Positions 1 to 64,000 of a stretch of DNA of 64,000 bases are shown in pieces. Source of the stretch: Escherichia coli (lineage in GTDB: Bacteria; Pseudomonadota; Gammaproteobacteria; Enterobacterales; Enterobacteriaceae). The notes under the pieces were generated by a model. That model was not told where the DNA came from. It made no database searches and saw only the letters and a list, made by a program, of their open reading frames with translations. The position numbers and the translations under genes were made by a program. The stretch lies in NCBI RefSeq assembly GCF_003018255.1, contig NZ_CP027440.1; one strand, written 5' to 3'. How positions within the stretch are numbered: the first letter of the stretch is position 1; every line of letters starts with the position of its first letter.

Positions 1-2
1 TG

Positions 3-68
3 ATCCTGTGGGGACTGGATGGTATTCTGGTTCGCCTGGTATCCTTTATCACTGGCCTGAGGTTCTGA
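3..68 (+). CDS. secE: Protein translocase subunit SecE, 3' end only (gene begins upstream of window)
   Basis: Frame starting at nt 3 translates to [21 protein letters not shown] then stop at 66-68, directly upstream of nusG as in the secE-nusG operon. Confidence 0.7.
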
Positions 69-69
69 G

Positions 70-615
70 ATGTCTGAAGCTCCTAAAAAGCGCTGGTACG
101 TCGTTCAGGCGTTTTCCGGTTTTGAAGGCCGCGTAGCAACGTCGCTGCGTGAGCATATCAAATTACACAACATGGAAGAGTTGTTTGGTGAAGTCATGGT
201 ACCAACCGAAGAAGTGGTTGAAATCCGTGGCGGTCAGCGTCGCAAAAGCGAACGTAAATTCTTCCCTGGCTACGTCCTCGTTCAGATGGTGATGAACGAC
301 GCGAGCTGGCACCTGGTGCGCAGCGTACCGCGTGTGATGGGCTTCATCGGCGGTACTTCCGATCGTCCTGCGCCAATCAGCGATAAAGAAGTCGATGCGA
401 TTATGAACCGCCTGCAGCAGGTTGGTGATAAGCCGCGTCCGAAAACGTTGTTTGAACCGGGTGAAATGGTCCGTGTTAATGATGGTCCGTTCGCTGACTT
501 CAACGGCGTTGTTGAAGAAGTTGATTACGAGAAATCTCGTCTGAAAGTGTCTGTTTCTATCTTCGGTCGTGCGACCCCTGTAGAGCTGGACTTCAGCCAG
601 GTTGAAAAAGCTTAA
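70..615 (+). CDS. nusG: Transcription termination/antitermination factor NusG
   Basis: 181-aa ORF recognised as NusG (KOW motif region, length match); position between secE and rplK. Confidence 0.97.
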
Positions 616-646
616 CCCAGCGATCAAAAAAGCGGCGATTTAATCG

Positions 647-675
647 TTGCACAAGGCGCGAGATTGGAATACAAT
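647..675 (+). promoter_or_regulatory. Sigma-70 promoter for rplKA (PL11): -35 ttgcac, 17-bp spacer, -10 tacaat
   Basis: Hexamers read directly from sequence at 647-652 and 670-675; matches expected position of L11 promoter. Confidence 0.5.
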
Positions 676-693
676 TTCGCGCCTTTTGTTTTT
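653..693 (+). terminator. Intrinsic terminator/attenuator downstream of nusG (hairpin ggcgcgaga...ttcgcgcc followed by T-run)
   Basis: Inverted repeat 653-685 followed by ttttgttttt. Confidence 0.5.
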
Positions 694-710
694 ATGGGCC
701 TTGCCCGTAA

Positions 711-1910
<1,200 letters not shown>

Positions 1911-1932
1911 TGCCTTTACGTGGGCGGTGATT

Positions 1933-1961
1933 TTGTCTACAATCTTACCCCCACGTATAAT
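1933..1961 (+). promoter_or_regulatory. Sigma-70 promoter for rplJL-rpoBC (PL10): -35 ttgtct, 17-bp spacer, -10 tataat
   Basis: Hexamers at 1933-1938 and 1956-1961. Confidence 0.45.
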
Positions 1962-2322
1962 GCTTAATGCAGACGTATATCCGAGATATTCGGGTTGTGG
2001 CAAGGCGGTAACTGAGTGAGTCGCCAGGAGCATAGTTAACTATGTGACTGGTGCGAACGAAGGAAGCCAACGCCGCCACAAGCTGAATAGCGACGGATAG
2101 AAAAGATTTGTTCGTTGGAGCCTGGCCTATCCAGGCCTCCGTCGAAGACCGCAGGAGTTTCGCAAGAAACTTAATCCCCTGCGTAGACGGTGACAGAACG
2201 CTAAGATTATTCTTTTATATTCTGGCTTGTTTCTGCTCACCGTAATTAAGACGCTCTCTCCGTTTGGAGGAGTGAAGTGAGTTCCAGAGATTTTCTCTGG
2301 CAAACATCCAGGAGCAAAGCTA
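1962..2322 (+). promoter_or_regulatory. rplJ mRNA leader (L10-L12 autoregulatory leader region)
   Basis: Long untranslated leader (~360 nt) between promoter and rplJ start; known site of L10(L12)4 translational feedback in E. coli. Confidence 0.5.
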
Positions 2323-2820
2323 ATGGCTTTAAATCTTCAAGACAAACAAGCGATTGTTGCTGAAGTCAGCGAAGTAGCCAAAGGCGCGCTGTCTGCAGTA
2401 GTTGCGGATTCCCGTGGCGTAACTGTAGATAAAATGACTGAACTGCGTAAAGCAGGTCGCGAAGCTGGCGTATACATGCGTGTTGTTCGTAACACCCTGC
2501 TGCGCCGTGCTGTTGAAGGTACTCCGTTCGAGTGCCTGAAAGACGCGTTTGTTGGTCCGACCCTGATTGCATACTCTATGGAACACCCGGGCGCTGCTGC
2601 TCGTCTGTTCAAAGAGTTCGCGAAAGCGAATGCAAAATTTGAGGTCAAAGCCGCTGCCTTTGAAGGTGAGCTGATCCCGGCGTCTCAGATCGACCGCCTG
2701 GCAACTCTGCCGACCTACGAAGAAGCAATTGCACGCCTGATGGCAACCATGAAAGAAGCTTCGGCTGGCAAACTGGTTCGTACTCTGGCTGCTGTACGCG
2801 ATGCGAAAGAAGCTGCTTAA
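2323..2820 (+). CDS. rplJ: 50S ribosomal protein L10
   Basis: 165-aa ORF recognised as L10. Confidence 0.97.
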
Positions 2821-2886
2821 TCGCAGTTATCTTTTTAACGCATTCGCTTACGTATAAACTTATTCTGATATTCAGGAACAATTTAA

Positions 2887-3252
<366 letters not shown>

Positions 3253-3292
3253 GCCAACCCTTCCGGTTGCAGCCTGAGAAATCAGGCTGATG

Positions 3293-3323
3293 GCTGGTGA
3301 CTTTTTAGTCACCAGCCTTTTTG
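3293..3323 (+). terminator. rplL-rpoB intercistronic attenuator (partial intrinsic terminator)
   Basis: Hairpin ggctggtgac-ttttt-agtcaccagcc followed by tttttgcg; second upstream hairpin cagcctgagaaatcaggctg at 3270-3289. Confidence 0.6.
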
Positions 3324-3571
3324 CGCTGTAAGGCGCCAGTAGCGTTTCACACTGTTTGACTACTGCTGTGCCTTTCAATGCTTGTTTCTATCGACGACTT
3401 AATATACTGCGACAGGACGTCCGTTCTGTGTAAATCGCAATGAAATGGTTTAAGCGTGATAGCAACAGGCATTGCGGAAAGTGTTCCATTTTCCGGTCAA
3501 CAAAATAGTGTTGCACAAACTGTCCGCTCAATGGACAGATGGGTCGACTTGTCAGCGAGCTGAGGAACCCT

Positions 3572-6500
3572 ATGGTTTACTCCTATACCGAGAAAAAACG
3601 TATTCGTAAGGATTTTGGTAAACGTCCACAAGTTCTGGATGTACCTTATCTCCTTTCTATCCAGCTTGACTCGTTTCAGAAATTTATCGAGCAAGATCCT
3701 GAAGGGCAGTATGGTCTGGAAGCTGCTTTCCGTTCCGTATTCCCGATTCAGAGCTACAGCGGTAATTCCGAGCTGCAATACGTCAGCTACCGCCTTGGCG
3801 AACCGGTGTTTGACGTCCAGGAATGTCAAATCCGTGGCGTGACCTATTCCGCACCGCTGCGCGTTAAACTGCGTCTGGTGATCTATGAGCGCGAAGCGCC
3901 GGAAGGCACCGTAAAAGACATTAAAGAACAAGAAGTCTACATGGGCGAAATTCCGCTCATGACAGACAACGGTACCTTTGTTATCAACGGTACTGAGCGT
4001 GTTATCGTTTCCCAGCTGCACCGTAGTCCGGGCGTCTTCTTTGACTCCGACAAAGGTAAAACCCACTCTTCGGGTAAAGTGCTGTATAACGCGCGCATCA
4101 TCCCTTACCGTGGTTCCTGGCTTGACTTCGAATTCGATCCGAAGGACAACCTGTTCGTACGTATCGACCGTCGCCGTAAACTGCCTGCGACCATCATTCT
4201 GCGCGCCCTGAACTACACCACAGAGCAGATCCTCGACCTGTTCTTTGAAAAAGTTATCTTTGAAATCCGTGATAACAAGCTGCAGATGGAACTGGTGCCG
4301 GAACGCCTGCGTGGTGAAACCGCATCTTTTGACATCGAAGCTAACGGTAAAGTGTACGTAGAAAAAGGCCGCCGTATCACTGCGCGCCACATTCGCCAGC
4401 TGGAAAAAGACGACGTCAAACTGATCGAAGTCCCGGTTGAGTACATCGCAGGTAAAGTGGTTGCTAAAGACTATATTGATGAGTCTACCGGCGAGCTGAT
4501 CTGTGCTGCGAACATGGAGCTGAGCCTGGATCTGCTGGCTAAGCTGAGCCAGTCTGGTCACAAGCGTATCGAAACGCTGTTCACCAACGATCTGGATCAC
4601 GGCCCATATATCTCTGAAACCTTACGTGTCGACCCAACTAACGACCGTCTGAGCGCACTGGTAGAAATCTACCGCATGATGCGCCCTGGCGAGCCGCCGA
4701 CTCGTGAAGCAGCTGAAAGCCTGTTCGAGAACCTGTTCTTCTCCGAAGACCGTTATGACTTGTCTGCGGTTGGTCGTATGAAGTTCAACCGTTCTCTGCT
4801 GCGCGAAGAAATCGAAGGTTCCGGTATTCTGAGCAAAGACGACATCATTGATGTTATGAAAAAGCTCATCGATATCCGTAACGGTAAAGGCGAAGTCGAT
4901 GATATCGACCACCTCGGCAACCGTCGTATCCGTTCCGTTGGCGAAATGGCGGAAAACCAGTTCCGCGTTGGCCTGGTACGTGTAGAGCGTGCGGTGAAAG
5001 AGCGTCTGTCTCTGGGCGATCTGGATACCCTGATGCCTCAGGATATGATCAACGCCAAGCCGATTTCCGCAGCAGTGAAAGAGTTCTTCGGTTCCAGCCA
5101 GCTGTCTCAGTTTATGGACCAGAACAACCCGCTGTCTGAGATTACGCACAAACGTCGTATCTCCGCACTCGGCCCAGGCGGTCTGACCCGTGAACGTGCA
5201 GGCTTCGAAGTTCGAGACGTACACCCGACTCACTACGGTCGCGTATGTCCAATAGAAACCCCTGAAGGTCCGAACATCGGTCTGATCAACTCTCTGTCCG
5301 TGTACGCACAGACTAACGAATACGGCTTCCTTGAGACTCCGTATCGTAAAGTGACCGACGGTGTTGTAACTGACGAAATTCACTACCTATCTGCTATCGA
5401 AGAAGGCAACTACGTTATCGCCCAGGCGAACTCCAACCTGGATGAAGAAGGCCACTTCGTAGAAGACCTGGTAACCTGCCGTAGCAAAGGCGAATCCAGC
5501 TTGTTCAGCCGCGACCAGGTTGACTACATGGACGTATCCACCCAGCAGGTGGTATCCGTCGGTGCGTCCCTGATCCCGTTCCTGGAACACGATGACGCCA
5601 ACCGTGCATTGATGGGTGCGAACATGCAACGTCAGGCCGTTCCGACTCTGCGCGCTGACAAGCCGCTGGTTGGTACTGGTATGGAACGTGCTGTTGCCGT
5701 TGACTCCGGTGTAACTGCGGTAGCTAAACGTGGTGGTGTCGTTCAGTACGTGGATGCTTCCCGTATCGTTATCAAAGTTAACGAAGACGAGATGTATCCG
5801 GGTGAAGCAGGTATCGATATCTACAACCTGACCAAATACACCCGTTCTAACCAGAACACCTGTATCAACCAGATGCCGTGTGTGTCTCTGGGTGAACCGG
5901 TTGAACGTGGCGACGTGCTGGCAGACGGTCCGTCCACCGACCTCGGTGAACTGGCGCTTGGTCAGAACATGCGCGTAGCGTTCATGCCGTGGAATGGTTA
6001 CAACTTCGAAGACTCCATCCTCGTATCCGAGCGTGTTGTTCAGGAAGACCGTTTCACCACCATCCACATTCAGGAACTGGCGTGTGTGTCCCGTGACACC
6101 AAGCTGGGGCCAGAAGAGATCACCGCTGACATCCCGAACGTGGGTGAAGCTGCGCTCTCCAAACTGGATGAATCCGGTATCGTTTACATTGGTGCGGAAG
6201 TGACCGGTGGCGACATTCTGGTTGGTAAGGTTACGCCGAAAGGTGAAACTCAGCTGACCCCAGAAGAAAAACTGCTGCGTGCGATCTTCGGTGAGAAAGC
6301 GTCTGACGTTAAAGACTCTTCTCTGCGCGTACCAAACGGTGTATCCGGTACGGTTATCGACGTTCAGGTCTTTACTCGCGATGGCGTAGAAAAAGACAAA
6401 CGTGCGCTGGAAATCGAAGAAATGCAGCTCAAACAGGCGAAGAAAGACCTGTCTGAAGAACTGCAGATCCTCGAAGCGGGTCTGTTCAGCCGTATCCGTG

Positions 6501-7600
6501 CTGTGCTGGTAGCCGGTGGCGTTGAAGCTGAGAAGCTCGACAAACTGCCGCGCGATCGCTGGCTGGAGCTGGGCCTGACCGACGAAGAGAAACAAAATCA
6601 GCTGGAACAGCTGGCTGAGCAGTATGACGAACTGAAACACGAGTTCGAGAAGAAACTCGAAGCGAAACGCCGCAAAATCACCCAGGGCGACGATCTGGCA
6701 CCGGGCGTGCTGAAGATTGTTAAGGTATATCTGGCGGTTAAACGCCGTATCCAGCCTGGTGACAAGATGGCAGGTCGTCATGGTAACAAGGGTGTAATTT
6801 CTAAGATCAACCCGATCGAAGATATGCCTTACGATGAAAACGGTACGCCGGTAGACATCGTACTGAACCCGCTGGGCGTACCGTCTCGTATGAACATCGG
6901 TCAGATCCTCGAAACCCACCTGGGTATGGCTGCGAAAGGTATCGGCGACAAGATCAACGCCATGCTGAAACAGCAGCAAGAAGTCGCGAAACTGCGCGAA
7001 TTCATCCAGCGTGCGTACGATCTGGGCGCTGACGTTCGTCAGAAAGTTGACCTGAGTACCTTCAGCGATGAAGAAGTTATGCGTCTGGCTGAAAACCTGC
7101 GCAAAGGTATGCCAATCGCAACGCCGGTGTTCGACGGTGCGAAAGAAGCAGAAATTAAAGAGCTGCTGAAACTTGGCGACCTGCCGACTTCTGGTCAGAT
7201 CCGCCTGTACGACGGCCGCACTGGTGAACAGTTCGAGCGTCCGGTAACCGTTGGTTACATGTACATGCTGAAACTGAACCACCTGGTCGACGACAAGATG
7301 CACGCGCGTTCCACCGGTTCTTACAGCCTGGTTACTCAGCAGCCGCTGGGTGGTAAGGCACAGTTCGGTGGTCAGCGTTTCGGGGAGATGGAAGTGTGGG
7401 CGCTGGAAGCATACGGCGCAGCATACACCCTGCAGGAAATGCTCACCGTTAAGTCTGATGACGTGAACGGTCGTACTAAGATGTATAAAAACATCGTGGA
7501 CGGCAACCATCAGATGGAGCCGGGCATGCCAGAATCCTTCAACGTATTGTTGAAAGAGATTCGTTCGCTGGGTATCAACATCGAACTGGAAGACGAGTAA
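3572..7600 (+). CDS. rpoB: DNA-directed RNA polymerase subunit beta
   Basis: ORF recognised as RpoB; true start [16 protein letters not shown] is the 12th codon of the 1353-aa ORF in the track, giving 1342 aa. Confidence 0.97.
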
Positions 7601-7676
7601 TTCTCGCTCAAACAGGTCACTGCTGTCGGGGTAAAACCCGGCAGCGGATTGTGCTAACTCCGACGGGAGCAAATCC

Positions 7677-10600
7677 GTGAAAGATTTATTAAAGTTTCTG
7701 AAAGCGCAGACTAAAACCGAAGAGTTTGATGCGATCAAAATTGCTCTGGCTTCGCCAGACATGATCCGTTCATGGTCTTTCGGTGAAGTTAAAAAGCCGG
7801 AAACCATCAACTACCGTACGTTCAAACCAGAACGTGACGGCCTTTTCTGCGCCCGTATCTTTGGGCCGGTAAAAGATTACGAGTGCCTGTGCGGTAAGTA
7901 CAAGCGCCTGAAACACCGTGGTGTCATCTGTGAGAAGTGCGGCGTTGAAGTGACCCAGACTAAAGTACGCCGTGAGCGTATGGGCCACATCGAACTGGCT
8001 TCCCCGACTGCGCACATCTGGTTCCTGAAATCGCTGCCGTCCCGTATCGGCCTGCTGCTCGATATGCCGCTGCGCGATATCGAACGCGTACTGTACTTCG
8101 AATCCTATGTGGTTATTGAAGGCGGTATGACCAACCTGGAACGCCAGCAGATCCTGACTGAAGAGCAGTATCTGGACGCGCTGGAAGAGTTCGGTGACGA
8201 ATTCGACGCGAAAATGGGTGCGGAAGCAATCCAGGCCCTGCTGAAGAGCATGGATCTGGAGCAAGAGTGCGAACAGCTGCGTGAAGAGCTGAACGAAACC
8301 AACTCCGAAACCAAGCGTAAAAAGCTGACCAAGCGTATCAAACTGCTGGAAGCGTTCGTTCAGTCTGGTAACAAACCAGAGTGGATGATCCTGACCGTTC
8401 TGCCGGTACTGCCGCCAGATCTGCGTCCGCTGGTTCCGCTGGATGGTGGTCGTTTCGCGACTTCTGACCTGAACGATCTGTATCGTCGCGTCATTAACCG
8501 TAACAACCGTCTGAAACGTCTGCTGGATCTGGCTGCGCCGGACATCATCGTACGTAACGAAAAACGTATGCTGCAGGAAGCGGTAGACGCCCTGCTGGAT
8601 AACGGTCGTCGCGGTCGTGCGATCACCGGTTCTAACAAGCGTCCTCTGAAATCTTTGGCCGACATGATCAAAGGTAAACAGGGTCGTTTCCGTCAGAACC
8701 TGCTCGGTAAGCGTGTTGACTACTCCGGTCGTTCTGTAATCACCGTAGGTCCATACCTGCGTCTGCATCAGTGCGGTCTGCCGAAGAAAATGGCGCTGGA
8801 GCTGTTCAAACCGTTCATCTACGGCAAGCTGGAACTGCGTGGTCTTGCTACCACCATTAAAGCTGCGAAGAAAATGGTTGAGCGCGAAGAAGCTGTCGTT
8901 TGGGATATCCTGGACGAAGTTATCCGCGAACACCCGGTACTGCTGAACCGTGCACCGACTCTGCACCGTCTGGGTATCCAGGCATTTGAACCGGTACTGA
9001 TCGAAGGTAAAGCTATCCAGCTGCACCCGCTGGTTTGTGCGGCATATAACGCCGACTTCGATGGTGACCAGATGGCAGTTCACGTACCGCTGACGCTGGA
9101 AGCCCAGCTGGAAGCGCGTGCGCTGATGATGTCTACCAACAACATCCTGTCCCCGGCGAACGGCGAACCAATCATCGTTCCGTCTCAGGACGTTGTACTG
9201 GGTCTGTACTACATGACCCGTGACTGTGTTAACGCCAAAGGCGAAGGCATGGTGCTGACTGGCCCGAAAGAAGCAGAACGTCTGTATCGCTCTGGTCTGG
9301 CCTCTCTGCATGCGCGCGTTAAAGTGCGTATCACCGAGTATGAAAAAGATGCTAACGGTGAATTAGTAGCGAAAACCAGCCTGAAAGACACGACTGTTGG
9401 CCGTGCCATTCTGTGGATGATTGTACCGAAAGGTCTGCCTTACTCCATCGTCAACCAGGCGCTGGGTAAAAAAGCAATCTCCAAAATGCTGAACACCTGC
9501 TACCGCATTCTCGGTCTGAAACCGACCGTTATTTTTGCGGACCAGATCATGTACACCGGCTTTGCATATGCAGCGCGTTCTGGTGCATCTGTTGGTATCG
9601 ATGACATGGTCATCCCGGAGAAGAAACACGAAATCATCTCCGAGGCAGAAGCAGAAGTTGCTGAAATTCAGGAGCAGTTCCAGTCTGGTCTGGTAACTGC
9701 GGGCGAACGCTACAACAAAGTTATCGATATCTGGGCTGCGGCGAACGATCGTGTATCCAAAGCGATGATGGATAACCTGCAAACTGAAACCGTTATTAAC
9801 CGTGACGGTCAGGAAGAGAAGCAGGTTTCCTTCAACAGCATCTACATGATGGCCGACTCCGGTGCGCGTGGTTCTGCGGCACAGATTCGTCAGCTTGCTG
9901 GTATGCGTGGTCTGATGGCGAAGCCGGATGGCTCCATCATCGAAACGCCAATCACCGCGAACTTCCGTGAAGGTCTGAACGTACTCCAGTACTTCATCTC
10001 CACCCACGGTGCTCGTAAAGGTCTGGCGGATACCGCACTGAAAACGGCGAACTCCGGTTACCTGACTCGTCGTCTGGTTGACGTGGCGCAGGACCTGGTG
10101 GTTACCGAAGACGATTGTGGTACTCATGAAGGTATCATGATGACTCCGGTTATCGAAGGTGGTGACGTTAAAGAGCCGCTGCGCGATCGCGTACTGGGTC
10201 GTGTAACTGCTGAAGACGTTCTGAAGCCGGGTACTGCTGATATCCTCGTTCCGCGCAACACGCTGCTGCACGAACAGTGGTGTGACCTGCTGGAAGAGAA
10301 CTCTGTCGACGCGGTTAAAGTACGTTCTGTTGTATCTTGTGACACCGACTTTGGTGTATGTGCGCACTGCTACGGTCGTGACCTGGCGCGTGGCCACATC
10401 ATCAACAAAGGTGAAGCAATCGGTGTTATCGCGGCACAGTCCATCGGTGAACCGGGTACACAGCTGACCATGCGTACGTTCCACATCGGTGGTGCGGCAT
10501 CTCGTGCGGCTGCTGAATCCAGCATCCAGGTGAAAAACAAAGGTAGCATCAAGCTCAGCAACGTGAAGTCGGTTGTGAACTCCAGCGGTAAACTGGTTAT

Positions 10601-11900
10601 CACTTCCCGTAACACCGAACTGAAACTGATCGACGAATTCGGTCGTACCAAAGAAAGCTACAAAGTACCTTACGGTGCGGTACTGGCAAAAGGCGATGGC
10701 GAACAGGTTGCTGGCGGCGAAACCGTTGCAAACTGGGACCCGCACACCATGCCGGTTATCACCGAAGTAAGCGGTTTTGTACGCTTTACTGACATGATCG
10801 ACGGTCAGACCATTACGCGTCAGACCGACGAATTGACCGGTCTGTCTTCGCTGGTGGTTCTGGATTCCGCAGAACGTACCGCAGGTGGTAAAGATCTGCG
10901 TCCGGCACTGAAAATCGTTGATGCTCAGGGTAACGATGTACTGATCCCGGGTACCGATATGCCTGCGCAGTACTTCCTGCCGGGTAAAGCGATTGTTCAG
11001 CTGGAAGATGGCGTACAGATCAGCTCTGGTGACACCCTGGCGCGTATTCCGCAGGAATCTGGCGGTACCAAGGACATCACCGGTGGTCTGCCGCGCGTTG
11101 CGGATCTGTTCGAAGCACGTCGTCCGAAAGAGCCGGCAATCCTGGCTGAAATCAGCGGTATCGTTTCCTTCGGTAAAGAAACCAAAGGTAAACGTCGTCT
11201 GGTTATCACTCCGGTAGACGGTAGCGATCCGTACGAAGAGATGATTCCAAAATGGCGTCAGCTCAATGTGTTCGAAGGTGAACGTGTAGAACGTGGTGAC
11301 GTAATTTCCGATGGTCCGGAAGCGCCGCACGACATTCTGCGTCTGCGTGGTGTTCATGCTGTTACTCGTTACATCGTTAACGAAGTACAAGACGTATACC
11401 GTCTGCAGGGCGTTAAGATTAACGATAAACACATCGAAGTTATCGTTCGTCAGATGCTGCGTAAAGCTACCATCGTTAACGCGGGCAGCTCCGACTTCCT
11501 GGAAGGTGAACAGGTTGAATACTCTCGCGTCAAGATCGCAAACCGCGAACTGGAAGCGAACGGCAAAGTGGGTGCAACTTACTCCCGCGATCTGCTGGGT
11601 ATCACCAAAGCGTCTCTGGCAACCGAGTCCTTCATCTCCGCGGCATCGTTCCAGGAGACCACTCGCGTGCTGACCGAAGCAGCCGTTGCGGGCAAACGCG
11701 ACGAACTGCGCGGCCTGAAAGAGAACGTTATCGTGGGTCGTCTGATCCCGGCAGGTACCGGTTACGCGTACCACCAGGATCGTATGCGTCGCCGTGCTGC
11801 GGGTGAAGCTCCGGCTGCACCGCAGGTGACTGCAGAAGACGCATCTGCCAGCCTGGCAGAACTGCTGAACGCAGGTCTGGGCGGTTCTGATAACGAGTAA
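7677..11900 (+). CDS. rpoC: DNA-directed RNA polymerase subunit beta'
   Basis: 1407-aa ORF, GTG start, recognised as RpoC; 77 bp after rpoB. Confidence 0.97.
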
Positions 11901-11924
11901 TCGTTAATCCGCAAATAACGTAAA

Positions 11925-11948
11925 AACTCGCTTCGGCGGGTTTTTTTA
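11925..11948 (+). terminator. rpoC intrinsic terminator
   Basis: Hairpin ctcgc-ttcg-gcggg followed by ttttttt. Confidence 0.7.
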
Positions 11949-12139
11949 TGGGTGTTATTCAGAGGGCAATTCTTCACGGAATTTTTAAGAAAGGCAGGGC
12001 GAAACGAGGAAGAAGCTTTTCGCCCTGGACAACATTCCTGCTGACGGGACTACCATAAAAAAACACAACGCTTTCAACAACCTTGCGTTTTTCATCTTCC
12101 GTAGCGGCTCGGAATAAATTTACGTTGTTACATTCTGTC

Positions 12140-13273
12140 TCATGGCCTTTGCGAGGCGCGTCCCAGATAGCTGTCCCAGTCTTTCCATACCGGCTGCAAA
12201 CCCTGAGCAGTTAACGCGGCAGCAACCGCTTCCGGTCTGCGATCGTCGTGCGGTGAGAACTGTTCCAGCTCGGGGTGATTGTCGGCATAGCCACCTGGCT
12301 GCGTTTTCGAAAAAGCGCTGACGTTATTAATTGCCAGCGGAATAACGCGATCGCGAAACCACGGTGATTCCCGCGTGGAGAGTGACAGTTCAATCTCCGG
12401 TGCAAGCAGCCGGAAGGCGCAGATGGTTTGCACTAACTGGCGTTCATCCATAATCGACGCAGGCTCAATGCCGCCAGTACATGGACGCAGGCGTGGGAAG
12501 GAGATAGAGTAGCGGCTTTGCCAGTAATGCTGTTGCAGCCATAGCAAATGTTCTGCAACCATATAGCAGTCAACGCGCCAGCTGTCGGAAAGGCCAATTA
12601 GCGCGCCGAGGCCTATCTTATCAATCCCCGCACGGCCCAGCCGATCCGGCGTTTCCAGCCGCCAGAAGAAGTCCTGTTTTTTACCTTTCAGATGATGGCG
12701 GGCATAAGTCGCCTCGTGATATGTCTCCTGATAAACCATCACGCCATCCAGACCTAGTTGCTTTAACTCGGCGTATTCCGTCTCCGCCAGCGGTTGCACT
12801 TCCATCTGTAGTGAAGAGAACTGTTCACGCAGGGCAGGGAGATGACGACGAAAGTAATCCATCCCCACTTTCACCTGATGTTCACCAGTGACTAATAGCA
12901 GATGTTCAAAGCCCATCTCCCGTATAGCGGCGCTTTCCCTGGCAATATCCGCTTCATCCAGCGTTTTGCGCTTGATGCGATTGCTCATGGAAAATCCGCA
13001 GTACGTGCAGTCGTTAGCGCAAAGATTGGAAAGATAAAGCGGGACGTAGAAGCTGACGACGTTGCCAAATCGCTGACGGGTCAGACGCTGCGCCCGTTGG
13101 GCCAGTGGTTCCAGATAGCCACTGGCGGCTGGCGATAACAGCGCCATCATATCGTCGCGGGTGAGTTGCGAGGCATTTAGCGCCCGCTCTACGTCAGCAG
13201 CCGTTTTGCTGTTGATACGCAGGCGGATGTCGTCCCAGTCCAGTTGTCGCCAGCGATCGCTGAAGGTTTTCAT
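12140..13273 (-). CDS. thiH: 2-iminoacetate synthase (thiazole biosynthesis, radical SAM)
   Basis: 377-aa ORF with CxxxCxxC radical-SAM motif ([10 protein letters not shown]), last gene of thiCEFSGH. Confidence 0.95.
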
Positions 13274-14040
13274 GCTGATGCCTCCAGAAATCCGGTCAGC
13301 GGGCTGGTGGCATGAGCAAAATGACTGCGGCTGCCCGGTCCGGACTGACGTGCCAGCAGGCCTGCTTCTACTGCCAGACGAAATGCCTTCGCCATGTTGA
13401 CGGGATCGTCCGCGACGGCAATCGCCGTATTCACTAACACCGCGTCGGCCCCCATTTCCAGCGCCTGCGCGGCATGGCTGGGAACGCCGATGCCAGCATC
13501 GACAACCACCGGAACCGTGGCTTGCTGGGTAATAATCTCCAGCATGGCACGGGTTTCCAGTCCCTGATTCGAGCCAATCGGCGCGCCGAGCGGCATCACC
13601 GCTGCACAGCCGACTTCTTCCAGACGTTTACACAATACCGGATCGGCCCCGCAGTAAGGCAGCACGACAAATCCCTGTTGTACCAGCGTTTCGGCGGCTT
13701 TCAGGGTTTCGATGGGATCGGGCAACAGCCAGCGGGCGTCAGGGTGAATCTCTAATTTTAACCAGTTTGTGCCTAACGCTTCACGAGCCAGATGGGCGGC
13801 GAAAATGGCTTCTTCCGCTGTTTTCGCCCCGGATGTATTTGGCAGCAGGGTCACACCCGCCGCGATAAGCGGTTCGAGGATAGCGTCGTTGTGCTGGCGC
13901 AAGTTGACGCGTTTCATCGCCAGTGTCACCAGTTGGCTGCCGCAAGCGCGGATCGCCTCCATCATCAGTTGTGAAGAGGCGAATTTCCCTGTGCCGGTAA
14001 ACAGATGTGAATCAAACGTTTTGTCCGCAATACGTAACAT
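13270..14040 (-). CDS. thiG: Thiazole synthase
   Basis: Start [20 protein letters not shown] is the 87th codon of the 342-aa ORF in the track; 256 aa; overlaps thiH start. Confidence 0.95.
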
Positions 14041-14041
14041 C

Positions 14042-14242
14042 TCAACCCCCTGCAATAACCTGAAAAAGCAGGATCTGGTCGCCATCCTGCACGATATGTT
14101 GCGCCCACTGCTCACGCGGGACGATTTGCTGATTAATCGCCAGAGCCGCGCCCGATTGTCGTTGGTCGAGTTGCTCCAGTAGTTCGTGAACCGTTTGCCC
14201 GGCGGCGCACTGCATCGGTTGATCGTTAAACAGGATCTGCAT
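14042..14242 (-). CDS. thiS: Sulfur carrier protein ThiS
   Basis: 66-aa product MQILFNDQ...VIAGG with C-terminal Gly-Gly; internal start of the 75-aa ORF in the track. Confidence 0.9.
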
Positions 14243-14981
14243 TGCTTCCTCCGCATACCGGGCAACCACTGGCGCGGCGCAACGCCAGGTTGCGCCACTG
14301 GCTCGATTTACCGTCGAACAGTCGGAGTTCTCCCGCAGGCGTCTCTATACCGCTTAATAACTTAATGGCTTCCAGTGCCTGTAAAGTGCCCATAACCCCG
14401 ACCACCGGGCCAACCACGCCCGCCGTGCGGCAGTTGCGTTCAGGCTCCTGGTTATCTGGCCACAGGCAGCGGTAACACCCCTGCTCCCAGGGCGGCGTCA
14501 GTACCATCAACTGACCGCCAAATCCGACCGCGCTGGCGGTGATAAGCGGCGTGTTGAGTGCCACGCAGGCGGCATTAATCTCCTGACGAGTCGCCATATT
14601 GTCGGTACAGTCGAGCACCACATCGGCCCGTGCTACCGCATCTTTTAACGCCTCACCCGTTAACCGTTGTTGTAATGCTGTCAGTTGAATATCGGGATTC
14701 AACTGTGTCAGTCGCTGATGGCTGACCTGCGATTTCGGGCGATCGATATCTTCAGTGGTAAAGAGGATTTGTCGTTGCAGATTGCTTAAATGCACATCGT
14801 CGTCATCTGCCAGTACCAGCGTCCCGACGCCAGCGCCCGCCAGGTATAGCGCAGCAGGTGTACCCAGCCCGCCAAGACCGATAATCAGCACCTGGCTGTC
14901 GAGCAGTTTTTGCTGCCCGTCAAGAGCGATATCGTCGAGCAGGATTTGGCGGCTATAACGCATAAAGTCACGGTCATTCAT
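14226..14981 (-). CDS. thiF: ThiS adenylyltransferase
   Basis: 251-aa product from [12 protein letters not shown]; E1-like nucleotide-binding motif GLGGLG. Confidence 0.93.
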
Positions 14982-15608
14982 CGCCAACTCCTGCAATTTC
15001 CAGCAACTGTGCCGTTGCCAAACGCCAGTCTGCGGCTTGAGTAATGGCGCTTACGACGGCGATGCTGCCGACACCCGTTGCTATCACCGCAGGCGCGCGC
15101 GCCAGACTGATACCGCCAATCGCCACGGTGGGATAATCCGCCAGGCGCTCAACATGCCGTGCCAGCTGTTCCAGCCCCTGCGGTGCAGAAGGCATCTGTT
15201 TGGTTTGCGTCGGGAACACATGTCCCAGCGCGATATAAGAGGGGCGTGCTGCCAGCGCGACGTCGATCTCCATATCGTCATGGGTCGAAACGCCCAGTCG
15301 CAGACCTGCCGCGCGGATGGCGCTGAGATCGGTGGCTTGCAAATCTTCCTGCCCCAGATGGACGCCATATGCCTGATGCTTGATCGCCAGCCGCCAGTAA
15401 TCGTTGATAAACAATCGCGCGTTATAGCGGCGGCCCAGCGCAATTGCCGCCACGACATCGGCTTCCACCTCTTCATCGCGTCGATCTTTGATGCGTAGCT
15501 GGAGAGTACGTACGCCTGCATCCAACAGACGTTCGATCCACTGTACGCTGTCCACCACCGGGTACAGTCCTAAACGAAAGGGTACAGGAGGAAAATCTGG
15601 CTGATACA

Positions 15609-15609
<1 letters not shown>
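14974..15609 (-). CDS. thiE: Thiamine-phosphate synthase
   Basis: 211-aa product from MYQPDFPP; start codon overlaps thiC stop. Confidence 0.95.
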
Positions 15610-17507
<1,898 letters not shown>

Positions 17508-17584
17508 TCATTCCAAAAAGTTAAGGACGTGGCTTGTCAGACGACGGATGAAGCAAGAGACGATCGCCGCAAAGGCGATGCGAT

Positions 17585-17700
17585 AGCAGATTAACTCTTG
17601 TTCCCTTCGCAGGTATTAGCCTGATCAGGTTCCGCGGATCCCGAATAAACGGTCTCAGCCAGTTAAGGCACTCCGACAAGAAATTAGCCCCACAAACGGG
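17585..17700 (-). promoter_or_regulatory. TPP (THI-box) riboswitch in thiC leader
   Basis: Minus-strand RNA contains conserved THI-element motifs (cugaga ... accugaucaggcuaauaccugcgaagggaac) immediately upstream of thiC. Confidence 0.7.
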
Positions 17701-17736
17701 GCGTTGAATGTAAATTACGCGTTAACAGCGCAGAAC

Positions 17737-18213
17737 TCAAGCAGGATGTTTGACGCGGGCGGCGTCAAGTACCAGCAGAATCAACTTATCTTCCAGCACA
17801 AAGCGTGCTTCCAGCGCCTCGCCGATGTCAGATAAAACCTGTTGAAACTCAAGGTAATTATCATGATCGATGGCGGTTTCCAGGCTGGAATCGTAGTAAT
17901 CCATAATCTGTTGGGTATTGGCTTCGAGTTGCGGCCAAATCTTCGCGGCGCGCGCGAGTTGCCCGTTGCCTTCCAGCTTATGAAGAATGCGCTCATAAAT
18001 ACTGAAATGTCCGGCAGACAAGTAATCGACCAGGCTCTGACAAAAATCATCAAGGGCTTTTTCGTTTAGCCTCATGTACGATTCTTTGCCAGGCTTAATG
18101 CCAACCAGATTGTAGTAAGCCACGAGCAGATGCTTACGTACATGTAGCCAGCGATCAACCAGTTTGTTACTTCCTCTGACGCGTTCCGTCAGGTTATCGA
18201 GCTGGTTAAGCAT
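17737..18213 (-). CDS. rsd: Regulator of sigma D (anti-sigma-70)
   Basis: 158-aa ORF recognised as Rsd; synteny. Confidence 0.95.
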   Translation of the reverse strand: MLNQLDNLTERVRGSNKLVDRWLHVRKHLLVAYYNLVGIKPGKESYMRLNEKALDDFCQSLVDYLSAGHFSIYERILHKLEGNGQLARAAKIWPQLEANTQQIMDYYDSSLETAIDHDNYLEFQQVLSDIGEALEARFVLEDKLILLVLDAARVKHPA

Positions 18214-18307
18214 GATTGACTCCGCAAGTTTGTATTCAAAAACTGCTCAGTGAGAAATGTAAAAACCATGTTAAACATGCCAGTGATGCAAAGGTAGTGC
18301 AAGAGCT

Positions 18308-19081
18308 ATGGATCGTATAATTGAAAAATTAGATCACGGCTGGTGGGTCGTCAGCCATGAACAAAAATTATGGTTGCCGAAGGGAGAATTGCCATATGGC
18401 GAAGCGGCAAATTTCGATCTTGTGGGTCAGCGCGCACTACAAATCGGCGAATGGCAAGGGGAACCTGTTTGGTTAGTACAACAGCAGCGGCGTCACGATA
18501 TGGGGTCGGTACGTCAGGTCATTGATCTCGATGTAGGGCTGTTTCAACTGGCCGGACGTGGCGTGCAACTGGCGGAGTTTTACCGATCGCATAAATACTG
18601 TGGTTACTGCGGGCATGAAATGTATCCAAGCAAAACCGAATGGGCGATGCTGTGCAGCCATTGCCGTGAGCGTTACTACCCGCAAATCGCCCCCTGCATT
18701 ATTGTTGCCATCCGTCGCGATGATTCGATCCTCCTCGCCCAGCATACCCGCCATCGTAACGGTGTCCATACAGTACTTGCCGGATTCGTCGAAGTGGGTG
18801 AACCCCTCGAGCAGGCAGTCGCGCGGGAAGTGATGGAAGAGAGCGGAATTAAAGTTAAAAACTTGCGTTACGTGACCTCCCAACCGTGGCCGTTTCCTCA
18901 GTCGTTAATGACCGCGTTTATGGCGGAATATGACAGCGGCGACATCGTTATCGACCCGAAAGAATTGCTCGAGGCGAACTGGTATCGCTATGACGATTTG
19001 CCGTTACTCCCGCCGCCCGGCACCGTAGCGCGCCGTCTGATAGAAGATACGGTGGCGATGTGTCGGGCAGAGTATGAGTGA
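18308..19081 (+). CDS. nudC: NADH pyrophosphatase (Nudix hydrolase)
   Basis: 257-aa ORF with C4 zinc cluster (CGYCG...CSHC) and Nudix box ([22 protein letters not shown]). Confidence 0.95.
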
Positions 19082-19120
19082 TGATACACTGACCGCCTGA
19101 CGCACTAAGGAACAGCCAAA

Positions 19121-20185
19121 ATGACCGAACTTAAAAACGATCGTTATCTGCGGGCGCTGCTGCGCCAGCCCGTTGATGTCACTCCAGTATGGATGATGCG
19201 CCAGGCGGGTCGCTATCTACCGGAATATAAAGCCACGCGCGCCCAGGCGGGCGATTTTATGTCGCTGTGCAAAAATGCCGAGCTGGCGTGCGAAGTGACT
19301 TTGCAACCGCTGCGTCGCTATCCGCTGGATGCGGCGATCCTCTTTTCCGATATCCTCACCGTGCCAGACGCGATGGGTTTAGGGCTCTATTTTGAAGCCG
19401 GAGAAGGTCCGCGTTTTACCTCACCAGTCACCTGCAAGGCCGACGTCGATAAACTGCCAATTCCGGACCCGGAAGATGAGCTGGGTTACGTGATGAACGC
19501 GGTGCGTACCATTCGTCGCGAACTGAAAGGCGAAGTGCCGCTGATTGGTTTTTCCGGCAGCCCGTGGACGCTGGCGACCTATATGGTGGAAGGCGGCAGC
19601 AGCAAAGCGTTCACCGTGATCAAAAAAATGATGTATGCCGATCCACAGGCGCTGCACGCGCTACTCGATAAACTGGCGAAAAGCGTCACTTTGTATCTGA
19701 ATGCGCAGATTAAAGCCGGTGCTCAGGCTGTGATGATTTTCGACACCTGGGGCGGCGTGCTTACCGGGCGCGATTATCAACAGTTCTCGCTCTATTACAT
19801 GCATAAAATTGTTGATGGTTTACTGCGTGAAAACGACGGTCGCCGCGTACCGGTCACGCTGTTTACCAAAGGCGGCGGACAGTGGCTGGAAGCCATGGCA
19901 GAAACCGGTTGCGATGCGCTGGGCCTCGACTGGACAACGGACATCGCCGATGCACGCCGCCGCGTGGGCAATAAAGTCGCGTTGCAGGGCAATATGGATC
20001 CGTCGATGCTGTACGCGCCGCCTGCCCGCATTGAAGAAGAAGTAGCGACTATACTTGCAGGTTTCGGTCACGGTGAAGGTCATGTCTTTAACCTTGGTCA
20101 CGGCATTCATCAGGATGTGCCGCCAGAACATGCTGGCGTGTTTGTGGAGGCAGTGCATCGCCTGTCTGCGCCTTATCATCTGTAA
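19121..20185 (+). CDS. hemE: Uroporphyrinogen decarboxylase
   Basis: 354-aa ORF recognised as HemE. Confidence 0.97.
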
Positions 20186-20194
20186 GGAGTGGTT

Positions 20195-20866
20195 ATGGAT
20201 CTCGCGTCATTACGCGCTCAACAAATCGAACTGGCTTCTTCTGTGATCCGCGAGGATCGACTCGATAAAGATCCACCGGATCTGATCGCCGGAGCCGATG
20301 TCGGATTTGAGCAGGGCGGAGAAGTGACGCGAGCGGCGATGGTGCTGCTGAAATACCCCTCGCTTGAGCTGGTGGAGTATAAAGTGGCCCGCATCGCCAC
20401 CACCATGCCTTACATTCCTGGTTTTCTCTCCTTTCGTGAATATCCTGCGCTGCTGGCAGCGTGGGAGATGCTGTCACAAAAGCCGGATTTAGTGTTTGTC
20501 GATGGTCATGGGATCTCGCATCCTCGCCGTCTTGGCGTCGCCAGCCATTTTGGTTTGCTGGTGGATGTGCCGACCATTGGCGTAGCGAAAAAACGGCTCT
20601 GCGGTAAATTCGAACCGCTCTCCAGCGAACCGGGCGCGCTGGCCCCGCTGATGGATAAAGGCGAGCAGCTGGCCTGGGTCTGGCGCAGCAAAGCGCGCTG
20701 TAACCCATTGTTTATCGCTACCGGCCATCGGGTCAGCGTGGACAGCGCGCTGGCGTGGGTACAACGCTGCATGAAAGGCTATCGTCTGCCGGAGCCAACG
20801 CGCTGGGCGGACGCGGTGGCCTCGGAACGTCCGGCGTTCGTGCGCTATACAGCAAATCAGCCCTAA
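20195..20866 (+). CDS. nfi: Endonuclease V
   Basis: 223-aa product from [10 protein letters not shown]; internal start of the 225-aa ORF in the track. Confidence 0.95.
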
Positions 20867-20908
20867 TTCAGGTAAACTGCGGATAATTTCCGTATTTGAG
20901 AACTCAAC

Positions 20909-21499
20909 ATGTTACAAAACCCAATTCATCTGCGTCTGGAGCGCCTGGAAAGCTGGCAGCACGTCACTTTTATGGCCTGCTTATGCGAACGTATGTACCC
21001 CAATTACGCCGTATTCTGTCAGCAAACCGGCTTCGGCGATGGGCAGATTTACCGCCGCATTCTCGATCTCATTTGGGAAACGCTGACCGTCAAAGACGCA
21101 AAAGTAAATTTCGACAGCCAACTGGAGAAATTTGAAGAAGCGATTCCTTCAGCCGACGATTTCGATCTGTACGGCGTTTATCCGGCAATCGATGCTTGCG
21201 TGGCGTTAAGTGAACTGGTCCATTCGCGTTTAAGTGGCGAAACGCTCGAACACGCGGTGGAAGTGAGTAAGACTTCCATCACGACCGTGGCGATGCTGGA
21301 AATGACTCAGGCTGGTCGCGAAATGAGCGATGAAGAGCTCAAAGAAAACCCAGCTGTAGAGCAAGAATGGGACATTCAGTGGGAAATATTCCGACTTTTA
21401 GCTGAGTGCGAAGAACGCGATATCGAGCTGATAAAAGGCCTTAGGGCAGACCTGCGTGAGGCGGGTGAGAGCAATATTGGTATAATTTTTCAGCAATAA
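20909..21499 (+). CDS. yjaG: DUF416 family protein YjaG
   Basis: 196-aa ORF at the position of yjaG upstream of hupA. Confidence 0.9.
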   Translation: MLQNPIHLRLERLESWQHVTFMACLCERMYPNYAVFCQQTGFGDGQIYRRILDLIWETLTVKDAKVNFDSQLEKFEEAIPSADDFDLYGVYPAIDACVALSELVHSRLSGETLEHAVEVSKTSITTVAMLEMTQAGREMSDEELKENPAVEQEWDIQWEIFRLLAECEERDIELIKGLRADLREAGESNIGIIFQQ

Positions 21500-21685
21500 G
21501 ACCAGAAAACGTGATTTAACGCCTGATTTGTCGTACCTGGAGTCTTCCCTTTCGCCCCCCGTCTGGTCTACATTTGGGGGGCGAAAAAAAGTGGCTATCG
21601 GTGCGTGTATGCAGGAGAGTGCTATTCTGGCATTTCCGTCGCACTCGATGCTTAGCAAGCGATAAACACATTGTAAGGATAACTT

Positions 21686-21958
21686 ATGAACAAGACTCAA
21701 CTGATTGATGTAATTGCAGAGAAAGCAGAACTGTCCAAAACCCAGGCTAAAGCTGCTCTGGAGTCCACTCTGGCTGCAATTACTGAGTCTCTGAAAGAAG
21801 GCGATGCTGTACAACTGGTTGGTTTCGGTACCTTCAAAGTGAACCACCGCGCTGAGCGTACTGGCCGCAACCCGCAGACCGGTAAAGAAATCAAAATTGC
21901 CGCAGCTAACGTACCGGCATTTGTTTCTGGCAAGGCACTGAAAGACGCAGTTAAGTAA
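21686..21958 (+). CDS. hupA: DNA-binding protein HU-alpha
   Basis: 90-aa ORF recognised as HU-alpha ([26 protein letters not shown]...). Confidence 0.97.
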
Positions 21959-21964
21959 GATTGC

Positions 21965-22666
21965 GTGGCAGTGAACAGTTTTAACGAAGGGGTGGTTTCA
22001 CCCCTTTTGTCTTTCTGGCGTCGATCATTGATGCTGGCTGGCGCTCTGTTTCTCACTGCTTGTAGTCACAACTCTTCACTTCCTCCCTTTACCGCCAGTG
22101 GATTTGCTGAAGACCAGGGCGCGGTACGCATCTGGCGAAAAGACAGCGGCGATAATGTGCATCTTCTTGCCGTGTTTAGCCCGTGGCGCAGTGGCGATAC
22201 GACGACGCGAGAGTATCGCTGGCAGGGCGATAACCTCACGCTCATCAATATCAATGTTTACAGCAAACCCCCGGTGAATATTCGCGCGCGTTTTGACGAT
22301 CGCGGCGATCTGAGCTTTATGCAACGCGAATCCGATGGGGAAAAGCAGCAGCTTTCTAACGACCAAATCGATTTATACCGTTATCGTGCTGATCAGATCC
22401 GCCAGATTAGCGATGCCTTACGTCAGGGGAGAGTCGTGCTGCGCCAGGGGCGCTGGCATGCGATGGAGCAGACTGTGACCACCTGCGAAGGGCAAACCAT
22501 TAAACCTGATTTAGATTCGCAGGCGATAGCGCATATCGAGCGCCGCCAGAGCCGCTCTTCTGTTGATGTCAGCGTGGCATGGCTGGAAGCGCCCGAAGGT
22601 TCGCAATTACTGTTGGTGGCAAACTCTGATTTCTGTCGCTGGCAACCCAACGAGAAAACGTTCTGA
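21965..22666 (+). CDS. yjaH: Putative lipoprotein YjaH (start codon uncertain; GTG at 21965 or 21971)
   Basis: ORF with signal peptide and lipobox (LFLTAC) at the position of yjaH. Confidence 0.85.
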   Translation: MAVNSFNEGVVSPLLSFWRRSLMLAGALFLTACSHNSSLPPFTASGFAEDQGAVRIWRKDSGDNVHLLAVFSPWRSGDTTTREYRWQGDNLTLININVYSKPPVNIRARFDDRGDLSFMQRESDGEKQQLSNDQIDLYRYRADQIRQISDALRQGRVVLRQGRWHAMEQTVTTCEGQTIKPDLDSQAIAHIERRQSRSSVDVSVAWLEAPEGSQLLLVANSDFCRWQPNEKTF

Positions 22667-22667
22667 T

Positions 22668-23087
22668 TTACCAGTGGTCCATACCCATATGACCGCCACC
22701 ACCGCAGCCGCCGTAACCCATTCCGGTACCGCGCGGAATACCCGCTTCAGCCATCGCAATATCTCGTTTCACCCGTAACTCATCTAACGACTGACGCAAA
22801 TTCTCCATCTCTTTGGCGACCGCGTTAATTTTGCTGCTATCCGGTGGGTTCGCGGCTAACAGGGCATTGTATTCATAACGCTTTGTTACCAGTTGCTGTT
22901 GCAGTGCGCTGCTTTGAGCGTAAAAGTCATTATGGATTTTCTGCCACGCTGTCTGTTGTTCGCTGGTCAAAGGCGCGGCATTTTGCTGCCACATACCGTG
23001 TCCGCCGTGAGCAAATGCCGATGTCGATCCCATCGCCATTGCTGAAAGCGCCATCATTACCAGGGCAATTTTCGTGTTCCGTTTCAT
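22668..23087 (-). CDS. zraP: Zinc-resistance-associated periplasmic protein ZraP
   Basis: 139-aa product from MKRNTKIALVMMALS (signal peptide) with Gly/His/Met-rich C-terminus; internal start of the 186-aa ORF in the track. Confidence 0.9.
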   Translation of the reverse strand: MKRNTKIALVMMALSAMAMGSTSAFAHGGHGMWQQNAAPLTSEQQTAWQKIHNDFYAQSSALQQQLVTKRYEYNALLAANPPDSSKINAVAKEMENLRQSLDELRVKRDIAMAEAGIPRGTGMGYGGCGGGGHMGMDHW

Positions 23088-23122
23088 GGTTAATCCTCCA
23101 GTGGTTGTCTTACTTCGGGTAT

Positions 23123-23138
23123 TGCATCTTCCGTGCCA
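23123..23138 (-). promoter_or_regulatory. Sigma-54 promoter for zraP (minus-strand tggcac-N5-atgca)
   Basis: Minus-strand sequence ttggcacggaagatgcaat fits the -24 GG / -12 GC consensus. Confidence 0.5.
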
Positions 23139-23170
23139 ACGATGAAACGCTGATATGACGGGTAATCTGG

Positions 23171-23216
23171 CATGATAAACGAGTAAAAATGACTCGCCTG
23201 CTGCGGGTAGCGAGTC
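23171..23216. promoter_or_regulatory. ZraR enhancer: perfect 17-bp inverted repeat gagtaaaaatgactcgc / gcgagtcatttttactc
   Basis: Palindrome read directly; lies between divergent zraP and zraS sigma-54 promoters. Confidence 0.55.
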
Positions 23217-23277
23217 ATTTTTACTCATTGAAACTTAAGCCTTTGTGTTACAGCGCAGGGTAAGCGCTGATAAAAGA

Positions 23278-23292
23278 TGGCATGATTTCTGC
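23278..23292 (+). promoter_or_regulatory. Sigma-54 promoter for zraSR (tggcat-N4-ttctgc)
   Basis: Near-consensus -24/-12 element about 30 bp upstream of zraS start. Confidence 0.45.
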
Positions 23293-23324
23293 TGTCAGAA
23301 AGGGATGAGCAGGCAAAGAAGAAG

Positions 23325-24701
23325 ATGCGTTTTATGCAACGTTCTAAAGACTCCTTAGCTAAATGGTTAAGCGCGATCCTCCCCGTGGTCATTGTTGGGC
23401 TGGTGGGGCTGTTTGCGGTGACAGTGATTCGCGATTACGGGCGCGAGACTGCAGCCGCCAGACAAACGCTGCTGGAAAAAGGCAGTGTACTTATCCGTGC
23501 TCTCGAATCCGGCTCGCGCGTCGGCATGGGGATGCGCATGCATCATGCGCAGCAGCAGGCATTACTGGAAGAAATGGCCGGGCAGCCTGGTGTACGTTGG
23601 TTTGCGGTCACGGATGAACAAGGAACAATCGTGATGCATAGCAACTCCGGCATGGTGGGAAAACAGCTTTATTCCCCGCAGGAAATGCAGCAGTTACATC
23701 CGGGAGATGAAGAAGCGTGGCGGCGGATCGATAGCGCAGACGGCGAGCCTGTTCTGGAAATTTATCGCCAGTTTCAACCGATGTTTGCTGCTGGAATGCA
23801 CCGGATGCGCCATATGCAGCAGTATGCCGCGACACCACAAGCAATTTTTATCGCTTTCGACGCCAGTAACATTGTGAGTGCCGAAGATCGTGAGCAGAGA
23901 AACACCCTGATTATCCTCTTCGCCCTGGCGACGGTCTTGCTGGCAAGCGTGTTGTCATTCTTCTGGTATCGCCGATATCTGCGCTCGGGCCAGCTGTTGC
24001 AGGATGAAATGAAGCGCAAAGAGAAGCTGGTGGCACTGGGGCATCTTGCGGCAGGCGTTGCCCACGAAATCCGTAACCCACTTTCCTCGATTAAAGGGCT
24101 GGCGAAATACTTTGCCGAACGCGCGCCAGCAGGGGGAGAAGCGCATCAACTGGCGCAGGTGATGGCGAAAGAAGCCGACCGTTTAAACCGCGTGGTAAGC
24201 GAGTTGCTGGAACTGGTTAAGCCAACGCATCTGGCTTTGCAGGCGGTGGATCTCAACACGCTGATTAACCACTCATTACAGCTGGTAAGCCAGGATGCAA
24301 ACAGCCGGGAGATCCAGTTACGCTTTACCGCCAACGACACATTACCGGAAATTCAGGCCGATCCGGACAGGCTGACTCAGGTCCTGTTGAATCTCTATCT
24401 CAATGCTATTCAGGCGATTGGTCAGCATGGCGTGATTAGCGTGACGGCCAGCGAAAGCGGCACGGGTGTGAAAATCAGCGTTACCGACAGCGGTAAGGGA
24501 ATTGCGGCGGATCAGCTTGAAGCCATCTTCACCCCGTATTTCACCACGAAGGCCGAAGGCACCGGACTGGGGCTGGCGGTCGTGCATAATATTGTTGAAC
24601 AACACGGTGGTACAATTCAGGTCGCAAGCCAGGTGGGAAAAGGCGCAACGTTCACCCTCTGGCTTCCGGTCACTATTACGCGTAAGGACCCACAAGGATG
24701 A
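23325..24701 (+). CDS. zraS: Sensor histidine kinase ZraS
   Basis: 458-aa ORF with H-box (HEIRNPLSSIKG) and ATPase motifs; overlaps zraR start by 4 bp. Confidence 0.93.
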   Translation: MRFMQRSKDSLAKWLSAILPVVIVGLVGLFAVTVIRDYGRETAAARQTLLEKGSVLIRALESGSRVGMGMRMHHAQQQALLEEMAGQPGVRWFAVTDEQGTIVMHSNSGMVGKQLYSPQEMQQLHPGDEEAWRRIDSADGEPVLEIYRQFQPMFAAGMHRMRHMQQYAATPQAIFIAFDASNIVSAEDREQRNTLIILFALATVLLASVLSFFWYRRYLRSGQLLQDEMKRKEKLVALGHLAAGVAHEIRNPLSSIKGLAKYFAERAPAGGEAHQLAQVMAKEADRLNRVVSELLELVKPTHLALQAVDLNTLINHSLQLVSQDANSREIQLRFTANDTLPEIQADPDRLTQVLLNLYLNAIQAIGQHGVISVTASESGTGVKISVTDSGKGIAADQLEAIFTPYFTTKAEGTGLGLAVVHNIVEQHGGTIQVASQVGKGATFTLWLPVTITRKDPQG

Positions 24702-26023
24702 CGCACGATAATATCGATATTCTGGTGGTGGATGATGACATTAGCCACTGCACTATTTTGCAGGCTTTGCTGCGCGGCTGGGGCTATAACGTCGCGCTGG
24801 CGAACAGCGGGCGACAGGCGCTGGAGCAGGTGCGGGAACAGGTTTTTGATCTTGTGCTTTGCGATGTGCGAATGGCGGAGATGGACGGCATTGCCACGCT
24901 AAAAGAGATCAAAGCGCTAAATCCGGCGATTCCGGTACTGATTATGACCGCATACTCCAGCGTCGAGACGGCGGTAGAGGCACTGAAAACCGGGGCGCTG
25001 GATTATCTCATCAAGCCGCTGGATTTCGATAACCTGCAGGCGACGCTGGAAAAGGCGCTCGCACATACGCACAGTGTTGACGCTGAAACGCCTGCGGTGT
25101 CTGCCAGCCAGTTCGGTATGGTAGGTAAAAGCCCGGCGATGCAACACCTGCTCAGTGAAATCGCCCTCGTCGCGCCATCGGAAGCCACAGTGCTGATCCA
25201 CGGCGATTCCGGCACCGGTAAAGAGCTGGTCGCAAGGGCGATTCACGCCAGTAGCGCACGGAGTGAAAAACCACTGGTAACGCTCAACTGTGCGGCACTC
25301 AACGAATCCTTGCTGGAATCTGAATTGTTCGGTCACGAAAAAGGGGCGTTTACCGGAGCCGATAAACGCCGGGAAGGGCGCTTTGTTGAGGCGGACGGCG
25401 GCACGCTGTTTCTCGATGAAATTGGCGATATCTCGCCGATGATGCAGGTTCGTCTGCTGCGTGCGATTCAGGAGCGCGAAGTTCAGCGTGTCGGCAGCAA
25501 CCAGACCATCTCGGTTGATGTCCGGCTGATTGCGGCGACTCATCGCGATCTTGCCGCAGAGGTGAATGCCGGGCGTTTTCGCCAGGATCTCTACTATCGC
25601 CTGAACGTGGTGGCGATTGAAGTTCCGTCGCTGCGTCAGCGGCGGGAAGATATTCCTCTGCTGGCAAACCATTTTCTTCAGCGCTTTGCCGAGCGTAATC
25701 GTAAGGCGGTAAAAGGTTTTACGCCCCAGGCGATGGATCTGCTGATTCACTACGACTGGCCGGGAAATATTCGTGAACTGGAAAACACGGTGGAACGGGC
25801 GGTGGTGCTGCTGACCGGGGAATATATTTCCGAACGCGAGCTGCCGCTGGCGATTGCGAGTACGCCGATCCCGCTGGTACAAAGTCAGGATATTCAGCCG
25901 CTGGTGGAAGTCGAAAAAGAGGTGATTCTGGCGGCGCTGGAGAAAACGGGCGGCAACAAAACCGAAGCCGCCCGCCAGTTAGGGATCACGCGCAAAACGC
26001 TATTGGCAAAACTGTCGCGTTAG
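24698..26023 (+). CDS. zraR: Sigma-54-dependent response regulator ZraR
   Basis: 441-aa ORF with receiver domain, AAA+ Walker A (GDSGTGKE), GAFTGA motif and C-terminal HTH. Confidence 0.95.
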
Positions 26024-27309
26024 TTCTGCTCGCGTTCGATAGCGCGCCAGCCGATATCTTTCCGGCAGAAGCAGTCGTCCCAATGGATATCGGTCATTAA
26101 GGCATAAGCGCGTTTCTGCGCTTCTGCCACGGTATGACCCAGCGCGGTAACGCACAGTACGCGCCCGCCGCTGGTCACTACCTGCTCGTCATCCGCTAGT
26201 TTCGTGCCCGCGTGGAACACTTTGCCGTCTGCCACTTCTTCCAGCGGCAGGCCGTGGATCACATCGCCGGTGCGGTAATCGCCCGGATATCCACCCGCAG
26301 CCATCACCACGCCGAGAGAAGCGCGTTCATCCCACTCGGACGTTTTCTCGTCCAGCTTGCCTTCACAGGCCGCCAGGCAGAGCTCAACCAGATCGGACTT
26401 CATGCGCAGCATAATCGGCTGGGTTTCTGGATCGCCAAAGCGGCAGTTAAATTCAATAACCTTCGGATTGCCCTGTTTGTCGATCATCAGGCCCGCGTAG
26501 AGAAAACCAGTGTAGGTGTTGCCTTCTGCCGCCATGCCTTTCACGGTTGGCCAGATGATTCGTTCCATCGTGCGCTGATGAACTTCATCGGTTACTACCG
26601 GCGCGGGGGAGTAAGCGCCCATCCCGCCCGTGTTTGGTCCGGTATCTTTATCGCCTACGCGTTTGTGATCCTGGCTGGTAGCCATCGGCAGCACATGCTC
26701 GCCGTCCACCATCACGATAAAGCTCGCTTCTTCGCCATCGAGGAACTCTTCGATAACGATGCGATGACCCGCGTCGCCAAACGCGTTGCCCGCCAGCATA
26801 TCGTGAACAGCTGCTTCAGCTTCTTCCAGCGTCATCGCCACGATAACGCCTTTCCCGGCTGCCAGACCGTCAGCTTTAATGACGATTGGCGCGCCTTTCT
26901 CACGCAGATACGCCAGCGCAGGTTCTACCTCGGTGAAGTTCTGGTATTCCGCTGTGGGAATGTTATGGCGGGCCAGAAAGTCTTTGGTGAATGCTTTAGA
27001 ACCTTCCAGTTGTGCGGCACCTGCGGTTGGGCCGAAGATTTTCAGCCCGGCGGCGCGGAAGGTATCGACTACGCCTTTCACCAGCGGCGCTTCCGGGCCG
27101 ACGATGGTTAGATCGATCTTTTCGTTTTGCGCGAAATCCAGCAGCGCCGGGATATCGGTTACGCCGATAGCGACGTTTTGCAGTGTGGGTTCCAGCGCAG
27201 TGCCTGCATTACCCGGAGCAACAAAAACAGTTTCAACCAGCGGCGACTGGGCCGCTTTCCAGGCCAGCGCGTGCTCGCGCCCGCCGTTACCAATCACTAA
27301 TACTTTCAT
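26020..27309 (-). CDS. purD: Phosphoribosylamine--glycine ligase
   Basis: 429-aa product from MKVLVIGNGGREHALAWK; internal start of the 433-aa ORF in the track. Confidence 0.95.
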   Translation of the reverse strand: MKVLVIGNGGREHALAWKAAQSPLVETVFVAPGNAGTALEPTLQNVAIGVTDIPALLDFAQNEKIDLTIVGPEAPLVKGVVDTFRAAGLKIFGPTAGAAQLEGSKAFTKDFLARHNIPTAEYQNFTEVEPALAYLREKGAPIVIKADGLAAGKGVIVAMTLEEAEAAVHDMLAGNAFGDAGHRIVIEEFLDGEEASFIVMVDGEHVLPMATSQDHKRVGDKDTGPNTGGMGAYSPAPVVTDEVHQRTMERIIWPTVKGMAAEGNTYTGFLYAGLMIDKQGNPKVIEFNCRFGDPETQPIMLRMKSDLVELCLAACEGKLDEKTSEWDERASLGVVMAAGGYPGDYRTGDVIHGLPLEEVADGKVFHAGTKLADDEQVVTSGGRVLCVTALGHTVAEAQKRAYALMTDIHWDDCFCRKDIGWRAIEREQN

Positions 27310-27320
27310 CTGTCGCTCCA

Positions 27321-28910
27321 TTAATGGCGGAAGTGGCGCATGTCGGTGAAGAGCATCGCAATACCGTGCTCGTCGGCGGCGGCAATCACTTCGTCATCAC
27401 GGATAGAACCGCCAGGCTGGATTACGCAGGTCACACCCGCAGCGGCGGCGGCATCAATACCGTCGCGGAACGGGAAGAACGCGTCAGAAGCCATCGAGGA
27501 ACCTTTCACTTCCAGGCCTTCATCGGCCGCTTTAATACCGGCGATTTTTGCGGAGTACACGCGGCTCATCTGGCCCGCGCCAATGCCGATGGTCATATTG
27601 TTTTTGGCATAGACAATGGCGTTGGATTTCACGAACTTCGCCACTTTCCAGCAGAACAGCGCATCACGCAGTTCCTGTTCGGTCGGCTGACGTTTGGTGA
27701 CGACGCGCAGTTCTTCTGCACCGACCATGCCCAGGTCGCGATCCTGAACCAGCAGACCGCCGTTAACACGTTTGAAATCAAGACCCGGAACACGCTCGCC
27801 CCACTGACCGCAGGTCAGGACGCGTACGTTCTGTTTGGCGGCGGTGATTTTCAGGGCTTCTTCGCTGGCGGACGGCGCAATAATCACTTCAACAAACTGA
27901 CGAGAAATGATGGCCTGCGCGGTTTCCGCATCCAGCTCGCGGTTAAAGGCGATAATGCCGCCGAATGCGGAGGTCGGGTCGGTTTTGTACGCGCGATCGT
28001 AAGCATCAAGAATGGAATTGCTGATAGCCACGCCGCACGGGTTGGCGTGCTTCACAATCACACATGCTGGCTCGGCGAACTCTTTCACGCACTCCAGCGC
28101 CGCATCGGTATCGGCGATGTTGTTATAAGAGAGGGCCTTACCCTGAACCTGGGTTGCGGTGGCAACAGAGGCTTCTTTCACGTTCTCTTCTATATAGAAG
28201 GCAGCCTGCTGGTGGCTGTTCTCGCCGTAACGCATATCCTGCTTCTTAATGAAGTTCAGGTTCAGCGTGCGTGGGAAGCGACCGGCGGCTTCTTTGCTTT
28301 CACCGTGGTAAGCCGGAACCATGCTGCCGAAGTAGTTGGCAATCATGCTGTCGTAGGCGGCGGTATGTTCAAAGGCTTTGATAGCGAGATCGAAACGGGT
28401 TGCAAGCAGAAGCGATCCTTCGTTGGCATCCATCTCTTTAATGATGGCGTCGTAGTCGCTGCTCTTCACCACGATGGCGACATCTTTATGGTTCTTGGCG
28501 GCAGAGCGCACCATCGTCGGGCCGCCGATATCGATGTTCTCAACCGCATCTTCCAGCGAGCAACCTTCACGGGCAACGGTCTGGGCGAACGGATACAGGT
28601 TAACAACCACCATATCGATAGGCTGGATCTGATGTTCTTCCATAATGGCATCGTCCTGGCCGCGACGGCCCAGAATGCCACCATGTACTTTCGGATGCAG
28701 GGTCTTCACGCGTCCATCCATCATCTCCGGGAAACCGGTGTAATCGGAAACTTCGGTTACCGGCAGACCTTTTTCTGCTAACAGACGGGCTGTGCCCCCT
28801 GTAGACAGCAGCTCCACACCGCGTGCGGAAAGTGCCTGGGCGAATTCGACGATACCGGCTTTGTCAGAAACACTGAGCAGAGCGCGGCGGACTGGACGAC
28901 GTTGTTGCAT
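27321..28910 (-). CDS. purH: Bifunctional AICAR transformylase / IMP cyclohydrolase
   Basis: 529-aa ORF recognised as PurH. Confidence 0.97.
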
Positions 28911-29017
28911 GGTAAATCCCCTGGATTTGACTATTACAGAGAGCGTTAGCTGAATTTTTCGCGAAAAACTCAGCTAACGCCCCTAACGGGGCATCCTTAT
29001 TTTTCGCCCGCATTGTA

Positions 29018-29032
29018 ACGAAAACGTTTGCG
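29018..29032. promoter_or_regulatory. PurR operator (PUR box) upstream of purHD
   Basis: acgaaaacgtttgcg, reverse complement cgcaaacgttttcgt, matches PurR box consensus. Confidence 0.5.
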
Positions 29033-29182
29033 CAACGCTCGCGAATTTTTCTCTTTCAATGGTGATCACAATTTTGACAGTGGCTACCGTGGGAAAAATA
29101 CAGAAATTACATTGATGATTGTGGATAACTCTGTGCGTAAAAAGGTATAAAGCGGGGTTTTGCTGGGGAATGCAGCAGTCAG

Positions 29183-29232
29183 TCATTTTTATGCAATTTT
29201 TCTATTGCGACCTGCGGAGAACTCCCTATAAT
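29183..29232 (+). promoter_or_regulatory. rRNA operon promoter P1 with AT-rich UP element (-35 ttgcga, -10 tataat)
   Basis: AT-rich tract 29183-29203, hexamers at 29205-29210 and 29227-29232. Confidence 0.6.
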
Positions 29233-29314
29233 GCGCCTCCATCGACACGGCGGATGTGAATCACTTCACACAAACAGCCGGTTCGGTTGAAGAGAAAAAT
29301 CCTGAAATTCAGGG

Positions 29315-29342
29315 TTGACTCTGAAAGAGGAAAGCGTAATAT
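29315..29342 (+). promoter_or_regulatory. rRNA operon promoter P2 (-35 ttgact, -10 taatat)
   Basis: Hexamers at 29315-29320 and 29337-29342; boxA-like gctctttaacaa lies downstream at about 29385. Confidence 0.55.
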
Positions 29343-29526
29343 ACGCCACCTCGCGACAGTGAGCTGAAAGCCGCGTCGCAGCTGCTCTTTAACAATTTAT
29401 CAGACAATCTGTGTGGGCACTCGAAGATACGGATTCTTAACGTCGCAAGACGAAAAATGAATACCAAGTCTCAAGAGTGAACACGTAATTCATTACGAAG
29501 TTTAATTCTTTGAGCATCAAACTTTT

Positions 29527-31068
<1,542 letters not shown>

Positions 31069-31153
31069 CCTTAAAGAAGCGTACTTTGCAGTGCTCACAC
31101 AGATTGTCTGATAGAAAGTGAAAAGCAAGGCGTCTTGCGAAGCAGACTGATAC

Positions 31154-31229
31154 GTCCCCTTCGTCTAGAGGCCCAGGACACCGCCCTTTCACGGCGGTAA
31201 CAGGGGTTCGAATCCCCTAGGGGACGCCA
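31154..31229 (+). tRNA. gltV: tRNA-Glu (UUC) in 16S-23S spacer
   Basis: gtccccttcgtctagaggcccaggacaccgccctttcacggcggtaacaggggttcgaatcccctaggggacgcca, 76 nt. Confidence 0.97.
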
Positions 31230-31413
31230 CTTGCTGGTTTGTGAGTGAAAGTCACCTGCCTTAGTATCTCAAAACTCATCTTCGGGTGATGTTTGAGATA
31301 TTTGCTCTTTAAAAATCTGGATCAAGCTGAAAATTGAAACACTGAACAACGAAAGTTGTTCGTGAGTCTCTCAAATTTTCGCAACTCTGAAGTGAAACAT
31401 CTTCGGGTTGTGA

Positions 31414-34317
<2,904 letters not shown>

Positions 34318-34414
34318 ACAACGCCGAAGATGTTTTGGCGGATGAGAGAAGATTTTCAGCCTGATACAGATTAAATCGACATGTCATAACGAGACGTGTT
34401 GATAAAACAGAATT

Positions 34415-34534
34415 TGCCTGGCGGCCTTAGCGCGGTGGTCCCACCTGACCCCATGCCGAACTCAGAAGTGAAACGCCGTAGCGCCGATGGTAGTGTGGGG
34501 TCTCCCCATGCGAGAGTAGGGAACTGCCAGGCAT
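34415..34534 (+). rRNA. rrfE: 5S ribosomal RNA
   Basis: tgcctggcggcc...gggaactgccaggcat, 120 nt. Confidence 0.97.
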
Positions 34535-34546
34535 CAAATTAAGCGA

Positions 34547-34574
34547 AAGGCCATCCGAAAGGATGGCCTTTTTG
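34547..34574 (+). terminator. rRNA operon intrinsic terminator
   Basis: Hairpin aaggccatcc-gaaa-ggatggcctt followed by ttt. Confidence 0.7.
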
Positions 34575-34657
34575 CATTGGCGCAGAAAAAATGCCGGATG
34601 CGACGCTGGCGCGTCTGCTCCAGCTTACGCAAGCACGATAGCACGATAGGGGGCAGC

Positions 34658-35101
34658 TTATTCCCCTACATATGCCAGATTCAGCAATGGATACGGTTTC
34701 CCCAAATCGTCCACCTCAGAGCGTCCCGTAACCTTAAAACCCATCTTCTTATAGAACCCAACAGCCTGCTTATTTTGCTCATTAACATTGGTTGTCAGTT
34801 CCGGTGCCATCGAGAGCGCATGTTCCACCAGCATCCGACCCACGCCGCAGCCGCGCACATCAGGATCGATAAACAGCGCATCCATATGCTGCCCACTTAA
34901 CAACATAAACCCAACCGGCCGATCCCGCTCATTAACCGCGACCCACAACGGCGCTTCCGGCAGGAAGGAACGAACTAGCTCCTCCAGCTCGGCCCGATAC
35001 GCTGCTGATAAAAAATCGTGAGTGGCATCGACAGAACGACACCAAATCGCAACGAGCTCCTCCCCTTCCTCATGCCGTGAGCGGCGAATACTAATAACCA
35101 T
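34658..35101 (-). CDS. yjaB: GNAT family N-acetyltransferase YjaB
   Basis: 147-aa ORF with acetyl-CoA binding motif (RGCGVGRMLVEHA); synteny between rrnE and metA. Confidence 0.9.
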   Translation of the reverse strand: MVISIRRSRHEEGEELVAIWCRSVDATHDFLSAAYRAELEELVRSFLPEAPLWVAVNERDRPVGFMLLSGQHMDALFIDPDVRGCGVGRMLVEHALSMAPELTTNVNEQNKQAVGFYKKMGFKVTGRSEVDDLGKPYPLLNLAYVGE

Positions 35102-35206
35102 TTTCTCTCCTTTTCGTCATTCTTATATTCTAACGTAGCCTTTTCCTTGAAACTTTCTCACCTTCAATATGCAGGCTCGACATTGGCAAATTTTCTGGTT
35201 ATCTTC

Positions 35207-35238
35207 AGCTATCTGGATGTCTAAACGTATAAGCGTAT
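35207..35238. promoter_or_regulatory. Probable MetJ operator (tandem degenerate 8-bp met boxes) upstream of metA
   Basis: agctatct ggatgtct aaacgtat resemble tandem AGACGTCT boxes. Confidence 0.4.
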
Positions 35239-35257
35239 GTAGTGAGGTAATCAGGTT

Positions 35258-36187
35258 ATGCCGATTCGTGTGCCGGACGAGCTACCCGCCGTCAATTTCT
35301 TGCGTGAAGAAAACGTCTTTGTGATGACAACTTCTCGTGCGTCTGGTCAGGAAATTCGTCCGCTAAAGGTGCTTATCCTTAACCTGATGCCGAAGAAGAT
35401 CGAAACTGAAAATCAGTTTCTGCGCCTGCTTTCAAACTCACCTTTGCAGGTCGATATTCAGCTGTTGCGCATCGATTCCCGTGAATCGCGCAACACGCCC
35501 GCAGAGCATCTGAATAACTTCTACTGTAACTTTGAAGATATTCAGGAACAAAACTTTGATGGTCTGATAGTTACCGGCGCGCCGCTGGGCCTGGTGGAGT
35601 TTAATGATGTTGCTTACTGGCCGCAGATCAAACAGGTGCTGGAGTGGTCGAAAGATCACGTCACCTCGACGCTGTTTGTCTGTTGGGCGGTCCAGGCCGC
35701 GCTCAATATCCTCTACGGCATTCCTAAGCAAACCCGCACCGACAAACTCTCTGGCGTTTACGAGCATCATATTCTCCATCCTCATGCGCTTCTGACGCGT
35801 GGCTTTGATGATTCATTCCTGGCACCACATTCGCGCTATGCTGACTTTCCGGCAGCGTTGATTCGTGATTATACCGATCTGGAAATTCTGGCGGAGACAG
35901 AAGAAGGGGATGCCTATCTGTTTGCCAGCAAAGATAAGCGAATTGCCTTTGTGACGGGCCATCCCGAATATGATGCGCAAACGCTGGCGCAGGAATTTTT
36001 CCGCGATGTGGAAGCCGGACTAGACCCGGATGTACCGTATAACTATTTCCCGCATAATGATCCGCAAAATACACCGCGAGCGAGCTGGCGTAGTCACGGT
36101 AATTTGCTGTTTACCAACTGGCTCAACTATTACGTCTACCAGATCACGCCATACGATCTACGGCACATGAACCCAACGCTGGATTAA
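35258..36187 (+). CDS. metA: Homoserine O-succinyltransferase
   Basis: 309-aa ORF recognised as MetA. Confidence 0.97.
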
Positions 36188-36231
36188 TCTTCTGTGATAG
36201 TCGATCGTTAAGCGATTCAGCACCTTACCTC

Positions 36232-36256
36232 AGGCACCTTCGGGTGCCTTTTTTAT
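36232..36256 (+). terminator. metA intrinsic terminator
   Basis: Hairpin aggcacc-ttcg-ggtgcct followed by tttttt. Confidence 0.65.
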
Positions 36257-36331
36257 TTCCGAAACGCACCTCAGTAGGTGAATAAATTTTATTCATATTG
36301 TTATCAATAAGTTATCAAGTATTTTTAATTA

Positions 36332-36361
36332 AAATGGAAATTGTTTTTGATTTTGCATTTT
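36332..36361. promoter_or_regulatory. aceBAK promoter region with probable IclR operator
   Basis: AT-rich aatggaaattgtttttgattttgcatttt upstream of aceB; IclR represses aceBAK from a site in this position. Confidence 0.4.
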
Positions 36362-36455
36362 AAATGAGTAGTCTTAGTTGTGCTGAACGAAAAGCGCACA
36401 ACGATCCTTCGTTCACAGTGGGGAAGTTTTCGGATCCATGACGAGGAGCTGCACG

Positions 36456-38057
36456 ATGACTGAACAGGCAACAACAACCGATGAATTGGCTTTCACAAGG
36501 CCGTATGGCGAGCAGGAGAAGCATATTCTTACTGCCGAAGCGGTAGAATTTCTGACTGAGCTGGTGACGCATTTTACGCCACAACGCAATAAACTTCTGG
36601 CAGCGCGCATTCAGCAGCAGCAGGATATCGATAACGGAACGTTGCCTGATTTTATTTCGGAAACAGCTTCCATTCGTGATGCTGACTGGAAAATTCGCGG
36701 GATTCCTGCGGACTTAGAAGATCGTCGGGTAGAGATTACCGGCCCGGTTGAGCGCAAGATGGTGATCAACGCGCTCAACGCCAATGTGAAAGTCTTTATG
36801 GCCGATTTCGAAGATTCACTGGCACCAGACTGGAACAAAGTGATCGATGGGCAAATTAACCTGCGCGATGCGGTTAACGGCACCATCAGCTATACCAATG
36901 AAGCAGGCAAAATTTATCAGCTCAAGCCCAATCCAGCGGTTTTGATTTGTCGGGTACGCGGTCTGCACTTGCCGGAAAAACATGTCACCTGGCGTGGTGA
37001 GGCAATCCCCGGTAGCCTGTTTGATTTTGCGCTCTATTTCTTCCACAACTATCAGGCACTGTTGGCAAAGGGCAGCGGTCCCTATTTCTATCTGCCGAAA
37101 ACCCAGTCCTGGCAGGAAGCGGCCTGGTGGAGCGAAGTCTTCAGCTATGCAGAAGATCGCTTTAATCTGCCGCGCGGCACCATCAAGGCGACGTTGCTGA
37201 TTGAAACGCTGCCCGCCGTGTTCCAGATGGATGAAATCCTTCACGCGCTGCGTGACCATATTGTTGGTCTGAACTGCGGTCGTTGGGATTACATCTTCAG
37301 TTATATCAAAACATTGAAAAACTATCCCGATCGCGTCCTGCCAGATAGACAGGCAGTGACGATGGATAAACCCTTCCTGAATGCTTACTCACGCCTGTTG
37401 ATTAAAACCTGCCATAAACGCGGTGCTTTTGCGATGGGCGGTATGGCGGCATTTATTCCGAGCAAAGATGAAGAGCGCAATAACCAGGTGCTCAACAAAG
37501 TAAAAGCGGATAAATCGCTGGAAGCTAATAACGGTCACGATGGCACATGGATTGCCCACCCAGGCCTTGCGGATACGGCAATGGCGGTATTCAACGACAT
37601 TCTCGGCTCCCGTAAAAATCAGCTTGAAGTGATGCGCGAACAAGACGCGCCGATTACTGCCGATCAGTTGCTGGCACCTTGTGATGGTGAACGCACCGAA
37701 GAAGGTATGCGCGCCAACATTCGCGTGGCTGTGCAGTACATCGAAGCGTGGATCTCTGGCAATGGCTGTGTGCCGATTTATGGCCTGATGGAAGATGCGG
37801 CGACGGCTGAAATTTCCCGTACCTCAATCTGGCAGTGGATCCATCATCAAAAAACGTTGAGCAATGGCAAACCGGTGACTAAAGCCTTGTTCCGCCAGAT
37901 GCTGGGCGAAGAGATGAAAGTCATTGCCAGCGAACTGGGCGAAGAACGTTTCTCCCAGGGGCGTTTTGACGATGCCGCACGCTTGATGGAACAGATCACC
38001 ACTTCCGATGAGTTAATTGATTTCCTGACCCTGCCAGGCTACCGCCTGTTAGCGTAA
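36456..38057 (+). CDS. aceB: Malate synthase A
   Basis: 533-aa product from [20 protein letters not shown]; internal start of the 539-aa ORF in the track. Confidence 0.97.
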
Positions 38058-38086
38058 ACCACCACATAACTATGGAGCATCTGCAC

Positions 38087-39391
38087 ATGAAAACCCGTAC
38101 ACAACAAATTGAAGAATTACAGAAAGAGTGGACTCAACCGCGTTGGGAAGGCATTACTCGCCCGTACAGCGCGGAAGATGTGGTGAAATTACGCGGTTCA
38201 GTCAATCCGGAATGCACCCTGGCGCAACTGGGCGCGGCGAAAATGTGGCGTCTGCTGCACGGCGAGTCGAAAAAAGGCTACATCAACAGCCTCGGTGCAC
38301 TGACTGGCGGTCAGGCGCTGCAACAGGCGAAAGCGGGTATTGAAGCAGTCTATCTGTCGGGATGGCAGGTAGCGGCGGACGCTAACCTGGCGGCCAGCAT
38401 GTATCCGGATCAGTCGCTCTATCCGGCAAACTCGGTGCCAGCGGTGGTGGAGCGGATCAACAATACTTTCCGCCGTGCGGATCAGATCCAATGGTCCGCG
38501 GGCATTGAGCCGGGCGATCCGCGCTATGTCGATTACTTCCTGCCGATCGTCGCCGATGCGGAGGCCGGTTTTGGCGGTGTACTGAATGCCTTTGAACTGA
38601 TGAAAGCGATGATTGAAGCCGGTGCAGCGGCAGTTCACTTCGAAGATCAGCTGGCATCAGTGAAGAAATGTGGTCACATGGGCGGCAAAGTTTTGGTGCC
38701 AACTCAGGAAGCTATTCAGAAACTGGTCGCGGCGCGTCTGGCAGCTGATGTGACGGGCGTTCCAACCCTGCTGGTTGCTCGTACCGATGCCGATGCGGCG
38801 GATCTGATTACCTCCGATTGCGACCCATATGACAGCGAATTTATTACTGGCGAGCGTACCAGTGAAGGCTTCTTCCGTACTCATGCGGGTATTGAGCAAG
38901 CGATCAGCCGTGGCCTGGCGTATGCGCCATATGCTGACCTGGTCTGGTGTGAAACCTCCACGCCGGACCTGGAACTGGCGCGTCGCTTTGCACAAGCCAT
39001 CCACGCGAAATATCCGGGCAAACTGCTGGCTTATAACTGCTCGCCGTCGTTCAACTGGCAGAAAAACCTCGACGACAAAACTATTGCCAGCTTCCAGCAG
39101 CAGCTGTCGGATATGGGCTACAAGTTCCAGTTCATCACCCTGGCAGGTATCCACAGCATGTGGTTCAACATGTTTGACCTGGCAAACGCCTATGCCCAGG
39201 GCGAGGGTATGAAGCACTATGTTGAGAAAGTGCAGCAGCCGGAATTTGCCGCCGCGAAAGATGGCTATACCTTCGTATCTCACCAACAGGAAGTGGGTAC
39301 AGGTTACTTCGATAAAGTGACGACCATTATTCAGGGCGGCACGTCGTCGGTTACCGCACTGACTGGCTCCACCGAAGAATCGCAGTTCTAA
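38087..39391 (+). CDS. aceA: Isocitrate lyase
   Basis: 434-aa product from [22 protein letters not shown]; catalytic KKCGH motif present. Confidence 0.97.
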
Positions 39392-39411
39392 GCAACCGAT
39401 AAACGTTGCTG

Positions 39412-41331
<1,920 letters not shown>

Positions 41332-41347
41332 ATCAGAGGCGAAAAAG

Positions 41348-42172
41348 TCAGCGTATTCCACCGTACGCCAGCGTCACTTCCTTCGCCGCTTTAATCACCA
41401 TCGCGCCAAACTCGGTCACGCGGTCATCGGTAATACGTGAAATCGGTCCGGAAATTGAAATTGCGGCAAACGGTTCGCGGTGCTCATCGAAAATACACGC
41501 TGCAAGGCAACGCAGCCCCAGCGCATGTTCCTCATCGTCAAATGAATAACCCCGTTTGCGCGTTTGGGCGAGATCTTCTTTTAAATGCACAGGAGACACC
41601 AGCGTTGCGTGGGTATAGGCATGTAACCCTTTGCGGTGCAGCAGCTTCGTCACCTGTTCTTCGCTCAGTTGGGCCAGAAAGGCTTTACCCGCACCGGAAG
41701 CGTGCATCGGCAATTTACCGCCGATAGGCGCGGACATTCGCATCAGGTGAGTACACTGTACCTGGTCGATAATAATCGCTTCGTGATTGCTTTGATCAAG
41801 CACCGCCATATTGACCGTTTCGCCAGACTCTTCCATTAGATTGCGCAGGATAGGGTGAACAATCGCTAACAAATTACGGCTCTGGAGAAAGCTGCTACCG
41901 ACCATAAAGGCGTGTGCGCCGATTGCCCAGTGACCCAGTTCGCCGACCTGACGGACAAAGCCCTGTTGCTGCATCGTGGTTAGCAGGCGGTGGGTCGTGG
42001 AATTGGGTAACCCGGCTTGCTGTGCCAGTTCCGTGAGTGCCACACTGCCATTGGATTCGGCAATCCACTCCAGTAATTTCAGGCCACGCGTTAAAGACTG
42101 AACCTGTCCAGTCGCTGGTGCGGTGGCAACGGCGGGTTTTCTGCCGCGTTTTGCGGGAATGGGTGCGACCAT
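41348..42172 (-). CDS. iclR: Transcriptional repressor IclR
   Basis: 274-aa product from MVAPIPAKRGRKPAVATAPATGQ; internal start of the 287-aa ORF in the track. Confidence 0.95.
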   Translation of the reverse strand: MVAPIPAKRGRKPAVATAPATGQVQSLTRGLKLLEWIAESNGSVALTELAQQAGLPNSTTHRLLTTMQQQGFVRQVGELGHWAIGAHAFMVGSSFLQSRNLLAIVHPILRNLMEESGETVNMAVLDQSNHEAIIIDQVQCTHLMRMSAPIGGKLPMHASGAGKAFLAQLSEEQVTKLLHRKGLHAYTHATLVSPVHLKEDLAQTRKRGYSFDDEEHALGLRCLAACIFDEHREPFAAISISGPISRITDDRVTEFGAMVIKAAKEVTLAYGGIR

Positions 42173-42371
42173 GACAGTCTCCTTTTTCTGTATCGTGGAA
42201 ATCATTTTCATTTTTATTGTTAGCTAATGCAATAGTTGCTGAACTGATCCGATGAGTTAATGTTGAACAAATCTCATGTTGCGTGGTGGTCGCTTTTACC
42301 ACAGATGCGTTTATGCCAGTATGGTTTGTTGAATTTTTATTAAATCTGGGTTGAGCGTGTCGGGAGCAAGT

Positions 42372-46055
<3,684 letters not shown>

Positions 46056-46274
46056 TTCACAAATCTGTCACTTTTCCTTACAACAAACAGGGCGCTCAAT
46101 GAGTGCCCTGTCTCTTTATTAATATGAAACACTTATACTGGAAACAGGCTGGAATAATCTTAGCCGGAAAAACGAAGGTCAAAAGGCACAGTAAAGATGC
46201 CAGTCAGCGTGTTTCCGGTCCTTTGGTCATTCAATTGCTTCAGGAACATATAACGATAAGGAGAACCTGAACTC

Positions 46275-47906
46275 GTGTTAACGCTGCTTCACCTGCTTTC
46301 TGCCGTCGCCCTGCTGGTCTGGGGGACTCATATTGTTCGAACCGGCGTAATGCGCGTCTTCGGCGCGCGTTTGCGTACTGTCCTTAGCCGGAGCGTCGAA
46401 AAAAAGCCGCTCGCCTTTTGCGCGGGGATAGGCGTTACCGCACTGGTGCAGAGCAGTAATGCCACCACTATGCTGGTGACCTCGTTCGTCGCTCAGGATC
46501 TGGTAGCCCTCGCACCGGCTCTGGTGATTGTGCTGGGTGCAGATGTCGGGACGGCGCTAATGGCGCGTATTCTCACCTTCGACTTATCCTGGCTGTCACC
46601 ATTACTTATTTTTATCGGCGTGATTTTTTTCCTCGGACGCAAACAGTCACGCGCCGGGCAACTGGGCCGCGTCGGTATTGGTCTTGGGTTGATTTTGCTG
46701 GCGCTGGAGTTGATTGTGCAGGCCGTAACGCCGATCACCCAGGCAAACGGCGTTCAGGTGATCTTTGCCTCGCTGACCGGCGATATTCTGCTGGATGCGC
46801 TGATTGGTGCGATGTTCGCCATTATCAGCTACTCCAGCCTTGCCGCGGTACTGCTGACCGCGACTCTGACCGCCGCAGGCATTATCTCTTTCCCAGTGGC
46901 GCTTTGTCTGGTGATTGGTGCAAACCTCGGTTCCGGCCTGCTGGCGATGCTCAACAACAGTGCCGCCAATGCCGCAGCCCGCCGTGTCGCGCTGGGTAGC
47001 CTGCTGTTTAAGCTGGTGGGTAGCCTGATTATCCTGCCGTTTGTTCATTTGCTGGCAGAGACAATGGGGAAGTTGCCATTGCCAAAAGCGGAATTGGTGA
47101 TCTATTTCCACGTCTTCTACAACCTTGTACGCTGCCTGGTCATGCTGCCATTTGTTGACCCGATGGCACGGTTTTGCAAAACGATTATTCGCGATGAACC
47201 GGAACTGGATACCCAGCTACGGCCTAAACATCTGGATGTCAGCGCGCTGGATACGCCCACGCTTGCTCTGGCGAACGCTGCCCGCGAAACCCTGCGCATT
47301 GGCGACGCCATGGAACAGATGATGGAAGGGTTGAATAAAGTGATGCACGGCGAGCCACGGCAGGAGAAAGAGCTGCGTAAGCTGGCTGATGACATCAACG
47401 TTCTCTATACCGCCATTAAGCTGTATCTGGCGCGGATGCCAAAAGAGGAACTGGCAGAAGAAGAGTCGCGCCGCTGGGCGGAGATCATCGAAATGTCGCT
47501 CAACCTTGAACAGGCCTCCGATATCGTCGAGCGCATGGGGAGTGAAATTGCCGATAAATCGCTGGCAGCACGGCGGGCATTTTCGCTTGATGGCTTGAAG
47601 GAACTGGATGCGCTCTATGAGCAATTGCTCAGTAATTTAAAACTGGCAATGTCGGTTTTCTTCTCTGGCGATGTTACCAGCGCCCGTCGTTTGCGCCGCA
47701 GCAAGCATCGCTTTCGCATTCTTAATCGCCGTTATTCCCATGCTCACGTCGATCGCCTGCATCAGCAAAACGTGCAGAGTATTGAAACCAGTTCGCTACA
47801 TTTAGGCTTACTGGGAGATATGCAGCGTCTGAACTCGCTGTTTTGTTCGGTGGCTTACAGTGTGCTGGAACAGCCGGATGAAGACGAAGGACGGGACGAG
47901 TATTAA
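46275..47906 (+). CDS. yjbB: Putative Na+/phosphate symporter family inner-membrane protein YjbB
   Basis: 543-aa polytopic membrane ORF with C-terminal PhoU-like region; synteny after metH. Confidence 0.9.
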   Translation: MLTLLHLLSAVALLVWGTHIVRTGVMRVFGARLRTVLSRSVEKKPLAFCAGIGVTALVQSSNATTMLVTSFVAQDLVALAPALVIVLGADVGTALMARILTFDLSWLSPLLIFIGVIFFLGRKQSRAGQLGRVGIGLGLILLALELIVQAVTPITQANGVQVIFASLTGDILLDALIGAMFAIISYSSLAAVLLTATLTAAGIISFPVALCLVIGANLGSGLLAMLNNSAANAAARRVALGSLLFKLVGSLIILPFVHLLAETMGKLPLPKAELVIYFHVFYNLVRCLVMLPFVDPMARFCKTIIRDEPELDTQLRPKHLDVSALDTPTLALANAARETLRIGDAMEQMMEGLNKVMHGEPRQEKELRKLADDINVLYTAIKLYLARMPKEELAEEESRRWAEIIEMSLNLEQASDIVERMGSEIADKSLAARRAFSLDGLKELDALYEQLLSNLKLAMSVFFSGDVTSARRLRRSKHRFRILNRRYSHAHVDRLHQQNVQSIETSSLHLGLLGDMQRLNSLFCSVAYSVLEQPDEDEGRDEY

Positions 47907-47919
47907 TACCGTGACCCTG

Positions 47920-47992
47920 AAGGCCTGATAAGACGTGTAAAGCGTCGCATCAGGCACTATGTACAAGATGCCGGATCATGCATCCGGCAATT
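47920..47992. repeat. REP element(s) between yjbB and pepE
   Basis: ggcctgataagacg...cgtcgcatcaggc and gccggatcatgcatccggca palindromic units. Confidence 0.5.
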
Positions 47993-47995
47993 CAC

Positions 47996-48685
47996 TTAAA
48001 AACGGTGACCCGCTTCCAGCGGAACCGCTTCTTCACCAGCCTTAAACACATAAGTGGTGTTCGGGCCACCCAGCGTTGCGTGACCTTTATTCACTGTGAT
48101 CCAGTTACCTTCCGGTAGACCAATAATTGTGAGTTCTGGCGCGACGACCAGCAGTTCGCGAATACGCTGTTCACGGGTTTCACCTTTATGGCCTTCCGGC
48201 AGCGCGTTGGTGAAGTGCGGGTTGATTTGCAACGGGAACAGATTCAGCGCATCGAAACCTTGTGGATCGACAATCGGCATATCGTTGGTGGTACGAATGG
48301 TTGGGCAAGCAAGGTTAGCGCCTGCGCTCCAGCCAATATACAGCGCGCCACGTTTCACCACGTCAGTAATGGGTGCCAGCAGCCCGCGCTCGCGGCACTG
48401 TTTCAGCAACTGGAAAGTATTCCCGCCGCCGACAATCACGATCTCAGCATTTTCAATCGCGGCAACGGGATCGACAACGCTATGAATACCGGTGACAGAA
48501 ACACCCAGCGGAGCGAGAACCGCAGCCGTTTTCGCTGTGTAATCATCCCAGGTCTGCGTTACGCCAGCGAAAGGGATAAACACCGCTGAGCGGCGACCCT
48601 GCAACTGTTCAGCAATTAGCGGCAGTGCATGTTCCAGCCAGGCTTTACCCGGCAGCGTCGAGTTACTCAATAAAAGCAGTTCCAT
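47996..48685 (-). CDS. pepE: Dipeptidase E (alpha-aspartyl dipeptidase)
   Basis: 229-aa ORF recognised as PepE. Confidence 0.95.
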
Positions 48686-48799
48686 TACTTCTCCGGTTAG
48701 TAAGAAATCACGGAAGGCATGCTACCACTGCGAATTTAACCACTTACTGACATGGCTCACGATGTCACGTATTGCACAGGCGCTGAGACTGATGACAAA

Positions 48800-48905
48800 C
48801 ACAGCATTGCCTGATGCGCTACGCTTACCTGGCCTACCAGATAACTGCAATATATTGAATTTTCGAGATTATGTAGGCCGAATAAGGCTTCATTCCGCAT
48901 CCGGC
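48800..48905. repeat. REP-like palindromic units between pepE and the sor operon
   Basis: gcctgatgcgctacgc...gtaggccgaataaggc...cgcatccggcat. Confidence 0.5.
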
Positions 48906-49065
48906 ATAAACAATGTGTACTTTGCCACCAATTTGAGCGCCCCTTAAGGCGCTGATATTTTTTATCCTTCTCATGCAAATTGTGCTGCTTCAGCAATCAG
49001 CCGCACATCCGGTCGCGAAGTTGCCGCGGCGACCAGCCAGCGACATGCAGAGTTAAGTAGCGCGA

Positions 49066-50295
49066 TTAATCATGGGAAATTGCCTCTGCATGAGTGAGCA
49101 GATATTGCTCCGCCTCACCGGACCAGATCCCCTGATGACGCGCCAGAATTGCCGCCAGTGCTTGATCCTGAATCTGCGTGAGTGACATAAGCGGCAGGTA
49201 TTTCCCGGTATACACCAGCTTTTTGCCGCCGCCGACGGCAGGCAATTCAAGCGTGGTTTCGCCCGCGGCATTCAGCCCAAGAATATGTGTTACCACTTTT
49301 GCGGCCTGCACTTTTTTCTCTTCGATCAGTTTGACCGCCGCGCGCATGTCGTCGGTATTGCCGCCTGACGTGCCCACGTAGTGGGTAAATGCATAATGCA
49401 CATCGTAGAAATTAATTGGCGCGCTGAAATGTTTATCCTGCGGTCCGGCGAAGAAATTCAGGCAACCATCTGTCGCCAGCAAGGAAGAGGCGAGAGTCAC
49501 CAGTCCTTCATTAGGCACAAAGACGAAAATATCATCGAAGCCGTGACCGCCACTCAGCGCCATTAACGTATCAAATGCTGCATCAGTGGCATTGAGATAA
49601 TGAATCAGTGTTTGCGATTCTGATGGATAGTGCTTGCGCGCATAACTCAATTTATCGTTGTCGGTATCGGTAATGACGAGCAGCGACGGGTTAACGGGTC
49701 CATGCAGCGCATAATCAATCGCCAACAGTCCCATTGGTCCGGTGCCGCCGAGGATCAGCGTGCGCCCTTGCGGGCGAATCCCCATCGTGTGGTTATAACT
49801 ACCTTCCTGAAGATGATAGTTGGCGTTGAACGCGCCAATCACGCAGGAAAGCGGTTCAACCAGCGAGCCTTCAAAATAGGTTTCGCCGTCGTATGCCAGC
49901 AGGCAATCTTGTTCCATAACCTCATTTGGGATAACCACATGTGTGGCTTCACCGCCCACCCACGGGAAGGAGTAGCCGGGGCAGTCCGGGCGGTCGGGGA
50001 GTTGCAGGTTGGCCTGAATCACATAACGCTGACCCGGCTGGAATTTGTGCTGCCACTTTTTACCCACGGCCAGAATATCGCCGCAAAACTCGTGGCCGAT
50101 GATGATGGGGTTGGTCGCCACATCGTCGGGTACTTTTTTATGGTTTTCACCCAGATTGGCCTCTTTCCAGGAAGAGAGGCACAGGCTGTCGGTGACCACC
50201 GTCGCGAGGATTTCATCCTCCTGCATTTCAGGAAGATCAAAGGTTTCCAGGCGTAAATCACGTTTACCATAAAGACGCAGAGCTGTTGTTTTCAT
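49066..50295 (-). CDS. sorE: L-sorbose-1-phosphate reductase (zinc-dependent medium-chain dehydrogenase)
   Basis: 409-aa product from MKTTALRLYG; MDR/ADH-like fold (GHEFCGDI...); last gene of sorCDFBAME order. Confidence 0.85.
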   Translation of the reverse strand: MKTTALRLYGKRDLRLETFDLPEMQEDEILATVVTDSLCLSSWKEANLGENHKKVPDDVATNPIIIGHEFCGDILAVGKKWQHKFQPGQRYVIQANLQLPDRPDCPGYSFPWVGGEATHVVIPNEVMEQDCLLAYDGETYFEGSLVEPLSCVIGAFNANYHLQEGSYNHTMGIRPQGRTLILGGTGPMGLLAIDYALHGPVNPSLLVITDTDNDKLSYARKHYPSESQTLIHYLNATDAAFDTLMALSGGHGFDDIFVFVPNEGLVTLASSLLATDGCLNFFAGPQDKHFSAPINFYDVHYAFTHYVGTSGGNTDDMRAAVKLIEEKKVQAAKVVTHILGLNAAGETTLELPAVGGGKKLVYTGKYLPLMSLTQIQDQALAAILARHQGIWSGEAEQYLLTHAEAISHD

Positions 50296-50346
50296 AAACC
50301 ACCTCATGTTGAGCGATGGCCCCGGCAGTCGTGCCGGGGCGAAGAA

Positions 50347-51171
50347 TCAGGACAGGAAGCCCAGCACATTGCCGATAATCCCTAAGCCAAACAGGGCGAA
50401 AATCAGCCATACCGGGTTAATTTTTTTGTTGAGCAGACGAACCATCAGTAGCGTCAGACCGAGCGCCAGCAAACCAGGGCAAAGTTGGTCGAGAATGTTC
50501 TGCACGGTCATGGTGACGGTGGAGCCATCGGCGGCATGCGTTTGTGAAACCACCAACGGTACGTTGATTGACGTCCATTTGGTGACCAGCACGCCCATCA
50601 CAAACAGTCCGAGAATCGACGCGCCTTCGGTGAGTTTTTGCAGCACATTCCCGCCCATATCGCTGACGATATTCACCCCTTTGCGAAAGCCGAGCTGTAG
50701 GCCATACCACTTCATCGCCAGACGCACCGCGTTGAAAATAAAGAAGAACAGCAGGGGGCCGAGAATGTTGCCCGAAAGTGCCAGAGATGCGCCGAGCGCG
50801 GCGGTAATCGGGCGCAGCGTTCCCCAGACCAGTGGATCGCCAACCCCTGCCAACGGTCCCATCAGGCCGACTTTGATGCCGTTAATGGTACCGTCATCAA
50901 TTTCCGCGCCGTTGGCCCGCGCCTCTTCCATGGCGGCAGTGACGCCGATGACCGGGCCACATACGGCTGGCGTGGTATTGAAGAACACCAGGTGTCGCCT
51001 GAGCGCCGCAACCTGATCCTCTTTTAATGGGTAAAGTCGCTTGATGGCGGGGATCATGTCGTAGCAAAAACCCAGCCCATGAATACGTTCAAAGTTAAAG
51101 GACGCCTGTTGCAGGTTGGAGCGCAGAAACATGTTCACCAGATCGCTGCGTGTAATTTTTCTCTGTTCCAT
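50347..51171 (-). CDS. sorM: PTS sorbose-specific EIID component (mannose family)
   Basis: N-terminus MEQRKITRSDLVNMFLRSNLQQASFNFERIHGLGFCYDMIPAIKRLY parallels ManZ-type IID. Confidence 0.85.
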   Translation of the reverse strand: MEQRKITRSDLVNMFLRSNLQQASFNFERIHGLGFCYDMIPAIKRLYPLKEDQVAALRRHLVFFNTTPAVCGPVIGVTAAMEEARANGAEIDDGTINGIKVGLMGPLAGVGDPLVWGTLRPITAALGASLALSGNILGPLLFFFIFNAVRLAMKWYGLQLGFRKGVNIVSDMGGNVLQKLTEGASILGLFVMGVLVTKWTSINVPLVVSQTHAADGSTVTMTVQNILDQLCPGLLALGLTLLMVRLLNKKINPVWLIFALFGLGIIGNVLGFLS

Positions 51172-51181
51172 GATGGCTCCG

Positions 51182-51979
51182 TTAATTGTCAAGTTGGTCA
51201 AGGGCGGTGGAGGCGGTGGCCTGGAGTTGAGGTTCAGCTTTACGCCACTGTGGATTTAGCTGGATGTAGACCAGGGCCATGATCACGCCGACGCCACCGA
51301 ACGCCAGCAGACTGAGATCGAGGTAGCCACCTGCGAGGAAACCGAGGAAAAAGAAAGGCATCAAATATTTCACGCCCATCATGCGAAGCACCATGGCGTA
51401 ACCGACCACCACGATAAAACCGCCAGCAATCTGCAGTCCACGGGTCACAAATTCGGGAATGGCGCTCAGCATATTGCTCACCATATCAGCGCTGACGAAC
51501 AGCGAGACAATCAGTGCCGGAATAGCAACGCGCAGTGCCTGCACGCCAAGCGCGGAGACATGCAGAATATCGAGAGTGCGAAACCGTGCTTCTTCCGCTG
51601 CTTTATCCGCCGCGTGCTGGAACACTACGGTGATGGTACGGGCAAACACCGTCAGCACCTGGCCTGCCGCAGCCACAGGCAACGCGATGGCGATTCCGGT
51701 GGCGATGCTTTGCTGACCAACGATAACCAGAATGGCGGAGATTATGCTGGCGAGTGCAGAATCCGGAGATTGCGCCGCGCCGACGTTCATCCAGCCGAGA
51801 GCTATCAATTCCAGCGTACCACCGAGCATAATTCCGGTTTTTAAATCACCGAGAATTAAACCAATCACCGTACAGGCAATTAACGGACGATGAGTCTGAA
51901 ATTCATCCAGCACGCTGCCCATTCCGGCAATACAGGAAAAAAGAAATATAGCAATGATTTGTAGGGTACTTATTTCCAT
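51182..51979 (-). CDS. sorA: PTS sorbose-specific EIIC component (mannose family)
   Basis: 265-aa polytopic membrane ORF of ManY/IIC type. Confidence 0.85.
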   Translation of the reverse strand: MEISTLQIIAIFLFSCIAGMGSVLDEFQTHRPLIACTVIGLILGDLKTGIMLGGTLELIALGWMNVGAAQSPDSALASIISAILVIVGQQSIATGIAIALPVAAAGQVLTVFARTITVVFQHAADKAAEEARFRTLDILHVSALGVQALRVAIPALIVSLFVSADMVSNMLSAIPEFVTRGLQIAGGFIVVVGYAMVLRMMGVKYLMPFFFLGFLAGGYLDLSLLAFGGVGVIMALVYIQLNPQWRKAEPQLQATASTALDQLDN

Positions 51980-52044
51980 GATTTGTCACCTTTTAAGTGT
52001 CGTCATCCCTGCCTGTTAAAGCATATGTACACAGGCGCTATTAT

Positions 52045-52539
52045 TTAATTTGCGATTAACTGTTCGTTTATTTTGTCGATAATATTGATTGAGGGATCTG
52101 ACGCTACGACGCGTAAATCCAGTATGACGCCAAGATTATTTAACTCATGAAATGCGTTAATATCATCATCATCTAATGAAACCGCTTTGGTTAACTGTTT
52201 TTTACCGGGCCGCCAGGCCATGCCGCCAATATTCAGGGTGTCTATTTTTACCCCCTGGCGAACCATCGCTAAGGCATCCTGTGGGCGAGTGAAAAGATAA
52301 AAAACGGTTTCGTCCTGATATTGCGGGTTGTGATAAACCGCGACGGCTTTTTCAATATTGACCACGTTAACCTTCATTCCCGGTGGCGCAGCCTGACGCA
52401 ATAATGTCCGGCGCACTTCATCGTTATAAACTTCGTCATTGCAGATAATAATGTGCTGGGCATTAGCCACTTTCGACCAGACGGTAGTGACCTGGCCGTG
52501 GATCAGACGGTCATCAATGCGGGCGAGCGTAATGTTCAT
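52045..52539 (-). CDS. sorB: PTS sorbose-specific EIIB component
   Basis: 164-aa ORF with N-terminal MNITLARIDDRLIHGQV (phosphorylatable His of mannose-family IIB). Confidence 0.85.
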   Translation of the reverse strand: MNITLARIDDRLIHGQVTTVWSKVANAQHIIICNDEVYNDEVRRTLLRQAAPPGMKVNVVNIEKAVAVYHNPQYQDETVFYLFTRPQDALAMVRQGVKIDTLNIGGMAWRPGKKQLTKAVSLDDDDINAFHELNNLGVILDLRVVASDPSINIIDKINEQLIAN

Positions 52540-52946
52540 CAGAAATCCTCCTCTGCCGTTGCCAGTTGTTTCCAGACAACGCAGGTTTGCTTTGCGATTT
52601 GCGTCAGGTGTTCACACAGTTCATCAACATTCATGCTGTGCTGGTTATCAACCAGTTCGAGCGCCAGCGGCAGAGAAAGGCCGCTGATTACCCGCAGACG
52701 AGGATTGCGCATCGCAAGCATCGCTGCCGCATTCCACGGGCTGCCGCACTGTAAATCCACGGCAATCAGCCACTCATCTTGATTGTGAATGCTTACTAAC
52801 TTTTCCAGCTTTGCTACGATGTCTCCGGCGTTTTCACCGGGCACAAATTCAACGGCTTCAACATTGGCGTTGCCGTAAACCATCTGAACCGATTCCAGCA
52901 TGGCGCAAGCTAATTTGCCGTGGGCACAAAAAATGGCGTTGACCAT
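52539..52946 (-). CDS. sorF: PTS sorbose-specific EIIA component
   Basis: 135-aa ORF, mannose-family IIA N-terminus (MVNAIFCAHGKLA). Confidence 0.85.
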   Translation of the reverse strand: MVNAIFCAHGKLACAMLESVQMVYGNANVEAVEFVPGENAGDIVAKLEKLVSIHNQDEWLIAVDLQCGSPWNAAAMLAMRNPRLRVISGLSLPLALELVDNQHSMNVDELCEHLTQIAKQTCVVWKQLATAEEDF

Positions 52947-52955
52947 AAAGCCTCC

Positions 52956-53762
52956 TTAGCCGCGCGTTTTGCCGCCCGCAATGTTAGTGGTTACTCCGGT
53001 GATATAGCTGGCGCGTTGAGACAGCAGATAACAAACAAAATCAGCGACTTCTGCTAATCTTCCGGCGCGCCCAATAGGAATGGCGTTTTTGGTATAGCCT
53101 TCACGCAGCTGCTCGACGGTGATATTGCGCGTCCACGCCAGCGCCTCTTCATATTCCGGCGTGCGTAGCCCGGTTTTTTCCAGAATCCCGGGCGCGATAC
53201 CGACCACACGGATGCCGTGTTTACCCAGCTCTTTCGACCAGGAGCGCGTGAAGCTATTGAGCGCGGCTTTGGTAGCGGCGTAACAGCTTTGGCCTTCTGA
53301 GCCTTCCAGTCCACTTTCTGAGGAAACATTCACAATCACGCCATCATGTTGTTTGACCATCTGTCGCGCCACCGCCTGCGACATCAGAAAAACGCCTTTC
53401 TGGTTGATATTGACCATTTTTTCGAATGCAGCTTCGTTGAGTTCATACTGCCCGGCAGGCGCTTTCTCATCGACCAGCAGACGCGGGAAATTGACCCCGG
53501 CGTTATTGACCAGACCGTCGATGCGACCAAAACGCTGGATAATTTCCGCTACCGTATGATTTACCTCTTTGGCGCTGGAAATATCGGTCGGCCAAAACTG
53601 ATAGCCTTTATGACCTTCATATTGTCCATCGCCACCGTGAATATCGACCATCTGTACATTCGCGCCTTGTGCTAATAATTCCTCTACAATCGCCAGACCA
53701 ATACCGCATGCGCCGCCGGTGACGATAATGATTTTATCCTGCAAATTTAACCACGTTTGCAT
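52956..53762 (-). CDS. sorD: Short-chain dehydrogenase/reductase (D-glucitol-6-phosphate dehydrogenase of sor operon)
   Basis: 268-aa SDR with TGGACGIG Rossmann motif and YxxxK catalytic motif. Confidence 0.85.
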   Translation of the reverse strand: MQTWLNLQDKIIIVTGGACGIGLAIVEELLAQGANVQMVDIHGGDGQYEGHKGYQFWPTDISSAKEVNHTVAEIIQRFGRIDGLVNNAGVNFPRLLVDEKAPAGQYELNEAAFEKMVNINQKGVFLMSQAVARQMVKQHDGVIVNVSSESGLEGSEGQSCYAATKAALNSFTRSWSKELGKHGIRVVGIAPGILEKTGLRTPEYEEALAWTRNITVEQLREGYTKNAIPIGRAGRLAEVADFVCYLLSQRASYITGVTTNIAGGKTRG

Positions 53763-53831
53763 AACAGACTCCTGATTTTAGATAATAGGGACCCGCCGTA
53801 ATTTTTATTACGATAAACATCGGGAAGATTT

Positions 53832-54779
53832 TTATTTCAGTAATAGTTCAGCTGTGCTGCTATTCGTTACCAGACAATTAATATATTTTCCACGCAGTGT
53901 ACCAATAATTCCGCTGTATTTTTCTTCACTCATGGCAATGCCAATGGAATACCGCGCCTGCTTTAATTTATTCATTTCGATAGAGAGTGTTTTTTCGCTC
54001 ATATTCGTTTCAACCATTGCGCCGTGAATATCAAAAAAGCGCGAGCAAATATCGCCAGCAACCTGGCGGGCATTCAGGTCGTCACTCTCTTCACCACCAT
54101 AAAACGCATGCCAGTTAGCGCCGTCGCGAATGGCCGGTGAGCCAATTCCCACCAGGGCGACATCCAGATTATCCCAGTAGGCAGAGATGGTTTTAAAGTG
54201 CTGAGACTGCATGATCCCATTACGAATTAATGGGTTATCCAGCAGAGCCGGAAAATCCGCGAGATGCGATTCCCCTTTCAGCTTCGCTGCCGCGCTGTAG
54301 GTTAATGTGTTTACGTGATAGCGGCTTTCGAGTTTACCGGACGGTCCGCCAATAATTGGTACGCAGATTAACTGCCGCGATTGCCCCGCCTGCGGCAAGT
54401 TTTCAACCAGTGCGCTCACCGCGCGACCCCAGGAAAAACCGACAATATCGCCAGGCTCCAGCAAGCGATCCAGCAGTTGCGCGCCGTGTAACCCCATCAT
54501 CGCCAGTTGAGTCTCTTCATCCTCATCATTTCCCGACACCACCACAACGTCTTTCAGGCCAAACTTTTGCTTCAGTTGCTGCTCCAGCCAGAGATTTTCG
54601 TTGTAGTCATAGTTGATGGCGATGGTGACAATTCCCTGATCGCGGCCTCGTTTAAGCAAGCGGCTGATGGTGGTGCGGTAAATACCCAGTTCGCGCGCGA
54701 TTTGCGCCTGCGTCATATCCTGTTCGTAATAGAGTTGGGCAATCTTCACAATCAAACGGATATCGTCACTGTTTTCCAT
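53832..54779 (-). CDS. sorC: SorC-family transcriptional regulator of the sorbose operon
   Basis: 315-aa product from MENSDDIRLIVKIAQLYYEQDMTQAQIARELGIYRTTISRLLKRGR (N-terminal HTH plus sugar-binding domain). Confidence 0.85.
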   Translation of the reverse strand: MENSDDIRLIVKIAQLYYEQDMTQAQIARELGIYRTTISRLLKRGRDQGIVTIAINYDYNENLWLEQQLKQKFGLKDVVVVSGNDEDEETQLAMMGLHGAQLLDRLLEPGDIVGFSWGRAVSALVENLPQAGQSRQLICVPIIGGPSGKLESRYHVNTLTYSAAAKLKGESHLADFPALLDNPLIRNGIMQSQHFKTISAYWDNLDVALVGIGSPAIRDGANWHAFYGGEESDDLNARQVAGDICSRFFDIHGAMVETNMSEKTLSIEMNKLKQARYSIGIAMSEEKYSGIIGTLRGKYINCLVTNSSTAELLLK

Positions 54780-55126
54780 TGCCGCCTCCTGGTTCTGCAC
54801 ATTTGTGCAAATACGCTTTCTCACCGCTTGATCTGATATAACCCCATCATGAGGGCCTTTCAAAGCGATTTTTCACTCTTTGCATGGGGAGAAATAGCGC
54901 TTTCTCTTGCACATTTGTTTCTCTGCGTAGTAGTCATCAGCACAGGTGTGCAGCGATTCGTAATATGTTGATTATCCTTATTTTGCCAGGCAAATTTGCA
55001 TCGTACTTCCGGAGACACTTTTGTGATAAAAGGCGTGGCAGATCACATTTAATTTCGACGTTGCCGCATAACCCTGTTTTTCCCCGCTAAGAGGTACGGT
55101 ATATTCCGCGTTTTACAGGAGAATTT

Positions 55127-55999
55127 ATGCTGCCCGACTCATCAGTCCGTTTAAATAAATACATCAGCGAAAGCGGAATTTGCTCACGCCGCGAAGCGGA
55201 TCGCTATATCGAGCAAGGCAATGTGTTCCTTAATGGCAAGCGAGCCACCATTGGCGATCAGGTGAAACCCGGCGACGTTGTGAAAGTAAATGGTCAGTTG
55301 ATTGAACCTCGGGAAGCCGAAGATTTGGTACTTATCGCCCTGAACAAGCCCGTCGGTATTGTCAGCACCACCGAAGATGGCGAGCGCGATAACATTGTCG
55401 ATTTCGTTAACCACAGCAAACGCGTATTCCCGATTGGCCGCCTGGATAAAGACTCCCAGGGGCTGATTTTCCTCACCAATCACGGCGATCTGGTGAATAA
55501 GATCCTCCGTGCGGGTAACGATCATGAGAAAGAGTATCTGGTGACGGTCGATAAACCGATTACCGATGAATTTATTCGTGGTATGGGGGCGGGGGTGCCA
55601 ATCCTCGGGACAGTGACTAAAAAGTGCAAAGTCAAAAAAGAAGCGCCATTTGTCTTCCGCATTACCCTGGTGCAGGGGCTGAACCGTCAGATCCGTCGCA
55701 TGTGCGAGCACTTTGGTTACGAAGTGAAAAAGCTGGAACGTACGCGCATTATGAACGTCAGTTTAAGCGGCATTCCGCTGGGGGAGTGGCGCGATTTAAC
55801 CGACGATGAGTTAATCGACCTCTTTAAGCTCATCGAAAATTCCTCTTCCGAGGCAAAACCTAAAGCGAAGGCCAAACCGAAAACGGTAGGCATCAAACGT
55901 CCAGTCGTTAAGATGGAAAAAACGGCGGAAAAAGGCGGTCGCCCGGCGTCCAACGGTAAGCGTTTTACCTCGCCGGGGCGCAAAAAGAAGGGGCGTTAA
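55127..55999 (+). CDS. rluF: 23S rRNA pseudouridine synthase F
   Basis: 290-aa ORF with S4 domain and RsuA-type catalytic region; Lys-rich C-terminus. Confidence 0.93.
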
Positions 56000-56272
56000 T
56001 CAGCGCCTGCCGCGCGTCGACGTATTTGCTGACCAGCTAAATGACGCCTCAGGATCCGGTTTATAAGCCTGCTTTTTCTTCAATTGGCGGGCTTTTTTCG
56101 CTTCAGCCTCACGCTCGACCATTAATTTATCGATGTACTCTTTCTTAATGCTGTTGGTTTCGGAGTTGGTCAGTACGCGACCATGCGCAATCCGCGCCCG
56201 ATCCAGCAGTGTTTTAAGTTCACGCTGCTCGCGTTCAGTCATCTCTTTTTGGGTAATACGGGGGAGTGCCAT
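56000..56272 (-). CDS. yjbD: DUF3811 family protein YjbD
   Basis: 90-aa ORF immediately convergent on rluF; synteny. Confidence 0.85.
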   Translation of the reverse strand: MALPRITQKEMTEREQRELKTLLDRARIAHGRVLTNSETNSIKKEYIDKLMVEREAEAKKARQLKKKQAYKPDPEASFSWSANTSTRGRR

Positions 56273-56479
56273 GATGGTGCCCTCAGTGAGCCAGAGAGTT
56301 CAGTGTACGGGAATTCGTTTGCGAGCAGAACTGATAATATTCATTTTGCCTTCTCTTAACTATTTATCTCTTTCGATAATTAATTAGAGATGTAGATAAA
56401 AAAATTAAAGGCAATTATTCTCCGATAAAGACGTTGGTTAACAGAGTACAGGCTCGTTTATTTATGGGCATAATGACAA

Positions 56480-56517
56480 GAAAAACAATACGGCCCGAAA
56501 TAATGTCTTCCGGGCCA
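56480..56517 (-). terminator. lysC intrinsic terminator
   Basis: Minus-strand hairpin ggcccggaa...uucgggcc followed by guauuguuuuuc. Confidence 0.6.
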
Positions 56518-56525
56518 TACTGTGT

Positions 56526-57875
56526 TTACTCAAACAAATTAAAATGCAGCTTCTGCACCACCTGCTCGGCATCTTCGCCGGGCACCAGGAAGCACAGGTT
56601 ATGGCTGGATGCGCCGTAACAAATCATGCGAATGTTGAACGGTTCCAGTACGCCGAATACCTCTTTGCCAACGCCGCAGGCTTTTGACAGGTCATTGCCA
56701 ATCAACGCGACCAGCGCCAGACCTTCCTCCACTTCTACCCGGCATAGTGCAGACAGCTCCATCAGCAGAGATTGCGTCAGCAAGGTATCGCCAGTGGAGG
56801 TTGAACCGGTGGTATCAAGGGTTAATGCCACGCTCACTTCTGACGTGGTGATTAAGTCTACCGAAATATTATGCCGCGCGAGGATGCCGAAAACTTCCGC
56901 GAGGAAACCGCGAGAATGCAGCATATTCAGGCTGTGCAAAGTGAGCAGAGTCTGATTGCGACGAAGCGCCAGCGCGCGGAACAGCGGCGGATTTTCAGTT
57001 TTATTGCACACCAGCGTACCACCTGCGCGTGGGTCTTTGCTGGAGCCGACAAAGACCGGGATATCGCTGCGTACTGCGGGTAGCAACGTTGCCGGATGCA
57101 GTACTTTTGCACCAAAAGTTGCCATCTCTGCCGCTTCGGCAAACGCGATTTCATCAATGCGTTTTGCTGCGGAAACCACGCGTGGATCGGTGGTGTAGAT
57201 GCCCGGGACGTCGGTCCAGATATCAACACGAGATGCGTGTAAAGCCTCCGCCAGCAAGGCTGCCGTATAATCGCTGCCTCCACGGCCAAGCGTCGTTGTA
57301 CGACCTTTATTTTCGCTGCCGATAAATCCCTGGGTGATCACTAAGCCTTCATTGAGGCGTGGGAGCAGTTGCAGCGCGGCCAGTTCCGCCAGCGCGGCTA
57401 CATCTGGCTCTGCACGACCAAATCGGTCGTTGGTACGCATCACTTTACGTACATCAAACCATTGTGCCTGAACATCGCGTTCGCGCAGGATCTCGACAAA
57501 CAGCAGGGTCGACATCAGCTCGCCGTGGCTGACCAGTTCATCTGTCAGGGCCGGAGACGTTGCCAGCGCCGCCGCTTCTGCCAGAACAGTAATGTTCTCC
57601 AGCAGACGTTCAATCTCTTCACGGATAACGTTCGGGTAACGCAGACGTTCCAGAATGGCAAACTGGATGTTGCGAATAGCGTCGAGTTTTTCGAATCGCT
57701 CGCCAGGTTCCAGTCCTTCAGCTAAAGCGACCAGCAGATTAGTGATACCAGCAGAAGCCGAGAGGACAACTAAACGCACGTTGGCATCAGAAAGCACAAT
57801 ATCAGCGCTGCGGTTCATGGCGTCAAAATCAGCTACGCTGGTACCGCCAAATTTGGAGACAACAATTTCAGACAT
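56526..57875 (-). CDS. lysC: Lysine-sensitive aspartokinase III
   Basis: 449-aa ORF recognised as LysC (MSEIVVSKFGGTSVADFDAM). Confidence 0.97.
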   Translation of the reverse strand: MSEIVVSKFGGTSVADFDAMNRSADIVLSDANVRLVVLSASAGITNLLVALAEGLEPGERFEKLDAIRNIQFAILERLRYPNVIREEIERLLENITVLAEAAALATSPALTDELVSHGELMSTLLFVEILRERDVQAQWFDVRKVMRTNDRFGRAEPDVAALAELAALQLLPRLNEGLVITQGFIGSENKGRTTTLGRGGSDYTAALLAEALHASRVDIWTDVPGIYTTDPRVVSAAKRIDEIAFAEAAEMATFGAKVLHPATLLPAVRSDIPVFVGSSKDPRAGGTLVCNKTENPPLFRALALRRNQTLLTLHSLNMLHSRGFLAEVFGILARHNISVDLITTSEVSVALTLDTTGSTSTGDTLLTQSLLMELSALCRVEVEEGLALVALIGNDLSKACGVGKEVFGVLEPFNIRMICYGASSHNLCFLVPGEDAEQVVQKLHFNLFE

Positions 57876-57899
57876 AACTACCTCGTGTCAGGGGATCCA

Positions 57900-58160
57900 T
57901 TTTCAGCCTTGGCACAAGGGAAGAGCGGAAGACGGGTGGGCGCAGAGCGATACTTCGCTACTATTTTCACCCAGAAGTGCTCCACCACTTGCGAAACGCC
58001 CGACTGCGAACGCTTCTGGTGACAACCCAGGGGATTCAGCCCCTGTAGCCGATGATGAACGTGGCCAGCCGTTCAATCACCTCGGCGATGCACCCCCTCA
58101 GGTGTTATCACAGGACTGGCTCCTCCAACACCGTTACTTGGGCAACGCGCCTCTTCTGGC
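57900..58160 (-). promoter_or_regulatory. Lysine riboswitch (L-box) in lysC leader
   Basis: ~300-nt structured leader upstream of lysC; minus-strand RNA carries the sequence I recall for the E. coli lysC L-box (..gaggcgcguugcccaaguaacgguguuggaggagccag..). Confidence 0.65.
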
Positions 58161-58399
58161 CTGCGCTAGCGCAGGTAGTACATTTATAAATAAAGGGTGA
58201 GCGGGGCGGTTGTCAACGATGGGGTCATGCGGATTTTTCATCCACTCCTGGCGGTCAGTAGTTCAGCTAATAAATGCTTCACTGCGCTAAGGGTTTACAC
58301 TCAACATTACGCTAACGGCACTAAAACCATCACATTTTTCTGTGACTGGCGCTACAATCTTCCAAAGTCACAATTCTCAAAATCAGAAGAGTATTGCTA

Positions 58400-60049
58400 A
58401 TGAAAAACATCAATCCAACGCAGACCGCTGCCTGGCAGGCACTACAGAAACACTTCGATGAAATGAAAGACGTTACGATCGCCGATCTTTTTGCTAAAGA
58501 CGGCGATCGTTTTTCTAAGTTCTCCGCAACCTTCGACGATCAGATGCTGGTGGATTACTCCAAAAACCGCATCACTGAAGAGACGCTGGCGAAATTACAA
58601 GATCTGGCGAAAGAGTGCGATCTGGCGGGCGCGATTAAGTCGATGTTCTCTGGCGAGAAGATCAACCGCACTGAAAACCGCGCCGTGCTGCACGTAGCGC
58701 TGCGTAACCGTAGCAATACCCCGATTTTGGTTGATGGCAAAGACGTAATGCCGGAAGTCAACGCGGTGCTGGAGAAGATGAAAACCTTCTCGGAAGCGAT
58801 TATCTCCGGTGAGTGGAAGGGTTATACCGGCAAAGCAATCACTGACGTAGTGAACATCGGGATCGGCGGTTCTGACCTCGGCCCGTACATGGTGACCGAA
58901 GCACTGCGTCCGTACAAAAATCACCTGAACATGCACTTTGTTTCTAACGTCGATGGGACTCACATCGCGGAAGTGCTGAAAAAAGTAAACCCGGAAACCA
59001 CGCTGTTCCTGGTAGCATCTAAAACCTTCACCACTCAGGAAACCATGACCAACGCCCATAGTGCGCGTGACTGGTTCCTGAAAGCGGCTGGTGATGAAAA
59101 ACACGTTGCGAAACACTTTGCGGCGCTTTCCACCAATGCCAAAGCCGTTGGCGAGTTTGGTATTGATACTGCCAACATGTTCGAGTTCTGGGACTGGGTT
59201 GGCGGCCGTTACTCTTTGTGGTCAGCAATTGGCCTGTCGATTGTTCTCTCCATCGGCTTTGATAATTTTGTTGAACTGCTTTCTGGCGCACACGCGATGG
59301 ACAAGCATTTCTCCACCACGCCTGCCGAGAAAAACCTGCCTGTCTTGCTGGCGCTGATTGGCATCTGGTACAACAATTTCTTTGGCGCGGAAACTGAAGC
59401 GATTCTGCCGTATGACCAGTATATGCACCGTTTCGCGGCGTACTTCCAGCAGGGCAATATGGAGTCCAACGGTAAGTACGTTGACCGTAACGGTAACGTC
59501 GTGGATTACCAGACTGGCCCGATTATCTGGGGTGAACCCGGCACTAACGGTCAGCACGCGTTCTACCAGCTGATCCACCAGGGAACCAAAATGGTACCGT
59601 GCGATTTCATCGCCCCGGCTATCACCCATAACCCGCTCTCTGATCATCACCAGAAACTGCTGTCTAACTTCTTTGCTCAGACCGAAGCGCTGGCGTTTGG
59701 TAAATCCCGCGAAGTGGTTGAGCAGGAATATCGTGATCAGGGTAAAGATCCGGCAACGCTTGACTACGTGGTGCCGTTCAAAGTGTTCGAAGGTAACCGC
59801 CCGACCAACTCTATCCTGCTGCGCGAAATCACTCCGTTCAGCCTGGGTGCGTTGATTGCGCTGTATGAGCACAAAATCTTTACTCAGGGCGTGATCCTGA
59901 ACATCTTCACCTTCGACCAGTGGGGCGTGGAGCTGGGTAAACAACTGGCGAACCGTATTCTGCCAGAGCTGAAAGATGATAAAGAAATCAGCAGCCACGA
60001 TAGCTCGACCAATGGTCTGATTAACCGCTATAAAGCGTGGCGCGGTTAA
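58400..60049 (+). CDS. pgi: Glucose-6-phosphate isomerase
   Basis: 549-aa product from [19 protein letters not shown]. Confidence 0.97.
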
Positions 60050-60062
60050 TCATTGTCGATAT

Positions 60063-60140
60063 GTAGGCCGGATAAGGCGTTCACGCCGCATCCGGCAACC
60101 GATGCCTGATGCGACGCGGTCGCGTCTTATCAGGCCTACA
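60063..60140. repeat. REP/BIME element downstream of pgi
   Basis: gtaggccggataaggcgttcacgccgcatccggcaa...gcctgatgcgacgc...gcgtcttatcaggcctaca. Confidence 0.6.
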
Positions 60141-60206
60141 GGTCGATGCCGATATGTACATCGTATTCGGCAATTAATACATAGTACGATTGATTAAATA
60201 GCCTTA

Positions 60207-60240
60207 AAAACAATGCCGACTATAAGTCGGCATTGTTTTA
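60207..60240. terminator. Hairpin terminator (A-run / 14-bp stem / T-run; potentially bidirectional)
   Basis: aaaacaatgccgac-tataa-gtcggcattgtttt. Confidence 0.6.
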
Positions 60241-60546
60241 TCAGATAAATCCTCTTGTCTGTCATTTAACGAAAATCATACCGTGAGGTTAATCCTAAAA
60301 TAGATTTTTAATCGTGATTGATTTCGGAAAATACGCAGAGTAATTACTTTTTATTTTATTTTAACTTCATGATTTTTAATCTTATTTATATATAAGTCAA
60401 AGCTTATATTTGATATTCATTCCAATTGTCCTAAAACTCCATCACTAATTCCCTGCGCCGTAATTCGCATGCTTTAGTTGTGTATACTCGATCCCGCCCG
60501 AAATGTTTTGGGTAAATCTCCATTCATTCAATGAAGGGAAATTGTT

Positions 60547-60789
60547 ATGAAAAAAGTTCTGTATGGCATTTTTGCCATATCTGCGCTTGCGGCGACTTCT
60601 GCGTGGGCTGCACCTGTACAGGTGGGCGAAGCGGCAGGATCGGCAGCAACGTCGGTTTCGGCGGGTAGTTCCTCCGCGACCAGCGTCAGCACCGTAAGCT
60701 CGGCGGTGGGTGTCGCGCTCGCGGCAACCGGTGGCGGTGATGGTTCTAATACCGGGACCACCACAACCACGACCACCAGTACCCAGTAA
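60547..60789 (+). CDS. yjbE: Small secreted Ser/Thr/Ala-rich protein YjbE
   Basis: 80-aa ORF with signal peptide and low-complexity tail ending [12 protein letters not shown]; first gene of yjbEFGH. Confidence 0.85.
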
Positions 60790-60903
60790 TAAAGTATGTA
60801 TCCCCAAAATAATTCGAGTCATCGCATCTGAAGCTTGAAGTATGAAGGGGATTAACCATAACCACACTCCGGTGTGGTTATTCTGCCCCTCTGGAGAAGA
60901 GTC

Positions 60904-61542
60904 GTGAAGCGACCTGCACTCATTCTTATCTGCCTGCTATTACAGGCCTGTTCAGCCACGACTAAAGAGCTGGGCAATTCACTATGGGACAGTCTGTTCG
61001 GTACGCCAGGCGTACAGCTGACGGACGATGATATTCAAAATATGCCCTACGCCAGCCAGTACATGCAGCTTAATGGCGGGCCGCAGTTATTTGTGGTGCT
61101 GGCCTTCGCTGAAGACGGACAACAAAAATGGGTCACTCAGGATCAGGCCACCCTTGTCACACAACATGGTCGTCTGGTGAAGACTTTGCTTGGCGGCGAC
61201 AACCTGATTGAAGTGAATAACCTTGCCGCCGACCCGCTGATTAAACCCGCACAAATCATTGATGGTGCAACCTGGACGCGCACGATGGGCTGGACCGAGT
61301 ACCAGCAGGTACGCTACGCCACCGCGCGCTCAGTCTTCAAATGGAATGGCACCGATACCGTCAAAGTCGGCAGCGATGAAACCCCGGTTCGCGTGCTGGA
61401 CGAAGAAGTCTTCACTGACCAGGCGCGCTGGCATAACCGCTATTGGATCGACAGCGAAGGGCAAATTCGCCAGTCGGAACAGTATCTCGGCGCGGATTAC
61501 TTCCCGGTGAAAACCACCCTCATCAAGGCGGCAAAACAATGA
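60904..61542 (+). CDS. yjbF: Lipoprotein YjbF
   Basis: GTG start giving MKRPALILICLLLQAC (lipobox LQAC); 212 aa. Confidence 0.85.
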   Translation: MKRPALILICLLLQACSATTKELGNSLWDSLFGTPGVQLTDDDIQNMPYASQYMQLNGGPQLFVVLAFAEDGQQKWVTQDQATLVTQHGRLVKTLLGGDNLIEVNNLAADPLIKPAQIIDGATWTRTMGWTEYQQVRYATARSVFKWNGTDTVKVGSDETPVRVLDEEVFTDQARWHNRYWIDSEGQIRQSEQYLGADYFPVKTTLIKAAKQ

Positions 61543-62276
61543 TTAAACAAACTATTGTCGCGTTGCTTTTGAGTGCGGGGGCGTCATCAGTCTTCGCGGC
61601 GGGAACCGTCAAGGTGTTCAGCAATGGCAGCAGTGAGGCCAAAACGCTGACGGGCGCAGAGCATTTAATCGATCTGGTAGGCCAACCGCGGCTGGCAAAC
61701 AGCTGGTGGCCCGGAGCGGTGATTAGCGAAGAGCTGGCCACGGCGGCTGCATTGCGTCAGCAGCAGGCGTTGCTGACACGGCTGGCAGAACTGGCTGCAG
61801 ATTCCAGCGCTGACGATGCCGCTGCGATTAACGCCTTACGCCAGCAAATTCAGGCGTTGAAGGTGACGGGCAGGCAAAAAATCAATCTTGATCCTGATAT
61901 CGTCCGCGTTGCCGAACGCGGTAACCCGCCGTTGCAGGGCAACTACACGCTGTGGGTCGGAACGCCGCCGTCCACGGTCACGTTGTTCGGGCTTATCAGT
62001 CGTCCTGGCAAGCAGTCATTCACTCCAGGTCGCGACGTGGCGAGCTATCTCTCTGACCAGAGCCTGCTCAGCGGTGCGGATCGCAGCTACGCGTGGGTGG
62101 TTTACCCGGACGGACGCACGCAAAAAGCGCCGGTGGCTTATTGGAACAAGCGTCACGTAGAGCCGATGCCCGGCAGCATTATTTATGTTGGCCTCGCGGA
62201 CTCCGTCTGGAGTGAGACACCTGATGCCCTTAACGCCGACATTCTTCAGACTCTGACGCAGCGGATACCCCAATAA
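61539..62276 (+). CDS. yjbG: Periplasmic protein YjbG
   Basis: Start [20 protein letters not shown] (signal peptide) overlapping yjbF stop (ATGA); 245 aa. Confidence 0.85.
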
Positions 62277-64000
62277 TGAAAAAAAGACATCTGCTTAGCT
62301 TACTGGCGCTGGGCATTAGCACAGCTTGCTACGGCGAAACATATCCTGCGCCCATTGGTCCGTCGCAATCGGATTTCGGTGGCGTAGGATTATTACAAAC
62401 GCCCACCGCGCGCATGGCGCGGGAAGGGGAGCTGAGCCTGAACTATCGCGATAACGATCAGTACCGTTATTACTCAGCTTCAGTGCAACTCTTCCCGTGG
62501 CTGGAAACAACGCTGCGCTATACCGATGTGCGCACCCGGCAGTACAGCAGCGTCGAAGCGTTCTCTGGTGATCAAACGTATAAAGATAAAGCCTTCGATC
62601 TCAAACTGCGTTTGTGGGAAGAGAGTTACTGGCTGCCGCAAGTGGCGGTTGGTGCGCGGGATATCGGCGGTACGGGGCTGTTCGATGCGGAATATCTTGT
62701 CGCCAGCAAAGCCTGGGGGCCATTCGATTTTACGCTCGGCCTGGGCTGGGGATATCTGGGCACCAGCGGTAATGTGAAAAATCCGCTCTGTTCGGCCAGT
62801 GACAAATATTGCTATCGCGATAACAGCTACAAACAAGCGGGATCTATCGACGGCAGCCAGATGTTCCACGGTCCGGCCTCACTGTTTGGCGGCGTGGAAT
62901 ACCAGACGCCCTGGCAACCGCTGCGCCTGAAACTGGAGTATGAAGGCAATAATTATCAGCAGGATTTTGCCGGTAAGCTGGAGCAAAAAAGTAAGTTTAA
63001 CGTCGGGGCGATTTATCGCGTTACCGATTGGGCCGACGTTAACCTTAGCTATGAACGTGGCAACACTTTTATGTTTGGCGTCACGCTGCGCACCAACTTT
63101 AACGATCTGCGCCCGTCCTACAACGATAACGCCCGCCCGCAATATCAACCGCAACCACAGGATGCCATTTTGCAGCATTCGGTGGTGGCGAATCAGTTAA
63201 CGCTGTTGAAATACAACGCCGGACTGGCCGATCCGCAGATCCAGACGAAAGGCGATACGCTGTATGTCACCGGCGAGCAGGTGAAATATCGTGATTCGCG
63301 TGAAGGGATCATCCGTGCTAATCGGATCGTGATGAACGATCTGCCGGATGGGATCAAAACGATCCGCATTACGGAAAATCGCCTTAACATGCCGCAGGTG
63401 ACGACGGAAACCGATGTCGCCAGCCTGAAAAATCATCTCGGCGGAGAGCCGTTGGGCCACGAAACGACGCTGGCGCAAAAACGCGTCGAGCCAGTGGTTC
63501 CGCAGTCCACCGAGCAGGGCTGGTATATCGACAAATCACGCTTTGATTTCCATATCGATCCGGTGCTGAACCAGTCGGTCGGTGGCCCGGAAAACTTTTA
63601 CATGTATCAGCTGGGCGTGATGGGAACGGCGGATTTGTGGCTGACGGACCATCTGCTGACCACCGGCAGCCTGTTTGCTAACCTTGCCAACAACTACGAC
63701 AAGTTTAACTACACTAATCCACCGCAGGACTCGCACTTACCGCGCGTTCGTACCCATGTGCGCGAGTATGTGCAGAACGATGTCTATGTGAATAACCTGC
63801 AAGCCAACTACTTCCAGCATCTGGGCAACGGCTTCTACGGTCAGGTCTACGGAGGTTATCTCGAAACCATGTTTGGCGGTGCGGGGGCAGAAGTGTTGTA
63901 TCGCCCGCTGGACAGCAACTGGGCGTTTGGTGTGGATGCCAACTACGTTAAACAGCGCGACTGGCGTAGTGCAAAAGATATGATGAAATTCACCGACTAC
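62276..64000 (+). CDS. yjbH: Outer-membrane lipoprotein YjbH, 5' part (ORF continues beyond window end)
   Basis: Start [18 protein letters not shown] (lipobox) overlapping yjbG stop; open reading frame runs to nt 64000 without stop. Confidence 0.9.

What the first reader, a model, noticed from the sequence alone, without database searches (positions are those of the whole stretch)
21553..21590. Strong GC hairpin between yjaG and hupA lacks a downstream U-tract on either strand
cgcccccc-gtctggtctacattt-ggggggcg forms an 8-bp all-G/C stem between two co-directional genes. On the plus strand it is followed by aaaaaaag, on the minus strand by aaaggg, so it is not a canonical intrinsic terminator in either direction. 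It may be an RNA processing/stability element at the 3' end of yjaG mRNA or part of the hupA regulatory region.
Basis: seen in the sequence. Interest (0 to 1): 0.25.

Follow-up and report, generated by a model that had tools for sequence, protein, structure and literature searches.

The report
hupA core promoter, not a hairpin RNA
The G/C-rich inverted repeat between yjaG and hupA is real, but it sits on the long-known promoter of the HU-alpha gene, with the -10 box in its "loop" and the transcription start in its right arm, so it is an ordinary promoter and not an RNA terminator or stability hairpin.

Summary
CGCCCCCC (21553-21560) and GGGGGGCG (21576-21583) are a perfect inverted repeat with a 15-nt gap. 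TTT/AAA extend it to 11 bp. It has no U-tract on either strand and is far more stable than shuffled sequence.

It is not an RNA element. The window is E. coli. The hupA start site lies 105 nt before the ATG, per classical mapping and an independent re-mapping tabulated in PMC2760140. That is window 21581, inside the right arm. Salmonella hupA 5'-UTR cloning oligos begin at the same base (GCGAAAAAAG).

This gives the following layout:
- -35 TTCCCT at 21545-21550 (TTCACA in most other genera)
- 18-bp spacer containing the C-run
- -10 TACATT at 21569-21574, in the "loop"
- discriminator TGGGGG
- +1 G at 21581
- A7 at +4 to +10 of the mRNA

hupA mRNA therefore cannot contain the hairpin.

Published Term-seq lists no 3' end there in three conditions. 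Across 32 distinct orthologous sequences the arms are conserved as sequence, but pairing shows no covariation, and one central pair is broken in 12 of 32.

Verdict: a known promoter, low interest. A DNA-level role for the repeat, as a supercoiling or HU sensor, is not excluded but is unlikely.

The parts
20909..21499 (+). yjaG (DUF416) coding sequence, the upstream co-directional gene
   Evidence: ORF list; MG1655 annotation b3999. Window coordinate = MG1655 coordinate - 4178595.
21545..21550 (+). -35 hexamer of the hupA promoter, TTCCCT in E. coli (3 of 6 to consensus)
   Evidence: Lies 18 bp upstream of TACATT. The orthologous hexamer is TTCACA (5 of 6) in Kluyvera, Enterobacter, Erwinia, Dickeya, Pantoea and others. 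The consensus scan calls TTCACA-18-TACATT in Kluyvera L034.
21553..21560 (+). 5' arm CGCCCCCC (11-bp arm TTTCGCCCCCC from 21550). It lies in the promoter spacer at -29 to -22.
   Evidence: Sequence. Position follows from the TSS at 21581. Individual columns are identical in about 70-100% of 32 distinct sequences; the two innermost C columns are invariant.
21569..21574 (+). -10 hexamer TACATT (-12 to -7), inside the 15-nt 'loop'
   Evidence: Invariant in all 32 distinct orthologous sequences, together with the preceding CTGGTC. Correct distance from the mapped TSS. Called by the scan in L034.
21576..21583 (+). 3' arm GGGGGGCG (arm extends to 21586 with AAA). It comprises discriminator positions -5 to -1, the +1 G, and +2/+3.
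   Evidence: Sequence; TSS mapping. G-to-A or G-to-T changes occur in many genera with no compensating change in the 5' arm.
21581..21581 (+). hupA transcription start site (MG1655 4200176), 105 nt upstream of the ATG
   Evidence: PMC2760140 table lists hupA p1 with a known TSS of -105 (Kohno 1990; Claret 1996) and its own mapping also at -105. Salmonella hupA 5'-UTR oligos JVO-08607 and JVO-10450 start at GCGAAAAAAGTGGCTATCG.
21584..21590 (+). A7 tract, which is +4 to +10 of the hupA mRNA and not a terminator tail
   Evidence: Follows from the TSS position. A-rich in all orthologues.
21581..21685 (+). hupA 5' UTR (105 nt), highly conserved. Its last ~30 nt are the published RaiZ/ProQ target in Salmonella.
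   Evidence: 97% mean identity to E. coli across 78 loci, against 60% at yjaG third codon positions. Consensus long hairpin at +11 to +91. RaiZ pairing is described in PMC5391140.
21686..21958 (+). hupA (HU-alpha) coding sequence
   Evidence: ORF list; MG1655 b4000.

Best explanation
The inverted repeat is the sigma-70 core promoter of hupA (HU-alpha), read as DNA. RNA polymerase holoenzyme recognises a weak -35 (TTCCCT, 21545-21550) and the -10 TACATT (21569-21574), separated by an 18-bp spacer that contains the C-run (the 5' arm). It melts the G-rich discriminator TGGGGG and starts at G 21581, inside the 3' arm. The mRNA begins GCGAAAAAAAG, so the A7 'tail' is +4 to +10 of a 105-nt leader that is highly conserved. 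Because transcription starts within the right arm, hupA mRNA cannot form the hairpin. Only rare read-through RNA from yjaG could form it, and no stable 3' end is seen there. The two arms are kept as sequence elements of the promoter (spacer C-tract, G/C-rich discriminator plus start site). Their perfect complementarity in E. coli is best read as a by-product of two complementary homopolymer runs, not a selected structure. What is shown: the TSS position, promoter hexamers, conservation pattern, lack of covariation and absence of mapped 3' ends. What is inferred: that the complementarity itself has no function, and that the G/C-rich discriminator and 18-bp spacer tune the promoter's response to growth rate and supercoiling.
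For: TSS at -105 from the ATG, both by classical mapping and by independent re-mapping; 21686 - 105 = 21581. Salmonella 5'-UTR constructs begin at the homologous G. TACATT and the preceding CTGGTC are invariant in 32 distinct sequences spanning Enterobacteriaceae, Erwiniaceae and Dickeya. The -35 is TTCACA in most genera, and the scan calls TTCACA-18-TACATT in Kluyvera. Conservation rises sharply at -29: 97.5% identity from the 5' arm to A7 and 97.3% for the rest of the UTR, against 83% and 76% for the two IGR blocks upstream and 60% at yjaG third positions. No Term-seq 3' end at 42000xx-42001xx on either strand in three conditions, while the hupA terminator end at 4200605 is strong. Pairing: 80.3% of cells paired against 80.1% in shuffles (191/500 reach it); covariation score reached by 121/500; the central pair is broken in 12/32. 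Orthologous hairpin energies range from -24.4 (E. coli, the extreme) to -7.6 kcal/mol. No Rfam family reaches its gathering score, only three sub-threshold chance matches. Single copy per genome in 5420 E. coli genomes, so not a REP-type repeat.
Against: The E. coli consensus scan did not call this promoter, because TTCCCT matches only 3 of 6. I could not read the primary mapping papers (Kohno 1990; Claret & Rouviere-Yaniv 1996), so the TSS rests on a secondary table plus oligo design. A strongly conserved C-run in a promoter spacer has no textbook function. C6-N15-G6 is expected only 0.01 times per window, so 'by-product' is not proven. A review lists hupA as relaxation-activated, which is the opposite of what a G/C-rich discriminator and 18-bp spacer would usually predict.
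Confidence: 0.85

Rival explanations
1. RNA-level element of yjaG read-through transcripts. The hairpin would form in RNA coming from nfi-yjaG and act as a 3'-end protector after Rho-dependent termination or exonuclease trimming, or as a processing site.
For: Very stable predicted RNA hairpin of -24.4 kcal/mol, z -3.6. No intrinsic terminator between yjaG and hupA, so read-through RNA probably exists.
Against: No 3' end at or near the hairpin in Term-seq under three conditions. No covariation, and the central pair is broken in 12/32 distinct sequences. The invariant 'loop' is explained by the -10 box. Stability drops to -8 to -12 kcal/mol in many genera.
Confidence: 0.06
2. DNA structural switch. 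Under high negative supercoiling the 11-bp repeat would extrude as a cruciform or hairpin, placing the -10 box in single-stranded loops and shutting the promoter. HU, which binds cruciforms with high affinity and autoregulates hupA, might stabilise it, giving supercoiling and HU homeostasis.
For: The repeat brackets the -10 element precisely and is statistically rare. DNA hairpins fold at -13.7 and -12.8 kcal/mol, z -5.8 and -4.3. hupA is reported as relaxation-activated, unlike hupB. The hupB upstream region has no such repeat. HU cruciform binding and hupA autoregulation are cited in PMC2634741 (Pinson 1999) and attributed to Kohno 1990 from my own knowledge.
Against: The 15-nt spacer makes extrusion costly, about +28.6 kcal/mol. 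The energy released is about 13.6 kcal/mol at sigma -0.03 and 27.3 at sigma -0.06 (a rough estimate without a junction term). Complementarity is not maintained in Salmonella, Klebsiella, Kluyvera, Erwinia and others, and there are no compensatory changes. There is no experimental evidence.
Confidence: 0.05
3. Dyad-symmetric operator for an unidentified dimeric regulator that overlaps the -10 box and start site, with the arms as half-sites.
For: Both arms are conserved far beyond what a spacer usually needs. The dyad symmetry is centred on the -10 region.
Against: Half-sites made of homopolymer C/G runs 23 bp apart resemble no known E. coli operator (my own knowledge). Substitutions in one arm are not mirrored in the other. 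No regulator with such a site is reported in the papers I could read.
Confidence: 0.04

Closest known systems
The hupA promoter itself (hupAp; Kohno et al. 1990; Claret & Rouviere-Yaniv 1996; re-mapped in Mendoza-Vargas et al. 2009, PMC2760140)
   Same: Same locus. The TSS is 105 nt upstream of the hupA ATG, which falls at window 21581 inside the repeat.
   Different: None as to identity. I found no paper among those searchable that remarks on the inverted repeat around the -10 box.
Intrinsic (Rho-independent) terminators
   Same: G/C-rich stem-loop in an intergenic region between co-directional genes.
   Different: No U-tract on either strand, since A-runs follow the stem in both orientations. 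The 15-nt loop exceeds the usual 3-8 nt. No mapped 3' end. The real hupA terminator is at 21986-22007, matching the strong Term-seq end at 4200605.
Promoters with G/C-rich discriminators (rRNA, tyrT and fis type; stringent and supercoiling-sensitive promoters)
   Same: The G/C-rich sequence between -10 and +1 (TGGGGG) and the non-optimal 18-bp spacer are features linked, from established knowledge, to ppGpp/DksA and supercoiling sensitivity.
   Different: The G at -5 would favour, not weaken, sigma region 1.2 contact (my own knowledge). hupA is reported as relaxation-activated, unlike fis and rRNA promoters. None of this was tested here.
Cruciform-controlled promoters (engineered bla promoter of Horwitz & Loeb 1988; exsBA cruciform of Vibrio parahaemolyticus, PMC10325908)
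   Same: An inverted repeat overlapping core promoter elements, which could in principle couple promoter availability to superhelical stress.
   Different: Those repeats extrude demonstrably. Here the spacer is long, the energy estimate is unfavourable, pairing is not conserved, and nothing has been shown experimentally.

Membership tests
Sigma-70 promoter | -10 hexamer with A at position 2 and T at position 6 | tested here: met
   TACATT at 21569-21574, invariant in 32 distinct orthologous sequences.
Sigma-70 promoter | -35 hexamer 16-18 bp upstream of the -10 | tested here: met
   TTCCCT (3/6) at an 18-bp spacing in E. coli, too weak for the scan. TTCACA (5/6) at the same place in most genera, and called by the scan in L034.
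Sigma-70 promoter | Experimentally mapped start site about 7 nt downstream of the -10 | tested here: met
   From the literature only: TSS at -105 from the ATG, which is 21581. Salmonella 5'-UTR oligos begin at the same G. No new experiment was done.
Intrinsic terminator | G/C-rich hairpin | tested here: met
   8 G/C pairs, 11-12 in all, -24.4 kcal/mol.
Intrinsic terminator | U-tract immediately 3' of the stem | tested here: not met
   A7 follows on the + strand and AAAGGG on the - strand. No terminator-like site in the scan.
Intrinsic terminator | RNA 3' end mapped at the element | tested here: not met
   No entry at MG1655 42000xx-42001xx in the Term-seq tables of PMC7815308 for three conditions. 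Low yjaG expression could hide a weak end.
Structured RNA element (conserved hairpin) | Base pairing maintained by compensatory changes | tested here: not met
   Paired cells 80.3% against 80.1% in shuffles. Three isolated double changes, matched by 124/500 shuffles. Pair 20-40 broken in 12/32.
Structured RNA element (conserved hairpin) | Match to a curated RNA family | tested here: not met
   Only a chance-level miRNA hit (E = 7.7) over 21546-21590.
REP/BIME-type repeated extragenic palindrome | Multiple copies per genome with a shared consensus | tested here: not met
   The 401-bp region around it is single copy, with a median of 1 place per genome in 5420 E. coli genomes. The motif occurs once in the window.
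Cruciform-regulated promoter | Extrusion energetically accessible at physiological superhelicity | tested here: inconclusive
   Rough estimate: cost about +28.6 kcal/mol, against 13.6 (sigma -0.03) to 27.3 (sigma -0.06) kcal/mol released.
Cruciform-regulated promoter | Structure-specific nuclease or chemical sensitivity of the loop in supercoiled DNA | not testable with these tools
   Needs wet-lab probing.

The most novel reading that the evidence does not exclude
The 11-bp repeat that brackets the hupA -10 box is a DNA-level sensor. Under excess negative supercoiling, including that generated behind polymerases on the heavily transcribed hupA gene, it would extrude or breathe into hairpins. 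These would be bound by HU and would hide the -10 element. That would explain why hupA, unlike hupB, is relaxation-activated and autoregulated. In this reading E. coli has the most perfect version of a structure that is weaker in other genera.
Probability: 0.05. Interest if true: 0.55.

Novelty: already known. Interest (0 to 1): 0.12.

Why it matters
The main value is as a correction. A very stable G/C hairpin without a U-tract between two co-directional genes looks like an RNA element. Here it is the DNA of a mapped promoter, and the main transcript starts inside it. This shows that hairpin-style findings should be checked against start-site data before RNA functions are proposed.

It also gives a compact description of the hupA promoter: a weak -35 in E. 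coli, an 18-bp spacer with a C-run, the -10 TACATT, a G-run discriminator and an A-rich start of a highly conserved 105-nt leader. That description is useful to anyone studying growth-phase, ppGpp or supercoiling control of HU.

One small point remains open. Both homopolymer arms are strongly conserved although their pairing is not.

Tried and rejected
- **Terminator and promoter scan.** The scan of 20800-22200 found no terminator at the site and also missed the real promoter because the E. coli -35 is weak. The negative promoter result is a false negative.
- **Rfam.** A permissive-threshold scan gave only chance hits.
- **Literature searches.** 'hupA + yjaG' and 'hupA promoter + transcription start' returned nothing. 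One search failed on syntax and one on an unusable term.
- **Papers and supplements not held.** Oberto & Rouviere-Yaniv 1996 and Thomason 2015 are not held. Supplements of Dar & Sorek 2018, Conway 2014 and Choe 2022 are not held as text. The TERMITe supplements have no entry for this locus.
- **TATTCT as the hupA -10.** I first considered TATTCT (21623-21628, with an upstream TG) as the -10. I rejected it because its A is E. coli-specific (TTTTCT elsewhere) and it lies at about +43 of the mapped transcript.
- **Promoter upstream of the hairpin.** I considered this as a way to put the hairpin at the mRNA 5' end. I rejected it because that region is the variable part of the intergenic region and contradicts the mapped TSS.
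- **Shared motif with hupB.** I found none upstream of hupB.
- **More distant relatives.** Yersinia, Serratia and Vibrio could not be reached, because the single genome-contig scan returned only Enterobacteriaceae. Four Erwiniaceae and Dickeya loci were fetched instead.

Full report
**Observation.** The sequence is as described:
- cgcccccc at 21553-21560
- a 15-nt spacer, gtctggtctacattt, at 21561-21575
- ggggggcg at 21576-21583
- A7 at 21584-21590

TTT (21550-21552) and AAA (21584-21586) extend the perfect repeat to 11 bp. Both strands therefore read TTTCGCCCCCC...GGGGGGCGAAA. As RNA the hairpin is predicted at -24.4 kcal/mol on the + strand and -25.6 kcal/mol on the - strand, with z-scores of -3.6 and -4.0. 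C6-N10-20-G6 is expected 0.01 times in the window and occurs once. All-G/C 8-bp repeats with loops of 3-20 nt occur 3 times against 0.42 expected. There is no U-tract on either strand and no terminator-like call. The feature is real and non-random.

**Context.** The window is E. coli chromosome, and the 401-bp region is at least 99% identical in 5419 of 5420 matching complete genomes, at a single copy. Window coordinates equal MG1655 coordinates minus 4178595. The gene order is hemE-nfi-yjaG-hupA-yjaH, all on the + strand. The repeat lies 54 nt after the yjaG stop codon and 103 nt before the hupA ATG.

**What it is.** Mendoza-Vargas et al. 2009 tabulate hupA p1 with a known start at -105 (Kohno 1990; Claret & Rouviere-Yaniv 1996) and their own mapping also at -105. 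With the ATG at 21686 this is G 21581, the sixth G of the right arm. Independently, the oligos Smirnov et al. 2017 used to clone or transcribe the Salmonella hupA 5' UTR begin GCGAAAAAAGTGGCTATCG. That is the same base.

Counting back from +1 gives a standard sigma-70 layout:
- -10 TACATT at 21569-21574, inside the supposed loop
- an 18-bp spacer at 21551-21568 that contains the C-run (the left arm, -29 to -22)
- -35 TTCCCT at 21545-21550
- discriminator TGGGGG at 21575-21580
- the A7 run at +4 to +10 of the mRNA

The E. coli -35 matches only 3 of 6, which is why the scan missed the promoter. In most other genera the hexamer is TTCACA, and the same scan calls TTCACA-18-TACATT at the orthologous place in Kluyvera. 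Because transcription starts inside the right arm, hupA mRNA cannot contain the hairpin.

**Conservation.** I used 80 Enterobacteriaceae loci and four Erwiniaceae and Dickeya loci. The intergenic length is essentially fixed. Mean identity to E. coli, by region:

| Region | Identity to E. coli |
|---|---|
| yjaG stop to -37 | 83% |
| -35 hexamer region | 76% |
| 5' arm to A7 | 97.5% |
| rest of the 5' UTR | 97.3% |
| yjaG third codon positions | 60% |
| hupA third codon positions | 83% |

The identity rise begins at -29. CTGGTCTACATTTGG is invariant in 32 distinct sequences, including Erwinia, Pantoea, Paramixta and Dickeya. The loop is thus conserved as strongly as the arms, which fits a DNA recognition element and not a hairpin loop.

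**Is the pairing selected?** No evidence supports it. On the 32-sequence alignment 80.3% of cells pair, against 80.1% in column shuffles (191/500 reach the observed value). The covariation score is matched by 121/500 shuffles. The central pair is broken in 12 of 32 sequences. The changes are GGAGGG, GGGAGG, GGAAGG and GGTAGG opposite an unchanged C-run. Orthologous hairpin energies run from -24.4 kcal/mol (E. coli, the extreme) to -7.6 kcal/mol. No Rfam family matches.

**RNA 3' ends.** The Term-seq tables of Adams et al. 2021 cover LB at two densities and minimal medium. They have no entry at 42000xx or 42001xx on either strand. They do list 4200251/4200253 (hupA leader), 4200389 (internal) and a strong 4200605 (the hupA terminator at 21986-22007). 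The caveat is that a weak end from poorly expressed yjaG could fall below threshold.

**Mechanism.** Shown or directly supported: the repeat coincides with the -35-proximal spacer, -10, discriminator and +1 of the hupA promoter, and it is not a terminator and not part of hupA mRNA. Inferred from established knowledge of sigma-70 promoters: the G/C-rich discriminator and the 18-bp spacer probably set open-complex kinetics and hence growth-rate and supercoiling responsiveness. I read the complementarity of a C6 run and a G6 run as incidental.

**What remains unexplained.** A spacer C-run conserved at 70-100% per column has no textbook role. A review also lists hupA as relaxation-activated, unlike hupB, which a G/C-rich discriminator would not predict. 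This leaves room for a DNA-structure reading, in which supercoil-driven extrusion hides the -10 and is possibly stabilised by HU, a cruciform binder that autoregulates hupA. My rough estimate puts extrusion at about +28.6 kcal/mol. The energy released is about 13.6 kcal/mol at sigma -0.03 and 27.3 at sigma -0.06. Together with the non-conservation of pairing, this makes the reading unlikely, at about 5%. The hupB upstream region has no comparable repeat.

**Comparison with known systems.**
- It is the known hupA promoter.
- It fails the defining tests for an intrinsic terminator: no U-tract and no mapped 3' end.
- It fails the tests for a conserved RNA structure: no covariation and no curated family match.
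- It fails the test for a REP element, being single copy.
- It resembles cruciform-controlled promoters only in geometry.

**Verdict.** It is already known and of low interest.

Noticed in passing
window 21581-21685 (hupA 5' UTR); L083 2173-2401: The 105-nt hupA leader is about 97% identical across 78 Enterobacteriaceae loci. It folds into a long hairpin (+11 to +91) whose stems are invariant and whose apical loop (about 21622-21640) is the only variable part. Dickeya carries a 122-nt insertion exactly in that loop. No Rfam family matches. Only the last ~30 nt have a published function (RaiZ/ProQ pairing), so the extreme conservation of the rest is unexplained.
   Followed up: partly
window 21656 and 21658 (+), which are MG1655 4200251 and 4200253: Adams et al. 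Term-seq lists RNA 3' ends inside the hupA leader, 28-30 nt before the ATG, on the 3' flank of the leader hairpin. They were seen in two of the three Term-seq conditions. There is no terminator-like sequence there. They could reflect processing or premature termination.
   Followed up: no
window 21620-21628: An A at 21624, found in E. coli and its closest Escherichia relatives, creates TGcTATTCT, an extended -10-like motif inside the leader at about +40. Nearly all other genera have TTTTCT. This could be a lineage-specific secondary promoter or just loop variation.
   Followed up: no
window 21506-21526: The block AAAACGTGAyTTmAsGCCyGA directly after the yjaG stop codon (-75 to -55 from the hupA start) is conserved out to Erwinia and Dickeya, while its surroundings vary. 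It contains a CRP-like half-site (CGTGA) centred near -63. It may be the CRP site reported for hupA in 1996, which I could not verify.
   Followed up: partly
window 21545-21550 and orthologues in L007-L085: The hupA -35 hexamer is degraded in Escherichia, Salmonella and Citrobacter (TTCCCT or TTCCCA, 3 of 6). It is TTCACA (5 of 6) in Kluyvera, several Enterobacter, Erwinia, Pantoea and Dickeya. This suggests a lineage-specific weakening of the basal promoter.
   Followed up: partly
window 25947-25974 and 50319-50340: These are the two other perfect all-G/C 8-bp inverted repeats in the window: CGGGCGGC-N12-GCCGCCCG and GCCCCGGC-N6-GCCGGGGC. Neither is followed by a T-run in the sequence read.
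   Followed up: no

What the first reader, a model, noticed from the sequence alone, without database searches (positions are those of the whole stretch)
23123..23292. Divergent sigma-54 promoters around a perfect 17-bp-arm palindrome in the zraP-zraS intergenic region
A perfect inverted repeat gagtaaaaatgactcgc-N12-gcgagtcatttttactc (23171-23216) lies between a minus-strand tggcac-N5-atgca element (zraP) and a plus-strand tggcat-N4-ttctgc element (zraS). This matches the known ZraR enhancer architecture and confirms the locus is intact. It is an unusually clean example of a bidirectional enhancer readable directly from sequence.
Basis: partly seen in the sequence, partly recalled or inferred. 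Interest (0 to 1): 0.3.

Follow-up and report, generated by a model that had tools for sequence, protein, structure and literature searches.

The report
Known ZraR enhancer between zraP and zraSR
This is the already characterised control region of the E. coli zinc/envelope-stress genes zraP and zraSR: two mirror-image binding sites for the activator ZraR sit between two back-to-back sigma-54 promoters. It is real and well conserved, but it is ordinary textbook biology.

Summary
It sits between a minus-strand TGGCAC-N5-ATGCA element (23123-23139) and a plus-strand TGGCAT-N5-CTGCT element (23277-23293).

The window is E. coli, and this 237-bp intergenic region is base-for-base identical to K-12 MG1655. 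Published K-12 data therefore map directly:
- Both -24/-12 elements are the motifs under sigma-54 ChIP-seq peaks OS38 and OS39.
- The strongest ZraR ChIP-exo peak maps to 23185-23217, inside the palindrome.
- gSELEX finds this spacer as ZraR's one high-affinity target.
- Deleting zraR lowers zraP by 12.7 log2 units and zraS by 3.2 log2 units under zinc.

A PWM built from 40 other sigma-54 sites ranks the two elements first and second in the 64-kb window.

In 46 orthologous loci from 10 enterobacterial genera, only four blocks are conserved: both promoters and two 17-bp sites (YGRGTAAAAATGACYCR), 31-33 bp apart. The arms vary independently, so perfect symmetry is incidental and not a selected hairpin.

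Escherichia has lost about 11 bp, roughly one helical turn, between the enhancer and PzraP. No IHF site is conserved.

Verdict: interpretation supported, already known, low interest.

The parts
22668..23087 (-). zraP coding sequence (139 aa; periplasmic CpxP-like accessory protein and chaperone)
   Evidence: ORF. Pfam Metal_resist, E = 1.3e-23. Annotated as zraP in E. coli RefSeq genomes.
23123..23139 (-). PzraP sigma-54 -24/-12 element, TTGGCACGGAAGATGCA. GG is at 23137/23136 and GC at 23125/23124.
   Evidence: Sequence. Leave-out sigma-54 PWM gives 15.2 bits, rank 2 in the window. Identical to the motif of sigma-54 ChIP-seq peak OS38 (FAT 39, PMC4591121). Conserved across the aligned orthologs and scoring 14.9-17.3 bits in all but one of the 46 orthologous loci; the -24 GG is lost in Klebsiella indica and the string differs in Pluralibacter.
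23112..23112 (-). Predicted zraP transcription start, 19 bp downstream of the motif centre, giving a 25-nt leader
   Evidence: Rule and distance (25) come from PMC4591121 Table 1, mapped onto the window. This is a prediction, not a start site measured here.
23180..23196 (.). ZraR site 1 (zraP-proximal), CGAGTAAAAATGACTCG, a 17-bp pseudo-dyad. Its centre, 23188, lies at -76 from PzraP and -116 from PzraS.
   Evidence: ZraR-site PWM built from non-E. coli orthologs gives 31.7 bits, and the next-best non-zra hit in the window is 9.6. 13 of 17 positions are at least 98% conserved in 94 sites. Lies under ZraR ChIP-exo peak_9.
23197..23210 (.). 14-bp spacer between the two ZraR sites (CCTGCTGCGGGTAG). 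Its sequence is not conserved; its length is 14-16 bp across genera.
   Evidence: Alignment A1. Centre-to-centre distance is 31 bp in 28 sequences, 32 in 17 and 33 in 2.
23211..23227 (.). ZraR site 2 (zraS-proximal), CGAGTCATTTTTACTCA, the mirror image of site 1. Its centre, 23219, lies at -85 from PzraS and -107 from PzraP.
   Evidence: PWM 30.4 bits on the minus strand. Conserved in orthologs. Lies under ChIP-exo peak_9.
23181..23226 (.).
23277..23293 (+). PzraSR sigma-54 -24/-12 element, ATGGCATGATTTCTGCT. GG is at 23279/23280 and GC at 23291/23292.
   Evidence: Leave-out PWM gives 17.9 bits, rank 1 in the window. Identical to the motif of sigma-54 ChIP-seq peak OS39 (FAT 9). Scores 15.9-19.5 bits in 45 of the 46 orthologous loci, with single-base variants in Salmonella and Trabulsiella; degenerate in Pluralibacter. 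The Salmonella LT2 equivalent is bound by sigma-54 and is sigma-54-dependent (PMC3844500).
23304..23304 (+). Predicted zraSR transcription start, giving a 21-nt leader
   Evidence: PMC4591121 Table 1 rule and distance (21). This is a prediction.
23325..24701 (+). zraS (458 aa sensor histidine kinase)
   Evidence: ORF. Pfam HisKA plus HATPase_c. RefSeq annotation.
24698..26023 (+). zraR (441 aa sigma-54 enhancer-binding response regulator, the protein that binds the two sites)
   Evidence: Pfam Response_reg, Sigma54_activat, AAA_lid_14 and HTH_8. A GAFTGA motif is visible in the translation. Matches PDB 1OJL ZraR at E = 7e-178.

Best explanation
The region is the shared upstream activating sequence (enhancer) of the E. 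coli zraP / zraSR divergon.

**Anatomy.** There are two 17-bp sites, CGAGTAAAAATGACTCG at 23180-23196 and its mirror image at 23211-23227. Their centres are 31 bp apart, about three helical turns, so they lie on the same face of the DNA. Each site is inferred to bind one dimer of the Fis-type HTH domain of ZraR, the NtrC-family response regulator encoded just downstream.

**Mechanism.**
1. RNA polymerase carrying sigma-54 sits in closed complexes at two divergent -24/-12 promoters: PzraP (23123-23139, minus strand) and PzraSR (23277-23293, plus strand).
2. ZraS senses periplasmic Zn2+/Pb2+ or envelope stress and phosphorylates ZraR.
3. ZraR assembles into an ATPase oligomer nucleated on the paired sites.
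4. The oligomer reaches either promoter by looping the 55-100 bp of intervening DNA.
5. ATP hydrolysis drives open-complex formation.

The outcome is strong induction of zraP and modest positive autoregulation of zraSR.

**What is shown.**
- The sequence anatomy.
- Its strict conservation, set against unconserved but length-constrained spacers.
- Sigma-54 occupancy of both elements.
- ZraR occupancy of the palindrome.
- ZraR dependence of both transcripts.

**What is inferred.**
- One dimer per 17-bp site.
- Oligomerisation across the two sites.
- Looping without IHF.
- One enhancer serving both promoters.
For: **Sequence and statistics.**
- Palindrome and promoter strings are present.
- It is the longest perfect inverted repeat in the window.
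- The two elements rank 1 and 2 by a leave-out sigma-54 PWM.

**Identity with K-12.** The intergenic region is 100% identical to MG1655, so K-12 data transfer directly.

**Published experiments mapped here.**
- Sigma-54 ChIP-seq peaks OS38 and OS39 carry exactly these motifs, with motif centres 154 bp apart as in the window.
- ZraR ChIP-exo peak_9, the strongest in that dataset, maps to 23185-23217.
- ZraR gSELEX gave a single high-affinity target in this spacer; 81 of 86 clones carried it.
- RNA-seq of a zraR deletion versus wild type under zinc gave zraP -12.7 log2 and zraS -3.18 log2.
- In Salmonella LT2, sigma-54 ChIP-chip and microarray data cover the orthologous promoters.

**Phylogenetic footprint.** I compared 46 orthologous zraP-zraS loci from Escherichia, Citrobacter, Salmonella, Kosakonia, Trabulsiella, Kluyvera, Klebsiella, Phytobacter and Pluralibacter, plus a soil MAG.
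- Only four blocks are conserved: both -24/-12 elements and the two 17-bp sites.
- The distance from palindrome centre to the PzraS motif centre is 78.5-82 bp in all of them.
- The distance to the PzraP motif centre is 80.5-86 bp outside Escherichia, 71.5 bp in E. albertii and 72.5 bp in the other Escherichia sequences.

**The activator.** ZraR carries all bEBP domains and matches the solved ZraR structure 1OJL.
Against: - The original footprint and primer-extension data (Leonhartsberger 2001) could not be read. Exact protected bases and measured start sites were not compared.
- No IHF consensus is conserved in the spacers. Looping over such short distances therefore has no identified bending aid.
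- A second ZraR ChIP-exo peak (S/N 34) maps to 23072-23097, over the zraP start codon, where there is no ZraR-like motif. It is unexplained.
- Basal zraS expression is independent of ZraR (log2FC -0.02 without zinc). A consensus scan nevertheless finds no sigma-70-like promoter in the spacer, so the description of zraSR transcription is incomplete.
- Whether one oligomer serves both promoters cannot be told from sequence.
Confidence: 0.93

Rival explanations
1. There are two independent enhancers rather than one shared element. Site 1 would serve only PzraP and site 2 only PzraSR, and the inverted arrangement would simply reflect each site facing its own promoter.
For: Each site is closer to one promoter: -76 versus -116 for site 1 and -85 versus -107 for site 2 (coordinates). 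The two sites differ slightly in preferred bases. Site 1 is almost always CGAGT...ACTCG, while site 2 has G or A at -6 and C or T at +6.
Against: The centre-to-centre spacing is held at 31-33 bp, about three turns, in all 47 sequences, although the spacer sequence is free. That is expected if the two dimers must cooperate. By established knowledge of NtrC-family activators (not tested here), at least two adjacent dimer sites are needed to nucleate the active oligomer. The ChIP-exo signal is a single peak spanning both arms.
Confidence: 0.1
2. The palindrome acts as a nucleic-acid structure, meaning a DNA cruciform, an RNA hairpin, a terminator or a REP-like element, rather than as protein-binding sites.
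For: As a single strand it folds into a 17-bp stem with a free energy of -17.7 kcal/mol and z = -7 against shuffles.
Against: It lies upstream of both predicted start sites, so it is not transcribed from either promoter. No terminator-like T-run is present. No Rfam family reaches threshold. Across 45 distinct ortholog site pairs, the variable positions of the two arms change independently: observed identity is about that expected under independence, with no compensatory pattern, and only 6 of 45 pairs have perfect arms. The 12-16 nt loop is not conserved.
Confidence: 0.01
3. The conserved 17-bp sites are primarily bound by a different protein, such as a repressor or a nucleoid protein that recognises the A5 tract. 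ZraR would bind elsewhere or only indirectly.
For: The invariant asymmetric AAAAATG core is unusual for a two-fold symmetric dimer site. A 2016 review lists the ZraR enhancer sequence as 'NK' (PMC4987338). A second ZraR ChIP-exo peak lies elsewhere, at 23072-23097.
Against: In vitro gSELEX with purified ZraR selects this spacer as its single strong target. The top ChIP-exo peak is centred on the palindrome. Purified HydG binds the intergenic region. No other strongly conserved block exists in the spacer that could be the ZraR site.
Confidence: 0.02

Closest known systems
ZraR (HydG) binding region of the E. coli zraP-hydHG (zraSR) intergenic region (Leonhartsberger, Huber, Lottspeich & Bock, J Mol Biol 2001)
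   Same: It is the same locus and the same DNA; the window's spacer is 100% identical to K-12. My parsing gives two inverted repeats (CGAGT-N7-ACTCG) separated by exactly 14 bp (23197-23210). That agrees with my recollection of that paper's abstract ('two inverted repeats separated by a 14 bp spacer'). The recollection is from memory and unverified, because the paper is not held.
   Different: Nothing differs in kind. New here are the cross-genus consensus YGRGTAAAAATGACYCR, the spacing statistics, the roughly 11-bp deletion in Escherichia, and the test showing that arm-to-arm perfection is not selected.
NtrC enhancer at glnAp2 (established knowledge, not tested here: two strong 17-bp dyad sites about three turns apart, upstream of a sigma-54 promoter)
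   Same: The sites are 17 bp long and dyad-symmetric in their flanks. A pair of sites lies about 31-32 bp apart. The activator has the same Response_reg, AAA+ and HTH_8 architecture. Action is at a distance on a -24/-12 promoter.
   Different: The recognition sequence is different. The ZraR sites have a strictly conserved asymmetric A5TG core and are arranged as mirror images. The enhancer lies between two divergent sigma-54 promoters and is closer to them (-76 to -116).
NorR enhancer in the norR-norVW intergenic region (PMC2831303)
   Same: The site core is GT-N7-AC. The ZraR sites also contain GT at -5/-4 and AC at +4/+5 with 7 bp between them. Both lie in a divergent intergenic setting next to the regulator's own gene. 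NorR is also a single-target regulator by gSELEX.
   Different: NorR needs three sites and has an IHF site between the enhancer and the promoter. Here there are only two sites and no conserved IHF consensus. At nor, only one of the divergent promoters is sigma-54 dependent (from memory, not checked in the cited paper).
hycA / hypA divergent sigma-54 promoter pair of E. coli (FhlA-dependent)
   Same: It is another pair of back-to-back sigma-54 promoters, with motif centres 128 bp apart (OS27 and OS28 in PMC4591121 Table 1), compared with 154 bp here.
   Different: The activator is FhlA and the enhancer sequence is CATTTCGTACGAAATG. I did not examine where the enhancer lies relative to those promoters.

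Membership tests
Sigma-54 (RpoN) -24/-12 promoter | GG and GC dinucleotides exactly 10 bp apart (GG-N10-GC) within a TGGCAC-N5-TTGCW-like string, oriented towards a downstream gene | tested here: met
   PzraP is TGGCACGGAAGATGCA (minus strand) and PzraS is TGGCATGATTTCTGCT (plus strand). The predicted start sites lie 25 and 21 nt before the start codons.
Sigma-54 (RpoN) -24/-12 promoter | Quantitative resemblance to experimentally bound sigma-54 sites, above background | tested here: met
   A PWM from 40 other ChIP-seq sites gives 17.9 and 15.2 bits, ranks 1 and 2 of about 128,000 window positions. The median score of the training sites is 16.0.
Sigma-54 (RpoN) -24/-12 promoter | Occupied by sigma-54 in vivo | tested here: met
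   Published ChIP-seq peaks OS38 (FAT 39) and OS39 (FAT 9) carry the identical 17-mers. The spacer is identical to K-12. The Salmonella orthologs are also bound. This is literature data mapped here, not a new experiment.
Sigma-54 (RpoN) -24/-12 promoter | Transcription depends on an enhancer-binding ATPase | tested here: met
   Published RNA-seq of a zraR deletion versus wild type under zinc gives zraP -12.7 log2 and zraS -3.18 log2. Basal zraS expression is ZraR-independent.
NtrC-family bEBP enhancer (UAS) | Two or more dyad-symmetric sites of about 17 bp for HTH_8 dimers, on the same helical face | tested here: met
   There are two 17-bp sites, symmetric at positions +/-8, 7, 6, 5, 4 and 2. 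Their centres are 31-33 bp apart in 47 sequences. There is no third site.
NtrC-family bEBP enhancer (UAS) | Located upstream (roughly 70-150 bp) of the -24/-12 promoter it serves | tested here: met
   The site centres lie at -76 and -107 from PzraP and at -85 and -116 from PzraS (coordinates).
NtrC-family bEBP enhancer (UAS) | Bound by the cognate activator | tested here: met
   ZraR ChIP-exo peak_9 maps to 23185-23217. gSELEX gives a single target. HydG binds the intergenic region in vitro. The base-resolution footprint was not available.
NtrC-family bEBP enhancer (UAS) | Cognate activator has receiver, AAA+ sigma-54-interaction (GAFTGA) and Fis-type HTH domains | tested here: met
   Pfam Response_reg, Sigma54_activat, AAA_lid_14 and HTH_8. 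GAFTGA is visible in the translation. PDB 1OJL matches at E = 7e-178.
NtrC-family bEBP enhancer (UAS) | IHF site between the enhancer and the promoter (frequent but not obligatory) | tested here: not met
   WATCAANNNNTTR at up to 1 mismatch is absent from 42 of 47 spacers and is never at a conserved position.
NtrC-family bEBP enhancer (UAS) | Stoichiometry (one dimer per site, hexamer on the pair) and DNA looping | not testable with these tools
   This needs biochemistry or structural work.
Structured RNA / intrinsic terminator / cruciform element | Arm-to-arm complementarity maintained by compensatory change; a T-run or a match to a known family | tested here: not met
   The arms vary independently and are perfect in only 6 of 45 distinct site pairs. 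No terminator-like site. No Rfam family above threshold.

The most novel reading that the evidence does not exclude
The most novel reading concerns geometry rather than the sites themselves. The zra control region may be a rigid, IHF-independent, stereospecific bidirectional enhancer in which geometry is the selected trait.

Four observations fit this reading:
- The asymmetric A5TG core is at least 98% conserved at every position across 94 sites.
- The two sites are always mirror images.
- The spacers are free in sequence but fixed in length. The distance to the PzraS motif centre is 78.5-82 bp in all genera; the distance to the PzraP motif centre is 80.5-86 bp outside Escherichia.
- The only large length change seen, in Escherichia, is about 11 bp, roughly one helical turn.

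On this view, the in-phase mirrored A-tracts bend the DNA symmetrically about the dyad. A single ZraR oligomer could then touch either of two promoters on the correct helical face.
Probability: 0.3. Interest if true: 0.3.

Novelty: already known. Interest (0 to 1): 0.1.

Why it matters
It matters little for discovery. This is the characterised ZraR-dependent control region of a well-studied E. coli stress system, and the window's copy is identical to K-12.

There are three modest gains:
- A 2016 review still lists the ZraR enhancer sequence as 'not known' (PMC4987338), and no open-access paper in the library states it. The 17-bp consensus YGRGTAAAAATGACYCR derived here from 94 orthologous sites is a usable motif for regulon searches. 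It bears on the dispute between a single-target view of ZraR (gSELEX) and a 25-target view (ChIP-seq). Only the two zra sites in this 64-kb window match it.
- The length-conserved but sequence-free spacers, together with the roughly one-turn deletion in Escherichia, form a natural experiment on face-of-the-helix constraints at a bidirectional sigma-54 enhancer.
- PzraP is widely used as a zinc/lead biosensor promoter, so knowing the minimal conserved parts helps with engineering.

Tried and rejected
- **Bare consensus search.** TGGCAC-N5-TTGCW at up to 2 mismatches gave 34 hits against 40.7 expected. It is uninformative by itself, so I replaced it with a leave-out PWM.
- **Original footprint paper.** Retrieval of Leonhartsberger 2001 by PubMed id failed because the paper is not held. 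Seven full-text searches found no open-access statement of the ZraR site sequence. Passages in PMC4279683 and PMC8772777 were irrelevant to the site.
- **Second TGGCATGAT copy** at 23168-23176, considered as a possible extra -24 element. Rejected: there is no GC at the -12 position, the PWM score is low, and it is not conserved even in E. albertii or E. whittamii.
- **AGCGC-N7-GCGCT** at about 23252-23268, and the 12-nt inverted repeat 23080-23091 / 23138-23149, considered as extra operators. Neither is conserved, so I treat them as chance.
- **Third ZraR site**, as NorR has. None found; the next-best PWM hit in or near the spacer scores below 3 bits.
- **IHF site.** No conserved match.
- **Sigma-70 promoter or terminator in the spacer.** None by consensus scan.
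- **Known RNA family.** None.
- **Hairpin or cruciform function.** Rejected by the arm-independence test.
- **DNA curvature.** I did not attempt a prediction because I could not reproduce the parameter tables reliably from memory.
Full report
**1. What is in the sequence**

The window is E. coli chromosome. The 301 bp around the finding occur in 5,420 of 5,426 complete E. coli genomes and are annotated zraP | zraS. The local gene order is as follows:

| Coordinates | Strand | Gene |
|---|---|---|
| 20909-21499 | + | yjaG-like |
| 21686-21958 | + | hupA |
| 21965-22666 | + | yjaH |
| 22668-23087 | - | zraP |
| 23325-24701 | + | zraS |
| 24698-26023 | + | zraR |
| 26020-27321 | - | purD |
| from 27321 | - | purH |

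The 237-bp zraP-zraS spacer (23088-23324) is base-for-base identical to K-12 MG1655 NC_000913.3 4201689-4201925. Window coordinate equals NC_000913.3 coordinate minus 4,178,601.

**2. Check of the observation**

- The perfect inverted repeat GAGTAAAAATGACTCGC-N12-GCGAGTCATTTTTACTC lies at 23181-23197 / 23210-23226.
- The minus-strand element reads TTGGCACGGAAGATGCA (23139 down to 23123).
- The plus-strand element reads ATGGCATGATTTCTGCT (23277-23293).

The palindrome is the longest perfect inverted repeat (spacer up to 40) in the 64-kb window. Random sequences of the same size reach at most 12 nt.

The bare sigma-54 consensus is not enriched in the window: 34 matches against 40.7 expected. I therefore built a PWM from 40 other intergenic ChIP-seq-bound sigma-54 motifs, with zraP and zraS left out (Table 1 of PMC4591121). 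With it the zraS and zraP elements score 17.9 and 15.2 bits and rank first and second of about 128,000 positions. Promoter scoring does not place the elements elsewhere.

**3. Experimental data that map onto this DNA**

Because the spacer is identical to K-12, published K-12 data apply directly.
- **Sigma-54 ChIP-seq.** Peaks OS38 (zraP, fold-above-threshold 39) and OS39 (zraS, 9) carry exactly these 17-mers. Their motif centres are 154 bp apart, as in the window. The predicted starts lie 25 and 21 nt before the start codons, which places them at 23112 and 23304.
- **ZraR ChIP-exo** (PMC7657598, Data Set S2). The strongest peak, peak_9 with S/N 73, spans 4201786-4201818. This maps to window 23185-23217, centred at 23201 against a palindrome centre of 23203.5.
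- **gSELEX.** ZraR binds a single high-affinity target, this spacer; 81 of 86 clones carried it (PMC8249747).
- **RNA-seq.** A zraR deletion versus wild type under zinc gives zraP -12.7 log2 and zraS -3.18 log2.
- **Salmonella LT2.** The orthologous TGGCACGGAAGATGCAAG and TGGCATGATCTCTGCTTA are bound by sigma-54, and the genes are sigma-54 dependent (PMC3844500).
- **In vitro binding.** A review paraphrases the original study: HydG, given a phosphoryl donor, binds the zraP-hydHG intergenic region (PMC5391612).

The original paper (Leonhartsberger et al. 2001) is not held. From memory, and unverified, its abstract describes the site as 'two inverted repeats separated by a 14 bp spacer'.

**4. 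Anatomy refined**

Each 17-nt arm is itself a pseudo-palindrome:
- Site 1 is CGAGT-AAAAATG-ACTCG at 23180-23196.
- Site 2 is CGAGT-CATTTTT-ACTCA at 23211-23227.
- They are separated by exactly 14 bp (23197-23210), and their centres are 31 bp apart.

This matches the remembered description. It also matches the NtrC-family pattern of 17-bp dimer sites about three turns apart (established knowledge).

I collected 46 orthologous loci with a ZraS-based scan of species-representative genomes. They come from Escherichia, Citrobacter, Salmonella, Kosakonia, Trabulsiella, Kluyvera, Klebsiella, Phytobacter and Pluralibacter, plus a soil MAG. All have a divergent zraP.

In the alignment only four blocks are conserved, against 57% mean column identity: the PzraP element, site 1, site 2 and the PzraS element.

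The 94 sites give the consensus Y-G-R-G-T-A-A-A-A-A-T-G-A-C-Y-C-R, with these properties:
- 13 of 17 positions are at least 98% conserved.
- The flanks are symmetric at positions +/-8, 7, 6, 5, 4 and 2.
- The core is asymmetric and near-invariant (at least 98% at every position).
- The core contains GT-N7-AC, which is also the NorR core.

A PWM built from the non-E. coli sites finds only these two sites in the window, at 31.7 and 30.4 bits; the next best is 9.6. The reverse orientation scores only 2-3 bits, and there is no third site.

**5. Is the perfect symmetry itself functional?**

No. Among 45 distinct ortholog site pairs, the variable positions of the two arms change independently. Observed arm-to-arm identity against that expected under independence was:

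| Position | Observed | Expected |
|---|---|---|
| -8 | 0.76 | 0.69 |
| -6 | 0.58 | 0.53 |
| +6 | 0.29 | 0.42 |
| +8 | 0.67 | 0.66 |

Only 6 of 45 pairs have perfect 17-nt arms; most have 1-3 mismatches.

The element lies upstream of both starts. It has no T-run and matches no Rfam family. Its hairpin-forming potential is a trivial consequence of two inverted copies of one constrained protein site.

**6. Geometry**

- The distance from palindrome centre to the PzraS motif centre is 78.5-82 bp in all 47 sequences, although the intervening sequence is not conserved.
- The distance to the PzraP motif centre is 80.5-86 bp in every non-Escherichia genus. It is 71.5 bp in E. albertii and 72.5 bp in the window and the four other Escherichia representatives.
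- The alignment shows this as a 12-column gap between PzraP and site 1.
- By parsimony, Escherichia lost about 11 bp, roughly one helical turn. That preserves the rotational setting of the enhancer relative to PzraP. This is a single event, so it is suggestive only.
- No IHF consensus is conserved.
- In E. coli the site centres lie at -76 and -107 from PzraP and at -85 and -116 from PzraS.

**7. Mechanism**

The mechanism is given in full under best explanation. In brief:
1. E-sigma54 sits in closed complexes at both promoters. This is shown by ChIP-seq.
2. ZraS, activated by zinc/lead or envelope stress, phosphorylates ZraR. This rests on the literature.
3. ZraR dimers on the two phased sites nucleate the AAA+ oligomer. 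This is inferred from the family and from the 1OJL hexamer.
4. The oligomer loops to either promoter and drives open-complex formation.

The result is very strong zraP induction and mild positive autoregulation of zraSR, as the RNA-seq shows.

The main rival is that each site serves only its nearer promoter. I rate it about 0.1, because the inter-site spacing is conserved and the ChIP-exo signal is a single peak.

**8. Comparison and novelty**

This is the known ZraR enhancer. It meets every testable defining feature of a sigma-54 promoter pair and of an NtrC-family UAS. The exception is the optional IHF site.

It differs from glnAp2/NtrC in its sequence, its mirrored asymmetric cores and its bidirectional use. 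It differs from NorR in having two sites rather than three and no IHF site.

The novelty class is 'already known', and interest is low. The modest additions are the cross-genus consensus, the geometry statistics and the roughly one-turn deletion. On the consensus, one review lists the ZraR enhancer as 'NK', and no open-access paper in the library states it.

**9. Loose ends**

- A second ZraR ChIP-exo peak maps to 23072-23097, over the zraP start codon, where there is no motif.
- Basal zraS expression is ZraR-independent, yet no sigma-70-like promoter is detected in the spacer.
- The ZraS periplasmic domain shows a strong allelic dimorphism.

Noticed in passing
window 23440-23900 (zraS codons ~40-190, periplasmic sensor domain): The window's ZraS is about 99% identical to K-12 in its transmembrane and cytoplasmic parts. 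Its periplasmic sensor domain is highly diverged, with many substitutions and 7 residues fewer in two gaps (458 versus 465 aa). Across 5,419 E. coli genomes, 4,183 carry the window-type allele (at least 95% DNA identity) and 1,236 carry an allele only 60-80% identical; K-12 carries a diverged allele. The adjacent promoter region is at least 95% identical in nearly all genomes. This looks like an old allelic dimorphism or a recombination mosaic confined to the signal-sensing domain.
   Followed up: partly
window 23072-23097 (zraP start codon and leader, about +15 to +40 of PzraP): A second published ZraR ChIP-exo peak (peak_8, S/N 34) maps here. There is no ZraR-like motif at this position; the best PWM score is below 0. 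It may be an indirect cross-link through the looped promoter complex, but it remains unexplained.
   Followed up: partly
window 23088-23324 (whole spacer): Published RNA-seq shows that basal zraS expression is unaffected by a zraR deletion without zinc (log2FC -0.02), whereas zraP drops by 5.6 log2 units. A ZraR-independent promoter for zraSR should therefore exist. The consensus scan finds no sigma-70-like promoter in 23000-23400.
   Followed up: partly
window 23168-23176 versus 23278-23286: There is an exact 9-bp direct repeat, TGGCATGAT, with one copy just left of ZraR site 1 and the other forming the real PzraS -24 element. The upstream copy has no -12 GC and is not conserved even within Escherichia. 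It is probably chance.
   Followed up: yes
L032 (Klebsiella indica) ~2785-2801; L042 (Pluralibacter MAG) ~2923-2939: Two orthologs carry degraded promoter elements. K. indica PzraP has TCGGCAC, with the -24 GG lost, and scores 8.8 bits. Pluralibacter PzraS reads GTGGCATGATCACCGTT, with the -12 GC lost, and scores 7.9 bits; one of its ZraR sites is also altered (GTCATTTCGAC). This may reflect regulatory decay in those lineages.
   Followed up: no
window 18287-18303 (minus strand): The third-best sigma-54 PWM hit in the window is CTTGCACTACCTTTGCA at 14.6 bits. It lies in the gap between a minus-strand 158-aa ORF (17737-18213) and a plus-strand 257-aa ORF (18308-19081). It lacks the -24 GG. A text search for nearby coordinates in the main text of PMC4591121 found nothing.
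   Followed up: partly
window 60207-60239: The second-longest perfect inverted repeat in the window is AAAACAATGCCGACT-ATA-AGTCGGCATTGTTTT, with 15-nt arms. It has an A-run on one side and a T-run on the other. It looks like a bidirectional intrinsic terminator.
   Followed up: no
window 22668-22740 (zraP 3' end): The Gly/Met-rich C-terminal tail of ZraP is 2 residues shorter than in K-12 (T--GMGYGG versus AGMGMGYGG) and has one further substitution. This looks like small repeat-length variation in the tail.
   Followed up: no

What the first reader, a model, noticed from the sequence alone, without database searches (positions are those of the whole stretch)
26015..26025. zraR and purD converge with overlapping stop codons
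The plus-strand zraR stop TAG (26021-26023) and the minus-strand purD stop (TAA, reverse complement of 26020-26022) share nucleotides within the tetranucleotide TTAG, leaving no room for a terminator for either transcript. Transcription of each operon must read into the other, giving potential antisense interference between purHD and zraSR.
Basis: seen in the sequence. Interest (0 to 1): 0.15.

Follow-up and report, generated by a model that had tools for sequence, protein, structure and literature searches.

The report
zraR–purD overlapping stops, embedded terminator
Two E. coli genes on opposite strands really do end on the same four bases, but this is a common, already annotated arrangement, and the purine operon still has a normal terminator, hidden inside the coding sequence of its neighbour.

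Summary
zraR (+, 24698-26023, stop TAG 26021-26023) and purD (-, 26020-27309, stop TAA = complement of 26020-26022) share the tetranucleotide TTAG. RefSeq annotates it this way, including in K-12 MG1655. It is present in 5420 of 5426 complete E. coli genomes and in 15 of 16 junction sequences from at least six genera; K. aerogenes overlaps by 11 nt. It belongs to a described class: 4-nt stop-stop overlaps, 58 convergent overlaps in E. coli. The pair is already listed as a convergent "excludon" (ExcludonFinder, 2025).

There is no intergenic room, but purHD does have an intrinsic terminator. It is an 8-bp GC stem (25974-25947, minus strand) followed by UUUUCUCC, lying 45-82 nt past the purD stop inside ZraR codons 417-426. 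A published purD 3' terminus (K-12 4204560 = window 25938) falls on its U-tract. The stem is identical in all 16 orthologues. Its five four-fold synonymous sites are all invariant, against 11 of 138 elsewhere (p≈1e-5). zraSR transcription ends inside purD at a published Rho-dependent region about 266 nt past the zraR stop. The transcripts therefore overlap by a bounded 86 to about 350 nt. Functional antisense interference has not been tested. This is ordinary and already known.

The parts
24698..26023 (+). zraR CDS (sigma-54-dependent response regulator, 441 aa), stop TAG at 26021-26023
   Evidence: ORF list. NCBIfam NF007689 match 1-441 of 441, 994 bits. RefSeq annotation.
26020..27309 (-). 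purD CDS (phosphoribosylamine-glycine ligase, 429 aa), stop TAA = complement of 26020-26022
   Evidence: ORF list. TIGR00877 match, 633 bits. RefSeq annotation.
27321..28910 (-). purH CDS, first gene of the purHD operon whose transcript ends inside zraR
26020..26023 (.). TTAG tetranucleotide shared by the two CDSs; the stop codons share 26021-26022
   Evidence: A 4-nt overlap is kept in 15 of 16 orthologous junctions (TTAA in one); K. aerogenes has an 11-nt overlap.
25947..25974 (-). Stem-loop of the purHD intrinsic terminator: CGGGCGGC (25974-25967), a 12-nt loop, GCCGCCCG (25954-25947), ΔG about -18.5 kcal/mol. It is encoded on the opposite strand by ZraR codons T417 G418 G419 N K T E A424 A425 R426 in the HTH_8 domain.
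   Evidence: Folding. Stem identical in 16 of 16 orthologues. Five of 5 four-fold sites in the stem are invariant against 11 of 138 elsewhere, Fisher p = 9e-6, and the two arms are the two longest invariant nucleotide runs in zraR. None of 2000 synonymous recodings is as stable.
25938..25946 (-). U-tract (UUUUCUCCA) and the mapped purHD RNA 3' end. The published K-12 peak 4204559-4204568, dominant position 4204560, corresponds to window 25937-25946, dominant 25938.
   Evidence: TRS Supplementary Data 2 and 4, entry 'purD, Primary, 3' UTR 83'. Coordinate transfer by a colinear alignment to K-12.
26100..26360 (+). C-rich, G-poor stretch of the zraSR read-through RNA (antisense to the purD 3' end). 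It contains the position equivalent to the published Rho termination region, K-12 4204911 = window ~26289.
   Evidence: Adams et al. 2021 Supplementary file 2: Rho score 4.28, p = 5.7e-8. C 35-40%, G 22-29% in 80-nt windows. No intrinsic-terminator-like site on the + strand just after the stop.
25345..25370 (-). Second terminator-like hairpin (11-bp stem, then CCUUUUUC) deeper inside zraR. It could be a back-up for purHD read-through, but this is unsupported.
   Evidence: Pattern scan. No 3' terminus is reported there in the TRS tables.

Best explanation
This is an ordinary 4-nt tail-to-tail gene overlap at the junction of the zraSR and purHD operons of E. coli. Each operon still terminates, but inside the other's coding sequence. 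RNA polymerase transcribing purHD passes the purD stop and runs 44 nt into antisense zraR. It then transcribes an 8-bp G+C stem-loop followed by UUUUCUCC and releases the RNA 82 nt past the purD stop (shown: a mapped 3' end on the U-tract; inferred: the mechanism is intrinsic termination). The hairpin is written in the synonymous positions of ZraR codons [10 protein letters not shown], and those positions are frozen across genera. That indicates selection on the terminator in addition to selection on the protein. It probably keeps the strongly expressed purine operon from sending antisense transcription through the weakly expressed zraSR genes. zraSR transcription has no hairpin/U-tract signal after its stop. 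Once translation ends at the TAG, the untranslated C-rich RNA is available to Rho, which terminates a few hundred nt into purD antisense (shown: a published bicyclomycin-sensitive region; inferred: the C-rich stretch acts as the Rho loading site). The mature transcripts therefore overlap by about 86 nt at least and up to about 350 nt. This is why RNA-seq surveys list the pair as a convergent excludon. Any regulatory consequence of that overlap is unproven.
For: Sequence and annotation of the overlap. Hairpin plus U-tract on the minus strand, stem starting 45 nt after the purD stop, ΔG -18 to -20 kcal/mol. It is one of only 29 such sites in 128 kb of both strands, so about a 2% chance in any given 100 nt. 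Published purD primary 3' terminus at K-12 4204560, 3' UTR 83 nt, significant in three libraries, which maps to window 25938 on the U-tract. Stem identical in 16 of 16 junctions from at least six genera while neighbouring synonymous sites vary. Five of 5 four-fold sites in the stem are invariant against 11 of 138 elsewhere (p = 9e-6), and against 2 of 21 for the same codons elsewhere (p = 3e-4); the arms are the two longest invariant nucleotide runs in zraR. None of 2000 synonymous recodings matches the native stability. The paralogues atoC, glnG and glrR lack the hairpin. Among 24 relatives examined without zraR beside purD, most carry an ordinary hairpin/U-tract terminator in the DNA just after purD, so purHD is normally ended intrinsically. 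Rho termination region at K-12 4204911 (+), antisense to purD. C>G composition there. The pair is listed as a convergent excludon. The general class is described, including terminators inside the partner CDS in 21 of 58 E. coli convergent overlaps.
Against: The curated Term-seq 3'-end list of Adams et al. has no entry for purD or zraR, so the 3' end rests on one published data set. The U-tract in E. coli is short (4 U, then CUCC), and the loop is long (12 nt). The simple consensus scan, which allows loops of 8 nt at most, missed the site. The 93-nt region as a whole does not fold better than shuffles (z = -1.0). The orthologue sequences are phylogenetically related and include three E. coli. 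The site-versus-site comparison controls for this only partly. Salmonella and K. pneumoniae were not retrieved. The resolution of the Rho region is coarse (800-nt comparison windows). Termination efficiency was not measured.
Confidence: 0.8

Rival explanations
1. One reading: neither operon has a terminator, so each transcript reads far into the other operon and the two interfere by antisense pairing or polymerase collision.
For: There is no intergenic DNA. No intrinsic-terminator-like site lies on the + strand after zraR. The pair is listed among RNA-seq-defined convergent excludons.
Against: A hairpin/U-tract terminator with a mapped 3' end lies 82 nt past the purD stop. A Rho-dependent region bounds zraSR read-through at about 266 nt. 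With a 4-nt CDS overlap, any co-expression satisfies the excludon criterion trivially. No reciprocal expression data exist for this pair.
Confidence: 0.1
2. The 3' end at 25938 is not a termination site. It is the resting point of 3'-to-5' exonucleases that trim a longer, Rho-terminated purHD transcript back to a stable hairpin, so the hairpin stabilises the RNA rather than terminating it.
For: Such trimming of Rho-dependent transcripts to stem-loops is well established for E. coli (general knowledge; the Dar and Sorek 2018 paper was located but its tables were not available). The E. coli U-tract is modest, and Adams et al. did not call a Term-seq end here.
Against: The dominant 3' end lies 8-9 nt past the stem, on a U-rich tract. 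That is the geometry of intrinsic termination, whereas trimmed ends usually abut the stem. Most orthologues have a longer U-tract of UUUUUUC. No bicyclomycin-sensitive region antisense to zraR or zraS is listed.
Confidence: 0.12
3. The frozen synonymous sites reflect a constraint on the zraR strand, such as zraR mRNA structure, translation speed through the HTH, or codon preference, and not purHD termination.
For: The complementary hairpin also forms in zraR mRNA. GGC and GCC are common codons.
Against: The same codons elsewhere in zraR are invariant in only 2 of 21 cases. Recoding with local codon usage never reproduces the hairpin strength. The flanking A-run, which gives a U-tract only on the purD strand, is kept or lengthened in 15 of 16 sequences. 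The mapped RNA end is on the purD strand. Translating ribosomes would unwind the zraR-strand hairpin.
Confidence: 0.05
4. The overlap is a selected regulatory device (a true excludon). Induction of zraSR by zinc or envelope stress lowers purHD expression, or high purHD expression lowers ZraR, through RNase III cleavage of the 86-350-bp duplex or through head-on polymerase collisions.
For: The 4-nt overlap and gene order are conserved across at least six genera. The pair is in the excludome list. Collision-driven termination at convergent pairs is a described mechanism (preprint 10.1101/2022.10.23.513370, listed).
Against: No expression data link the two operons; only three papers in the library mention both genes and none tests this. 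The conserved terminator limits the overlap rather than extending it. Many Enterobacteriaceae lack zraPSR at this site and have purD next to yjaH, so purHD does not depend on it. Tight convergent junctions are common (3 of 7 in this window).
Confidence: 0.1

Closest known systems
4-nt convergent (tail-to-tail) stop-stop overlaps in prokaryotes (tetramers CTAA, TTAA, CTAG, TTAG; Lillo & Krakauer 2007, PMC2174442)
   Same: This is exactly that arrangement. Two stop codons on opposite strands sit inside TTAG, with the modal overlap length of 4. It is one of the roughly 58 convergent overlaps counted in E. coli.
   Different: Nothing structural differs. This report adds that the overlap is conserved across at least six enterobacterial genera, even where the PurD C-terminus changes length.
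Rho-independent terminators located inside the coding sequence of a convergently overlapping gene (21 of 58 E. coli convergent overlaps in PMC2174442; 'overlapping terminators' in 146 of 165 convergent excludons in PMC12288877)
   Same: A GC-rich hairpin plus U-tract for one operon lies within the partner's CDS, and the mapped RNA end falls on the U-tract.
   Different: Here the double constraint is documented. The stem is built from the Gly-Gly and Ala-Ala codons of a conserved HTH motif, and those synonymous sites are invariant. I do not know whether this particular terminator was among those counted in either paper.
Convergent excludons (Lasa and colleagues; ExcludonFinder 2025)
   Same: zraR-purD is listed by name in the E. 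coli MG1655 excludome.
   Different: The definition used there is overlap of RNA-seq coverage only. Mutually exclusive expression and RNase III processing have not been shown for this pair.
Rho-dependent termination of untranslated or antisense RNA after a stop codon (Adams et al. 2021, PMC7815308)
   Same: A bicyclomycin-sensitive region lies on the + strand antisense to purD, downstream of the zraR stop, in a C-rich, G-poor stretch.
   Different: The exact 3' end and the Rho loading site are not mapped, and the signal is of moderate strength (Rho score 4.3).
Bidirectional intrinsic terminators between convergent genes (Ju et al. 2019 SEnd-seq, recalled from memory; the Wang et al. collision preprint is listed)
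   Same: A single hairpin is placed between converging transcription units.
   Different: The hairpin here has a U-tract only on the purD strand. On the zraR strand it lies inside the translated CDS and is followed by CCAGUUAGGG, so it is unidirectional.

Membership tests
4-nt convergent stop-stop gene overlap | Two protein-coding genes on opposite strands whose stop codons both lie within one tetranucleotide (CTAA, TTAA, CTAG or TTAG) | tested here: met
   TTAG at 26020-26023, with TAG on the + strand and TAA on the - strand.
4-nt convergent stop-stop gene overlap | Both gene ends are genuine, meaning full-length homology with no earlier in-frame stop | tested here: met
   ZraR matches 1-441 of 441 of NF007689. 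PurD reaches the last position of TIGR00877. The same ends are annotated in RefSeq and both C-termini are conserved in orthologues.
Intrinsic (Rho-independent) terminator | G+C-rich stem-loop in the nascent RNA | tested here: met
   An 8-bp, all-G/C stem CGGGCGGC/GCCGCCCG, ΔG about -18.5 kcal/mol, window 25974-25947 on the minus strand.
Intrinsic (Rho-independent) terminator | U-rich tract immediately 3' of the stem | tested here: met
   UUUUCUCC in Escherichia and UUUUUUC in most other genera. It is weakened to UUCUUUC in K. grimontii. The tract is shorter than in textbook terminators.
Intrinsic (Rho-independent) terminator | RNA 3' end mapped about 7-9 nt after the stem in vivo | tested here: met
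   Published peak at K-12 4204559-4204568, dominant 4204560 = window 25938, which is 9 nt after the last stem pair. This comes from one data set and is not in the Adams et al. Term-seq list.
Intrinsic (Rho-independent) terminator | Termination by RNAP alone, independent of Rho | not testable with these tools
   This needs in vitro transcription or Term-seq with and without bicyclomycin at this site. The only indirect hint is that no bicyclomycin-sensitive region antisense to zraR is listed.
Bidirectional intrinsic terminator | Hairpin flanked by an A-tract and a U-tract so that both strands see a U-tract after the stem | tested here: not met
   On the + strand the stem is followed by CCAGUUAGGG and lies inside the translated zraR CDS.
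Rho-dependent terminator (zraSR side) | Read-through increases when Rho is inhibited with bicyclomycin | tested here: met
   Taken from published data, not measured here. Upstream/downstream coverage was 74/17 without BCM and 172/169 with BCM, Rho score 4.28, p = 5.7e-8 at 4204911 (+).
Rho-dependent terminator (zraSR side) | C-rich, G-poor untranslated RNA upstream of the release sites | tested here: met
   C 35-40% and G 22-29% at 26100-26360 on the + strand, downstream of the zraR stop. This is suggestive and not specific.
Convergent excludon | Overlapping transcripts from neighbouring convergent genes detected in RNA-seq | tested here: met
   Listed by name in Table 1 of PMC12288877, which requires detection in at least 50% of 58 samples. 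The 4-nt CDS overlap makes the criterion nearly automatic.
Convergent excludon | Mutually exclusive expression and/or RNase III processing of the duplex | not tested
   No data for this pair were found in the paper's text, and its supplementary tables are not held.

The most novel reading that the evidence does not exclude
The conserved 4-nt overlap, together with the terminator written into the ZraR helix-turn-helix codons, could be a selected coupling or insulating device. Under this reading the purHD terminator strength, set by synonymous sites of zraR, tunes how much antisense RNA and how many head-on polymerases reach zraSR. Conversely, zinc or envelope-stress induction of zraSR would send Rho-limited antisense transcription into purD, linking metal or envelope stress to purine synthesis.
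Probability: 0.1. Interest if true: 0.4.

Novelty: already known. Interest (0 to 1): 0.15.

Why it matters
It matters little for discovery. The overlap is in every RefSeq annotation of E. coli, belongs to a class described since the early 2000s, and the pair is already catalogued as an excludon. The useful correction is conceptual: "no intergenic space" does not mean "no terminator". Here the purine operon's terminator is superimposed on codons of the neighbouring regulator and is kept by strong selection on synonymous sites. That gives a clean, experimentally tractable example of dual coding (a protein and an RNA signal on opposite strands). It is also a caution for synonymous recoding or deletion of zraR, for example in Keio-type knock-outs or genome refactoring, because such changes could alter purHD 3'-end formation.

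Tried and rejected
1. The simple consensus terminator scan found nothing next to the junction. Its loop limit of 8 nt or less hides the 12-nt-loop hairpin, and a looser custom scan found it.
2. Folding the whole 93-nt purD 3' region against shuffles was uninformative (z = -1.0). The 120 nt after the zraR stop fold somewhat better than shuffles (z = -2.4), but there is no U-tract, so I did not treat that region as a terminator.
3. The first ZraR protein search returned only Escherichia sequences. I re-queried with the Kluyvera orthologue to reach other genera.
They remain unexamined.
5. My first two codon-alignment attempts were flawed, by a truncated E. albertii ORF and then by a fixed-length extraction. 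Only one search is used.
6. I looked for further 3'-end evidence. Adams et al. Term-seq has no purD or zraR end. The TRS tables show no other termini in zraS, zraR or the purD antisense region. Supplements of four other papers are not held.
7. The second hairpin at 25370-25345 was considered as a back-up terminator, but there is no RNA-end support.
8. The bidirectional-terminator idea was rejected because the zraR strand has no U-tract after the stem.
9. E. coli ZraR length variants (437-469 aa) were checked. Most are internal indels with the same C-terminus, and only rare singletons lose the stop.
Full report
**What is there.** The window is E. coli chromosome. It is 100% identical over 1.3 kb to strain DETEC-S792 and 95-99% identical to nearly all other complete genomes. 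At 26015-26028 the + strand reads TCG CGT TAG TTC TG.

- The 441-codon ORF 24698-26023 ends ...LLAKLSR* with TAG at 26021-26023. It matches the NCBIfam ZraR equivalog over its full length (1-441 of 441, 994 bits).
- The minus-strand ORF 26020-27321 (annotated start 27309) ends ...IEREQN*, with TAA as the complement of 26020-26022. It matches the PurD model to its last position.
- Neither gene has an earlier in-frame stop.
- RefSeq annotates the same ends in the identical strain, in strain 2A and in K-12 MG1655 (zraR 4203320..4204645, purD 4204642..4205931).

**Is it more than chance, and is it unusual?** It is stable but not unusual.

- The 95-nt junction region occurs in 5420 of 5426 complete E. 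coli genomes.
- I retrieved 16 zraR-purD junctions: the window, K-12, a third E. coli, E. albertii, Citrobacter werkmanii, two Kluyvera, Klebsiella spallanzanii, K. grimontii and K. aerogenes, Phytobacter diazotrophicus, Kosakonia arachidis and four others.
- Fifteen have a 4-nt stop-stop overlap (TTAG, or TTAA in K. spallanzanii), even where the PurD C-terminus differs (…EQN, …EQNR, …EQNS, …EQR, …EQH). K. aerogenes has a frame change near the PurD C-terminus that lengthens the overlap to 11 nt.
- The arrangement is a textbook class. Lillo and Krakauer (PMC2174442) name CTAA, TTAA, CTAG and TTAG as the four tetramers that end two genes on opposite strands. They find 4 nt to be the modal overlap length and count 58 convergent overlaps in E. 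coli.
- In this window alone, 3 of the 7 convergent junctions have a spacing of 1 nt or less: yjaH/zraP 1 nt, zraR/purD -4, rluF/yjbD 0.

**Where the purHD transcript ends.** The consensus scan found no terminator at the junction, but it allows loops of 8 nt at most. A looser scan and folding show the following minus-strand sequence, whose stem starts 45 nt after the purD stop:

5'-CGGGCGGC-UUCGGUUUUGUU-GCCGCCCG-UUUUCUCC (window 25974-25939)

The stem is 8 bp, all G/C, with ΔG about -18.5 kcal/mol. Sites of this quality occur only 29 times in the 128 kb of both strands of the window, and most of the compact ones sit at known gene ends. The chance of one falling in a given 100 nt is about 2%.

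Published 3'-end mapping supports the site. The TRS study (PMC10687069) lists an E. coli K-12 minus-strand 3' terminus with peak 4204559-4204568 and dominant position 4204560. It is significant in three libraries and annotated "purD, Primary, 3' UTR length 83" (definitions). The window and K-12 align colinearly here, with K-12 coordinate = window + 4178622. The dominant end is therefore window 25938, which is 9 nt after the last stem pair and on the U-tract. That is the geometry of intrinsic termination.

**The terminator is written in ZraR codons and is under selection.** On the zraR strand the element reads GAG AAA ACG GGC GGC AAC AAA ACC GAA GCC GCC CGC, which encodes [12 protein letters not shown] (residues 415-426, the Fis-type HTH). 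The two arms are the ACG-GGC-GGC and GCC-GCC-CG codons.

- In all 16 orthologous sequences the stem is identical, while the loop codon for T422 and the flanking codons vary freely. In most genera the U-tract is longer (UUUUUUC).
- I built a codon alignment of 15 full-length zraR genes, 76-96% nucleotide identity to the window. It has 143 four-fold-degenerate sites at invariant residues, of which 16 are invariant.
- All 5 sites in the stem are invariant, against 11 of 138 elsewhere (Fisher p = 9e-6). For the same codons (GGC, GCC, ACG) elsewhere in the gene, 2 of 21 are invariant (p = 3e-4).
- The two longest runs of invariant nucleotides in the whole gene are the two hairpin arms.
- Recoding residues 408-431 with the window's own codon usage never gave a terminator-like hairpin as stable as the native one (0 of 2000). 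Only 0.7% reached -18 kcal/mol.
- The E. coli paralogues atoC, glnG and glrR have related HTH peptides but no such hairpin.
- I examined 24 relatives in which zraR is not next to purD (for example Pluralibacter, Shimwellia, Mangrovibacter, Pantoea, Erwinia, Yersinia, Rahnella, Serratia and Providencia). In most, purD is followed within about 75 nt by an ordinary hairpin/U-tract terminator. Five showed none under my criteria.

Intrinsic termination is thus the usual way purHD ends. In the zra-carrying lineages that role has moved into the zraR coding sequence.

**Where zraSR transcription ends.** No hairpin/U-tract site follows the zraR stop on the + strand, and TRS reports no + strand terminus there. 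Adams et al. (PMC7815308, Supplementary file 2) list a Rho termination region at 4204911 (+), "antisense purD". Coverage upstream/downstream was 74/17 without bicyclomycin and 172/169 with it (Rho score 4.28, p = 5.7e-8). That position is 266 nt past the zraR stop, window ~26289. It lies in a stretch where the + strand RNA is C-rich and G-poor (C 35-40%, G 22-29%, 26100-26360). The resolution of that assay is coarse.

There is indeed no room between the genes, and the two transcription units must overlap. Both are bounded, however.

- purHD RNA covers the last 86 nt of zraR (25938-26023).
- zraSR RNA runs a few hundred nt into the purD antisense region.
- The potential duplex is therefore about 86-350 bp.
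- The pair is already listed by name among 165 convergent excludons of E. coli MG1655 found in at least 50% of 58 RNA-seq samples (PMC12288877, Table 1). The same paper notes that most such pairs have terminators embedded in the neighbour.
- With a 4-nt CDS overlap, that coverage criterion is met almost automatically.
- No paper in the library tests regulation between the two operons.
- The strong conservation of the embedded terminator argues that selection acts to stop purHD transcription early, insulating zraSR, rather than to promote interference.

**Weak points.**

- The 3' end comes from one data set, and the curated Term-seq list of Adams et al. has no purD or zraR end.
- The E. coli U-tract is short and the loop is long.
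- A trimmed Rho-dependent end cannot be formally excluded without bicyclomycin or in vitro data.

**Verdict.** The only mildly new element is the documented double constraint on the ZraR HTH codons that form the purHD terminator.

Noticed in passing
window 22664-22670 (yjaH stop TGA 22664-22666, zraP stop complement at 22668-22670): The other edge of the zraPSR module is equally tight. yjaH and zraP converge with a 1-nt gap (TGA t TTA). The pair is also in the excludon list, and Adams et al. report a strong Rho region (score 17) at K-12 4201402, antisense to zraP and 141 nt past the yjaH stop.
   Followed up: partly
window 55986-55991: rluF and yjbD converge with abutting stop codons (TAA immediately followed by TCA), so the spacer is 0 nt. 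TRS lists a yjbD 'distant primary' 3' end 200 nt inside rluF, and Adams et al. list a Rho region antisense to yjbD. This is the same architecture as zraR/purD.
   Followed up: partly
loci L006, L007, L009, L011-L013, L015 (downstream of purD): In several Enterobacteriaceae (Pseudocitrobacter, Superficieibacter, Enterobacter spp., Leclercia, Escherichia sp. ESNIH1) zraPSR is absent. There purD converges directly on yjaH across a 38-97-nt spacer, several of which carry a GC-rich hairpin. zraPSR therefore behaves as a cassette sitting exactly between two stop codons, but whether it was gained or lost was not resolved.
   Followed up: partly
locus L004 (Escherichia albertii NBRC 107761), zraR region: zraR carries a 1-nt indel relative to the window (a frameshift, so either a pseudogene or an assembly error). 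The TTAG junction and the terminator hairpin are nevertheless intact.
   Followed up: partly
proteins P0010 (469 aa) and P0009 (456 aa), E. coli ZraR variants; window 26021-26023: These are rare stop-loss variants. From the protein sequences I infer that TAG has become CAG in P0010, extending ZraR by 28 aa into purD antisense. By inference from the window sequence, the same T-to-C change would turn purD's TAA into TGA, so purD would keep a stop. In P0009 I infer TAG to TAY, giving a 15-aa extension. Both are singletons.
   Followed up: partly
locus L089 (Klebsiella aerogenes) 3822-3832: purD ends ...AREKTNG* instead of ...EREQN*. A frame change near the C-terminus lengthens the overlap with zraR to 11 nt. 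The terminator hairpin is unchanged.
   Followed up: yes
window 25345-25370 (minus strand): A second terminator-like hairpin lies inside zraR (11-bp stem GGCGTTTATCGG/CCGGTAAACGCC followed by CCTTTTTC), about 650 nt past the purD stop. No mapped RNA end was found for it.
   Followed up: partly
window 24698-24701: zraS and zraR overlap by 4 nt (ATGA, with the zraS stop inside the zraR start). This is the usual co-directional arrangement associated with translational coupling.
   Followed up: no
window 23325-24701 compared with K-12 locus L003 2927-4324: zraS is annotated as 1377 nt in the window strain and 1398 nt in K-12, and zraP as 420 nt against 426 nt. This region of the window is only about 96-97% identical to most E. 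coli, so it is a relatively divergent allele block.
   Followed up: no

Follow-up and report, generated by a model that had tools for sequence, protein, structure and literature searches.

The window, i.e. the complete stretch of 64,000 nucleotides that was analysed, is a segment of an E. coli chromosome with the gene order metH, yjbB, pepE, sor operon, rluF and yjbD. We take the sor genes of E. coli to map near metH-iclR. In its gene order and its neighbourhood metH-yjbB-pepE-sor-rluF, the locus resembles the known sor (L-sorbose PTS) operon sorCDFBAME of K. pneumoniae and E. coli, but the ancestral cluster has an eighth, shikimate-dehydrogenase-like gene overlapping the sorE stop, a remnant of which is present in the window. 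For the L-sorbose sor operon of Klebsiella pneumoniae and E. coli, PMC13410766 cites Sprenger and Lengeler 1984. The following features were placed on the window (strand given where one applies):

46275-47906, plus strand: yjbB
47919-47956: Z2-type (long) REP GAAGGCCTGATAAGACGTGTAAAGCGTCGCATCAGGCA in the spacer between the convergent 3' ends of yjbB and pepE, conserved in K-12
47969-47989: short perfect palindrome TGCCGGATCATGCATCCGGCA, composed as TGCCGGAT-catgc-ATCCGGCA and built from REP outer arms
47996-48685, minus strand: pepE
48686-48775, minus strand: pepE 5' region common to K-12 and all Escherichia (K-12 BLAST, alignment A1)
48776-48807: left flank of the BIME cassette; homology to K-12 ends at 48775/48776
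48808-48837: Z1 REP in iREP orientation, CTAC foot at 48834-48837, 2 stem substitutions
48838-48872: BIME-1 L linker of 35 nt, with a putative IHF-like site, CAATATATTGAAT, at 48848-48860
48873-48906: decayed Y REP (1-nt deletion, ~4 substitutions) with a GTAG foot at 48873-48876
48935-48955: conserved GC hairpin GAGCGCC-CCTTA-AGGCGCT, with a T-run on the plus strand
48962-49070, minus strand: what remains of the eighth gene of the sor cluster (shikimate 5-dehydrogenase-like, NF009202) after an internal deletion of 701 bp at 49015/49016
49066-54863, minus strand: operon sorE-sorM-sorA-sorB-sorF-sorD-sorC
~55070-55092: right break with K-12; high identity from 55092 (35 bp before the rluF ATG), diverged homology from ~55070
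55127-55999, plus strand: rluF, with its ATG at 55127

A preliminary description of this DNA had reported REP-type palindromes downstream of yjbB and between pepE and sorE. Both are there (47919-47989 and 48808-48906), far beyond what chance would produce. The REP at 47919-47956 is palindromic, extragenic and similar to its family; its conserved foot, GTAG in K-12, is mutated to GAAG in the window. When the yjbB-pepE cluster was folded as RNA, z-scores of -5.25 (plus strand) and -4.19 (minus strand) were obtained, and 0 of 200 shuffled sequences were equally stable. The Rfam family naRNA4, which we take to be REP-derived, matches 47922-47989 over its full model length with 42 bits, under the gathering score. 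The cluster thus resembles single or paired Z2 REPs in convergent gene spacers, e.g. those of the REP325/naRNA4 type, in its full-length naRNA4 match, its two stable hairpins and the convergent 3' ends around it, but differs from them in its score below the Rfam gathering threshold, its GAAG foot and its second hairpin, which is a truncated REP. The annotation of NC_000913 holds no repeat features at yjbB-pepE. On both sides of the REP the window is colinear with K-12 (44800-48775, 97.1% identity), and because the REP lies inside this unbroken homology, it is unrelated to any junction. Two more REPs of the Z2 type occur elsewhere in the window (39456-39491 and 60104-60139), where the REP pattern is expected 0.00 times by chance; the stretches 39453-39578 and 60103-60142 hold these further copies (GCCTGATGCGACGC...GCGTCTTATCAGGCCTAC).

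The second cluster has the architecture of a BIME-1: two inverse REPs, z1 and y, with CTAC and GTAG feet, are joined by a long L linker with an IHF-like site, and the element is present in one copy in the window and at a median of 1 place in E. coli. The Z1 iREP deviates at 2 of 29 positions from GCCTGATGCGCTACGCTTATCAGGCCTAC, the Z1 REP consensus, and 0.00 such matches are expected by chance. Compared with the pristine orthologue in Escherichia sp. MOD1, in which the Y REP reads GTAGGCCGGATAAGGCGTTTACGCCGCATCCGGCA, the window copy has 2 substitutions in the Z1 stem and ~4 substitutions plus the 1-nt deletion in Y. Its fold is only marginally more stable than that of shuffled sequences (z = -2.05), versus z = -3.78 for the MOD1 orthologue. 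A scan of 45000-57000 against Rfam gave no match for the BIME, and only the sub-threshold naRNA4 match for the first cluster. The 113-nt BIME unit is a dispersed repeat with no fewer than 19 places in each E. coli genome (median at least 40), and every E. coli genome, including those without sor, has some place covering at least 80% of it. A linker with TGCAATATATTGAATTT also recurs in independent copies of the same architecture at two Pseudocitrobacter loci (L037 ~17570, L039 ~18845). In the classification of Bachellier and Gilson, BIME-1 elements consist of z1 and y REPs joined to a conserved long L linker in which an IHF site is frequent (PMC3333891). The window copy shares with these elements (RIP/RIB) the inverse REPs, the ~35-nt L linker, the extragenic site at an operon 3' end and the recurrence throughout E. 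coli genomes. It differs from them in that both stems are decayed and that additional copies of a local hairpin arm flank its cassette; moreover, whereas BIME-1 elements are described as single-copy, the orthologous locus of E. albertii has ~4 tandem units of 147 bp (3.9 by our count).

The same BIME-1 is found in pristine form between pepE and an intact eighth gene in E. whittamii and in 'E. coli' SCPM-O-B-8794. Judging from these sequences, the BIME has orthologues throughout the genus Escherichia; since other Escherichia species have it, it is older than E. coli and independent of any recent event. Members of the REP/BIME family function as terminators, mRNA stabilisers and IHF and gyrase sites (PMC3333891). 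By analogy, REP hairpins on the sor transcript would stabilise its 3' end and attenuate read-through ahead of pepE, and on the DNA level the BIME is a predicted binding site for IHF and gyrase. In this strain, the BIME is probably close to neutral because both REP stems are damaged. The REPtron/RAYT system (TnpA-REP) is a known route by which BIMEs could be cut and moved, and the GTAG feet are kept in the window BIME; no tnpA-REP gene was found near the locus, and no sign of RAYT action was seen. Both clusters are standard members of the REP/BIME family in ordinary positions. They are of kinds already known, so that the consequence for REP biology is small, and what is new is a modest amount of local detail on their history.

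To compare the locus with K-12, a K-12-type locus (L001) was aligned with the window by BLAST, which yielded three colinear blocks: K-12 1-3977 corresponds to window 44800-48775, K-12 4064-4980 to window 55092-56008, and K-12 5103-6977 to window 55999-57874. The left break, at 48775/48776, is 32 bp to the left of the BIME, i.e. in the pepE-sorE spacer, where the preliminary description had expected homology to K-12 to end; the right break is at ~55070-55092. Between the breaks, 6,316 bp are specific to the window and 86 nt to K-12. Direct repeats, for which a search at the junctions had been proposed, are absent: the longest word common to the two junctions has 4 nt, compared with a mean of 5.5 for shuffled sequences. 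It had also been stated that K-12 homology running through the REP units would argue against their role as boundary markers; such homology is seen at the yjbB-pepE REP and is not seen at 48808-48906.

The sequences upstream of pepE show what the left break represents. Past 48775, K-12 continues with TTCTGGAAAGTG, which is ancestral pepE-upstream sequence and is also present in Citrobacter, Pseudocitrobacter and Escherichia sp. E1V33 (alignment A1). Upstream of pepE, Klebsiella, Citrobacter, Kluyvera and Pseudocitrobacter have ...GTTCTGGAAAG(C/A)..., in common with K-12 (TTCTGGAAAGTG) and with E1V33, which has an empty site (TTCTGGAAAGCG). The ancestral TTCTGGAAAG is kept in K-12 and E1V33 and is absent from all BIME-bearing alleles, which diverge at ATTGC/AC, that is at 48775/48776 (A1). 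As K-12 carries ancestral pepE-upstream sequence past the break, 48775/48776 is the edge of the BIME-bearing segment that replaced this sequence in the sor+ Escherichia haplotype; on the evidence of the alignment, it is neither the endpoint of the K-12 deletion nor the edge of sor. E1V33 also retains a remnant of the ccdA 3' end. With TTCTGGAAAG (K-12, E1V33) and the ccdA remnant (E1V33) both missing from the BIME alleles, the K-12 deletion must have arisen on a ccdAB-type haplotype without this BIME.

This bears on the idea that the BIME itself caused the deletion of the 6.3-kb sor block in K-12, by illegitimate recombination or by breakage through gyrase or RAYT. The break does lie near the BIME, and according to PMC3333891 BIMEs are bound by gyrase and can be cut in vitro by TnpA-REP, but the K-12 spacer has no REP remnant and, as described, the empty-site sequences keep ancestral parts that every BIME allele lacks. 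We thus consider this scenario very unlikely.

Of the 86 nt of K-12, the first 10-12 nt (ancestral pepE upstream) and the last ~20-55 nt (rluF upstream) could be assigned. In BLAST, the 86 nt matched neither the sor block nor any of the loci compared, and ~53 nt are unalignable. An origin of the spacer from the ccdA 3' end or the ccdA promoter was considered and dropped, as local alignments to ccdAB regions were not significant (z 0.3-1.4). The rluF-proximal ~55 nt of K-12 are closer to Klebsiella and Kluyvera than to sor+ E. coli (alignment A2). Because of this likeness, the empty haplotype may have come in by recombination instead of arising through a deletion within E. coli, and the alignment hints that it is old or imported.

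The pepE-proximal side of the break is strongly conserved. A TGA-N6-TCAC block at 48748-48760 is invariant in 13 of 13 aligned pepE upstream regions from four genera (A1) and is a putative pair of CRP-like half-sites, as suggested by the motif. The block starts 15 bp to the left of the break, and all variability of the locus begins 15 bp beyond it. A promoter scan of 47850-49150 detected no sigma-70-like site.

To assess how the locus varies, 5,426 complete E. coli genomes were surveyed. Three alleles account for 5,422 of them. The window-type pepE-sorE spacer, with BIME and sor, is found in 2,688 genomes, and the empty site with the K-12-type spacer in 2,557 (~47%). Nearly all matches of the K-12-type spacer have at least 99% identity, and the type therefore represents a single haplotype. 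The third allele (177 genomes) has sor followed, after sorE, by an intact 813-bp gene for a 'shikimate 5-dehydrogenase' (467 bits to NCBIfam NF009202) and has no BIME; the boundary between sor and pepE can therefore do without a BIME.

In the window, the eighth gene is a ruin. Its start codon, the ATG at 49070, overlaps the stop of sorE, and after 6 codons the reading frame runs into a premature stop. The stretch 48686-49123 is colinear with Escherichia sp. MOD1-EC7003, which has an intact eighth gene and a pristine BIME-1, except for single-base gaps and one deletion of 701 bp, which identifies 48962-49070 as a pseudogene remnant. The same deleted remnant is shared by the 2,688 E. coli genomes, whereas the gene is intact in most other genera; the common sor cluster of E. 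coli thus carries a dead eighth gene.

A few strains have rare private variants. In strain ET729, a deletion fuses a truncated pepE to a truncated sorE, and the whole spacer is gone together with the BIME (L004 3260-3261). Strain 98218 has an IS1 inside sorC (L005 14802-15499). Two further variants (NZ_AP022177 and NZ_CP103718) were also seen: in one the pepE match is split into two places, and in the other the match starts only from window position 47938, inside the yjbB-pepE REP. At the far end of the locus, the stop codons of rluF and yjbD abut in the window (55999-56008), and K-12 has a 122-bp element between these genes (L001 4981-5102) that the window lacks. This element contains CCCCTCGCCCCTTCGGG..GGGTTAGGGTGAGGGG and is a member of a family of dispersed boxC-like repeats, for which the median is 14 places per genome. 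At rluF-yjbD, 1,774 of the 5,426 genomes have the element, independently of their sor status; one sor+ locus (L003), for example, has it.

For a survey of synteny, one genome per species with PepE was used and the genes were mapped by tblastn. The arrangement yjbD-rluF-sorCDFBAME-sdhL-pepE-yjbB (sdhL being the eighth gene) was found in Escherichia (4 species-level genomes), Raoultella (4), Enterobacter (2), Citrobacter (at least 5), Pseudocitrobacter (3) and Klebsiella (3; K. michiganensis, K. oxytoca and K. grimontii). In K. spallanzanii (L020), the sor genes lie 6 kb from pepE, and rluF was not seen. In Escherichia, Citrobacter, Klebsiella, Enterobacter and Raoultella, sor and the flanking genes yjbB, pepE and rluF show parallel levels of nucleotide identity to the window. 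Pseudocitrobacter (L037, L039, L048) shows another pattern, with 86-93% identity for sor, 80-82% for pepE and yjbB, and 85-87% for rluF and yjbD. These values suggest an exchange between genera with one boundary between the eighth gene and pepE. That the sor region can pass from one genus to another, as in Pseudocitrobacter, counts against our preferred explanation. The GC content of the sor block is 0.512, compared with 0.53 for the window, and no integrase or transposase ORF was found in the block.

These data do not agree with the preliminary description in one central point, namely that REP units mark the left boundary of a sor insertion. Such a reading, in which sor is an accessory block inserted into an empty, K-12-like pepE-rluF spacer and the REP/BIME units marked or attracted the junction, can point to the roughly half of E. 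coli genomes without sor, to the homology break only 32 bp from the BIME and to REPs being known targets of IS insertion (PMC1525189). However, sor occupies the same site with identical synteny in at least six genera and has diverged as its flanks have, and neither a target duplication nor mobility genes nor a GC anomaly is seen. We conclude from the synteny, the flank-like divergence, the normal GC content and the lack of a junction repeat that sor is not an insertion. Furthermore, K-12 does not have a clean empty site but its own 86 nt, the first 10-12 of which are ancestral and present in sor+ Citrobacter too, a sor+ allele without BIME exists, and the yjbB-pepE REP is not at a junction at all. 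An insertion marked by REPs is therefore highly improbable. That the palindromes are merely chance inverted repeats or plain intrinsic terminators without relation to REPs can be practically dismissed: the Rfam match is only sub-threshold and NC_000913 has no repeat annotation at yjbB-pepE, but the patterns are expected 0.00 times by chance, the BIME unit recurs at its at least 19 places per genome (median at least 40), and independent copies of the same architecture exist elsewhere.

Most probably, then, the REP/BIME elements are in ordinary positions, at 3' ends of transcription units, next to a sor cluster that is ancestral at the rluF-pepE site, and the K-12 type is a single deletion haplotype. 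We propose the following course of events. The sor cluster would be an old occupant of the rluF-pepE site in Enterobacteriaceae, originally with eight genes, sorCDFBAME and the shikimate-dehydrogenase-like one, and the K-12 type would be the derived, deleted state of this site. In the window haplotype, the BIME cassette would have replaced the occupant of a ccdAB/higBA slot, and the eighth gene would have lost its 701 bp. The first element is a Z2 REP accompanied by a short palindrome, lies in the spacer of the convergent genes yjbB and pepE and is shared with K-12; the second is a decayed BIME-1 at the end of the sor operon (3' side), immediately upstream of the promoter region of pepE. The main consequence is a correction: sor of E. 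coli is best regarded as an ancestral locus that has been lost repeatedly, a single deletion haplotype being present in ~47% of the complete genomes, and not as an acquired islet. A 2026 study of virulence and sorbose metabolism left open how strains "acquired" sor (PMC13410766), and the ancestry of the locus bears on that question.

The slot between the eighth gene and pepE has a history of its own. In Klebsiella, Citrobacter, Kluyvera and Pseudocitrobacter, this space is occupied by a ccdA-ccdB pair (Pfam E-values 1.5e-24 and 6.9e-25) or by a Gp49/HTH_37 (higBA-like) pair; ccdAB was seen at L018, L032, L037 and L011, and Gp49/HTH_37 at L013 and L022. Both kinds of modules end at the same GC hairpin, which in other genera lies between the 3' ends of ccdB and the sdhL-like gene and which survives in the window at 48935-48953. 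In Citrobacter MGH106 (L073), the slot holds an unrelated insert of 1.9 kb. The slot appears to be a small hotspot in which toxin-antitoxin modules and BIMEs replace one another.

The terminator-hairpin arm AGGCGCTGA occurs at 48778-48786 and again at 48947-48955, and the complementary arm TGAGCGCC at 48934-48941. The BIME cassette would thus be framed by three copies of the arm, two direct (AAGGCGCTGA) and one inverted. The BIME-less allele keeps a single copy (...GGCAAACAAGGCGCTGATG...). Between Escherichia and Pseudocitrobacter, the 145-nt cassette is inverted in situ: it aligns plus/minus (84% identity, E-value 2e-41), and both its flanks align plus/plus. A layout with three arms would account for the BIME-less allele, the E. 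albertii array and this inversion; simple models with inversion of one segment did not fit until the third copy of the arm was recognised. The left flank GACTGATGACAAA (48787-48799) is shared with the end of the boxC-like dispersed repeat family, which fits the mosaic make-up of BIMEs. The flank GACTGATGACAAAC had been considered as a remnant of the ccdB 3' end, a candidate that was dropped because the same 13-nt motif ends the boxC-like family. A bolder possibility, to which we give only limited credit, is that the BIME-1 at sor/pepE is part of a small rearranging cassette that is lost, amplified and inverted in the ccdAB/higBA slot. If these states arise by active processing, through RAYT/TnpA-REP or recombination between hairpin arms, and are not rare accidents, the locus would be a natural multi-state record of a BIME that moves, flips and amplifies together with non-REP flanks.

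In Kluyvera (L010, L011, L013, L026, L027, L034), the site has rluF, a sorC-like regulator (67-68% amino acid identity), an sdhL-like gene and pepE, and there is no PTS, sorD or sorE. The pair of regulator and dehydrogenase may be a unit in its own right.

Follow-up and report, generated by a model that had tools for sequence, protein, structure and literature searches.

The L-sorbose operon between pepE and rluF of Escherichia coli, most likely ancestral at this site and lost in K-12-type strains

The seven-gene block between pepE and rluF in the window (the whole 64-kb stretch of Escherichia coli DNA that was analysed) is, with a probability of about 0.92, the operon sorCDFBAME for L-sorbose (sor) on the E. 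coli chromosome, an ancestral locus that was lost in K-12-type strains. The operon is an already known system of textbook standing; the initial annotation had called it known rather than novel, in agreement with RefSeq naming and with published work on sorbose in E. coli. The ancestral-locus reading turns round the usual view of sor as an acquired accessory marker, and it would amount to a stepwise decay in which an ancestral Enterobacteriaceae operon of eight genes came down to seven plus a scar and then to nothing. In addition, recent papers tie sorbose use to how fit and virulent high-risk lineages are.

The block lies between the core genes pepE (dipeptidase E; 47996-48685, minus strand, from the ORF list and the annotated pepE) and rluF (23S rRNA pseudouridine synthase; 55127-55999, plus strand, from the ORF list and annotation). 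The interval between them is exactly 48686-55126 (6441 bp) and holds seven intact, full-length, co-directional minus-strand ORFs with ATG starts, separated by gaps of -1 to 69 bp. From the first gene of the operon onwards, these are sorC (SorC-family regulator; 53832-54779, 315 aa), sorD (D-glucitol (sorbitol)-6-phosphate dehydrogenase of the SDR type; 52956-53762, 268 aa), sorF (PTS EIIA; 52539-52946, 135 aa), sorB (PTS EIIB with an RLIHGQ phospho-histidine motif; 52045-52539, 164 aa), sorA (PTS EIIC; 51182-51979, 265 aa), sorM (PTS EIID; 50347-51171, 274 aa) and sorE (L-sorbose 1-phosphate reductase of the zinc-ADH family; 49066-50295, 409 aa). PGAP gives the same sizes for a nearly identical E. 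coli RefSeq genome, where the locus is annotated as sorE together with a mannose/fructose/sorbose-family PTS.

SorC is 86.7% identical to Klebsiella pneumoniae SorC (PDB 2w48) over 315/315 aa (E = 5e-183, 610 bits), and SorB is 86.8% identical to the sorbose-specific IIB of the same species (PDB 1nrz); a look-up of the exact 2w48 sequence for its genomic context returned no record. All four PTS subunits exceeded the cut-offs of their NCBIfam models (TIGR00824 for IIA with 148 bits, TIGR00854 for IIB with 222 bits, TIGR00822, EII-Sor, for IIC with 423 bits, and TIGR00828 for IID with 469 bits), and SorD scored 498 bits against a cut-off of 304 with NF004817 ('sorbitol-6-phosphate dehydrogenase subunit'). 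For SorE and SorC no NCBIfam model reached its cut-off, and their names therefore rest on orthology and RefSeq naming. SorE orthologues carry ADH_N/ADH_zinc_N domains, the cluster with the exact SorE sequence is named sorE, L-sorbose 1-phosphate reductase, and that of the exact SorF sequence PTS sorbose transporter subunit IIA. Each exact Sor protein sequence recurs within E. coli, on between 87 and more than 1000 contigs. The initial annotation was thus right about the seven co-directional minus-strand genes between pepE and rluF, their order and sizes, their families (SorC regulator, SDR, mannose-family EIIA/IIB/IIC/IID, zinc reductase) and their match to the Klebsiella/E. coli sor operon.

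In the sorbose pathway, L-sorbose is taken up and phosphorylated to L-sorbose 1-phosphate by the mannose-family PTS made of SorF, SorB, SorA and SorM, SorE reduces this product to D-glucitol 6-phosphate, and SorD oxidises the latter to D-fructose 6-phosphate, which enters glycolysis, while SorC is a repressor of the operon without sorbose and an activator with it. The pathway is also stated in PMC13410766. Experiments in E. coli found the seven sor genes to be the most strongly sorbose-induced genes, with growth on sorbose in an ST131 strain, none in a sorE deletion mutant, and slow growth in an ST10 strain that had received the operon at the same site (PMC12817954). Sorbose-inducible growth is thereby on record for other E. 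coli with the operon (PMC12817954, PMC2808357). This strain and the other sor-positive E. coli (~53% of those sequenced) can probably use L-sorbose. It is unlikely that the operon is cryptic or non-functional here despite its intact genes and that the strain is phenotypically sorbose-negative: a related allele does have a regulatory lesion (IAI39 lacks 84 bp holding a conserved promoter-like block) and decay of the sor locus is ongoing, as seen in a scar of the eighth gene, sdhL, but all seven ORFs are full length and encode proteins that recur widely among E. coli contigs, the regulatory region matches that of another E. coli over its entire 347 bp (100% identity) with every cross-genus conserved block kept, and sorbose growth was reported for the ST131 strain, from whose lineage sdhL is reported absent (PMC12817954).

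Upstream of sorC, the alignment of intergenic regions across genera pointed to several candidate regulatory elements, all read on the minus strand. The putative sor promoter (54835-54863) coincides with the conserved block GGTTATATCAGATCA and consists of a -35 element, TTGAAA (54863-54858), a 17-bp spacer and a -10 element, TATATC (54840-54835); it falls in the 84-bp stretch absent from IAI39, which lies between two copies of the repeat GAGAAAGCG (54906-54898 and 54822-54814). The region upstream of sorC gave no promoter in a strict sigma-70 consensus scan. The palindrome TGCACAAATGTGCA (54796-54809), recovered from the rluF-sorC intergenic alignment and a motif search, comes after the putative promoter and before the sorC ribosome-binding site and is nearly invariant in 16 sequences that cover six genera, with Pseudocitrobacter vendiensis showing a single A-to-T change, which makes it a candidate SorC operator; we infer both the promoter and the operator from conservation. 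Farther upstream (54908-55050), the same alignment and motif search yielded blocks kept across genera with presumed regulatory roles, namely CAAATGTGCA (54917-54908), GCACACCTGTGC (54951-54940), TGCAAATTTGC (55000-54990), CACAAAAGTG (55025-55016) and AAATGTGATC (55050-55041), the last of which is near-invariant (15/17 sequences) and resembles a CRP half-site. With one mismatch allowed, CAAATGTGCA has 3 matches in the 64-kb window against 6.6 expected, all within the region upstream of sorC; it is not enriched window-wide, and only this clustering and its cross-genus conservation carry meaning. SorC would probably act via conserved palindromes of the GCAC-N4-GTGC type, upstream of and just before sorC, and the promoter that they flank would be weak and activator-dependent.

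In E. coli K-12 MG1655, the pepE-rluF spacer measures 211 bp and has no sor block, as the initial annotation had claimed and in agreement with an earlier report that the operon adjoins rluF in strain 042 and is missing from MG1655 (PMC2808357). The blastn alignment with K-12 continues through the pepE-proximal spacer (pepE upstream region, 48686-48775) up to 48775, with 4 mismatches within its last 90 bp, and resumes at 55092 in the rluF-proximal spacer (55092-55126), where a conserved GGTATATTC block is likely the rluF -10 region. The segment that differs from K-12 (48776-55091, 6316 bp) stands in place of 86 bp private to K-12, so the difference is a replacement and not a clean insertion. 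These 86 bp were also considered as a decayed ccdA remnant, a reading that we do not adopt since its local alignment scores were reached by 939 and 139 of 1000 shuffles; ccdA is the gene before pepE in Pseudocitrobacter, in some Klebsiella and in Escherichia sp. E1V33. Over the whole window, the sor block is the sole block of >300 bp that K-12 lacks, and its description as the only clear accessory block holds in this sense.

Presence and absence of the block are almost balanced among complete E. coli genomes (n = 5426), with 2865 being sor-positive and 2557 having the K-12-type spacer. This distribution would fit a horizontally acquired accessory island that entered, in non-K-12 lineages, a pepE-rluF spacer at first empty and K-12-like, as would the mosaic nature of the region (whose individual segments are 94-100% identical to other E. 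coli), given that recombination moves alleles, and the operon has been treated as an accessory marker that is more frequent in pathogenic lineages (PMC12817954). We nevertheless regard such an acquisition as quite improbable. Among the hallmarks of genomic islands (integrase/transposase, tRNA/att target, flanking repeats, atypical composition), no integrase-like or transposase genes were present among the ORFs, searches for a tRNA gene and for repeats of at least 8 bp at the segment's junctions found none, and the G+C content of the segment (51.2%) does not deviate from that of the rest of the window (53.2%) in the way of an island; the block is not a mobile island. The private 86 bp of K-12 likewise speak against a clean insertion into an empty site, and the K-12 spacer keeps the pepE-upstream sequence CTTTCCAGAAGCAATG, common to outgroups and missing from the allele in the window.

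The sor operon is instead most likely an old Enterobacteriaceae resident of the pepE-rluF site that K-12-type strains have lost, because 17 other Enterobacteriaceae species carry it at this very site. The order rluF, sorCDFBAME-sdhL, pepE was found in these 17 species loci, which belong to Escherichia, Klebsiella, Raoultella, Pseudocitrobacter, Enterobacter and Citrobacter, and the other sampled Escherichia (E. albertii, E. whittamii, MOD1-EC7003) have this fuller eight-gene form. The divergence of the operon is like that of its flanks: compared with K. michiganensis, the sor genes show 73-84% and the flanking genes 80-82% nucleotide identity. Towards Pseudocitrobacter the sor genes (87-93%) are closer than the flanks (80-86%), from which intergenus exchange by homologous recombination is possible. 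The polarity of loss over gain was inferred from synteny and divergence rather than from a formal ancestral-state reconstruction. The initial annotation had proposed an alignment with MG1655 in order to define insertion junctions; the boundaries could be set in this way (48776-55091), but the implied polarity of insertion was wrong, as loss of an ancestral locus is favoured.

Between sorE and pepE, the window contains an unannotated 112-bp scar of sdhL (48962-49073, minus strand), a gene for an SdhL-class shikimate 5-dehydrogenase-like protein, which was detected by tblastn of intact homologues and by alignment with the sdhL of IAI39. The initial annotation had overlooked it. The scar is composed of 58 bp of the 5' end and 54 bp of the 3' end, with an out-of-frame join between codons 1-19 and the last 18 codons and a premature TAA at codon 7; relative to IAI39, 701 bp are deleted internally (junction 49016|49015), and the start of sdhL and the stop of sorE share 8 nt. 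The window holds only this remnant and no intact ORF of ~270 aa matching NF009202/PDB 1npy, and sdhL is here a pseudogene remnant and not a member gene of the SdhL class. The identical deletion junction is present in at least 2335 E. coli genomes, i.e., the scar is common to thousands of genomes, while an intact sdhL follows sorE in 177; seven genes plus scar is the majority allele among sor-positive E. coli. On the loss reading, an ancestral eight-gene locus would have undergone the 701-bp deletion that left the scar in most sor-positive E. coli, and the whole sor locus would have gone in K-12-type strains.

Just past the scar lies a G+C-rich hairpin (48936-48953), a terminator-like site with its T-run on the plus strand side, which is the conserved end-of-operon hairpin, since homologous ones follow sdhL in K. 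michiganensis and Pseudocitrobacter. Closer to pepE, a BIME-like pair of inverted REP elements (48809-48906) consists of repeats at 48809-48837 and 48873-48906 with a 35-bp spacer, which we take to resemble the REP consensus. The pair is the unique match to the REP-like pattern and is absent at this site from IAI39 and K-12. An Rfam scan of 48400-55400 with E values up to 1 gave no match.

The intact eighth gene of the related loci encodes a full-length orthologue of Haemophilus influenzae HI0607 SdhL (PDB 1npy; E = 2e-112; NF009202, 457 bits), a class for which, to our knowledge, no physiological role has been established. That the sor locus was ancestrally an eight-gene one, whose SdhL-class last gene is functionally tied to L-sorbose/ketohexose metabolism, is a proposal to which we give even odds. 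The 8-nt overlap between the sdhL start and the sorE stop, the retention of sdhL after sorE in 17 species and its induction by sorbose in ST648 count for such a tie; against a strict one, sdhL appears dispensable for sorbose growth, with the ST131 strain reported to lack it, and Kluyvera has kept only a sorC-like gene and sdhL, without the PTS. If the eight-gene proposal is true, what the 2025 literature calls an 'ST648-specific insertion' would be the ancestral state and the window would carry the majority allele, with sdhL destroyed by a single 701-bp deletion. In addition, the locus offers a conserved genomic context for the enigmatic SdhL class, which could guide a search for its substrate.

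A wrong assignment to sorbose of some other mannose-family PTS (man, aga or fructoselysine type) is very improbable: the NCBIfam IIA-IID subfamily models are generic (mannose/fructose/sorbose) and alone do not set the substrate, but the Aga, galactosamine and ManXYZ equivalog models all stayed far under their cut-offs, the closest solved IIB to SorB is the sorbose-specific one (302 bits, vs. 169 bits for the mannose IIB), the regulator is SorC itself by its match to 2w48, the linked SorD and SorE enzymes fit the sorbose pathway, and E. coli genetics link these genes to sorbose (PMC12817954). Both observations that the initial annotation had named as contradicting it, i.e., a different mannose-family PTS at this locus or the same genes in K-12, failed to appear.

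The sor operon of K. pneumoniae, sorCDFBAME, was reportedly described by Sprenger and Lengeler, by Wehmeier and Lengeler, and by Wöhrl et al. in 1990. The window resembles it in gene order, protein sizes, predicted pathway and the dual control by SorC, while the protein sequences of the E. coli orthologue have diverged by ~13%. In the Klebsiella group, the genomes examined have an intact sdhL after sorE and, in some cases, ccdAB before pepE, whereas the window has the scar followed by the BIME. HI0607 SdhL of H. influenzae belongs to the same shikimate dehydrogenase-like class as the intact sdhL of related loci, of which the window keeps 112 bp alone, with a premature stop and a frameshift. 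The sor loci of E. coli 042, ST131 and ST648 (PMC2808357, PMC12817954, PMC13410766) have the same genes at the same rluF-adjacent position as the window, whose best matches among complete E. coli genomes reach 99.1% identity across the whole 6441 bp, but ST648 and IAI39-type strains differ from it by an intact sdhL and the lack of the BIME, and IAI39 also by the 84 bp missing from its regulatory region. E. coli ManXYZ shares with the window the PTS family and the membrane architecture (IIC + IID), and SorB is clearly related to the IIB domain of ManX. However, IIA and IIB are fused in Man and are separate proteins in the four-protein mannose-family EII of the window, the ManX, ManZ and Aga equivalog models scored below their cut-offs, and the sor system, unlike ManXYZ, is linked to the dedicated enzymes SorE and SorD and to the SorC regulator.

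The pepE-rluF interval of the window (48686-55126, 6441 bp) holds seven ORFs, all co-directional on the minus strand, namely sorC (53832-54779, 315 aa), sorD (52956-53762, 268 aa), sorF (52539-52946, 135 aa), sorB (52045-52539, 164 aa), sorA (51182-51979, 265 aa), sorM (50347-51171, 274 aa) and sorE (49066-50295, 409 aa), and is flanked by pepE (47996-48685, minus strand) and rluF (55127-55999, plus strand). The ORF listing confirmed the gene block and the protein sizes of the initial annotation, and the PGAP CDS of the best-matching complete E. coli genome (99.1% identity across all 6441 bp) are the same seven ORFs. The corresponding gap in K-12 MG1655 is only 211 bp long and, as stated in the initial annotation, lacks sor genes.

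The proposed identification as the L-sorbose PTS operon was borne out by family models, Klebsiella pneumoniae matches and the RefSeq name of sorE. SorF, SorB, SorA and SorM pass the curated NCBIfam cut-offs for mannose/fructose/sorbose IIA, IIB, IIC and IID, respectively; a different mannose-family PTS, the alternative originally named, is contradicted by ManX/ManZ and Aga/galactosamine equivalog scores far under the cut-offs for the window's PTS proteins. SorB is 86.8% identical to the sorbose-specific IIB of K. pneumoniae (PDB 1nrz), its sorbose IIB match being clearly stronger than its mannose IIB match, and SorC aligns end to end with K. pneumoniae SorC (PDB 2w48, E = 5e-183, 86.7% identity). 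SorD scores 498 bits with the NCBIfam model "sorbitol-6-phosphate dehydrogenase subunit" (cut-off 304). No NCBIfam HMM reached its cut-off for SorE; its orthologue, however, is named sorE, L-sorbose 1-phosphate reductase, in RefSeq, identical SorE sequences in public collections bear this name, and the orthologues have ADH_N and ADH_zinc_N domains. Expected motifs were present in the translations of SorF (CAHG), SorB (RLIHGQ), SorD (TGGACGIG, YAATK) and SorE (GHEFCG, GGTGPMG), and identical copies of all seven Sor proteins (7/7) are already recorded from many E. coli assemblies.

SorC acts as a repressor in the absence of sorbose and as an activator in its presence. L-sorbose is phosphorylated by the PTS on entry, the resulting L-sorbose 1-phosphate is reduced by SorE to D-glucitol 6-phosphate, and this is oxidised by SorD to D-fructose 6-phosphate (PMC13410766). 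The window's operon is predicted to encode this PTS, SorE and SorD route to D-fructose 6-phosphate, under SorC control.

On the pepE side the window matches K-12 up to position 48775, and the match picks up again at 55092, which delimits a strain-specific segment of 6316 bp (48776-55091) whose K-12 counterpart is 86 bp of its own sequence. The junctions that the initial annotation had expected for an insertion could therefore be defined exactly, but the two alleles are related by replacement rather than clean insertion, because K-12 has these 86 bp of private sequence there. At the junctions (48775/55092), neither a direct nor an inverted repeat of ≥ 8 bp is shared, no tRNA gene was found, no integrase-like gene occurs among the window ORFs, and an Rfam scan of the sor region gave no match. 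The G+C content is 51.2% in the segment vs. 53.2% in the remaining window.

Among the complete E. coli genomes compared (n = 5426), the sor interval (6441 bp) was covered ≥ 80% in 2865 and the K-12 spacer ≥ 80% in 2557, sor-positive and K-12-type genomes together amounting to 5422. An eighth gene, sdhL, was matched in 2865 genomes, only 177 of them over ≥ 80% of its length (IAI39, CE10, ST648, and others). Three alleles exist at pepE-rluF in E. coli: an eight-gene allele (177 genomes), seven genes plus an sdhL scar, which is the state of the window (~2690 genomes; 353 sor-positive genomes match neither intact sdhL nor an 80-bp probe across the scar junction), and an empty allele (2557 genomes). 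The region is a recombination mosaic: sorC, sorD, and yjbD of the window are 100% identical to those of strain DETEC-S792 and pepE only 96.2%, and over the 5' half of pepE the window shares 99.1% identity with K-12.

Relatives of the Sor proteins were looked up, followed by a PepE-alignment scan with one genome per species in which genes were mapped by tblastn. The look-up placed the operon between rluF and pepE also in Klebsiella michiganensis and Pseudocitrobacter vendiensis, and in the scan sorCDFBAME plus the eighth gene occupied this position in 17 species loci, i.e., Escherichia (E. albertii, E. whittamii, Escherichia sp. MOD1-EC7003, and one divergent "E. coli" representative), four Klebsiella, three Raoultella, three Pseudocitrobacter, two Enterobacter sp. 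and one Citrobacter sp. A short rluF-pepE spacer without sor genes was found in seven species loci, among them those of Escherichia sp. E1V33, C. koseri and S. enterica subsp. arizonae. Six Kluyvera species (loci L013, L014, L016, L026, L027, and L028) have only a sorC-like gene (70% identity) and, 23 bp after it, an intact sdhL, without PTS, sorD or sorE. They are the mirror image of E. coli, where all but sdhL is kept.

Compared with K. michiganensis at the nucleotide level, the window's sor genes are 73-84% and its flanking genes 80-82% identical, a pattern that would be expected under vertical descent. With Pseudocitrobacter, the sor genes share somewhat more identity than the flanks do, which makes occasional intergeneric exchange by homologous recombination possible. 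The K-12 spacer keeps a pepE-upstream sequence, CTTTCCAGAAGCAATG, that is common to E1V33 and the outgroups and absent from the window's allele, and its rluF-proximal part is Klebsiella-like. The simplest reading of these alignments is that sor would be an old resident locus lost in the K-12-type lineage. The published distribution, in which the operon occurs in > 86% of genomes in all phylogroups other than A (9.6%) and B1 (12.1%), fits such a loss (PMC12817954). In Pseudocitrobacter vendiensis, Kluyvera intermedia, K. michiganensis and K. grimontii (loci L005/L030, L014, L021, and L037), sdhL and pepE are separated by a ccdA-ccdB toxin-antitoxin pair; the 395-bp spacer of E1V33, which has no sor genes, retains a fragment of ccdA (locus L010, 5268-5390).

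The eighth gene has ~270 codons, and its start lies 8 nt ahead of the sorE stop codon in 17/17 full loci. It passes NCBIfam NF009202 "shikimate 5-dehydrogenase" (457 bits, cut-off 306) and is orthologous over its full length to Haemophilus influenzae HI0607 SdhL (PDB 1npy, E = 2e-112). In the window, tblastn and alignment with E. coli IAI39, where sdhL is intact, revealed a 112-bp scar (48962-49073): the first 21 codons (49073-49011) contain an in-frame stop, MINRAT*LCMSLAGRRGNFAT, and the last 17 codons (49015-48965) abut this piece in another frame, the internal deletion of 701 bp corresponding to 9059-9759 of the IAI39 locus (L008), with its junction at 49016|49015. As the 80-bp junction probe matches end to end in at least 2335 complete E. 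coli genomes, none of them annotated there, the scar is one old event common to most sor-positive E. coli. While sdhL has been called an ST648-specific, sorbose-induced insertion (PMC12817954), our comparisons indicate that its presence is ancestral.

Downstream of the scar, a conserved end-of-operon hairpin is kept (48936-48953), followed by a BIME-like REP pair (48809-48837 and 48873-48906) without counterpart in IAI39 or K-12. The BIME is bracketed by a 21-nt imperfect inverted repeat (48779-48799 and 48921-48941, 76% complementary), whose outer arm overlaps the hairpin.

Alignment of the rluF-sorC intergenic regions of the window, IAI39 and 15 other species loci uncovered several blocks that are invariant or nearly so across genera. 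They comprise a CRP half-site-like block, AAATGTGATC (55050-55041), and short GCAC-N4-GTGC-type palindromes, CACAAAAGTG (55025-55016), TGCAAATTTGC (55000-54990), GCACACCTGTGC (54951-54940), CAAATGTGCA (54917-54908) and TGCACAAATGTGCA (54809-54796). With one mismatch allowed, all three matches (3/3) of CAAATGTGCA in the 64-kb window fall inside the 347-bp rluF-sorC region. Since SorC-family repressors bind as tetramers to paired palindromic half-operators (PMC11229326), these palindromes are reasonable candidate SorC operators. Another conserved block, GGTTATATCAGATCA, contains a putative -10 (54840-54835) with a TTGAAA -35 (54863-54858) 17 bp upstream, plausibly a weak promoter, although a strict consensus scan found no promoter upstream of sorC. 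In IAI39 (L008 3032-3294 vs. window 54814-54906), 84 bp of this region are deleted between two GAGAAAGCG direct repeats, including the promoter-like GGTTATATCAGATCA block conserved across genera, and sor regulation may therefore be altered in IAI39-type strains.

The window differs from K-12 at further sites. At 11953-11975, 23 bp stand against 945 bp in K-12 (NC_000913.3 4189626-4190570) with yjaZ (htrC) and the small RNA sroH; yjaZ is present in 3738/5426 complete E. coli genomes, and its absence is thus a common polymorphism. Also absent are yjaA (34542-34662, 121 bp vs. 518 bp in K-12) and arpA (41319-41340, 22 bp vs. 2489 bp), aceK abutting iclR as in IAI39. We take the lack of both Clermont markers, arpA and yjaA, as a sign of an F/G or atypical B2 background and not of A or B1. 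Between rluF and yjbD, which abut with zero gap (55999/56000), K-12 has ~122-132 extra bp, possibly a REP-type element. Near the zraP-zraS boundary, 23617-23900 (~284 bp) gave no megablast alignment to K-12 (305 bp there) and probably represents strongly diverged sequence.

In ST131 and ST648, sorbose induces the seven sor genes more strongly than any others; ST131, reported to be a lineage without sdhL, grows on sorbose minimal medium, a sorE deletion mutant does not grow on sorbose, and an ST10 strain with the operon inserted at the same site grows slowly on it (PMC12817954). In strain 042 the operon adjoins rluF, MG1655 lacks it, and the Biolog phenotypes match (PMC2808357). The operon itself is an already known system, as the initial annotation had correctly judged; new here are the exact junctions, the evidence for an ancestral rather than inserted locus, and an sdhL scar that carries no annotation, and only the conserved linkage of an SdhL-class enzyme with the sor operon is mildly novel.

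Follow-up and report, generated by a model that had tools for sequence, protein, structure and literature searches.

The yjbE gene lies at positions 60547 to 60789 on the plus strand of the 64-kb window, the term used here for the whole stretch of DNA that was analysed. Based on the list of open reading frames, a match to Pfam family PF11106 and the RefSeq annotation, it consists of an ATG start, 80 codons and a TAA stop. The gene pgi was found upstream in the same list of reading frames (58394-60049), and the interval between the two (60050-60546, plus strand) is an AT-rich intergenic and regulatory region in which the GC content falls to 0.275. Downstream, on the plus strand, are yjbF (60904-61542, with the RefSeq start), yjbG (61539-62276) and yjbH (62276-64000, incomplete because the window ends there). 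Their products were identified as a GfcB-like lipoprotein with the lipobox LLQAC (YjbF; PF11102 at 9e-63), a GfcC-like periplasmic protein (YjbG; PF20616 and PF06251, the families of the N- and C-terminal GfcC domains) and a GfcD-like outer-membrane protein (YjbH; PF06082 at 2e-211, positions 1-543 of 658). Paralogues of known structure exist for YjbF (PDB 2IN5, YmcC/GfcB, 1e-42) and YjbG (PDB 3P42, 2e-54), and a sequence search of the PDB with YjbH gave no match. YjbH and GfcD have been predicted to be two-barrel outer-membrane proteins with a FapF-like N-barrel and a C-barrel like that of PgaA, the PNAG porin; FapF transports amyloid subunits, and the match of the YjbH N-barrel to it was obtained by fold recognition (PMC9603273). 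The literature describes yjbEFGH, the operon of Ferrieres et al. (2007, Microbiology 153:1070), as Rcs-activated, induced by stress and osmotic conditions, and tied to an uncharacterised exopolysaccharide other than colanic acid.

The assignment of the first gene of this cassette is straightforward. The Pfam HMM of PF11106 (YjbE) matched over its entire length (positions 1-79 of 79) with 113.6 bits and an E-value of 5e-33, a score which exceeds the gathering cut-off of 27.9. The encoded protein is identical to YjbE of K-12 (WP_000757333.1), the DNA differing by three synonymous changes, so that the protein of the window represents the founding member of the family in the same pgi-yjbEFGH context. 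The further characters of the family are also present: yjbE stands first in a pgi-adjacent yjbE-yjbF-yjbG-yjbH cassette, and its product of about 80 residues carries an N-terminal signal peptide (by rules and conservation) and a Thr-rich C-terminus. RefSeq annotates a yjbE coding sequence in 5,420 of 5,426 complete E. coli genomes. The gene is thus already known and annotated, and the observation that started this work is accurate and ordinary; as a re-description of an annotated E. coli gene it is of little import. What is added here are modest details, namely a T7 run fixed by selection, rare recurrent alleles of plus or minus two codons, a conserved hairpin and orphan paralogues.

Homologues of YjbE were collected by exhaustive HMMER searching, which was preferred since a word-indexed search returned mostly frameshifted or partial fragments. 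The family is small: at 50% identity, 1.84 billion proteins yielded no more than 29 representatives, and those that carry a name all belong to the Enterobacterales (Erwinia, Kosakonia and Winslowiella). Among the matches listed, the gene order pgi-yjbE-yjbF-yjbG-yjbH is kept in 12 other Enterobacteriaceae species, and it is also found in Winslowiella. Within 6 kb of several YjbE-family genes of Erwinia and Kosakonia no yjbFGH genes were detected; these are orphan copies, and the linkage of yjbE to the yjbFGH machinery is therefore not obligatory. The 12 species among the matches listed and E. coli gave a set of 13 for comparison, the genera including Enterobacter, Citrobacter, Pseudocitrobacter, Siccibacter and Superficieibacter, together with a MAG. 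Across this set the variable sites of yjbE number 24, 20 and 74 at the first, second and third codon positions, which marks the frame as genuinely coding. Two antisense open reading frames (60445-60867 and 60528-60776) were rejected on the same codon-position pattern.

Residues 1-21 (60547-60609, plus strand) have the layout of a signal peptide: the MKK start supplies two Lys, a hydrophobic core of 13 residues follows, and the region closes with TSAWA, with Ala at -3 and -1 and the predicted cut before AP (AWA|AP). A rule-based scan of the N-terminus found neither a lipobox Cys nor a twin-Arg motif. The A-x-A|(A/D)P junction is kept in all family members, even where the residues before it differ, and the AlphaFold2 (AF2) model places a helix at residues 3-16. 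These features fit a Sec-type pre-protein with predicted cleavage at AWA|AP by signal peptidase I.

The mature part would have 59 residues, of which 88% are Ala, Ser, Gly, Val or Thr (13 Thr, 12 Ser, 11 Ala, 9 Gly and 7 Val). It holds one Asp and one Glu and is devoid of Lys, Arg, His, aromatic residues and Cys. By composition an N-terminal low-complexity region of Ala, Ser, Gly, Thr and Val was delimited at residues 22-49 (60610-60693, plus strand); it includes the conserved GEAAG motif, and G27, A30, G31 and A34 do not vary across the family alignment. A second hydropathy peak corresponds to a moderately hydrophobic Gly/Ala/Val/Leu segment at residues 50-61 (60694-60729, plus strand), with a Kyte-Doolittle value of 2.0 in an 11-residue window and of only 1.2 in a 19-residue window; in the Erwinia and Kosakonia homologues and in GfcA this segment is longer and more hydrophobic. 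The GGGDGSNTG hinge comes next (residues 62-70; 60730-60756, plus strand); it is invariant in the 13 species despite synonymous codon changes and nearly so in distant homologues. Then follow the seven Thr of the T7 run (60757-60777, plus strand) and the C-terminal Ser-Thr-Gln with the stop codon (60778-60789, plus strand). S79 and T80 are invariant across species, and the last residue is Gln or Arg in other genera. Inspection by eye for internal repeats gave nothing beyond a duplicated ATSVS, and a PDB sequence search with the YjbE profile gave no meaningful match. The AF2 model, built from a 15-sequence alignment, has a mean pLDDT of 55, with values below 50 at residues 19-26 and 31-46; a low-confidence helix spans residues 43-61 over the Gly/Ala/Val/Leu segment, and everything else apart from the signal-peptide helix is coil. 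The mature protein is accordingly predicted to be a low-complexity, largely disordered polypeptide.

The original prediction had placed an 80-residue reading frame ending in a Thr run at 60547-60789, and its position and content were confirmed exactly. Its naming of the product as YjbE is borne out by the end-to-end PF11106 match and the RefSeq annotation, and the proposed link to yjbEFGH and exopolysaccharide agrees with the Pfam families of the neighbours and with the literature. The signal peptide it called is supported by the n/h/c-region rules and by the family-wide A-x-A|(A/D)P junction, while its description of a low-complexity, intrinsically disordered product fits both the composition and the low pLDDT of the model. 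Its likening of the product to O-glycosylation targets or matrix components stays speculative; an idea of this kind has been voiced, also as speculation, for the paralogue GfcA (PMC8592465).

The T7 run is encoded by ACC followed by the hexamers ACCACA, ACCACG and ACCACC, and then by AGT ACC CAG TAA. As the three hexamers are not identical, the DNA is a short and imperfect hexanucleotide array, and the longest perfect ACC repeat within it is two units. Among all six-frame open reading frames of at least 60 residues in the window it is the sole run of four or more Thr, and a T7 arose in 38 of 200,000 shuffles of the composition of mature YjbE itself. A chance feature is excluded.

Residues 54-79 are invariant in the 12 other Enterobacteriaceae species among the matches listed, and all seven Thr codons vary synonymously across the 13 species. 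Since the peptide stays invariant while its Thr codons drift, the tail is a selected peptide motif and not a contingency repeat. On this comparison of sequences, protein-level purifying selection acts strongly on the C-terminal third of YjbE, the exact T7 length included, throughout the Enterobacteriaceae, and the most constrained part of the protein is the T7 tail with the GGGDGSNTG hinge before it. Further afield, NTGTTTTTTT is still present in many of the 50%-identity representatives (Erwinia and other genera), and other distant homologues have T5 to T8 or tails interrupted by Ser, Ala or Asn. Judging from these alignments, the length of the tail drifts over long evolutionary distances only.

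Length variation within E. coli was counted by megablast over the 5,420 complete genomes with yjbE. The 107-nt query, from a T9 haplotype, carried about 40 nt of flank both before and after the repeat, 28 nt of which lie beyond the stop codon; a query from a second T9 haplotype gave identical totals. The standard T7 length was found in about 5,317 genomes (98.1%), a T9 allele (+6 nt) in 85 (1.6%) and a T5 allele (-6 nt) in 18 (0.3%), so that 103 of the 5,420 (1.9%) depart from the standard, always by two codons. The T9 protein has 82 residues through an extra ACCACA (e.g. MRSN346638, WP_021575443.1), and the T5 protein has 78 through the loss of one hexamer (e.g. NCTC9966, WP_000757332.1). Of the 85 T9 genomes, 54 share one exact type (many are named ST361 or 361), 28 have a K-12-like type and three a third type. 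In an alignment of ten alleles, T9 occurred on three SNP backgrounds with two hexamer compositions, and T5 on three backgrounds, each with its own hexamer composition. With T9 and T5 each present on at least three haplotypes, slippage evidently recurs and seldom persists: the coding of the run as three ACCACN units permits an occasional slip of 6 nt in either direction and has produced T9 and T5 alleles several times independently. Disrupted alleles are rare and include an IS1 inside yjbE in EC25, a 1-nt deletion in UTME-6 and, in one genome (FCI56), a 2-nt deletion inside the Thr run. The suggestion that the Thr run may vary in length between strains was therefore right insofar as T5 and T9 variants exist; as a description of the locus it holds only marginally, these variants being rare (103 of 5,420) and T7 being strictly conserved across 13 species, the reverse of what a hypervariable repeat would show. 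Likewise, the proposed alignment of yjbE across E. coli genomes revealed a sequence that is not invariant, and 98.1% of the genomes nevertheless share one run length.

The DNA flanking yjbE was examined for regulatory elements. A consensus scan of the plus strand of the pgi-yjbE region found no promoter-like site. The best match to an RcsAB box upstream of yjbE (60284-60297) has three mismatches, and over the whole window 10 RcsAB-box-like matches were counted against 4.7 expected by chance, which is not significant. In the yjbE-yjbF spacer a hairpin, ATAACCACAC-TCCG-GTGTGGTTAT, was located at 60858-60881 on the plus strand, with a stem of 10 bp and a loop of 4 nt; the RNA fold of the spacer has an energy of -36.3 kcal/mol (z = -3.4). 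The stem recurs unchanged, with a T-rich stretch behind it, in all 13 of the other loci inspected, which take in every genus covered, and in Winslowiella six T follow it. Because the stem never varies across the loci examined, it yields no covariation in its support. The E. coli hairpin does not pass a strict terminator scan and has no proper U-tract. PMC8208086, citing Ferrieres 2007, reports yjbE mRNA to be more abundant than yjbFGH mRNA. We infer that the hairpin is a partial terminator or a 3' stabiliser, and it probably raises the level of the yjbE transcript over that of yjbFGH, as would suit a product needed in stoichiometric excess. In either capacity it would give YjbE such an excess, and it may decouple the expression of yjbE from that of yjbFGH.

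The closest distinct relative of YjbE is GfcA (YmcD), the Thr-rich first product, 101 residues long, of the group 4 capsule operon gfcABCDE-etp-etk. Like yjbE, gfcA sits upstream of genes for GfcB, GfcC and GfcD paralogues. The layout of the protein is also similar, with a signal peptide (AFA|AP), a polar low-complexity region, a Gly/Ala/Val hydrophobic stretch and, at the C-terminus, an S-GDG-G..NT motif and a TTTSTTR tail. Unlike YjbE, GfcA is longer and has 30% Thr, concentrated in its N-terminal part, and the gfc operon, unlike yjbEFGH, includes wza/wzb/wzc paralogues. The locus under study is pgi-yjbEFGH, the gfc operon lying elsewhere in K-12. The mature parts of YjbE and GfcA align collinearly by Smith-Waterman, at z = 2.4-3.3 against shuffles that preserve composition; the PF11106 model does not recognise GfcA, a BLASTP comparison of the two proteins is not significant (E = 65), and hhalign gives a probability of 95% over the signal peptide only. 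In statistical terms these alignments no more than suggest that YjbE and GfcA are homologous. In 2024 GfcA and GfcD were still described as 'entirely uncharacterized' (PMC11494523).

The best explanation of these observations, to which we assign a probability of roughly 0.85, is that yjbE heads the yjbEFGH operon, which adjoins pgi and is induced by Rcs and by osmotic stress, and encodes a Sec-exported, disordered product with a selected T7-S-T tail. Beyond this, mature YjbE may be an unfolded periplasmic client or cargo of YjbF (a LolA-like lipoprotein), YjbG and the double-barrel protein YjbH. Made in excess, it would act with these three in the production or retention of exopolysaccharide, and the conserved Thr tail would be its functional end. 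This proposal of a client acting jointly with YjbF, YjbG and YjbH is put forward tentatively, at somewhat less than even odds. In an AF2 model of a YjbF-(GGGGS)6-YjbE fusion YjbF was folded and YjbE was left undocked at a pLDDT of 22-36, so that a contact between YjbE and YjbF is without computational support; the cargo idea is weakened by this result, uninformative as the fusion model itself is, and by the orphan yjbE paralogues away from yjbFGH. A search of the accessible literature found no experiments on the localisation, processing or modification of YjbE.

Other readings of the locus were weighed against this one. The frame could be a mere leader or spurious, the true function of the region being a regulatory RNA for yjbFGH, and the very small size and low complexity of the product, the long antisense frames, the AT-rich regulatory setting, the sRNA families annotated upstream and the hairpin downstream all accord with this. 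It is nonetheless scarcely credible and is ruled out by the substitution pattern: changes are biased to third positions, blocks of the peptide are invariant, and the gene belongs to a conserved Pfam family which includes orphan copies and has a canonical signal peptide. A strain-variable contingency or phase-variable repeat, which would diversify a surface or matrix property, is very improbable. The tandem hexamers in coding DNA, the repeated origin of T5 and T9 beside T7 (at least three haplotypes each) and the T5-T8 or interrupted runs of distant homologues do recall the trinucleotide or hexanucleotide contingency repeats of bacterial surface-protein genes, where in-frame variants of one unit more or less also recur. 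In yjbE, however, a long perfect tract is missing, the array being short, imperfect and of three units; strain differences are infrequent (85 T9 and 18 T5 of 5,420); variants of 6 nt stay in frame and preserve the protein, so that no on/off switching by frameshift results; and a T7 peptide that is fixed across genera over drifting codons points to selection on the peptide and not on mutable DNA.

Three further readings concern the fate of the exported protein. The Gly/Ala/Val/Leu segment could be a stop-transfer helix, making YjbE a single-pass inner-membrane protein with a cytoplasmic Thr tail. This would agree with the database name of GfcA ('threonine-rich inner membrane protein'), with the AF2 helix at residues 43-61, with the hydrophobic stretches of 20-30 residues in homologues and GfcA, and with the Arg or Lys at the end of many homologues. 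We regard it as quite unlikely, as the segment of E. coli and its close relatives is short, weak on the 19-residue scale and rich in Ser, Thr and Gly, no positive charges flank its C-terminal side and the E. coli tail is without a basic residue. It is decidedly unlikely that YjbE is a secreted matrix or amyloid-like subunit which leaves by way of YjbH and its FapF-like N-barrel and takes no part in exporting polysaccharide. The disordered composition rich in Ala, Ser, Gly, Thr and Val resembles that of functional-amyloid subunits, the N-barrel of YjbH resembles FapF by fold recognition (PMC9603273), and the excess of yjbE transcripts with a hairpin 3' of the gene is as in major-subunit genes. 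As in curli (csgA, CsgEFG) and Pseudomonas Fap (fapC, FapF), the gene for a small or low-complexity Sec-exported product has as neighbours the genes for an outer-membrane barrel and for accessory periplasmic proteins or lipoproteins. YjbE differs in being very short and in having no sequence similarity to CsgA or FapC, none of their imperfect strand-turn repeats as judged by eye, and not the Asn/Gln residues typical of them; it forms no known fibres, the literature gave no fibre or Congo-red experiment tied to YjbE itself, and the reported operon phenotypes are polysaccharide phenotypes. The resemblance to curli and Fap is one of functional analogy only, and membership is not claimed. Finally, YjbE could, like GfcA, be an O-linked carrier of polysaccharide on Ser and Thr, exported via YjbH/GfcD, which anchors or primes the exopolysaccharide as the core of a 'proteoglycan'. 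The conserved Thr-rich C-terminal tail and the still higher Thr content of GfcA would suit such a role, and the group 4 capsule has no known anchor. Larson et al. raised, as speculation, a possible O-antigen modification of the Ser/Thr-rich GfcA and its export through GfcD (PMC8592465), and in a published model GfcD exports an anchored polysaccharide (PMC11494523). Against it, yjbEFGH lacks the glycosyltransferase or O-oligosaccharyltransferase that would be expected alongside an O-glycoprotein (a Pfam search of yjbF, yjbG and yjbH found no glycosyltransferase or Wzy_C-type domain), and mucin-like acceptor domains usually tolerate changes in length while T7 is fixed. E. coli K-12 is not known to have a general O-glycosylation system. 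The carrier role is thus unlikely, and the same applies to the Thr tail as a putative site of glycan attachment.

Returning to YjbE as an exported, disordered product with a selected tail, it and GfcA are the sole components of yjbEFGH and gfcABCD without a structure, a localisation or an assigned role. The natural T5 and T9 alleles, the constraint on T7 and the hinge, and the hairpin sharpen the design of experiments on them. As a long shot, mini-proteins of the YjbE/GfcA type may be exported clients of YjbH/GfcD whose tail putatively O-links polysaccharide or captures it non-covalently. If this were true, the yjbEFGH exopolysaccharide and the group 4 capsule anchor would be a small proteoglycan-like conjugate, and the rare T5 and T9 alleles would represent naturally occurring versions of this acceptor that differ in length.

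The intergenic region between pgi and yjbE was searched for known RNA families, and two Rfam matches scored above the gathering threshold. A REP/BIME-type element, naRNA4 (RF02564; 79.5 bits), lies directly 3' of pgi at window 60066-60136 on the plus strand, while the enterobacterial small RNA family STnc430 (RF02053; 72.8 bits) was matched on the opposite, minus strand at 60202-60351, within an AT-rich stretch (GC 0.275) upstream of yjbE. Two long open reading frames run antisense to yjbE, encoding 140 aa (60445-60867, minus strand) and 82 aa (60528-60776, minus strand). Their length is explained by the low-complexity, GC-rich and stop-poor codons of yjbE, and both were ruled out as genes because the substitution pattern favours the plus-strand frame only.

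Natural pseudogenes of yjbE were identified in three strains. In EC25 the gene is split by an IS1A insertion, in UTME-6 a single nucleotide is deleted at codon 26, and in FCI56 two nucleotides are deleted within the threonine codon array. Laboratory evolution likewise gave IS1 insertions in or adjoining yjbE (PMC8117528).

Orphan genes of the YjbE family were found in Erwinia, Kosakonia and one metagenome contig (loci L013, L014, L015/L016, L029 and L031), with no yjbF, yjbG or yjbH detected within 6 kb of them. The Kosakonia copies adjoin a divergently transcribed gene for a 188-aa GerE-family regulator, and one of the Erwinia copies is adjoined by phage-tail-like genes.

Downstream of yjbE, the interval from the stop codon to a conserved hairpin (window 60790-60857) contains approximately 57 additional nucleotides in E. 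coli which are missing in the other genera examined. This segment folds into a CCCC...GGGG stem of its own and includes a sub-threshold isrH-like match at 60800-60852. A further insertion of 72 nucleotides, which we take to resemble an ERIC/IRU repeat, is present in the same interval in some E. coli strains (317 and 2013C-4974; loci L007 and L010).

The hairpin itself, ATAACCACAC-N4-GTGTGGTTAT followed by a T-rich tail, occupies 60858-60881 on the plus strand in the spacer between yjbE and yjbF. Its 3' flank contains the GTG at 60874 which mechanical ORF calling assigned as the start of yjbF, whereas RefSeq places the start at the GTG at 60904 (both plus strand); comparable in-frame starts lying further upstream also occur in other genera. 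Comparison of the loci revealed that the hairpin is kept across all genera examined, and it yields no covariation evidence since the stem is invariant. This element probably functions as a partial terminator or as a stabiliser of the mRNA, which would account for the excess of yjbE mRNA.
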